DNA from: an uncultured Bacilli bacterium
GTDB taxonomy: Bacteria; Bacillota_I; Bacilli_A; RF39; UBA660
DNA: 32,018 bases
Direction: 5' to 3'
Assembly: GCA_944373135.1 (NCBI GenBank)
Contig: CALWAM010000003.1
Location: 1-32,018, forward strand
Shown here: piece by piece, positions 1 through 32,018 of the stretch
Layout: each line of letters begins with the position of its first letter
How positions within the stretch are numbered: position 1 is the stretch's first letter
Notes under the pieces: model-generated
The model's input: only the letters and a program-made list of their open reading frames with translations
What the model was told of the DNA's origin: nothing
Database searches by the model: none
Made by a program: the position numbers and the translations under genes

Positions 1-671
1 TTAATATCATCATTTAAATTCATTTCATATAATATTTTACCATTTTTCAATGAAACTATCTCAACTCTATCAGTACTATCTTCGATTTTAACCATAGCAT
101 ATAAATCATCACTATATTCATTATCAGAAACAACCACATTAATATAATCAGCTGTAACACTATAAATTAGCTCTCCATCAGTGTTCATTATTCCTTCTTT
201 ATCATTTGCAAAATCAGAAAATTCAAAAAAACCGTTACCGATATAATTAAGGTCATAACCCTCTGGCGAAATCTTATTTAATTCATTATCATATAACTCA
301 CCACTAATATTCCAAATGCCCAAGTCTTCATAATATTCAGGAGCAAAAACACCAGCTTGATCCAAAACAACTTTTCCTTCAGCATCTATCATTTGATACC
401 AAAGAGAATCCGCGTCTTTCTTTACAACTGCATATTTACCATTAAAATCATACGCTATATCATACATCGGAGTAATTAACATCTTACCTTCACTAGTAAT
501 ATAGCCATATTTATCATCATCTTTAATTAAAATAGGATTATTAACAATTATATTTAAATTACTACTACTTTTCTCTTCCTTATTAAATAAAATGTACCCG
601 ACAATTAAACCAGTAACCAATACTATTCCAATTATAATAATTAGAAACAATTTATTGTTTATCTTTAGCAT
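1..671 (-). CDS. Membrane-anchored WG-repeat-like protein, 3' end runs off the window; possibly the downstream part of a frameshifted gene starting at 819
   Basis: Manual translation from ATG 671 is open to the window edge: MLKINNKLFLIIIIGIVLVTGLIVGYILF (TM) ... KYGYITSEGKMLITPMYDIAYDF (WG-repeat-like). Not in the ORF track because it is truncated. Confidence 0.7.
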   Translation of the reverse strand, partial: MLKINNKLFLIIIIGIVLVTGLIVGYILFNKEEKSSSNLNIIVNNPILIKDDDKYGYITSEGKMLITPMYDIAYDFNGKYAVVKKDADSLWYQMIDAEGKVVLDQAGVFAPEYYEDLGIWNISGELYDNELNKISPEGYDLNYIGNGFFEFSDFANDKEGIMNTDGELIYSVTADYINVVVSDNEYSDDLYAMVKIEDSTDRVEIVSLKNGKILYEMNLNDDI

Positions 672-819
672 TCAAATTAACTGCATTATTACTGTTATCC
701 ATACTTAAGTTAAGATAATTTTTATTTAAAATTTCCGATTGATTATTCATATTATTAATATTATTATTTATATCAGTATTCATATTATTTATTTGATTAT
801 CATTTAAACTATTATTCAT
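652..819 (-). CDS. 55-aa Asn-rich ORF, probable N-terminal fragment of the WG-repeat gene
   Basis: GGTGA RBS 6 nt before ATG 819, just after the upstream stop at 832; MNNSLNDNQINNMNTDINNN...NAKDKQ*; overlaps the TM-encoding frame. Confidence 0.5.
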   Translation of the reverse strand: MNNSLNDNQINNMNTDINNNINNMNNQSEILNKNYLNLSMDNSNNAVNLNAKDKQ

Positions 820-831
820 ATTCAGTCACCG

Positions 832-1725
832 TCACTTAAACAAATTTAATAAATCATCTAGATCACTTGTGGCAGAACCTAAAAACATTTCTAAGCATAT
901 ATATCCTGTTATTACTCCAATAATTGCTAAGCAGATAAAATTAAAATAATATTTTATATTTCCATCTAAAATTATTTCATTATTCATTGTTTCATATAAT
1001 AAAATTAATGTATATACTATACCTATAATTAACACTGGCAAACTTAACTTGTCCCAAATTATACCCATTAACGGAGATAAAATCAAAAAAGATAAAAACA
1101 TAGGTATCATTGCTAATGATGAAATTCCTAATAATCTAGAAAAATTACTTTGTTTTTTAAATATTAATCCTACTAAATAATATATTGCCGCAACACCAAC
1201 GATTATTCCTAAATATATAAAAAAGTTTTTAAAAATCAACTCTAAATAATTTATTTCCTTTAAATTTTCCCATGCCCATTCTGTCTCATAACCACCAGTT
1301 GACCAATTTAAGCTTTTAATTCTAACCACACTAACTATTGTTTTCACAAAGTTTAAAAGCATTCCTATTGCTGAAACAATTAAAGTAATAAGTACTGAAT
1401 TTTTAAATTCATTAAATTTTTTTAATTCTTCCTTAAATCCCGTAAATGGTTTCAGTAATACTGCTAAAATAATACTAAAATAATTTATCACAGTAATTGC
1501 GCTACTAACTTGCGTATTTACTGGTTGATTTTGACTCGTTACATTTTGATTACTTTCAATAATTTGTTGATTAATTATATTTTGATTTACATTACTACTA
1601 TCGGCATTTGCATTCATAGTAACATCATATAATACTTCTTCATTTACAATCTTAGTTCCGCATTTAACACAAAACCTCGTCCCTGGATTATTAATATTTC
1701 CACACTTTGGACAATTCATATTCAT
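832..1725 (-). CDS. Zinc-ribbon / Yip1-like membrane protein
   Basis: N-terminal CPKC...FCVKCG zinc ribbon, Asn/Gln-rich linker, then about 5-6 TM segments beginning VLLKPFTGF. GGAGG RBS favours ATG 1725 over GTG 1737. Confidence 0.7.
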   Translation of the reverse strand: MNMNCPKCGNINNPGTRFCVKCGTKIVNEEVLYDVTMNANADSSNVNQNIINQQIIESNQNVTSQNQPVNTQVSSAITVINYFSIILAVLLKPFTGFKEELKKFNEFKNSVLITLIVSAIGMLLNFVKTIVSVVRIKSLNWSTGGYETEWAWENLKEINYLELIFKNFFIYLGIIVGVAAIYYLVGLIFKKQSNFSRLLGISSLAMIPMFLSFLILSPLMGIIWDKLSLPVLIIGIVYTLILLYETMNNEIILDGNIKYYFNFICLAIIGVITGYICLEMFLGSATSDLDDLLNLFK

Positions 1726-2262
1726 AAATACCTCCACTTTCCTTACTTACAACTTTTAGTGCCTTAAATATTTATTTACATTTATCACTCCTTTATGTTT
1801 GATTTCTAGTTACCTTAATAACAGCACAAACTCTATAATTAACCAAATTATAACATATTAAAAAGAACTAATATATATTTCATTTTAAACTTGACACATT
1901 ATTTCTAAAAAATATTACGAAACAACCAATTTATTTACTTAATATAATATTTAGATATTATAATGTTTTAAAAATTTATGTTATATTATATAGTTTCTAA
2001 TAGAAAAAAACTTTTTACTATAATCTTTTATTATTAATAATTCTATTTTTATAACACTATTTGCAATCTTTACGAATTTATTATTACTATATTAACTTTA
2101 TAAAAACAATTTTCTATCAATTAAATTACAATTTTACCTCAAATTTCTTATATATTTATACAACTCAATAAAACATTATACTTACCTAACAACCACAAAC
2201 ACATTCTTATATCACAATCTTAAATCATTGGAAAGTTACGATTATAATATGCAAAAAAGAAG

Positions 2263-3549
2263 TTATTTTTTTAGTTCAATAACTTCTTTTCCACCCATAT
2301 ATGGTCTTAACACTTCAGGAATAACTACACTACCGTCACTTTGATAATTATTTTCAAGTACAGCAATCAAACCTCTCGGCGTTGCTACTACTGTATTATT
2401 TAAGGTATGTAAATAATAATTTCCTTTATCATTTTTAACTCTAATACCTAAACGTCTAGCTTGAGCATCACCTAAATTAGAGCAACTTGCTACTTCAAAA
2501 TATTTCTTTTGTCTAGGACTCCAAGCTTCAATATCACAAGACTTGACTTTTAAATCTGCCAAATCCCCACTACAACATTCAAGTTGTCTAACTGGTACAT
2601 TCCAAGATCTAAACAATTCTACCGTTAATTTCCACATCTTATTATACCAATTCATAGATTCTTCTGGCTTACATAAAACAACCATTTCTTGTTTTTCAAA
2701 TTGATGAACTCTATATAAACCTCTTTCTTCTATTCCATGACTTCCTACTTCTTTTCTAAAACAAGGTGAATAAGATGTCATATTAATTGGTAATTGTTCC
2801 TCTTTTAATATTTGATCTTTAAATTTACCAATCATAGAATGTTCACTAGTACCTATAAGATATAAATCTTCTCCTTCTATTTTATACATCATAGCATCCA
2901 TTTCTTCAAAACTCATAACTCCAGTAACAACATCACTTCTAATCATAAATGGTGGAATACAATAAGTAAAACCATGATTAATCATAAAATCTCTAGCATA
3001 AGCAAGCATTGCTTCATGAAGTCTTGCAATATCTCCCATTAAATAATAAAATCCTTCTCCACTAGTTCTTCCAGCACTTTCTTTATCTAATCCATTAAAA
3101 TTAGCAATAATATCAGCGTGATATGGTATTTCATAATCTGGCACTTTTGCTTCTCCAAATCTTTCAACTTCAACATTCTCACTATCATCTTTACCAATCG
3201 GAACACTACTATCCATAATATTAGGAATTACCATCATTCTTTTTTTTATTTCTTTTTTTAGTTCTTCTTTTCTAATTTCCAGATTATTTATTTCATCGCT
3301 CATTTTATTAATTTCTTTTTTTATTTCATCAACTTTATCTAACTCTTTATTTTTAACTAAAACACCTATTTCCCCACTTAACTTATTTTTTTTAGCTTTT
3401 AAACTATCAGATTTAGTTTGTACTTCTCTTACTTCTATATCCATATCATAAACTTCATCTACTAAATGTAATTTATGATCTTGAAACTTTTTTATAATAT
3501 TATCCTTTACTAATTCTTTATTATTTCTAATTATATTGATATCTATCAT
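2263..3549 (-). CDS. serS: Seryl-tRNA synthetase
   Basis: MIDINIIRNN start, coiled-coil arm, YLIGTSEH, CFRKEVGSHG..RGLYRVHQFEKQE, EVASCSN, HTLNNT, VIPEVLRPYMGG. Confidence 0.98.
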   Translation of the reverse strand: MIDINIIRNNKELVKDNIIKKFQDHKLHLVDEVYDMDIEVREVQTKSDSLKAKKNKLSGEIGVLVKNKELDKVDEIKKEINKMSDEINNLEIRKEELKKEIKKRMMVIPNIMDSSVPIGKDDSENVEVERFGEAKVPDYEIPYHADIIANFNGLDKESAGRTSGEGFYYLMGDIARLHEAMLAYARDFMINHGFTYCIPPFMIRSDVVTGVMSFEEMDAMMYKIEGEDLYLIGTSEHSMIGKFKDQILKEEQLPINMTSYSPCFRKEVGSHGIEERGLYRVHQFEKQEMVVLCKPEESMNWYNKMWKLTVELFRSWNVPVRQLECCSGDLADLKVKSCDIEAWSPRQKKYFEVASCSNLGDAQARRLGIRVKNDKGNYYLHTLNNTVVATPRGLIAVLENNYQSDGSVVIPEVLRPYMGGKEVIELKK

Positions 3550-3983
3550 AATTTTCTCTCTCCTTCTAAATCAATAACATATTGTTCTATTTCTTTAATA
3601 TGATCTCTTTGATATAACAAATGATATTCTGGTATAGAAACAGATTTATTAAAATAAGCTCCATTAGCTAAAGCAACACTTTTACTTGCTATATTATCTT
3701 CATTAATAGCTAAATATACTTTCTTAATCTTATAATGTTTTAAAACTAATAACAATAATTTTAATGCTCTTTTAGCAATGCCTCTACCTTGATATCGCTC
3801 CTTTATTTCATAGCCAACATTACCAGTATGTAAAACATCTGTTTCATATTTACGATAACTAATTCTCCCAACTATTTCATTTGTTTTTAACAATTTTATT
3901 TCAAACGATAAAAACTCAATTCCCGGTTTATGAATTAAAGCTATTTCCTCATCTCTAATAATTTCGTTATCTATAATTACCAC
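3546..3983 (-). CDS. GNAT-family (RimJ/RimL-like) N-acetyltransferase
   Basis: GNVGYEIKERYQGRGIA (acetyl-CoA motif A), DNIASKSVALANGA; stop overlaps serS start (ATGA). Start codon uncertain. Confidence 0.85.
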   Translation of the reverse strand: MVIIDNEIIRDEEIALIHKPGIEFLSFEIKLLKTNEIVGRISYRKYETDVLHTGNVGYEIKERYQGRGIAKRALKLLLLVLKHYKIKKVYLAINEDNIASKSVALANGAYFNKSVSIPEYHLLYQRDHIKEIEQYVIDLEGERKL

Positions 3984-3991
3984 ATCCTTTT

Positions 3992-4190
3992 AAAAAAAGA
4001 CACCCAATATATGCTAAGGAACATATACTGCGGTGCCATCCTTATTTTACTTAATTTATATAACGGTTTTACCCGGAAATTATTAATTTCACTAAAAAGT
4101 AGATTCATAAATTATCTTTAATTCATTTCCACCATCCATGAACTCTCTATCTAAATATAATTTATTACTAATCTTTTATAATCGCTTTAA
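3992..4190 (-). promoter_or_regulatory. T-box riboswitch, serine-specific
   Basis: AGTA box (4166-4169), AGAGAG and GGTGGAA stem I boxes, specifier GAA-UCU-A (Ser codon 4101-4103), T-box AAGGAUGGCACCGC (4030-4043) with antiterminator AAGGA/UCCUU, terminator hairpin plus U7 (3992-3998). Bulge UGGC matches the G73 discriminator of tRNA-Ser. Confidence 0.92.
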
Positions 4191-4197
4191 TGCTTAA

Positions 4198-4226
4198 ATT
4201 ATAAGCTTTTATTTATTATCTGTCAA
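4198..4226 (-). promoter_or_regulatory. SigA promoter for T-box-GNAT-serS
   Basis: Perfect TTGACA-N17-TATAAT. Confidence 0.85.
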
Positions 4227-4310
4227 TATCATTGAATATTTTATCTTAAAGGTAATATAAAATCATGAATTATTAAATATTATATTTTAAATATAATTAG
4301 CATTTATGGC

Positions 4311-5023
4311 TTATTTTTTCATTTTTCTATTATATATAGCACTATTATTTTTACCATTTTTCTTAATGTAGTATAAGGCAACATCTGCTTCCTCAATAGT
4401 TTCATGAATAGTTTTATCTTTATTATAAATTGAAATTCCTGCTGAAAAAGATAAATTTAAACCATTACTATTTATATTAAACATTTTATTTATTCTATCC
4501 ATACGCCTTTTTACTATACTAGTATTATCAGTATCAAAAATAATCAAAAATTCTTCTCCTCCATACCTTCCGGCAAAGTCATTAGCCTCAATATTCTCAT
4601 TAATAATTTTACCAGCATACTTAATACTTGATCACCAGTTTTATGACCATAACTATCATTAACATTTTTAAAATCATCAATATCACATAAGACAAAAACA
4701 CTTGTTCTTTCTAATTTTGATAAAAATTCTTCTAAATCTTGTCTTGTTGCTAAACCCGTTAATTTATCTCTTTTTAAAACTGATATATACTTAAAATAAC
4801 TTGTAACATCTTCTAAATATTCTAACTTACTATCTACTTTTTTTATTTTTATATTTTTTTGCTTATTTTCATAATATTTATTTCTATATTTAAATATATT
4901 ATTACCAATTTTTGTTCTAGTCATCTTTAAGTAATTTTCACTTTGAATTGTTTTATCTTTATAAGTTATTTTAAATTCCCATCCCAAATTAGAAAGAACT
5001 TTTTTTACATTATTTAAAGACAA
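4311..5023 (-). pseudogene. GGDEF diguanylate cyclase split by a 1-nt frameshift near 4612-4616
   Basis: Frame 1: DKLTGL, DIDDFKNVNDSYGHKTGDQVL. Other frame: GKIINENIEANDFAGRYGGEEFLIIF...SFSAGI...ADVALYYIKKNGKN. GAGGTG RBS favours TTG 5023. Confidence 0.85.
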
Positions 5024-5042
5024 GAAAACCACCTCAACAGAA

Positions 5043-5071
5043 ATTATAATTTATATGAATAAAAATGTCAA
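5043..5071 (-). promoter_or_regulatory. SigA promoter of the GGDEF gene
   Basis: Perfect TTGACA-N17-TATAAT. Confidence 0.8.
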
Positions 5072-5097
5072 AAACCAAAAAAAATAAAGATTCTAAC

Positions 5098-5511
5098 CTA
5101 ATTAAAATCTTTATTTATAATGTTTTTTATTGCCATATAAGGTAATAAAGCACAAGTCTTTCTATTATTTTGTTTATATATTTCATTAAAACAATTACTC
5201 ATACCTAAAATATTTTCATCATACTTATTTCCATTTATCATTTCATTATAATTATAAATAATACTTTTAACTTCATTTAAATCTTTACCAATTATACTTC
5301 TTAACATTACACTACTACTAGCTATACATATAGCACAAGCTTCCCCCTCAAAATAACCATTTACTACTTTATTATCTTTAATTTTTATATATATATCTAT
5401 GTTATCAATACAAGAAACATTTCTACTATTTTCTTTTATATAATCATTACTAGGAATTTCTCTATGGAAAGGATGTAAATAATTATCCATAATTATATCT
5501 CTATTACTCAT
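5098..5511 (-). CDS. sufU: SUF system NifU-like sulfurtransferase/scaffold
   Basis: IIMDNYLHP, SCID, GEACAICIASSS, RKTCALL; coupled to sufS. Confidence 0.92.
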   Translation of the reverse strand: MSNRDIIMDNYLHPFHREIPSNDYIKENSRNVSCIDNIDIYIKIKDNKVVNGYFEGEACAICIASSSVMLRSIIGKDLNEVKSIIYNYNEMINGNKYDENILGMSNCFNEIYKQNNRKTCALLPYMAIKNIINKDFN

Positions 5512-6710
5512 TAAATCATCTCTTCTACTATTTTTTCTTTATTACTTAATAATTTTACTAATCTATCAATGTCATCTTTAGTATTATAAAAATATAAACT
5601 GACTCTCACTGTATTATTGACTCCTATTTTATCTTTTAATATCTTTGCACAATGATTACCAGCTCTAACACAAACATTATATTTATTTAAATAAACAGCA
5701 ACATCTTGACTAAAAATACCATCAACATTAAATGCTACAATTCCTGAATCTCCTTCTTCATTAATAATATCTATATAATCAAGGGATTCTAATCCATCTA
5801 TTAAATATCTTCTTAATTCTTGTTCATAATTACTTATTTTATCCAAACCTATTTTATTTAAATATAAAGCTGCTTTCCCAAGACCGATAGCCCCAGCAAT
5901 ATTAGGAGTACCGGCTTCTAATCTAAATGGTAATTCTTTTAAATATACTTCATTCTCATTATCAAAAGATTCATTCATTCCTCCTCCTAAATTAGTAGGT
6001 CTTAATTCTTCTAATAATTCCTTTTTACCATACAATACCCCAATACCAGTTGGACCACACATCTTATGACCAGAAAAAGCTAAAAAATCAATATCACTAT
6101 CAATTACATCCGTTTTTTTATGACCTATACTTTGAGCTCCATCTACAACAACAAAGATATTGTTTTGGTGAGCAAAACTTGTTATTTCCTTAATAGGACG
6201 TACATCCCCAATAACATTTGTAATTTCTGCTAATGCAATAACTTTAGTTTTATCACTAACTGCTCTTTTAATATTATCTAAAGTAACATAATTATTATTA
6301 TCTAAATCAACATATTTAATAACTATTCCATTAGTATTAGCTAATCTAAACCAAGGAAGAACATTACTAGCATGTTCGCTTTTACTAATAATAACTTCAT
6401 CTCCCGGCTCTAAGAAATTTTTAAAAAAGCCATTAACAATCATATTTAAAGATTCCGTAGCACCAGAAGTAAAAACAATTTCTTCTCTTTCCCTAGCGTT
6501 AATAAAATCTTTAATAATATTCCGTGCTTTTTCATATTCTTGATCAACTAGTAATGAGATATCATAATCTCCCCGATGAGCATTTCCACTATAATTTTCA
6601 TAATAATCTACCATACTTTCAATTACTTCATAAGGTTTAAAAGTAGTAGCACCATTATCTAAATAAACAATATCTTTTTTTAACATTGGAAAATCTTCTC
6701 TATTCATCAT
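5511..6710 (-). CDS. sufS: Cysteine desulfurase, SufS type
   Basis: REDFPML, YLDNGATT, EHASN, FSGHKMCGPTGIG, EAGTP, VRAGNHCA (class II). Confidence 0.95.
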   Translation of the reverse strand: MMNREDFPMLKKDIVYLDNGATTFKPYEVIESMVDYYENYSGNAHRGDYDISLLVDQEYEKARNIIKDFINAREREEIVFTSGATESLNMIVNGFFKNFLEPGDEVIISKSEHASNVLPWFRLANTNGIVIKYVDLDNNNYVTLDNIKRAVSDKTKVIALAEITNVIGDVRPIKEITSFAHQNNIFVVVDGAQSIGHKKTDVIDSDIDFLAFSGHKMCGPTGIGVLYGKKELLEELRPTNLGGGMNESFDNENEVYLKELPFRLEAGTPNIAGAIGLGKAALYLNKIGLDKISNYEQELRRYLIDGLESLDYIDIINEEGDSGIVAFNVDGIFSQDVAVYLNKYNVCVRAGNHCAKILKDKIGVNNTVRVSLYFYNTKDDIDRLVKLLSNKEKIVEEMI

Positions 6711-6774
6711 CCACCTCCTATATTCTATAATATTTTATTCTAAATAAATACCATCACTTATATTTATACCCAAA

Positions 6775-7359
6775 TTAATTAGAACTTGTATTATCACTAG
6801 TATTATTTCTAACATAAAATAATTCAATCCATGACTTAATTATTTCTTCACTCTTATTACCTTCTATCGCCCCAGTAACACTACCATTTTTTATAACATA
6901 AGTTGTAGGAGTTCCTTCAATATAAATATAATTACCTAAATCTTTCTTTTCGTCTATACTTAAATTACTCGTATTTAAAACATATATTTTTTGTTCTAAA
7001 CTATTTAAAGCATCTTCTAAAGTAGGAAGAAAAGCCTTGCAAAAACTACAACCATCTTTAACAACAACTACCATACTTTTTTTTGTTGACTCAAATAACT
7101 TTTTAAAACCATTATAATTAATATTTGTTAAAGTATCAGTTAATGAAGGTAACTTAGTATCATCACTAACATTAACATCTGGTTCTGGTTGTTTATCTTG
7201 ATCAATTAGGGAATTACCATAATCACTTTCTTCATCAATAGTTGGATAATCTATTTGTTCTAAATTATTTCTTTGACTAAATAAATAAATACAACCTCCT
7301 AAAATCATAATTATCATTAACACCATTAACACTTTTAATATTAAATCTTTTCTTTTCAT
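6775..7359 (-). CDS. Membrane-anchored thioredoxin-fold protein
   Basis: N-terminal TM, acidic linker, CSFC motif, IEGTPT cis-Pro loop. Confidence 0.8.
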   Translation of the reverse strand: MKRKDLILKVLMVLMIIMILGGCIYLFSQRNNLEQIDYPTIDEESDYGNSLIDQDKQPEPDVNVSDDTKLPSLTDTLTNINYNGFKKLFESTKKSMVVVVKDGCSFCKAFLPTLEDALNSLEQKIYVLNTSNLSIDEKKDLGNYIYIEGTPTTYVIKNGSVTGAIEGNKSEEIIKSWIELFYVRNNTSDNTSSN

Positions 7360-7361
7360 TA

Positions 7362-9068
7362 TTATTCCTCCATTTGTAAATAACTAATAATTGAATTAGC
7401 TATATTATCCCCTATTCTTTGTAAATTTGCAACTATCCATTTCGCATCATCCATTTGATCATGATAAGCAACCTCAATCATTAACCCTCTTTTAACATTT
7501 AAAGGATTTATTTCCCCTAAACTACCATCTGAAAATAATACCCCATTAGATAATGTCTTATAATTATAAGGATAAATACTATTTAAATTTTTAAATATAT
7601 TGGCTGCAGCATCATAAGCAAGTGAATTTTCATCATGAACATAAACCAGTACTCCTTGACTGGTGTGATTAGGACTACCATTAGAATGTATAGCCACATG
7701 TAAATCAGCTCCTACACTCCTTGATTCTCTCGCCCAATCTAACATTTTATTAGGAGCATCGGGATTATTCCTATAAACTATTATCCCCGCCTCTTTTAAC
7801 TTTTCATAAACAATATCTCCTAATTTATTCATCATTTCTCTTTCATTCGTATAACCACTACCACTAATTCCATAATTATCATATTGATTAGACGGACTCA
7901 AATATACTACCGGGGTTTTACTCTTAGTCTTGATTTCATAAGATCTTACTGCACTATCTAAATATCCGTTTTTCTTCGCCGCTACTTTTAAAGTCATGCC
8001 ATTACTTACTTCAAATGCCCCAGTATAGATAAAACCATTAGTTAAAGGATCACTATTATCCAAAGTATAAAAAATAGTTGCTCCTTCAGTTAAAGTATTC
8101 AAACTAATTAATGATTTATCTTTAATATTATTTTCGTAATAATTTAAATATACCGGTGCTACTTCAGCTACACCTAAAACTTTAATGTTTACCACATCTT
8201 TTTTAGCAATTTCATCATAATCCAAGTATTTAGCTACTACTTCTAAAGTATAGTCAGTATTTTCTTTAAAATATCTAACTGGTATCTTAACACTTCCATC
8301 TTCAACCCTAAATTCTTTAATAAATTTTTTATCTTGATACAAATTTAGTATCATTGATGTACTTCCTTTACCACCACTAACCTTAACTAAAATATCTTCT
8401 AAATAAAATGGTTCATTATCACTTATATTATCAAAGTAAACATCCTCTACTAAAACCGGATTATTATAAAAATTATAAATACTTATTATTCTTCCTTTAG
8501 AATTCTTTAAAATTGCCGTAAGCCTTCCTTCATAATCATTAATTATATCTTTACTAATAAATACTTGTTCACTTTCAACATTAGTCTTATAAATTATATT
8601 ATCTCGATAAATGACATTTAATTCTAATCTTTCTTTAATCCCCTCTATTAGTAATAAAAAGTCTCCATCACCAACAATATACTCATTTTCCTTAAAACTC
8701 GCCTCTTTCGACATATAATTATAAATGTTTGATTCTTTACTTTCTCTTTCATTACCAGCAACAACTTTAAAACTAATTTCTTCATTATAACTTAAATATA
8801 AATTATTTAAAGAAACTTTATTATCATCAGTTTTTTCATAAAATATAACATTATCATTTTCATCTATACCATAAACCTCATAATATGAAGCATTATCTAA
8901 CTTTTCATATTTTAAATATAAATTACTATTGTCTTCGACTAATCCAATTATTTTAAAATCATCTAACTTATACCAAAATATACCTAAATACAAAAATAAA
9001 AAACAAATAATTGTACTTAGTAATAACAATAAACTAACTAAGATAATTATTTGTTTTTTCTTCATCAT
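7362..9068 (-). CDS. Membrane-anchored N-acetylmuramoyl-L-alanine amidase (Amidase_3-like) with FN3-like and chitobiase/FN3-associated domains
   Basis: N-terminal TM; GATIFYTLDNSDP...LKVAAKKNG; C-terminal VYLSPSNQ, ERE, LHVAIHSNG, MIEVAYHD. Confidence 0.8.
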   Translation of the reverse strand: MMKKKQIIILVSLLLLLSTIICFLFLYLGIFWYKLDDFKIIGLVEDNSNLYLKYEKLDNASYYEVYGIDENDNVIFYEKTDDNKVSLNNLYLSYNEEISFKVVAGNERESKESNIYNYMSKEASFKENEYIVGDGDFLLLIEGIKERLELNVIYRDNIIYKTNVESEQVFISKDIINDYEGRLTAILKNSKGRIISIYNFYNNPVLVEDVYFDNISDNEPFYLEDILVKVSGGKGSTSMILNLYQDKKFIKEFRVEDGSVKIPVRYFKENTDYTLEVVAKYLDYDEIAKKDVVNIKVLGVAEVAPVYLNYYENNIKDKSLISLNTLTEGATIFYTLDNSDPLTNGFIYTGAFEVSNGMTLKVAAKKNGYLDSAVRSYEIKTKSKTPVVYLSPSNQYDNYGISGSGYTNEREMMNKLGDIVYEKLKEAGIIVYRNNPDAPNKMLDWARESRSVGADLHVAIHSNGSPNHTSQGVLVYVHDENSLAYDAAANIFKNLNSIYPYNYKTLSNGVLFSDGSLGEINPLNVKRGLMIEVAYHDQMDDAKWIVANLQRIGDNIANSIISYLQMEE

Positions 9069-9073
9069 ACTAC

Positions 9074-10396
9074 CTATCCTTCTTTTCTTTTTAATGATTT
9101 AAATACTTTTTTCCATAAATCCTTAGAAGCATAATTTAATATACCTACTCTATATACTCTTATACCATATTTAAATAACAAATAACAAGTACCAATTAAT
9201 AAAATACAACTAATAAATAAATCTATCAAAGTAGTTTGCCCTAACAAAAATAAAGTAGGTGCAATTAATAACGATAAAAACGGTATATAACTAATTATTT
9301 TAATAAACAAAGCTCCATCGAAAACACTTGCCATAATTCCCAAATAATAGCCAGCCATTAAAACTAACATTAATGGTGTTTGTAATTGTTGATAATCCTC
9401 AATACTAGTTGTCATACTAGCAAGTACTGCTGCTAATAACGCATATATTAAGAAACTAAATACAAATAATATTATAAATGCTGGTAAACCTTGCCACAAT
9501 AAATTCAAAAATCCACTACTCTTTAATAAATCTAAAAAGTCATTAATTTCTAAACCTATGCCCGTTGAAGAAAAACCTAAACCGCCATTAATTACATATC
9601 TAATTCCTAAACTAATACCACCATATAAAAGCATAAGGCCTAATTGCAATAAAGAAAATAAAGTAGTTGCTATTATCTTAGAAAACAAATGAGCTTCCGG
9701 ACTAACATTAGAAATTATTATTTCCATTCCTCTAGTTGTCTTTTCATCATTGATTTCTGCTCCAATCATTTGCACTAATATCACAATTAAGATAAAGAAT
9801 GGCACTAAAAATACCGTTATTAGACTTGCTCCTACTAAATCTTTTGCTTCACTATTTTCCGCATCTTCATTTAACACAACACTATTTAATTCTATTGGTG
9901 ATGTAATATTAATTAAATCATTTTGATTAATATTACTCATATTAAGAGCATATTCCCCTTTAACAGAAGTAAGAGCACTATTAAGTAACTGATTAACTAT
10001 CATATCTATTTGATCATAACTATACACAGTTGCAGTCATATATTTAACATCATCTTTATTAATAACCACCAAAATATTATCATTATCTTGATCAAGTGTT
10101 TCTTTAATATTTTCAATACTTTCATCAGCTAATTTTACTTCGTAATTAGCCATATCCTCTACACTACTTTTAAGCTCGTTAAAATATTTACTAAAATTAT
10201 CAAATACTCCTACTTCATCAACAACTAAGATTTCTTTTTCTTCTTTAAAATCCCCCCCAAAAGCATTAATTACCGTATCTATATTAACAATTACAATTAA
10301 TAATAAACATAATAATATATTAACTACTTTAAACCATTTAGTTTTAATCTTTTTTTCTAAACTTTGTTTAATCAAAAATTTAATCTTTGTTTTCAT
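9074..10396 (-). CDS. ABC-2 type permease (YhaP/NatB-like)
   Basis: One N-terminal TM, large extracellular loop, multiple C-terminal TMs; EINDEKTTRGMEIIISNV, SYIPF, VYRVGIL. Confidence 0.88.
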   Translation of the reverse strand: MKTKIKFLIKQSLEKKIKTKWFKVVNILLCLLLIVIVNIDTVINAFGGDFKEEKEILVVDEVGVFDNFSKYFNELKSSVEDMANYEVKLADESIENIKETLDQDNDNILVVINKDDVKYMTATVYSYDQIDMIVNQLLNSALTSVKGEYALNMSNINQNDLINITSPIELNSVVLNEDAENSEAKDLVGASLITVFLVPFFILIVILVQMIGAEINDEKTTRGMEIIISNVSPEAHLFSKIIATTLFSLLQLGLMLLYGGISLGIRYVINGGLGFSSTGIGLEINDFLDLLKSSGFLNLLWQGLPAFIILFVFSFLIYALLAAVLASMTTSIEDYQQLQTPLMLVLMAGYYLGIMASVFDGALFIKIISYIPFLSLLIAPTLFLLGQTTLIDLFISCILLIGTCYLLFKYGIRVYRVGILNYASKDLWKKVFKSLKRKEG

Positions 10397-11285
10397 AAAC
10401 CGCCCCTACCTTTTCAATAAATATTTCATTTAAAGTTGGTTCTTCTACTTCATACTTAATAATATTTTTACATTTCTTGACATAATCAAAAACATTTTTG
10501 CTGTATTCTTCACTCTTAATTTTAACAATAACTTCATTAGCTTCTTCAAAAGCATCAATAACGCCCTCGATACTCTTTAGTTTTAATATATCTACATCAC
10601 CAATAATACTAATATTTTTTTTGCGATAATCTTTTTTAATTTCCTTTAAATTACCTTGTAATACACTTTTACCATTAACTAATACCACTAAATTCTCACA
10701 AAATTGTTCTACTTGTTCCATTCGATGCGAAGAAAAAATAATCATACTTCCTTTTTTTTGACACATTTTAATTGCATCCATAAATAATTGCGCATTAATA
10801 GGATCTAAACCTGAAAAAGGCTCATCCAAAATAAGTAATTCTGGATCATTAATAATTGCGGTAATAAATTGGATTTTTTGTTGATTACCTTTACTTAATT
10901 CTTTTATTTTTCTTTCTTTATATTCTGCAATATTAAAAAACTTTAACCATTCATCTAATTTTTTTAATATATCTTCTTCTTTCATCCCTTTTAATATACC
11001 ATAATATATTACTTGTTCTTTAACAGTTAACTTAGTAAGTAAACTTCTTTCTTCAGTTAAAAAACCGATTTTATCCGTAACACTATAGTCTATTTTTTTA
11101 CCATCTAATGTAATTTTACCACTACTTTTATTTAAAAGTCCAATTATCATTCTAAATGTCGTTGTTTTACCAGCTCCATTTACTCCTAATAAACCAAATA
11201 TCTCTCCTTTATCAATTTTAAAGGATAAGTTATCTACAGCTTTAAAATCACCATAGTATTTAGTTACATTCTCAACACTTAACAT
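10380..11285 (-). CDS. ABC transporter ATP-binding protein (YhaQ-like)
   Basis: Walker A GVNGAGKTT, LSKGNQQ signature, LLILDEPFSGLD, C-terminal EPTLNEIFIEKVG. Confidence 0.93.
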   Translation of the reverse strand: MLSVENVTKYYGDFKAVDNLSFKIDKGEIFGLLGVNGAGKTTTFRMIIGLLNKSSGKITLDGKKIDYSVTDKIGFLTEERSLLTKLTVKEQVIYYGILKGMKEEDILKKLDEWLKFFNIAEYKERKIKELSKGNQQKIQFITAIINDPELLILDEPFSGLDPINAQLFMDAIKMCQKKGSMIIFSSHRMEQVEQFCENLVVLVNGKSVLQGNLKEIKKDYRKKNISIIGDVDILKLKSIEGVIDAFEEANEVIVKIKSEEYSKNVFDYVKKCKNIIKYEVEEPTLNEIFIEKVGAVYENKD

Positions 11286-11321
11286 ATAATCACCTAATTA
11301 CATTTTATCATAAAAACACAT

Positions 11322-11497
11322 AAAAAAAACAATAATTTAATAATTATTACTTAGTTTATAATTATAGAGTATCCTTAAATTCTTTATGGTTGCTACTCAA
11401 TGTTTTTGGATATGTCTTCTTATAACATCCTTTAGAAAAAATTTCTAATTTTAACGATTATACAATCAACTATGTTTATTACTTAGTATATTGACTA
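11322..11497 (-). ncRNA. Candidate structured non-coding RNA, family unassigned
   Basis: Extended -10 TG-a-TAAGAT at 11502-11510, several hairpins by eye, weak hairpin plus U8 at 11322-11350; no convincing ORF. Confidence 0.3.
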
Positions 11498-11528
11498 ATT
11501 AATCTTATCACATATTTATTAAAAACTA

Positions 11529-11557
11529 TTGTCTCAATTAAATTTTTATGATAATAT
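11529..11557 (+). promoter_or_regulatory. SigA promoter for tRNA-Glu
   Basis: TTGTCT-N17-TAATAT with TG extension. Confidence 0.55.
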
Positions 11558-11571
11558 TAACCTGTACTTTT

Positions 11572-11648
11572 GGTCTGTTGGTGAAGTGGCTTAACACACC
11601 ACCCTCTCAAGGTGGCATTCACGAGTTCGAACCTCGTACAGACTACCA
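11572..11648 (+). tRNA. tRNA-Glu (anticodon CUC)
   Basis: Acceptor GGTCTGT/ACAGACT, anticodon arm CCACC-CT CTC AA-GGTGG, T arm ACGAG-TTCGAAC-CTCGT, encoded CCA. Confidence 0.96.
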
Positions 11649-11658
11649 AATAAAAATT

Positions 11659-11682
11659 AAGAGACTTTACTAGTCTCTTTTT
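11659..11682. terminator. Intrinsic terminator between convergent tRNA-Glu and ylbE
   Basis: AAGAGACT-ttact-AGTCTCTT followed by T run. Confidence 0.75.
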
Positions 11683-11902
11683 ATTTTATTGCATTAAATA
11701 AATTTGATATTAAATCAATATTATCAATAACATCATTTATCTTATCAGTCTTTCTTAACCGATATTTTTCTTTCATAACAGCTACGAATTCCTCATACTT
11801 TCTTGGATCTCTGTTTAAATATTTAATCCACTCACTATTTTCTTTTAAAAGTTCTAACATTTTAGGATCTTGATATAACTTTTCTAAAATATATTTTTGC
11901 AT
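11681..11902 (-). CDS. ylbE: YlbE-like protein
   Basis: LLKENSEWIKYLNRDP...EKYRLRKTDKI; adjacent to ylbD. Confidence 0.75.
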   Translation of the reverse strand: MQKYILEKLYQDPKMLELLKENSEWIKYLNRDPRKYEEFVAVMKEKYRLRKTDKINDVIDNIDLISNLFNAIK

Positions 11903-12262
11903 TTAATCTCCATAAAATTTATTTATAGGTCTAGGTGTAGTTGGACCTTTAACAACATCGACACTAGAAGTATTACTTTTACTAGTTATATCGCCTAAAA
12001 AATTTAGAGCCTTTTGAGCCGTTGACAAATGCTTTTGAATTTTACTTGAATCAATATTTTTAACTATGTTTGATATTTCATTGATATTTAAATGATTATT
12101 ATCTTCTTTTTTATTTAAATATGGCTTCCAAACATTTTCATCATCTTTATAAATATCATATAACTCATAAAACTTTTGCAATGTCATACTATTATCTTTA
12201 ATACTATTAATTAATTCAGGATGAAGCTTAGCAAATTCTTTAAATTCTTCTAACTTAGTCAT
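11903..12262 (-). CDS. ylbD: YlbD-like putative spore coat protein
   Basis: KLEEFKEFAKLHPEL...TLQKFYELYDIY..DENVWKPY...IQKHLSTAQKAL. Confidence 0.78.
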   Translation of the reverse strand: MTKLEEFKEFAKLHPELINSIKDNSMTLQKFYELYDIYKDDENVWKPYLNKKEDNNHLNINEISNIVKNIDSSKIQKHLSTAQKALNFLGDITSKSNTSSVDVVKGPTTPRPINKFYGD

Positions 12263-12308
12263 TAAAAATCACCTATTACATTATATGCATGCAATAAGTG
12301 ATTTTTTC

Positions 12309-14813
12309 TTATAATCTAAAATCATTAATAAAGTCATCAATAGTTAATTCTTGAATATTATCTTCTTTATTAACATCACTATCAATAACCTCTAAATTAT
12401 TTTCCTTCTTTTTATTTAAATAAGAAACTAATTGAACTTTTATACCAACTTCACTAAATTTGCTATTTATACTTGATCCAGTAGATAAACTATCCATAAT
12501 ATTAATATCCGTATCTTTTATCACTTCTAAATCAGCATCATTTTTTAAAACAAACTCTTCTTTATTATTAACAACAAAACTACTTATTACCCTATATGGA
12601 CTAGATTTAACTTTTTTAATTATTAAATCTCCTAATCTAGTTCTCGTATGAATATTAAGTTCACTTAACTTCACTCTTTTAGCTGTATTTTTATTAGTAA
12701 ATATTGTCATATAAATATTACTACTATTATAAACATTTCCACTTACAACAAAGTCATCCTTTAATTTAATCCCTTTTACCCCACTAGTTCTTAATCCAAC
12801 CAAAGGAACTTCATCACATTTAATATTTAAATAATAGCCATTATTAGTAACAAATATACAATTATCCGAAGTAATTTCCACACTAACTACTTCATCATCT
12901 TCTTTTAATTTAATACAATTCATAACTTTAGAATATCTACTAACAATAAATTCTTCCAATTTAGTTCTCTTCGTTAATCCATTTCTCGTAAAGAAAATTA
13001 CTTCTTTATTTTTATCATCAAGTACTATAGTTTTAATAATTTTTTCTTCTGGAGACATTGTGACTAAATTACTAACATGTTTACCTAAATCTTTCCACTT
13101 AGCTTCAAATATAGTATGAACTGGAACATATAAATAATTTCCTTGATTTGTAAACATTAATATCGTATCTAAATTATTTAATTCATAAAGACCAATTAAA
13201 TAATCACCAGGTTTTAATCCTGTTTCTTCATCTTTTAAAGAATTATAAGACTTTTGTGATACTTTTTTAATATAACCTTCATTACTAATAGCAACAATTA
13301 CATTCTCTTTAGATATTAAACTATTAGTATCAATCTTAATTTCTGTTATATTATCTCTTATTTCTGTTTTTCTTTCTGTTGCATATTCTTTTTTAATTAA
13401 TTTTAACTCGGTTTTCATTACATGTTTCAAAGCTTCTTCATTATTTAGTATTTGTTCCCATATTTTCATTTTATTAGCTAAATCAGCCATTGTATTTTGC
13501 ACTTCTAAAATATCAGTATTAGTTAAACGATATAATTGTAACATAACAATTGCTTCTGCTTGCTCTATTGTGAATGTAAATTCTTTTACTAAATTATCTT
13601 TAGCATCACTTTTATTCTTACTAGCTCTAATAACACTTATTACTTTATCCATAATACTAATAGCTTTAATAAGTCCTTCTAAAATATGATATTGTTTCTT
13701 AGCATGTTCCAAATCAAATTTAGTCCTATTAGTAATAACTTCTTTTTGAAATTTAATATAAGCATCCAATATTGGAATAAGACCTAAAGTCATTGGTCTT
13801 TGATTAACTATAGCAACCATATTATAATTATAAGAAATTTGTAAATCCGTATTTTTATATAAATAATTAATAATTAAATCACTATCTACATCTTTTTTTA
13901 ATTCAATAACTATTCTTAATCCATCGCGATCCGTTTCATCTCTAACTTCTGCTATACCATCAATTTTTTTATCGATTCTTATACTCTCCATCTTCGTTAC
14001 TAAAGCTTGTTTATTAACCTCAAATGGTATTTCATCAATAATTATTAAATTTTTTCCTTTTTCTTTTTGTAAATGGTATTTAGCTCTAACAACTACTTTT
14101 CCTCTCCCAGTTGTAAACGCATCAACAATTCCCGCTTTGCCTTCTACTATTCCTCCAGTTGGAAAATCTGGTCCTTTAATTATGTTAAGTAATGTATCTA
14201 AATTACAATTAGGAGATTCAATTCTCTTAATTGTTGCATCAATTACTTCTCCTAAATTATGAGGTGGAATATTAGTAGCATAACCAGCACTAATACCACT
14301 ACCACCATTTACCAATAAATTAGGGAACTTAGCGGGTAGTACCGTCGGCTCTAAAAAACGATCATCAAAATTTGGCGCCCAAGTAACGGTATTTTTATCT
14401 AAATCTTTCGTAAGTTCACTACTTATTTTAGCAAGTCTCGCTTCTGTATAACGATAAGCAGCTGCCGGATCTCCATCCATTGATCCATTATTACCATGAA
14501 TTTCAATTAAAATATTAGATTGTTTCCACCACTGACTCATTCTTACCATTGCATCATATACTGATGAATCCCCATGAGGATGGAACTTACCCAAAACTCC
14601 ACCAACTGTATAAGCACATTTAATATAAGATTTATCATAAGTATTTTTTTCATCATACATATAATAAAGAATTCTTCTTTGCACTGGTTTTAAACCATCT
14701 CTAACATCAGGAATAGCTCTTTCTTGTATAATTGATTTAGCATAATTACTAAATCTATCTCCCATTATATCTTCTAAAGAATAATCCTCTATTCTTTTAA
14801 TAATACTTTCCAT
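12309..14813 (-). CDS. parC: DNA topoisomerase IV subunit A
   Basis: LEDIMGDRF, IIQERAIPDVRDGLKPVQRR, HPHGDSSVYDAMVRMSQ, RYTEARL; follows parE. Confidence 0.93.
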   Translation of the reverse strand: MESIIKRIEDYSLEDIMGDRFSNYAKSIIQERAIPDVRDGLKPVQRRILYYMYDEKNTYDKSYIKCAYTVGGVLGKFHPHGDSSVYDAMVRMSQWWKQSNILIEIHGNNGSMDGDPAAAYRYTEARLAKISSELTKDLDKNTVTWAPNFDDRFLEPTVLPAKFPNLLVNGGSGISAGYATNIPPHNLGEVIDATIKRIESPNCNLDTLLNIIKGPDFPTGGIVEGKAGIVDAFTTGRGKVVVRAKYHLQKEKGKNLIIIDEIPFEVNKQALVTKMESIRIDKKIDGIAEVRDETDRDGLRIVIELKKDVDSDLIINYLYKNTDLQISYNYNMVAIVNQRPMTLGLIPILDAYIKFQKEVITNRTKFDLEHAKKQYHILEGLIKAISIMDKVISVIRASKNKSDAKDNLVKEFTFTIEQAEAIVMLQLYRLTNTDILEVQNTMADLANKMKIWEQILNNEEALKHVMKTELKLIKKEYATERKTEIRDNITEIKIDTNSLISKENVIVAISNEGYIKKVSQKSYNSLKDEETGLKPGDYLIGLYELNNLDTILMFTNQGNYLYVPVHTIFEAKWKDLGKHVSNLVTMSPEEKIIKTIVLDDKNKEVIFFTRNGLTKRTKLEEFIVSRYSKVMNCIKLKEDDEVVSVEITSDNCIFVTNNGYYLNIKCDEVPLVGLRTSGVKGIKLKDDFVVSGNVYNSSNIYMTIFTNKNTAKRVKLSELNIHTRTRLGDLIIKKVKSSPYRVISSFVVNNKEEFVLKNDADLEVIKDTDINIMDSLSTGSSINSKFSEVGIKVQLVSYLNKKKENNLEVIDSDVNKEDNIQELTIDDFINDFRL

Positions 14814-14822
14814 CTACTTCAC

Positions 14823-16733
14823 CTACTTTTGTATTTGATAATTGTCTTCTAAAGTGAATATTACATTCTCTTCTATCCATTCTTTTCTCGGTTCAGCTTT
14901 ATCACCCATTAAAATATTTACTCTCTTTTCAGCTAGTGAAGCATCTACAATATTAACTCTAATTAAGCTTCTTGTTTCAGGATTCATAGTTGTTTCCCAC
15001 AATTGATCAGGATTCATTTCACCAAGTCCTTTATATCTTTGAATAACAGCTTTACCACTATTATTTTTCTTAATTTCTTCTAATTCTTCATCACTCCATG
15101 CATAAAAGTGATTTTTACTATAGGTAATCTTATATAAAGGAGGTTTCGCTATATATAATTTACCAGCTTCAATTAAAGGCTTCATAAATCTATAAAAGAA
15201 AGTCAATAATAATATTTGAATATGAGCACCATCAACATCAGCATCTGTCATAATAATAACTTTATCATAATTACTATCTTCTACTACAAAATTAGATCCT
15301 ACACCAGCACCAATAGTATGAATCATCGTATTAATTTCTTCATTTTTTAATATATCATCCATACTAGCTTTTTCACTATTAAGGACCTTTCCTCTAAGAG
15401 GTAATATAGCTTGAAATTTTCTGTCTCTACCACCTTTAGCAGAACCACCAGCTGAATCTCCTTCAACTAAGAAAAGTTCATTAATTTTAGGATTTTTAGA
15501 ACTAGCTGGCGCTAATTTACTAGACAAATTCTTTTCTAACTTATTTTTATTTTTACCATTCCGTGCTTCTTCTCTTGCTTTTCTTGCTGCTTCTCTTGCT
15601 ACCTTACTCTTTAAGGCTTTATTTACAATATTTGTTGCTATTTCTTTATTTTCTTCTAAAAAGAATTTTAATTTTTCATAAACAACACTCTCCACCACAC
15701 TTCTGGCTTCAGGCGTCCCTAATTTTCCTTTTGTTTGTCCTTCAAATTGCAATAATTCTTCTGGTATTTTTAAATTAATAATCGCAGTTAATCCTTCTCT
15801 AACATCACTACCATCAAAATTACTATCTTTACTCTTTAATAAGTTATTTGATTTAGCATAATCATTGAAAGCTTTAGTTAGTCCAGTCTTAAAACCAACC
15901 TCATGAGTACCACCATCTATTGTTTTAACGTTATTAACAAATGATAAAATAGTTTCTTGATAAGTATCAGTATATTGCATTGCAATTTCAACTTCAATTT
16001 TTTGTTTAACACTATTATAATTAATTACTTTATGTAAAACATTTTTATTTTCATTAATATAATCTACAAAACTAGATAACCCATTCTCATAATGAAAAGT
16101 TGCTTCTTTATCATCAGCTTCATCTTTTACAATAACAGTCAAGCCACTAAGCAAAAAAGCACTTTCTTGCATTCTTTCACAAATAGTTGTGAAAGAAAAA
16201 TGACAATTTTTAAATATGTCAAAATCAGGCCAGAATGTAACCATAGTTCCAGTTTTATTAGTTTTACCAATCGCTTTTAAAGGACTATCTACTTTACCAC
16301 CATTTTTAAAACTAATCGTACTAATTTTACCATCACGATATATTGTTACTTCCATCTTTTTACTTAAAGCATTAACAACACTTGCACCTACGCCATGTAA
16401 ACCACCTGATACTTTATATCCAGCAGTTTCAAATTTTCCACCAGCATGCAAGACAGTATAAATAACTTCCGGAGTTGATTTACCAATTTTGTGCATTCCA
16501 ATAGGAACGCCACGACCAGAATCCTCTACAGTTATACTTTCATCTTTATTAATTGTTACTTTAATTAAATTTCCATAACCATTGATAACTTCATCAATTG
16601 AGTTATCTACAATTTCCCAAACAAGGTGATGCAGACCTCTTTTATCAGTTGAACCAATATACATACCAGGTCTTTTTCTTACTGCTTCTAATCCTTCTAA
16701 TACGGTTATTGAACTTTCATCATATTTTGCCAT
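14823..16733 (-). CDS. parE: DNA topoisomerase IV subunit B
   Basis: LEGLEAVRKRPGMYIGSTD, SGGLHGVGASV, EGDSAGG, PLRGKVLN, TDADVDG, LMGDKAEPRKEWIE. AAGGTGA RBS favours ATG 16733. Confidence 0.93.
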   Translation of the reverse strand: MAKYDESSITVLEGLEAVRKRPGMYIGSTDKRGLHHLVWEIVDNSIDEVINGYGNLIKVTINKDESITVEDSGRGVPIGMHKIGKSTPEVIYTVLHAGGKFETAGYKVSGGLHGVGASVVNALSKKMEVTIYRDGKISTISFKNGGKVDSPLKAIGKTNKTGTMVTFWPDFDIFKNCHFSFTTICERMQESAFLLSGLTVIVKDEADDKEATFHYENGLSSFVDYINENKNVLHKVINYNSVKQKIEVEIAMQYTDTYQETILSFVNNVKTIDGGTHEVGFKTGLTKAFNDYAKSNNLLKSKDSNFDGSDVREGLTAIINLKIPEELLQFEGQTKGKLGTPEARSVVESVVYEKLKFFLEENKEIATNIVNKALKSKVAREAARKAREEARNGKNKNKLEKNLSSKLAPASSKNPKINELFLVEGDSAGGSAKGGRDRKFQAILPLRGKVLNSEKASMDDILKNEEINTMIHTIGAGVGSNFVVEDSNYDKVIIMTDADVDGAHIQILLLTFFYRFMKPLIEAGKLYIAKPPLYKITYSKNHFYAWSDEELEEIKKNNSGKAVIQRYKGLGEMNPDQLWETTMNPETRSLIRVNIVDASLAEKRVNILMGDKAEPRKEWIEENVIFTLEDNYQIQK

Positions 16734-16760
16734 ACTAATTTTCACCTTTTAAATTGTACC

Positions 16761-16788
16761 AAAAAAAAAGCCCCAAAACAAGGGACTT
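16761..16788 (-). terminator. Intrinsic terminator overlapping a probable parE promoter
   Basis: AAAGTCCC-ttgtttt-GGGGCTTT plus U run; overlapping TTGTTT-N17-TACAAT with TG extension (16753-16781). Confidence 0.65.
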
Positions 16789-16795
16789 TACAATT

Positions 16796-17602
16796 TTATC
16801 TTATTTTAAAAGTTTCATTTTCCATATTTTTAAAAGATGCAAACTGAATTTCTTGTGGTTCTTGCTCTTTCTTTTCTGGTAAATCATCAATACTAGGAGA
16901 TAACTCTGGCATTTCTATATCAACAACTTTTAACTTAGGTTCCTCTTCAACTTTATTTACTTTAGGCGTTACATTAACACTACTAAATTGTTCATTTTCT
17001 TTAAACATAGTGTAATTATCATTAACAGGCTTTAGCGACGCCGTAGGCGCATCACTAGCCATATCTAATAAAGAGTCAACACTAAGTTCAGAATTACTAT
17101 TTCTCGAACCATCGAAAACTGGTTCTTCATTCACAACTAAATTACTACCTTCATCATCGCTTTTTAATGAATCTTCTAATGAAGCAGCTAGAGCATTAAA
17201 ATCAATATTCATTGTTGGTTCAGAATCAACCGTTTCATGGACATCTTTAAAATTAAAGTCAGCCGTTTTAAATTCATCTTCTTTTTCATCTTCCCTAATA
17301 ATCTTTATTTCATCATCTTTGTCATCTGATTCCTTTGCAACTTCTTTATTAACCTCTAAAGCTGTATGTGGTTCAGTTTCTTTAAATGCGAAATTATCAT
17401 TATATTCATTACTCTCTAATACTTTAACACTTTCATCTTTTTCGGTAGATTTCTTAGCATCTCTTAACGCTAAAATTAATACTAATATAAATAATGAAGC
17501 TAAAATAACAATGACTGTTATTAAGCCAACACCAAAATATTCATTCATATAAAGTTTTTGTATAAATTCATTATTAACAAAGAATTCTCTAACTTGTGAC
17601 AT
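16796..17602 (-). CDS. Hypothetical single-TM protein with long acidic low-complexity tail
   Basis: TM FGVGLITVIVILASLFILVLILAL, then D/E/S/P-rich region. Confidence 0.75.
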   Translation of the reverse strand: MSQVREFFVNNEFIQKLYMNEYFGVGLITVIVILASLFILVLILALRDAKKSTEKDESVKVLESNEYNDNFAFKETEPHTALEVNKEVAKESDDKDDEIKIIREDEKEDEFKTADFNFKDVHETVDSEPTMNIDFNALAASLEDSLKSDDEGSNLVVNEEPVFDGSRNSNSELSVDSLLDMASDAPTASLKPVNDNYTMFKENEQFSSVNVTPKVNKVEEEPKLKVVDIEMPELSPSIDDLPEKKEQEPQEIQFASFKNMENETFKIR

Positions 17603-17703
17603 AAGCCCCACCAACCTTATCCTCTTTACTCTATTAATGTATCATAATAAATTATATAAATCAAGTATATATTTATGCATTTTTATTAAAATAAAAAACA
17701 AGA

Positions 17704-17919
17704 TTACATATATCTTGTCATTTGATTCATAACTTGTCTAACTTGTTTTTGACTAGGTTTCCTTCCCATACTAGACATCATTACTTCAATCATCTTTTCA
17801 TTTATAGGTGGATTTTTCTTTAATTCTTTTTGCATTATATGACGAGCACCAAAAAAACCAATTACAAGCCCAATTATAATTCCACCTAATACATATAAAA
17901 TATCTATAAGCATAATCAT
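17704..17919 (-). CDS. yneF: YneF family (UPF0154) membrane protein
   Basis: GFFGAR..MQKELKKNPPINEKMIEVMMSSMGRKPSQKQVRQVM. Confidence 0.93.
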   Translation of the reverse strand: MIMLIDILYVLGGIIIGLVIGFFGARHIMQKELKKNPPINEKMIEVMMSSMGRKPSQKQVRQVMNQMTRYM

Positions 17920-17958
17920 TCTCCTTTTCTTATTTTGATTGTACTAAATATTTATTTT

Positions 17959-18372
17959 TTATGCAAGAGACGATAACCAAAAATAATCTTTATTTTTGAA
18001 ATCACAAACGAAATAATTAGTTTTCTCCGTTAAATCTTTTAAAAAAGAAGGATAACTTGTCGTTGTTTCTAACATCATATAAGCTTTATTCACAATTAAT
18101 TTTGTTTTCTCATCATTATAATAATTATAAATCATATGTAAATTATTAAACTTAGTATAAAATTGATTATTACGATATAGATTAAATAAATAAATATTAA
18201 GTTCTAATTTATCAATTGGTATAGCTACCCTTTCAAATATCGACAGTCCCAAATTAAAATCTTTTTTATCTAAATAATATAATTCTTCTAAAGTTTTATA
18301 TAAATTATATGGTAATTTTTTTGTTAAAATTGCAAATTCTTTATTAATCTTAAAAATATAAAATTTTCTCAC
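17959..18372 (-). CDS. sirA: Sporulation inhibitor of replication SirA (YneE)
   Basis: RKFYIFKINKEFA N-terminus, FVCDFKNKDYFWLS C-terminus; tkt-sirA-yneF order as in B. subtilis. GGTGA RBS favours GTG 18372. Confidence 0.8.
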   Translation of the reverse strand: MRKFYIFKINKEFAILTKKLPYNLYKTLEELYYLDKKDFNLGLSIFERVAIPIDKLELNIYLFNLYRNNQFYTKFNNLHMIYNYYNDEKTKLIVNKAYMMLETTTSYPSFLKDLTEKTNYFVCDFKNKDYFWLSSLA

Positions 18373-18415
18373 TATAATCACCAATATGAGAATACTATAT
18401 CAAAAGCAAAAAAAA

Positions 18416-18422
18416 TGTCGAA
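18416..18422. promoter_or_regulatory. Spo0A box upstream of sirA
   Basis: TGTCGAA, a perfect TGNCGAA match, in the tkt-sirA gap. Confidence 0.6.
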
Positions 18423-18424
18423 AA

Positions 18425-20398
18425 TTAAAATATTTTCAAACATTTTTCTAAAATCTTAGCTTCAGTAAATCCAAAATAATCTAAAACTTGATCTTTATGG
18501 CCACTTAACCCAAAACGATCTAAACAAATCATTTTATCTTCTGTAGTAAAATCTCCCCAAGAATAATGACTTCCTGCTTCAATCACTACCACCTTAACAT
18601 TATCTGGAATAACACTTTTTTGATATTCCAAATTTTGTTTTTTAAAAAGTTCAATAGAAACCATGCTTACTAACCTAACATTTTTTCCTCTAACTTTTAA
18701 ATCATCAATAACTTTTGCTGCTAAATTTACTTCACTACCAGTAGCAATTATTACCCCATCACATGGTTTTTCTTCTCCGATAACATAACCGCCGAATTTT
18801 ACTTTAGTCGCATCACTGCCCTTAATAATTGGCAATTCATTTTTAGAAATCACGAGTGCTACTGGGTCATTATTATTTAAGATATTCTCCCACGAACCAA
18901 TAACTTCATTTATATCAGCCGGACGATAAACAACTAAATTAGGAATTGACCTAAGCATTAATAACTGTTCAATCGGTTGATGAGTCGGCCCATCCTCTCC
19001 TACAGCAATCGAATCATGAGTAAAAATATAAATAGCTGGAACTTTCATTAATGCTGCTAATCTAATAGATGGTAACTGATAATTAGAAAAACTTAAAAAA
19101 GTACTACAATATGCTCTTAAATTTAATAAAGATAATCCATTTGTGATTGCTGCCATCGCATGTTCACGTACACCGTAATAAATATTTCTACCACCATAAT
19201 TATTTCTTGAAAAATCATCTTCTTTTACTAAATTAGTTTTACATGAAGATCCTAAATCTGCACTTCCTCCCAATATAAATGGTGTACGGCTAGCAATTAT
19301 ATTCATAATTTTAGAATTAGATTCTCGTAATTCTTCTACATAATTATCGGCAATTTTAAAATTATCACTTCTAAAATTTAAAGAAATATCTCCATTATCA
19401 AAAAAAGTAATTAATCTTTGAATTTCTGACAATTCGGTTTTTTTAACTTCACTATAATATTCATACCATAATTTATATTTTTTACTTACGCGATCATTAA
19501 TTATCTTTCTAAAATTATCAATATCTTCTTCTATAACTTCTAATCGCTTAGTATCGATCTTCATCATTCTTCTTAAATTATCTAAATCATCCTTAGATAG
19601 CGGACTACCATGGACAATATTAGTCCCTTGATTAAAACTTCCTTTACCTATTATAGTCTTAATTTCAATTATAGATGGTTTATTGGTCACTCTTTTAGCT
19701 CTTGTTATCGCTTTATTAATAGCTAAAACATCGTCCCCATCTTTAACATACTCTACATGCCAGTTACAAGCATCAAATCTTTTTAAAAGATCTTCTTTAA
19801 CACTTTTACTTTTTTTGCCATCTAAAGTAACATCATTAGAATCATATAAAACAATAAGTTTGCCTAATCCATACAAACCAGCAATTGAAGCGGCTTCATA
19901 ACTTATACCTTCCATTAAATCGCCATCGCCACACAAAACATAAGTATAATAATCAATTAACTTTTGATTTTTTATTTCTTTAGATACTAAATTAGCTAAA
20001 TATCTTTCTCCCATTGCTATACCAACTGCGGTAGCTAATCCTTGCCCAAGAGGACCTGTTGTTACATCAACTCCTGGTGTAATACCGTATTCTGGATGAC
20101 CTGGAGTTTTAGAATTAATACTTCTAAAATGTGCTATATCTTCTAAATCAATATCATAACCGGCTGCATAAAGTGTTGCATATAACAAGGCTGAGCCATG
20201 TCCTGCAGAGAGAATAAATCGATCACGATTAAACCAATTTGGATTTTGAGGATTAATATTTAAATGATTAGCAAATAAAGTATACATAATTGGAGCTGCC
20301 CCCAGCACAATTCCTGGATGCCCACTTTTGGCATTACTAATCATATCAACCCCAAGCAATTTAATAGTATTAATAATATTTTTTACGTTATCATTCAT
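18425..20398 (-). CDS. tkt: Transketolase
   Basis: SGHPG, RDRFILSAGHGS, TTGPLGQG, GDGDLMEG, GVREHAM, THDSIAVGEDGPTHQP. AAAGGGG RBS favours ATG 20398. Confidence 0.96.
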   Translation of the reverse strand: MNDNVKNIINTIKLLGVDMISNAKSGHPGIVLGAAPIMYTLFANHLNINPQNPNWFNRDRFILSAGHGSALLYATLYAAGYDIDLEDIAHFRSINSKTPGHPEYGITPGVDVTTGPLGQGLATAVGIAMGERYLANLVSKEIKNQKLIDYYTYVLCGDGDLMEGISYEAASIAGLYGLGKLIVLYDSNDVTLDGKKSKSVKEDLLKRFDACNWHVEYVKDGDDVLAINKAITRAKRVTNKPSIIEIKTIIGKGSFNQGTNIVHGSPLSKDDLDNLRRMMKIDTKRLEVIEEDIDNFRKIINDRVSKKYKLWYEYYSEVKKTELSEIQRLITFFDNGDISLNFRSDNFKIADNYVEELRESNSKIMNIIASRTPFILGGSADLGSSCKTNLVKEDDFSRNNYGGRNIYYGVREHAMAAITNGLSLLNLRAYCSTFLSFSNYQLPSIRLAALMKVPAIYIFTHDSIAVGEDGPTHQPIEQLLMLRSIPNLVVYRPADINEVIGSWENILNNNDPVALVISKNELPIIKGSDATKVKFGGYVIGEEKPCDGVIIATGSEVNLAAKVIDDLKVRGKNVRLVSMVSIELFKKQNLEYQKSVIPDNVKVVVIEAGSHYSWGDFTTEDKMICLDRFGLSGHKDQVLDYFGFTEAKILEKCLKIF

Positions 20399-20454
20399 AA
20401 ATAAAGCCCCTTTACTATAATTAGTATAACACACCTACTTTATTTTTACTACCT

Positions 20455-20604
20455 TTATTCATGAACACTTATATTATTATAAATGTAATTACCTCCTTCC
20501 ATATTATTTAAATATTTATAACGATAATTAACACATAAAATAATTATTATAATCACACTACAAAATAACAATCCTTCCATATTATTTTTAATAACTTCTT
20601 TCAT
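20455..20604 (-). CDS. 49-aa single-TM microprotein, candidate SOS cell-division inhibitor (YneA/SosA positional analogue)
   Basis: GAGGTGA RBS; MKEVIKNNMEGLLFCSVIIIIILCVNYRYKYLNNMEGGNYIYNNISVHE*; own promoter containing a LexA box. Confidence 0.72.
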   Translation of the reverse strand: MKEVIKNNMEGLLFCSVIIIIILCVNYRYKYLNNMEGGNYIYNNISVHE

Positions 20605-20624
20605 AGTTAGTCACCTCAGTTATC

Positions 20625-20653
20625 ATTTTAATAAAAACATTTGTTCGTGTCAA
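20625..20653 (-). promoter_or_regulatory. SigA promoter with LexA box in the spacer
   Basis: TTGACA-cGAACaaatGTTTttat-TAAAAT; box at 20635-20646. Confidence 0.85.
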
Positions 20654-20662
20654 TTATCATTT

Positions 20663-20701
20663 GAACAAATGTTTGACTTTTTTACATTTTTTTGTTAAAC
20701 T
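20663..20701 (+). promoter_or_regulatory. lexA promoter with LexA box overlapping -35
   Basis: GAACaaatGTTT (20663-20674) overlaps TTGACT-N17-TAAACT with TG extension. Confidence 0.82.
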
Positions 20702-20719
20702 TAACTTGGAGGTTAAATC

Positions 20720-21340
20720 ATGGAAGGTAAAATCACAAAACGGCAAATGGAAGTTTTAAATTACATCAAAAAATATATTGTTAAACACGGTTATCCCCCT
20801 GCTATTAGAGAAATAGGTGCAGAATTAGGTTTATCAAGTCCGGCAACAGTTCATACCCATCTACAAAAACTAGAAACTGCTGGATTAATCAGAAAAACAA
20901 ACTCTAAATTTCGGACGATTGAAGTTATCGGTCCTAATGAGTATTTAGAAACTAAAGAAAACATTGTAAAAGTACCGTTATTAGGAAAAATAACGGCGGG
21001 AAGTCCTATTGAAGCTATTGAAAATCCTGATGAATACTTTGATTTACCAGCTTCATTAATTCCCAATAAAGAAACAATATTTACCCTTAAAGTTAGTGGC
21101 GAAAGTATGATTAACGCCGGTATTTATGATGGCGATATCGTTATTGTACAAAAACAACATAATGCCCGAAATGGTGAAATAGTTGTTGCAATGAATGATA
21201 ATAACGAAGTAACCTTAAAAAGATTTTATAAAGAAAAAGATCATATTCGCTTACAACCCGAAAATGATACAATGGCTCCTATTATTCTTGCCAATTGTAC
21301 AATACTAGGAAAAGCTATTGGTTTATATCGAAAATTATAA
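20720..21340 (+). CDS. lexA: SOS repressor LexA
   Basis: TKRQ, GYPPAIREIG, SPATVHTHL, VPLLGKITAG (Ala-Gly cleavage site), GESM Ser and VTLKRF Lys. Confidence 0.97.
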   Translation: MEGKITKRQMEVLNYIKKYIVKHGYPPAIREIGAELGLSSPATVHTHLQKLETAGLIRKTNSKFRTIEVIGPNEYLETKENIVKVPLLGKITAGSPIEAIENPDEYFDLPASLIPNKETIFTLKVSGESMINAGIYDGDIVIVQKQHNARNGEIVVAMNDNNEVTLKRFYKEKDHIRLQPENDTMAPIILANCTILGKAIGLYRKL

Positions 21341-21369
21341 AAAAGTTTACATAATTGTAAACTTTTTTT
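21339..21369. terminator. Bidirectional terminator between lexA and obgE
   Basis: AAAAAAGTTTACA-taat-TGTAAACTTTTTT. Confidence 0.8.
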
Positions 21370-22642
21370 AATCTTTAAATACAAAAACGTAATCCAAAAT
21401 TTGAACTTCATCGCCGCGCTTAGCTCCAGCCTTTTCTAATTCATCCTCTACACCCATACCTCTTAATTTTCGGGCAAATCTCATTACTGATTCATCTTCT
21501 TCAAACCTAGTCATCATAAATAACTTTTCAATTTCTTTTCCTTTAATAACCCAAACACCATTATCATTTGTAATAGTATATGGCTTTTCCTTTTTAAATT
21601 TATAAAAAACATGATCTTCTGTGACTTCTTCGTCATATAAAGGTTCATTTTTAATTTCATCTAATACGTCAGCAATCATAAATAAAGCTTCATTAACATT
21701 CTCGTTATTTAAAGCACTAATACCAATAATAGGCAAATTAGGATATTTCTTTTTAAATTTTTTTAAATTTTCTAACGCATTTGGTAAATCCATTTTATTA
21801 GCTATAATAATTTCTTTTTTCTTAGCTAATTTTTCACTATAATTTTCAATTTCTTTTCTAATTATTTCGTAATCGTTTATTGGATTTCGTCCCTCAAAAG
21901 CTCCCATATCTATGACATGAGCAATAACTCTTGTTCGCATAGCATGTTTCAAAAACTTATGGCCAAGTCCTGCGCCTTCACTAGCATTTTCAATTAAGCC
22001 TGGTAAATCTGCCATAACAAAACTACGATGATCTTTTAATTTTACTACTCCTAAATTAGGATTTAAAGTTGTAAAATGATAAGCAGCTATTTTAGGTTTG
22101 CTAGAACTAATAAGAGCTAACAAAGTACTTTTACCAACACTAGGCATACCTACTAAACCAACATCTGCTAAAACTTTTAATTCACACTTTATAATTCTTT
22201 CTTCTCCTGGCTCCCCTTTTTCACTTATTTTAGGAGCAGGATTCTCATGAGTAGCAAAAGCTTTATTACCTCTTCCCCCACGTCCTCCATGAGCCACTAC
22301 AAATTGTTCTTTATCTTTTATTAAATCAACAATAACTAAATTAGTATCTAAATCTATTAAAGTTGTTCCCTCTGGTACTTTTATAATAACGTCTGTTGCA
22401 TTTTTACCATTTCGATCGCTTCCCTTACCATTTTCTCCTTTTTCAGCCTTAACAATTTTTTGATATCTTAAATCTATTAATGTTTTAAGACCTTTATCAA
22501 CTTCAAAAATAATATCAGCGCCTTTACCACCATTACCACCATCAGGCCCCATCATTGGCCGACATTTTTCTCTTCTAAATGAAGTACATCCATCTCCACC
22601 TTTACCAGCAATTAATTTAATAGTAGTCTCATCTATAAACAT
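21368..22642 (-). CDS. obgE: GTPase ObgE/CgtA
   Basis: MFID, GKGGDG..SFRREK, ADVGLVGMPSVGKST, YHFTT, DLPG, NKMD, C-terminal OCT domain. Confidence 0.97.
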   Translation of the reverse strand: MFIDETTIKLIAGKGGDGCTSFRREKCRPMMGPDGGNGGKGADIIFEVDKGLKTLIDLRYQKIVKAEKGENGKGSDRNGKNATDVIIKVPEGTTLIDLDTNLVIVDLIKDKEQFVVAHGGRGGRGNKAFATHENPAPKISEKGEPGEERIIKCELKVLADVGLVGMPSVGKSTLLALISSSKPKIAAYHFTTLNPNLGVVKLKDHRSFVMADLPGLIENASEGAGLGHKFLKHAMRTRVIAHVIDMGAFEGRNPINDYEIIRKEIENYSEKLAKKKEIIIANKMDLPNALENLKKFKKKYPNLPIIGISALNNENVNEALFMIADVLDEIKNEPLYDEEVTEDHVFYKFKKEKPYTITNDNGVWVIKGKEIEKLFMMTRFEEDESVMRFARKLRGMGVEDELEKAGAKRGDEVQILDYVFVFKD

Positions 22643-22700
22643 AAGAATTCACCTCTTTGTTATCTTATCATATAATAATCAAATAATAAAGGAGCAATAT

Positions 22701-23069
22701 TTAACTACCACAGTTACTGATTGCTCCTAAATCATATACATATTTATATCCCATATCTAATAACAATTCTGCTGCTTGTTTACTTCTACTACCACTACGA
22801 CAATAAACAATTATCTCACGATCATAATTAGCATAAAGTTTTATTTTGTCTTCAAGATCATCAAGCGGAATATTTATACTATCAGTTAAATTACCACTTA
22901 AATATTCTTCTTCAGTTCTTACATCTATTATAATCGCATCTTTCAAACTTTTATTAATTGCTTCATTACATGAAATAGTTTGATAAATTCCTCCATTTGT
23001 AGTTTTACCATCTTCACTACACGAAGTAACTATTAATAACATTAATAATAATACGATTATTCTTTTCAT
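22701..23069 (-). CDS. Rhodanese-domain lipoprotein
   Basis: MKRIIVLLLMLLIVTSC lipobox; IIDVRTEEEY, SINIP, VYCRSGSRS. Confidence 0.88.
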   Translation of the reverse strand: MKRIIVLLLMLLIVTSCSEDGKTTNGGIYQTISCNEAINKSLKDAIIIDVRTEEEYLSGNLTDSINIPLDDLEDKIKLYANYDREIIVYCRSGSRSKQAAELLLDMGYKYVYDLGAISNCGS

Positions 23070-24202
23070 TTAAAATCACTTAACTTACTTAGTCTTTGAT
23101 ATTCCCCATGAAAATAAGTCAAAAATTTATTTATATCATCTGTTGTCGTTTGATAAGATATACTAATCCTTATCGTTGTTTTAGCTCTTTGTAAATCATT
23201 ATAAACAGCCATAACAGATGTACTTAATTCGCCACTTGCACAAGCCGTATTAGTACTTAAATAAACTTCATGGTCTTCCATAGCATGAACAAAAGTCTCC
23301 GGCTTTATATTCATTAAACTAATATTTAACATATGAGGAATAGTATACTTAGTTTTATTAATTTTTATATTCGGATAATGTCTTAAATCCTTTTCAACTT
23401 TTTCATTAAGTCCTTTAACAAAATTTTCTTTTCTAGATAAATCATTTAAAGCAATCCTCATTGCTTTTGAAAAAGCAACTATTAAAGGAAGTGGTGGTGT
23501 CCCAGGATTTAAATTATTACTTTTTCCACTACCATGTATTAAAGGAATCAAATTCACACCTTCTTTTTTATATAGTAAACCAATTCCCTTCGGCCCAAAA
23601 ATTTTGTGAGCAGAAAAAGACGCTAAATCAACATCTTTTAAATTTATTCCTACTTTTCCAAGCGCTTGCGTCATATCACTATGAAAAAAAGTATTAGGAT
23701 TTTCTTTTTTTATAATTTGTCTAAGCGTTTTTAATGGTTGTCTAATCCCCATTTCACTATTTACAGCACATATACTAACTAAAATAGTATCTTCTTTTAT
23801 CTTATTTTTTAAATCATCTATATCTATTAATCCTTCATCAGTATTATTTACATAACTTACTTTAAATCCCAATGTTTCTAGATAATCACAAATGCTATAA
23901 ATTGATGGATGTTCTAATTTAGAAACAATTATATGCTTACCTCTATTTTGATAAGCATAACATATCCCCTTAATTGCCATATTATTAGATTCTGTTGCTC
24001 CACTAGTATAAACAATTTCATCTTCTTTTATATCTAAAAGTTCACTAATTTGTTTCGTTGCACTATTAAGTAAAGCTCTCGACTTAGCCCCTAAACTATG
24101 AATTGAATTTGCATTACCTATATAATCTCTACTAGCTTTATTATAAGATTCTAAAACATCAAACAAAATAGGAGTTGTCGCCGAATAATCTAAATATATC
24201 AT
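23066..24202 (-). CDS. Cysteine desulfurase, IscS/NifZ class I
   Basis: MIYLDYSATT, TSGATESNN, EHPS, SAHKIFGPKG, PGT, TACAS. Confidence 0.9.
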   Translation of the reverse strand: MIYLDYSATTPILFDVLESYNKASRDYIGNANSIHSLGAKSRALLNSATKQISELLDIKEDEIVYTSGATESNNMAIKGICYAYQNRGKHIIVSKLEHPSIYSICDYLETLGFKVSYVNNTDEGLIDIDDLKNKIKEDTILVSICAVNSEMGIRQPLKTLRQIIKKENPNTFFHSDMTQALGKVGINLKDVDLASFSAHKIFGPKGIGLLYKKEGVNLIPLIHGSGKSNNLNPGTPPLPLIVAFSKAMRIALNDLSRKENFVKGLNEKVEKDLRHYPNIKINKTKYTIPHMLNISLMNIKPETFVHAMEDHEVYLSTNTACASGELSTSVMAVYNDLQRAKTTIRISISYQTTTDDINKFLTYFHGEYQRLSKLSDFK

Positions 24203-24267
24203 TAATACCACCATACCAATTATACATAATAATATAAAGTTCGTCTACACAAAATTTACACAAAAAT

Positions 24268-24288
24268 AAAAGAGCTTTAAAAGCTCTT
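24268..24288 (-). terminator. Terminator after the collagen-like gene
   Basis: AAGAGCTTT/AAAGCTCTT inverted repeat followed by T-rich tract on the minus strand. Confidence 0.6.
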
Positions 24289-25159
24289 AATTGATTCTTG
24301 TAATAGATACACTACCAGCCCATGATTCATTAGGCTCTAATTCGAAAGTAACAGTACCTGAATTAATAAACTTATATACTGAATTAGCAGTTGCTGTAAA
24401 TATTGCATTTCCCACTAACATTCCAGTTTGTTGTCTACTCAAACGATTATTTACAGAACTTCTAGCTATGACAGTATCAACAGGTAGTACTTCTTTAAAA
24501 TCAATACTTACCGGATCAACTTCATAATCTGCTGTATTAATTTGTCTTACATTAACCCACCAATTTATTAAATATTGACCTTGAGTATGTATTGTAAATT
24601 GTCCTGTATTTAAATCATAAGTAATTCCACTAGAAATATTTGGCGTTTCAAATAATATTGGTTGTTGAGGATCTACTGAGACTCTTCCAACTTGGTGAAC
24701 CATCGCAAAAGAATTGTAATTACCACCTGCTGGACCAGTTGCTCCAGTTGCACCTGTTGCTCCGGTTGGTCCCATTGGTCCTTGTGCTCCACTAGCTCCA
24801 GTTGCACCCGTTGCGCCAGTTGGTCCCATTGGTCCTTGTGCTCCACTTGCTCCAGTTGCACCTGTTGCTCCGGTTGGCCCCATTGGTCCTTGTGCTCCAC
24901 TAGCTCCAGTTGCACCCGTTGCTCCAGTTGGTCCCATTGGACCTTGACATCCTGCAGGTCCAGTTGGACCCATGGCACCATTCATACCATCTCTGCCTTG
25001 TGGACCGGTTGCTCCAGTATCTCCAGTAGGTCCGGTACATCCACAATCACCAGGATCTCCTTTAGGACCTGTTGGACCTGTTGGACCAGTTACACCACGA
25101 TTAATTAAACAATCTATTACTTCGCATAAACAATCATTATTTTCACAATTATTATTCAT
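24287..25159 (-). CDS. Collagen-like protein, BclA-like (exosporium type)
   Basis: Cys-rich N-terminus without signal peptide, 41 G-X-Y triplets rich in GPT/GAT, beta-rich C-terminal domain (GITYD..TGQFTI...GQYLINWWV). Confidence 0.82.
24740..24943 (-). repeat. 54-bp tandem repeat, about 3.8 copies
   Basis: Encodes [18 protein letters not shown] three times plus a partial copy; copies differ at synonymous sites. Confidence 0.9.
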
Positions 25160-25223
25160 AAAAAACTCCTTTCACTATAACATATGAAAAGAGTTTTAAA
25201 TAATAAGTGCTATCGTCCATCAA

Positions 25224-26360
25224 TTAAAAAAACAATAAATACGCCATAAAAATAAAATATATTAATAATGTAATAATACCATTTAAAATATCTCTCTTAG
25301 TAGATTTACCTTTTACCCCTACAGCCATCATTCCTAAATATCCGGTTAATAAACCACCAATATGAGCTGCGTTATCTATATTAGGAACCATAAATCCAAA
25401 TAAAATATTTATAATAATTAATGGAATAATTTGACTCATCATTACGCTGCCTAAGTACAAACGGTAATGATAGCCAAAATAAAGCATAGCCCCTAACAAT
25501 CCAAATATTGCTCCACTCGCTCCTACAGAGAAAGAATTATTTAAAACAGCCGATAATAAATTACCACCTATTGCACTAACTAAATAAACAAATAAGAATC
25601 TTTTTTTACCAATAAAAGTTTCGAGTTGAAAACCTATAACATATAAAGCATACATATTAGTTAACAAATGTAAAATATTAGCATGTAAAAATGCCGAAGT
25701 AATAAGACGATATACCTCCCCATTTTTAACTAATATACCATTATTAGCTCCTAAATAATATAAATAATTACCTAAAGGTTTAACATATAAAAAACTTAAA
25801 AAATATAATAAAACGCATATTCCTATAATCACTTTAGTTATAATTACTTTTTTAGGTTTAAAAACACTCTCATATAATTTATTGTCTTTTTCCGTTTTTT
25901 TATTTATATCCTTAGTAACATTTACAAGTAAAGAAATATCTCCTGAGTCCTTTAACATTTTATTTTTTATACTAGGAAATACCTCTAATAATAACTTATT
26001 CTTTTTAAGTTCACTTTCATCTTTAATATTGATTGATTTAATGTTTTTAAAATCTTCTATTTTTACACCATCATTTAAATCTAAAAATATATTTAAAGCA
26101 TTCATTTTAAAAGATAAAGTTTTCTTTTTAATTTGTTTCATTACATTTTTTATTTTAAATATATCAAACTTATATTGATCAATATTATGTATATAATTAG
26201 AATTAATTCTTATTATTTTATAAGGTCCCTCATTATTCTCTAACCATATTTCATTTTTAACACCATTTACAACAATCGGCGTATAATTTTGTTCTGTTAT
26301 AAAATAATGAACCAATTTCATTACTATTTCTTCTTTTTTATCCATTACTACAATGCTCAT
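25224..26360 (-). CDS. Rhomboid intramembrane serine protease with large soluble N-terminal domain
   Basis: YRLITSAFLH, HLLTNM, SVGASGAIFG, AHIGG. Confidence 0.92.
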   Translation of the reverse strand: MSIVVMDKKEEIVMKLVHYFITEQNYTPIVVNGVKNEIWLENNEGPYKIIRINSNYIHNIDQYKFDIFKIKNVMKQIKKKTLSFKMNALNIFLDLNDGVKIEDFKNIKSINIKDESELKKNKLLLEVFPSIKNKMLKDSGDISLLVNVTKDINKKTEKDNKLYESVFKPKKVIITKVIIGICVLLYFLSFLYVKPLGNYLYYLGANNGILVKNGEVYRLITSAFLHANILHLLTNMYALYVIGFQLETFIGKKRFLFVYLVSAIGGNLLSAVLNNSFSVGASGAIFGLLGAMLYFGYHYRLYLGSVMMSQIIPLIIINILFGFMVPNIDNAAHIGGLLTGYLGMMAVGVKGKSTKRDILNGIITLLIYFIFMAYLLFF

Positions 26361-26415
26361 TTATTCCCTCCATCATACTTTATAAAATATCACATATAAT
26401 TAATCAGGTGATTTC

Positions 26416-26721
26416 ATGATTATTATCTTTATTATTACCATTATTCTTTATCATTTACCAATTATCAAGTTATATAATAATAAAAAACTTAATAATGACA
26501 TTCTTTATTTTACCATAAGTAATATAATATTATTACTAGGAATTATTTTATTTTACTATTATTTTAAAGATTTCTTCTTTTCTTTAATATTAAATATTTT
26601 ACTTATTTTAAATTCTTCATTCTATATAAAAGAACTAAATAACTATAAATATATATATTTAAGTATTCCTTATTTGTTATTTAATATTTATTTTATTTTA
26701 AAAATTATCTTCAGCTTCTAA
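26416..26721 (+). CDS. Small multi-TM hypothetical protein (weakly TspO/MBR-like)
   Basis: AGGTGA RBS, about 4 hydrophobic segments, LSIPYLLFNIY; 3' end overlaps the RluA gene by 24 nt. Confidence 0.5.
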   Translation: MIIIFIITIILYHLPIIKLYNNKKLNNDILYFTISNIILLLGIILFYYYFKDFFFSLILNILLILNSSFYIKELNNYKYIYLSIPYLLFNIYFILKIIFSF

Positions 26722-27594
26722 TTCATCTAAATAATTTTGAAAATAATCCGGCAATTTAGAAACAAAACTTAACTCTTTTTTAGTAATAGGATGCTCAAAG
26801 CTCATTTTATAAGAATGTAAAAATTGTCCTATTCCTTTAATCACTTCTTTATTATATACAGGATCATTAAATATTGGATAACCAATATATTTAGCATGCA
26901 CTCTTATTTGATGAGTCCTTCCTGTTTCCAATCTAAATTTAACTAAAGTATAATTTTTATATCTCTTTAATACTTTCATGTGACTTACAGCTCTTTTTGA
27001 ATTTTTATCAGTCACTGTCATTTTCTTTCTATCCAACTTATCTCGTCCAATAGGGGCATCTATTGTTGCTTCATCATGTTTAAATACTCCACATAAAAGA
27101 GCAATATATTCTCTTTTAATTTCTTTATTTTTAAATTTTTCTGCTAATATTTGATGAGCCCTATTGTTTTTTGCCACTAAAAGTAAACCACTGGTATCTT
27201 TATCGATTCGATGCACTATACCCAATCTATTAACGCCATTAGTATCTGATAAATTATTAGTATAATTAATAAGTCCATTAACCAAAGTATTATCGGTATT
27301 TCCACTTCCCGGATGAACTACTAAACCAGTTGGTTTATCAATAACCATAATATCATCATCTTCATAGACGATGTTTAATTTCATATCCACTGGTTTAATA
27401 TCTAATTTCTTTTCCTCATAATTAATATCAATCACATCATTAACTTTTACTTTATAACTAGGTTTTACTATTTTCCCATTAACTAAAATATTTCCCTCTT
27501 TAATAAGTCTTTCTATCTCACTCCTACTAAGAATATTTCTATTACCTAATTCTTTATCAATCCTTATGTCACTATTTTCCATTATTAGTTTCAT
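26698..27594 (-). CDS. RluA-family pseudouridine synthase (RluD-like)
   Basis: S4 domain, YEDDD, KPTGLVVHP, HRIDKDTSG, LETGRTHQIRVH; follows lspA. Confidence 0.93.
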   Translation of the reverse strand: MKLIMENSDIRIDKELGNRNILSRSEIERLIKEGNILVNGKIVKPSYKVKVNDVIDINYEEKKLDIKPVDMKLNIVYEDDDIMVIDKPTGLVVHPGSGNTDNTLVNGLINYTNNLSDTNGVNRLGIVHRIDKDTSGLLLVAKNNRAHQILAEKFKNKEIKREYIALLCGVFKHDEATIDAPIGRDKLDRKKMTVTDKNSKRAVSHMKVLKRYKNYTLVKFRLETGRTHQIRVHAKYIGYPIFNDPVYNKEVIKGIGQFLHSYKMSFEHPITKKELSFVSKLPDYFQNYLDELEAEDNF

Positions 27595-28045
27595 GTTTAT
27601 CATCACCCTTTATAATTGAAATAATAAGTAAGAATATTCCTATACATATAAATATATCAGCAAAATTAAACACAGGAAAGTCATAACTAAAGATTAATAC
27701 ATCTATAAAATCTCTAACATATCCTAAAATTATTCTATCTAATAAATTGCCAAGTATTCCCCCTAATAATAAACCAAAAGATACAATTGTTCTAATATTT
27801 TTCTTAAAACAAAACATATATCTATATAATACTATAATTGCCATAATACTAATTATTATAATAATATATCTCATATTATCAAGTAATCCCCAAGCTACTC
27901 CTGTATTATAATAAGAAGAAATATATAAGAAATTATCTATTAATTTATAACTTTCACCAACAGTGAAATATATATCAATTAAAGATTTAGATACTTGATC
28001 TATAAATAAACAGATAATTCCAATTATAAAAATTTTTTTGGTCAT
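27572..28045 (-). CDS. lspA: Lipoprotein signal peptidase II
   Basis: IDQVSK, NTGVAWG, GILGNLLDR, VRDFI, FPVFNFADI. Confidence 0.95.
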   Translation of the reverse strand: MTKKIFIIGIICLFIDQVSKSLIDIYFTVGESYKLIDNFLYISSYYNTGVAWGLLDNMRYIIIIISIMAIIVLYRYMFCFKKNIRTIVSFGLLLGGILGNLLDRIILGYVRDFIDVLIFSYDFPVFNFADIFICIGIFLLIISIIKGDDKHETNNGK

Positions 28046-28073
28046 TATTCTTCCTCATTTCATTGGTATTATA

Positions 28074-28301
28074 TCATAATTCTACTAATATTACATCACT
28101 TCCTATTTTTTTAATATTTAAAAAATTTATAGATACTTCTCCCCCACTACCTAAAAATGATCTTAATTTCATTTTTTCTTCTACTATTAATCTCTTTATA
28201 TTCCCTTGTTCATCTATCTCAGCATCAATTATTCTACCTACTTTCTTACCATCTAAAATATTAACTACATCCTTTTGTTGTAATTCTGATAAACGCATCA
28301 A
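28074..28301 (-). CDS. ylmC: YlmC/YmxH sporulation PRC-barrel protein
   Basis: MRLSELQQKDVVNILDGKKVG.IIDAEID...IKKIGSDVILV. Confidence 0.88.
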   Translation of the reverse strand: MMRLSELQQKDVVNILDGKKVGRIIDAEIDEQGNIKRLIVEEKMKLRSFLGSGGEVSINFLNIKKIGSDVILVEL

Positions 28302-28380
28302 ACCACCTTAATAAAATATATTATTTATTTACAAAAAATAGTAACTTTGATAATATAATAATATGAAAGGAGTCGTTTAT

Positions 28381-28779
28381 ATGGGATTAGGTTATGGAAA
28401 TAATTCAATAGTTACTACAAATTCAACTGTAGGAGTATGGGCAATCATTAGTGTAATAATTGCTATTTGTGCATCAATTGTTATTTATTTCACTTTCTTA
28501 AATAAAGATAATGAAAAAAAATATACTGGATTCTTAAAAACTTTATATGATTTTCTATCTTTTAAAACCCTAACATTAGAAGCCATTTTAAAAATTTTCT
28601 ATATGTTTATTGCAATTTATATTACTCTTGCCTCATTCGAACTTATTAAAGTAAGCATAATTGCCTTCGTTCTAATGTTAATAATAGGCAATGTTGTTGC
28701 TCGTATTGTCTTTGAATCAGCCCTATTATTATTAATGATTTATCGTCAATTAGTTAAAATATCTGATTCTAAAAAATAA
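28381..28779 (+). CDS. Membrane protein (DUF4282-like)
   Basis: AAGGAG RBS before ATG 28381; LYDFLSFK...ILKIFY...RIVFE pattern, 3 TMs. Confidence 0.6.
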   Translation: MGLGYGNNSIVTTNSTVGVWAIISVIIAICASIVIYFTFLNKDNEKKYTGFLKTLYDFLSFKTLTLEAILKIFYMFIAIYITLASFELIKVSIIAFVLMLIIGNVVARIVFESALLLLMIYRQLVKISDSKK

Positions 28780-28786
28780 TAATCTT

Positions 28787-28810
28787 AAGACTACTAAGTA
28801 GTCTTTTTTT
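28787..28810 (+). terminator. Intrinsic terminator
   Basis: AAGACTAC-taa-GTAGTCTT plus T run; followed by TG-c-TATAAT for the next gene. Confidence 0.75.
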
Positions 28811-28836
28811 ATGCTATAATCACAACAGGTGATAAC

Positions 28837-30642
28837 ATGGAAAACAAAAGAATAATAAATATTAATGCTTGGGAAAGAAACATAGATGGAATTTACTATA
28901 GTAGTGATCCAAAAATATTTGAAAGTCCCCATCAATGCCTAGAAATCCTTCTAGATAATAAAATGATTTATGAAACTGATACGGATCGAAAAGAAATATT
29001 ATTTAATGATTCTAACCATCCTTATTCTTTTTTAACTAAACTTAGATTAGGTTCAATCAGTTTATTTATTAATCCGGAAGCTTATTCACAAAATCCCCAA
29101 GTTTTTGAATCAATTATTATCCAAGCAATTAGTAATTTTAAATCCCTTACCTTAAGTATTGATGAAAATCTTAAACTTACCCCCACCATATTAGAGGCCA
29201 TCATTAATAATTCCCATATTAATTCTATTCATTTAAATAATCGTCTTCTTGATATAAATTTATATCAACAATTAAGAAGGAAAAAGGATATCGTTATATA
29301 TGGAAATAACGTATCTAAAGAATTATTAAATATTTATGATGGAAGTATAAATCTAAACATGACTAAGCCTTTAGTTTATACCTACACTTACAAAATATTA
29401 CAAAAGATATCTGATTTAATAATAAACGAACCTTTAACCCCAAATGAAATATATAATCTAAAAGAATATGCGCCTAACTTAGAAAGCTTAACATTTCAAA
29501 AAGATGGATTATTATCTTTTAGAACCATTATAGAACACTTTAAAGATTCACCAATAAAAATAATATTTAAACTAGAAAAAGACAAGATTTATAACTTAAA
29601 TGAATTAAAAGAAATTGTAAAAGAATATCCAAATATTATGGTTGAATATGAATATCAAGAATATCCTCTTCAAGATTATATAAAGATGGAAGAACATATT
29701 CTTAAATTAATTGAACCAATTAATAATTTAAATTTAACTCCCTTAGAAAAATTTATTTATGTTTTTAATGTTACGAAAAGATTTCGTGAATATAAGGAAA
29801 ATGATATAGATCCGATGAGAGCCCGCAACTTAATAAGTTTATTTGAAAATGATAACGATACTATTGTTTGCGTTGGATATAGTGCCCTTTTAGAAGAATT
29901 ATGTCTTCATTTAAATATTCCTAATGTAAAAATATCCGCTGATATTGGATTCATTAATGAAAGTAATGAAGTAAATTACGGTGGACATGCCCGTAATCTT
30001 GTTTATTTAAAAGATGATAAATATCATATTGATGGATTTTATATCTCAGATGCTACTTGGAGTAATAATTATGAATATGATTCTCTAGTAACAGCATTAT
30101 TAACTCCTAATGAAACAACCAATTTATACCGGATTATAAAAAATGGCGAAATTTCCATTATATCTAGTCAATCTTATCAAGAGTTCTTAAGTTTAATTTA
30201 TCAAGATTTTAAAACAAACAGTTGTTATTTATTCAATCGTTTAATAATAAGTATTACCAAATTATATCCAAGTTTCATTTCAATTTTATCATCTAATAAA
30301 GCTTATCAAGAATTTAATTCTAAATCATTACCTAAAACTAATGATTATTATAATCTATTTATTGATGAAGAATTTATGAAAATTTTATATAATTTTATAA
30401 AAACTAAAATGAACAATATTATTTCAGGAGAAACATTAATTAATGCTAGTGTAAATTTACAAAGAAAATTACATCCTGAGATGACCGAAGAAGAACTTTT
30501 AAATTATCGTAATAAATTAAATGCCGATAATCAATTTGATTATGAAGATCAAGCACCTCCTATCGTTGCTGAACACTATGATAATAAAGAAATAATTGCT
30601 AATGAAACTAATAAATTTGGTCAAGGGCCTCGAAAAATTTAA
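28837..30642 (+). CDS. Hypothetical protein with transglutaminase/papain-like Cys-His-Asp domain
   Basis: LTPLEKFIYVFN, IVCVGYSALL, GHARNLV, SDATW. Confidence 0.7.
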   Translation: MENKRIININAWERNIDGIYYSSDPKIFESPHQCLEILLDNKMIYETDTDRKEILFNDSNHPYSFLTKLRLGSISLFINPEAYSQNPQVFESIIIQAISNFKSLTLSIDENLKLTPTILEAIINNSHINSIHLNNRLLDINLYQQLRRKKDIVIYGNNVSKELLNIYDGSINLNMTKPLVYTYTYKILQKISDLIINEPLTPNEIYNLKEYAPNLESLTFQKDGLLSFRTIIEHFKDSPIKIIFKLEKDKIYNLNELKEIVKEYPNIMVEYEYQEYPLQDYIKMEEHILKLIEPINNLNLTPLEKFIYVFNVTKRFREYKENDIDPMRARNLISLFENDNDTIVCVGYSALLEELCLHLNIPNVKISADIGFINESNEVNYGGHARNLVYLKDDKYHIDGFYISDATWSNNYEYDSLVTALLTPNETTNLYRIIKNGEISIISSQSYQEFLSLIYQDFKTNSCYLFNRLIISITKLYPSFISILSSNKAYQEFNSKSLPKTNDYYNLFIDEEFMKILYNFIKTKMNNIISGETLINASVNLQRKLHPEMTEEELLNYRNKLNADNQFDYEDQAPPIVAEHYDNKEIIANETNKFGQGPRKI

Positions 30643-30653
30643 AAATGCTTTAG

Positions 30654-31430
30654 TTATTTAATCAGTTTTCTGACATTAACTATCGCATTTTTTTCTAATC
30701 TTGATACCTGGGCTTGAGATATACCTAAACTTTCCGCAATTTCCATTTGCGTTTTTCCGATTATAAAACGATCTAGTAATATTTCTCTTTCTCTTTCTTT
30801 AATCTTACCTAAAGCTCTTCGCAAAGAAATTAACATATCCCTATCCATTTCTTTTTCTTTTTTATCAGCAATTTGATCTTCCAAATAAATTGTATCTCCC
30901 CCATCATTAAATATTGGTTCAAAAATACTAACCGGATTTCTTAAACTTTCTAAGGCTTCATTTATCTCATATTCGCTTTTATTTAAATAATCAGCAATAA
31001 CTTGTGAATTAGGTTCAATACCATGGTCATTATAATAACTTTCTTTAAAATTTAATATTTGATAAGCTAAATCTTTAATACTTCTACTAATTCTTAAAGA
31101 TGTATTATCTCTTATATATCTTTTTACTTCTCCAAGTATTAAAGGAACAGCATATGTAGAAAACATAACTCCTACTGATAAATCAAAATTATCTACAGCT
31201 TTAATTAAACCAACACAACCTATTTGGAATAAATCATCCATATTATATTTATCATTATTAAATCTTTTTAAAATACTTAATACTAATTTTAAATTACCAT
31301 TTACTAATTCCTCTTTAGCACTCATATCCCCATTTTTATATCTTTTAAATAATTCTATCATTTCTTTATTACTTAATACTTTAATATCATTAGTATTTAA
31401 ATTAGTTATATCTACTTTATATCTAGCCAT
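30654..31430 (-). CDS. sigG: Forespore sigma factor SigG
   Basis: SigG-type N-terminus MARYKVDIT..N....VLSNKEM, LVNGNLKLVLS, DDLFQIGCVGL, SIFEPIFNDGGDTIY, GKTQMEIAESLGISQAQVSRLEK. Confidence 0.93.
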   Translation of the reverse strand: MARYKVDITNLNTNDIKVLSNKEMIELFKRYKNGDMSAKEELVNGNLKLVLSILKRFNNDKYNMDDLFQIGCVGLIKAVDNFDLSVGVMFSTYAVPLILGEVKRYIRDNTSLRISRSIKDLAYQILNFKESYYNDHGIEPNSQVIADYLNKSEYEINEALESLRNPVSIFEPIFNDGGDTIYLEDQIADKKEKEMDRDMLISLRRALGKIKEREREILLDRFIIGKTQMEIAESLGISQAQVSRLEKNAIVNVRKLIK

Positions 31431-31449
31431 ATCTTTATCCTTTCATCAT

Positions 31450-31479
31450 CATTATGGCTAAATATAAACTTATTTATGC
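31450..31479 (-). promoter_or_regulatory. SigG/SigF-type promoter of sigG
   Basis: GCATA-N18-CATAATG. Confidence 0.55.
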
Positions 31480-31487
31480 AAAAAGAG

Positions 31488-31991
31488 CTATTTCTTCTTA
31501 GAAATAACTCTTTTTCTATTTACTAATTTATAAATTATACTATAAATAATAATACCTACACTACTACCACTAGTATCTATTAAAACATCACTAAATTTTC
31601 CCGTTCTACCCCCAATAAACAATTGATAAAACTCATCACAACTAGCTACTAACATACATAATAATATGGCACTTATTATAACTTTATAATTAAGCTTATA
31701 ATATTTTCTTAATAAATTAATTAATATTAACCCTAATATTAAATATTCGGTAAAATGAGCACTTTTCCTAATTATAAATCGCATATTATCTTGTATATTT
31801 TCTATTTCTTTATCACTAAATTCTTTATTAGTAATGTTTTCTACTAATTTAATACCTATATCAGTTACACTATTACTCGTTATAGTGGAATCAGCTCCAG
31901 ACTGACTAGAAAAACTAAATATAATTATAATCCACAATAAGAAAATTAAGATATTAACTTGATGCCCTTTTTCAACCATCTTAATATTCAT
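31488..31991 (-). CDS. VanZ family membrane protein
   Basis: IFSFSSQ...S, RKSAHFTEYLILG, DEFYQLFIGGR....DVLID. Confidence 0.88.
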   Translation of the reverse strand: MNIKMVEKGHQVNILIFLLWIIIIFSFSSQSGADSTITSNSVTDIGIKLVENITNKEFSDKEIENIQDNMRFIIRKSAHFTEYLILGLILINLLRKYYKLNYKVIISAILLCMLVASCDEFYQLFIGGRTGKFSDVLIDTSGSSVGIIIYSIIYKLVNRKRVISKKK

Positions 31992-32018
31992 TATTTTAAT
32001 TATAATACCTAATATAAA

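Follow-up and report, generated by a model that had tools for sequence, protein, structure and literature searches.

DNA damage activates RecA, upon which LexA undergoes self-cleavage. Gram-positive bacteria usually brake division during the SOS response with small membrane proteins encoded next to lexA. Such proteins are so divergent that they have to be discovered anew in each lineage, and genes of fewer than 50 codons often go unnoticed or unnamed. In PMC6851548, the Gram-positive SOS division inhibitors are described as sequence-diverse proteins with a single transmembrane (TM) segment that co-localize with lexA, some of them carrying a LysM domain, and all characterized Gram-positive lexA-divergent single-TM proteins covered there are division inhibitors. 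SosA is described in the same text as a 77-aa protein without LysM that is most strongly conserved directly after the TM segment, carries a C-terminal turnover signal read by CtpA, and is 25-60% identical among staphylococci (PMC6851548). For YneA, a 2026 study reports that the TM segment binds TM7 of FtsW, and that in Bacillus subtilis the TM segment alone localizes without blocking division, LysM being needed (PMC13396833). Low-confidence AF3 models from that study place SosA, ChiZ and SidA on FtsW, with an extended helix of SosA near the FtsW catalytic cavity and SidA on the opposite face of FtsW TM7 (PMC13396833). LexA-regulated single-TM peptides that are toxic are described from E. coli, namely DinQ (PMC3567139) and the product of tisAB (PMC2577331).

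The locus considered here lies in a 32,018-nt stretch of DNA, the window, from an uncultured bacterium of the RF39 lineage whose assembly comprises 0.89 Mb in 102 contigs and is 91% complete. Back to back with lexA, on the minus strand at 20455..20604, is an ORF of 49 codons and a stop that begins with ATG and encodes MKEVIKNNMEGLLFCSVIIIIILCVNYRYKYLNNMEGGNYIYNNISVHE, hereafter the microprotein. A Shine-Dalgarno sequence, GAGGTGA (20617..20611, minus), stands 6 nt ahead of the start codon. Upstream of it lies a sigma-70-type promoter (20625..20653, minus; TTGACA at 20653..20648, N17, TAAAAT at 20630..20625) with 11 of 12 matches, from which a leader of about 14 nt is predicted. The promoter spacer contains a LexA-type box, CGAACAAATGTTTT (20647..20634, minus), and a mirror copy, TGAACAAATGTTTG (20662..20675, plus; 12.7 bits), overlies the -35 element of a lexA promoter-like site at 20673..20701 (plus; TTGACT, N17, and TAAACT with TG; 9 of 12 matches). 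lexA follows at 20720..21340 (plus), its 206-aa product matching TIGR00498 (3.9e-68) and combining in Pfam the LexA DNA-binding domain (PF01726, 1.4e-21) with the S24 autopeptidase domain (PF00717, 4.7e-36). The first-pass annotation of this DNA had reported the ORF, its ribosome binding site, the promoter, the spacer box and the mirror box over the lexA -35, and we find every one of them where it was placed. The transketolase gene tkt (18425..20398, minus) lies 3' of the microprotein gene. Beyond tkt, the minus strand carries a GyrB/ParE-like and GyrA/ParC-like pair followed by a YlbD_coat-like gene (12309-16745), and two ORFs between this gyrase-type group and tkt (16796-17614 and 17959-18384) are without a Pfam match. 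On the other side of lexA, the window encodes a 290-aa protein with collagen triple-helix repeats (24287-25159, minus; PF01391, 1.5e-18), in a genome of 0.89 Mb.

Within the window alone these motifs are not significant, and their significance comes from their conservation among relatives. Five promoter-like sites between 20200 and 20900 compare with 4.9 expected, and seven GAAC-N4-GTTC sites (at most one mismatch) in the window compare with 4.06 expected, at least seven occurring in 12 of 100 shuffles. Numbers of this kind would suit an ORF that arose by chance in the AT-rich leader between two genes, with boxes that serve lexA autoregulation alone. The RNA data would suit it too, there being no contig across the ORF in the Logan contigs of four runs, an uninformative result; one 180-nt metatranscriptome contig from these runs maps inside lexA. 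What decides against a chance ORF is the comparison with relatives. An orthologue of 47 aa is present in both further genomes of the same genus, with 67% and 58% identity to the microprotein. We also surveyed the lexA loci of another 60 genera belonging to this taxonomic family under a strict rule: an ORF that is closed, 30-70 aa long and on the divergent strand, starting with ATG or GTG 40-300 nt from lexA, with a hydrophobic 17-mer scoring at least 1.9 in the first 20 residues and a Shine-Dalgarno score of at least 3.5. After three loci with LexA below 55% identity and four with less than 520 nt of upstream DNA were left out of the 61, 54 genera were usable. A candidate is present in 44 of these 54 and in none of the 54 when the DNA is reversed or complemented, and 0.2% of 1080 shuffles pass. 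A second set, made of the 80 closest lexA loci among named metagenome-assembled genome (MAG) records and partly overlapping the first, gives a candidate in 74 of 78 usable loci versus 0 of 78 reversed controls. The records of these relatives carry labels such as uncultured Bacilli, Tenericutes or Mollicutes, 'Coprobacillus sp. CAG:605' and 'Clostridium sp. CAG:594'.

Selection on the ORF points the same way. All 34 within-genus pairs, from six genera, have a lower pN than pS, and dN/dS lies well under 1, at 0.07-0.67 in the 29 pairs for which it is computable, with 0.24, 0.19, 0.09 and 0.10 for the closest pairs and 0.24-0.38 within genus g1; three of the 20 extra loci brought in for this set had no candidate. 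A DNA-run variant differs from our sequence at 22 positions over 1101 nt, and the sole difference within the ORF (20503 A>G) reads as synonymous. The ribosome site is strong throughout, with a Shine-Dalgarno score of at least 3.5 in 46 of 46 picked ORFs, a cut that the strict re-scan itself demanded, and in most genera a second operator lies within the microprotein's own promoter spacer. By comparative sequence evidence, then, the microprotein ORF is a genuine gene that encodes a protein and is subject to purifying selection, its reality is well supported, and the chance-ORF reading, which we consider very improbable, is refuted as far as such comparison goes. The first-pass annotation had named conservation and dN/dS as its check, and both came out in favor of the gene.

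The ten genera that fail the strict scan are a mixed group. One (L048) has a clear 47-aa homologue slightly below the hydrophobicity cut. In another (G051, locus L284) the gene, with both boxes, lies about 1.3 kb away from lexA, and in a third (G062, locus L283) the homologue (E 9.2e-9) is on another contig behind a 147-aa ORF, with no box seen in the 900 nt upstream. Four genomes (G075, G011, G053 and G070) give weak profile matches inside long frames, and the family profile gives nothing at E<=0.01 in G015, G045, G063 and G025, the last of which belongs to another family. These failures and profile-negative genomes count against a division inhibitor.

The family is held together more by its plan than by its sequence. 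An alignment of 48 members has a mean column identity of 22% and a constant plan, with the consensus MKxxxKxxKxxxxFY-TM-RxxxL followed by a polar, N/E-rich tail. In the microprotein this corresponds to an N-terminal MKEVIKNN, a TM segment at about residues 9-27, a juxtamembrane RYKYL and a 22-residue polar tail. The R and L four residues apart directly after the membrane (R28 and L32 here) are conserved, while the tail, with a median of 20.5 residues after the TM segment in proteins of median length 48 aa, is weakly conserved in sequence; most members nonetheless show, by eye, a hydrophobic-alternating stretch 4-8 residues from the C terminus. Net charge averages +1.77 on the N-terminal flank and -0.48 on the C-terminal flank, and the N-terminal value is the higher in 35 of 48 members. 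This family charge bias indicates an N-in, C-out topology, whereas for the microprotein alone the charge rule is ambiguous, at +1 on either side, which weakens the case for a division inhibitor. AlphaFold2, run with the alignment, predicts a single helix over residues 9-37 and gives low confidence to the last 12 residues, so in the model the TM helix extends about ten residues outside the membrane. The first-pass claim of one TM segment and no LysM domain thus agrees with Pfam, the charge and TM analysis and AlphaFold2. A PDB profile match to the TM segment of KCNE2 (E=0.0011) was discarded as compositional only.

We find no existing name for this family. The microprotein matches no NCBIfam family at E<=1 and no Pfam family, LysM included, and across the 48 members Pfam and PHROGs each return three weak single-member matches. 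The YneA model NF010723 matches one of 48 members, at E=0.043 (its cut-off is 60 bits); against the microprotein's own genome it finds only sub-threshold LysM repeats, on contig C4, and across 301 genomes of the class it finds LysM repeats of larger proteins, with lexA beside none of the 30 loci. Querying with the single peptide found no related locus, and the ESM Atlas gave no usable match. With the family profile, a set of 5.8 billion proteins yields 91 at E<=0.01, for which the only name given is 'hypothetical protein', in MAGs that carry the labels Bacilli bacterium, Mollicutes bacterium or Candidatus Faecimonas. In a set of 1.84 billion, 333 cluster representatives match at E<=1e-3; the top 150 of them are 33-84 aa long, mostly 43-53 aa. 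The name SosA occurs neither among the 91 profile hits nor among the NCBIfam hits of the 48 members. The gene had been called unannotated; the family is already called in public assemblies, as 'hypothetical protein'. The accompanying statement that it could not be assigned to a known family is borne out by Pfam, NCBIfam (YneA included) and PHROGs. On sequence grounds, with SosA compared by description, this is probably a new sequence family, unnamed in public catalogues, of a known kind of system. A search of the literature on RF39 lexA or lexA-divergent small membrane proteins found no description for this lineage.

The promoter architecture is conserved along with the peptide. Across 46 loci the layout ahead of the ATG is TTGACA-c-GAACnnnnGTTC-g-TGnTAnAAT, and the lexA-side box is conserved in relatives as gtcAAACAnnTGTTC. 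Counting boxes with at most one mismatch to GAAC-N4-GTTC, 17 of the 46 loci have at least two, 19 have one and ten have none. We built a matrix from the boxes of these 46 loci and scanned the whole genome with it. The microprotein box is the top site at 18.4 bits, a rank that is partly circular because this box is itself one of the 46 training sites. Further high-scoring intergenic sites lie at lexA itself, 54 nt upstream of recA, 26 nt upstream of a Y-family polymerase gene, and 27 nt upstream of a radical-SAM gene that is followed by uvrA; several other high-scoring sites fall inside ORFs or at a contig end. In the uvrA region (contig C1, about 28019-32069; L023, L093) the box stands between a divergent XRE-type HTH gene and the radical-SAM/SPASM gene immediately preceding uvrA; for an SOS-box uvrA operon to open with a radical-SAM gene is unusual. 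The proposal of a LexA-type operator in the microprotein promoter therefore gains from both its conservation across genera and its recurrence at recA, the uvrA operon, the Y-family polymerase gene and lexA. We take the box as a predicted LexA operator whose position in the promoter spacer implies direct repression, and the microprotein gene as almost certainly SOS-controlled. Together with lexA, recA, the uvrA operon and the Y-family polymerase gene it forms a recognizable minimal SOS regulon, as predicted from these sites, and the lineage gains with it a ready operator matrix.

A very small single-TM peptide behind a LexA-type operator need not act on division. In the manner of TisB or DinQ, it could insert in the membrane once LexA is cleaved, lower the proton-motive force or ATP and so cause growth arrest or persistence, with no specific block of the divisome. 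Some genera encode short forms of 30-34 aa that are almost tail-less after the TM segment (L035, L233 and L275), and at one further locus (L056) a 45-aa ORF would give a 28-aa product if started at an internal ATG. The tail-less forms of about 30-34 aa mean that the TM part may be the active core, and with the weak conservation of the tail they speak for such a peptide and against a division inhibitor. Against such a toxin stands the roughly 14-nt leader with its strong ribosome site, which shows no sign of type I translational control. Antisense promoter-like sites follow the ORF in 26 of 46 loci versus 54% of shuffles, which is no enrichment, and the short leader and these unenriched sites thereby favor the division-inhibitor reading. 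The juxtamembrane R and L and the C-terminal hydrophobic-alternating motif, moreover, are conserved outside the membrane, and a fixed divergent placement next to lexA is what marks the Gram-positive division inhibitors (PMC6851548). We consider a TisB- or DinQ-like role, the main rival to a division inhibitor, unlikely.

The neighborhood bears on a further possibility, that the microprotein is an SOS-induced membrane peptide with some other specific role and no direct effect on division, for example in modulating the S41 protease or another membrane enzyme, or in adjusting wall or lipid metabolism while repair proceeds. The evidence for a real gene under LexA control does not tie the peptide to the divisome. 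The next gene often points the same way, and in only one of 46 loci does a terminator-like hairpin follow the microprotein gene within 120 nt. No such hairpin was found between the microprotein gene and tkt (20399-20454), so SOS read-through into tkt is possible; sense promoter-like sites follow the ORF in 36 of 46 loci versus 54% of shuffles. The downstream genes, however, vary by genus (transketolase, glycosyltransferase-like, polA-like and rRNA methyltransferase-like), so there is no common operon partner that would suggest another pathway. The first-pass annotation had placed the gene in a lexA-to-tkt slot, and this description has to be given up, as it is lexA that is conserved beside the gene: the orthologue of G002, a genome of the same genus, is again divergent from lexA and is followed by a radical-SAM rRNA methyltransferase-like gene instead of tkt. 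The microprotein follows lexA, not tkt. The account in PMC6851548, in which all characterized Gram-positive lexA-divergent single-TM proteins are division inhibitors, also weighs against another role, which we regard as slightly less likely again than a toxin of the TisB or DinQ type.

The slot itself is conserved more widely than its occupant, since different genes fill it outside the family. In a genome of another family of the class (G037), a 57-aa single-TM ORF (L106:1206-1376, minus) is divergent from lexA and has the same -35/box/-10 layout, with no profile similarity to the microprotein family (hhalign probability 3.7%). In G038, the lexA-divergent gene encodes an 80-aa DUF896 protein (L107:2373-2612, plus; 4.2e-29); ynzC in the yneA operon of B. 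subtilis presumably belongs to DUF896 as well. In the sole sister-family genome (G025), lexA faces tkt directly. The unrelated peptide in the same slot of a neighboring lineage suggests that the effector has been replaced repeatedly while the lexA-linked promoter module was kept.

Position and plan match those of known Gram-positive SOS division inhibitors, and we therefore rate that role the most likely: by analogy, the microprotein is probably a late division inhibitor of the SosA kind, induced in the SOS response and belonging to a new family, a reading to which we give a rough probability of 55%. The genome provides for such a role, encoding three or four SEDS genes, four transpeptidase-domain proteins, FtsZ and a TM-anchored CtpB_N/PDZ/S41 protease (contig C83). 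Two considerations from the literature count against it, namely that some small membrane peptides under LexA control serve other roles (TisB, PMC2577331; DinQ, PMC3567139) and that the TM segment of YneA, to which the microprotein has no sequence similarity, does not block division alone (PMC13396833). The FtsW/SpoVE-like SEDS gene of this genome is split by contig ends, C72 carrying 190 aa and C96 a C-terminal piece, and for complex prediction we used that of G002 because this genome's orthologue is cut. Co-folded from alignments, the SEDS protein and microprotein of G002 score 0.00, which gives no verdict either way. An FtsW-type SEDS match (E<=1e-60) is absent from 10 of 61 genomes, several of which keep the microprotein, and no pattern emerges.

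If the microprotein is such a division inhibitor, its action could be pictured as follows. In undamaged cells LexA would occupy both conserved operators and keep both divergent promoters shut. Upon damage, self-cleavage of LexA, which here has the S24 domain, would open the microprotein promoter, and the short-leader mRNA with its strong ribosome site would be translated into a peptide that, going by the family charge bias, inserts N-in, C-out. If the analogy with SosA and YneA holds, the TM helix might dock on the septal peptidoglycan synthase (FtsW with a class B PBP). The ten-residue helix extension with R28 and L32, together with the short tail, might by the same analogy block septal wall synthesis, so that division would be delayed until repair is done. 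The membrane-anchored PDZ/S41 carboxy-terminal protease would likely remove the peptide, presumably reading its hydrophobic-alternating C-terminal motif.

Extending this to lineage-wide minimal SOS checkpoint peptides of 45-50 aa that stop septal wall synthesis is a tentative step by analogy, which we hold to be possible though on balance doubtful. If true, a TM helix, a ten-residue helical extension and a degron-like tail would suffice; no other Gram-positive SOS division inhibitor would be as small, and FtsW-type SEDS polymerases would have in these peptides a natural minimal inhibitor. If they prove SosA- or YneA-like, the family would define a very small natural inhibitor of septal peptidoglycan synthesis, and its 333 or more diverged variants could be used to work out which residues are important. 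Specialists in the SOS response will find little surprise in this, and the gene is for them a clean, testable candidate; it also means that a large uncultured lineage of small-genome gut bacteria has an almost universal lexA-divergent gene with a conserved predicted LexA operator.

Among described systems, SosA is closest by description. Both proteins are lexA-divergent, and the SOS control of SosA is predicted for the microprotein from its conserved operator. Both have one N-terminal TM segment and a C-terminal part without LysM, which is extracellular in SosA and, from the family charge bias, predicted to be so in the microprotein. Both are conserved just after the TM segment and near the C terminus, and a CtpA-type protease is encoded here too. 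They differ in size, SosA having 77 aa with a tail of about 47 and the microprotein 49 aa with a tail of about 22, as compared by description. With YneA the microprotein shares its position divergent from lexA, the LexA-type box in its promoter and the single N-terminal TM segment, but it lacks LysM, is about half as long and does not match the YneA model (NF010723 / PRK14125). As YneA requires LysM, the LysM-less 49-mer must work otherwise than YneA. To our knowledge, the genes for TisB, DinQ and SidA are not lexA-adjacent. TisB and DinQ resemble the microprotein as LexA-controlled single-TM peptides of fewer than 50 aa, and differ by their antisense RNAs and processed long leaders, where the microprotein has a leader of about 14 nt and shows no conserved antisense promoter. 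SidA of Caulobacter crescentus, an alphaproteobacterial peptide unrelated in sequence to the microprotein, is described as a 29-aa SOS-induced hydrophobic peptide acting on late division (PMC13396833, PMC4211646), and shows that a peptide of the microprotein's size can suffice.
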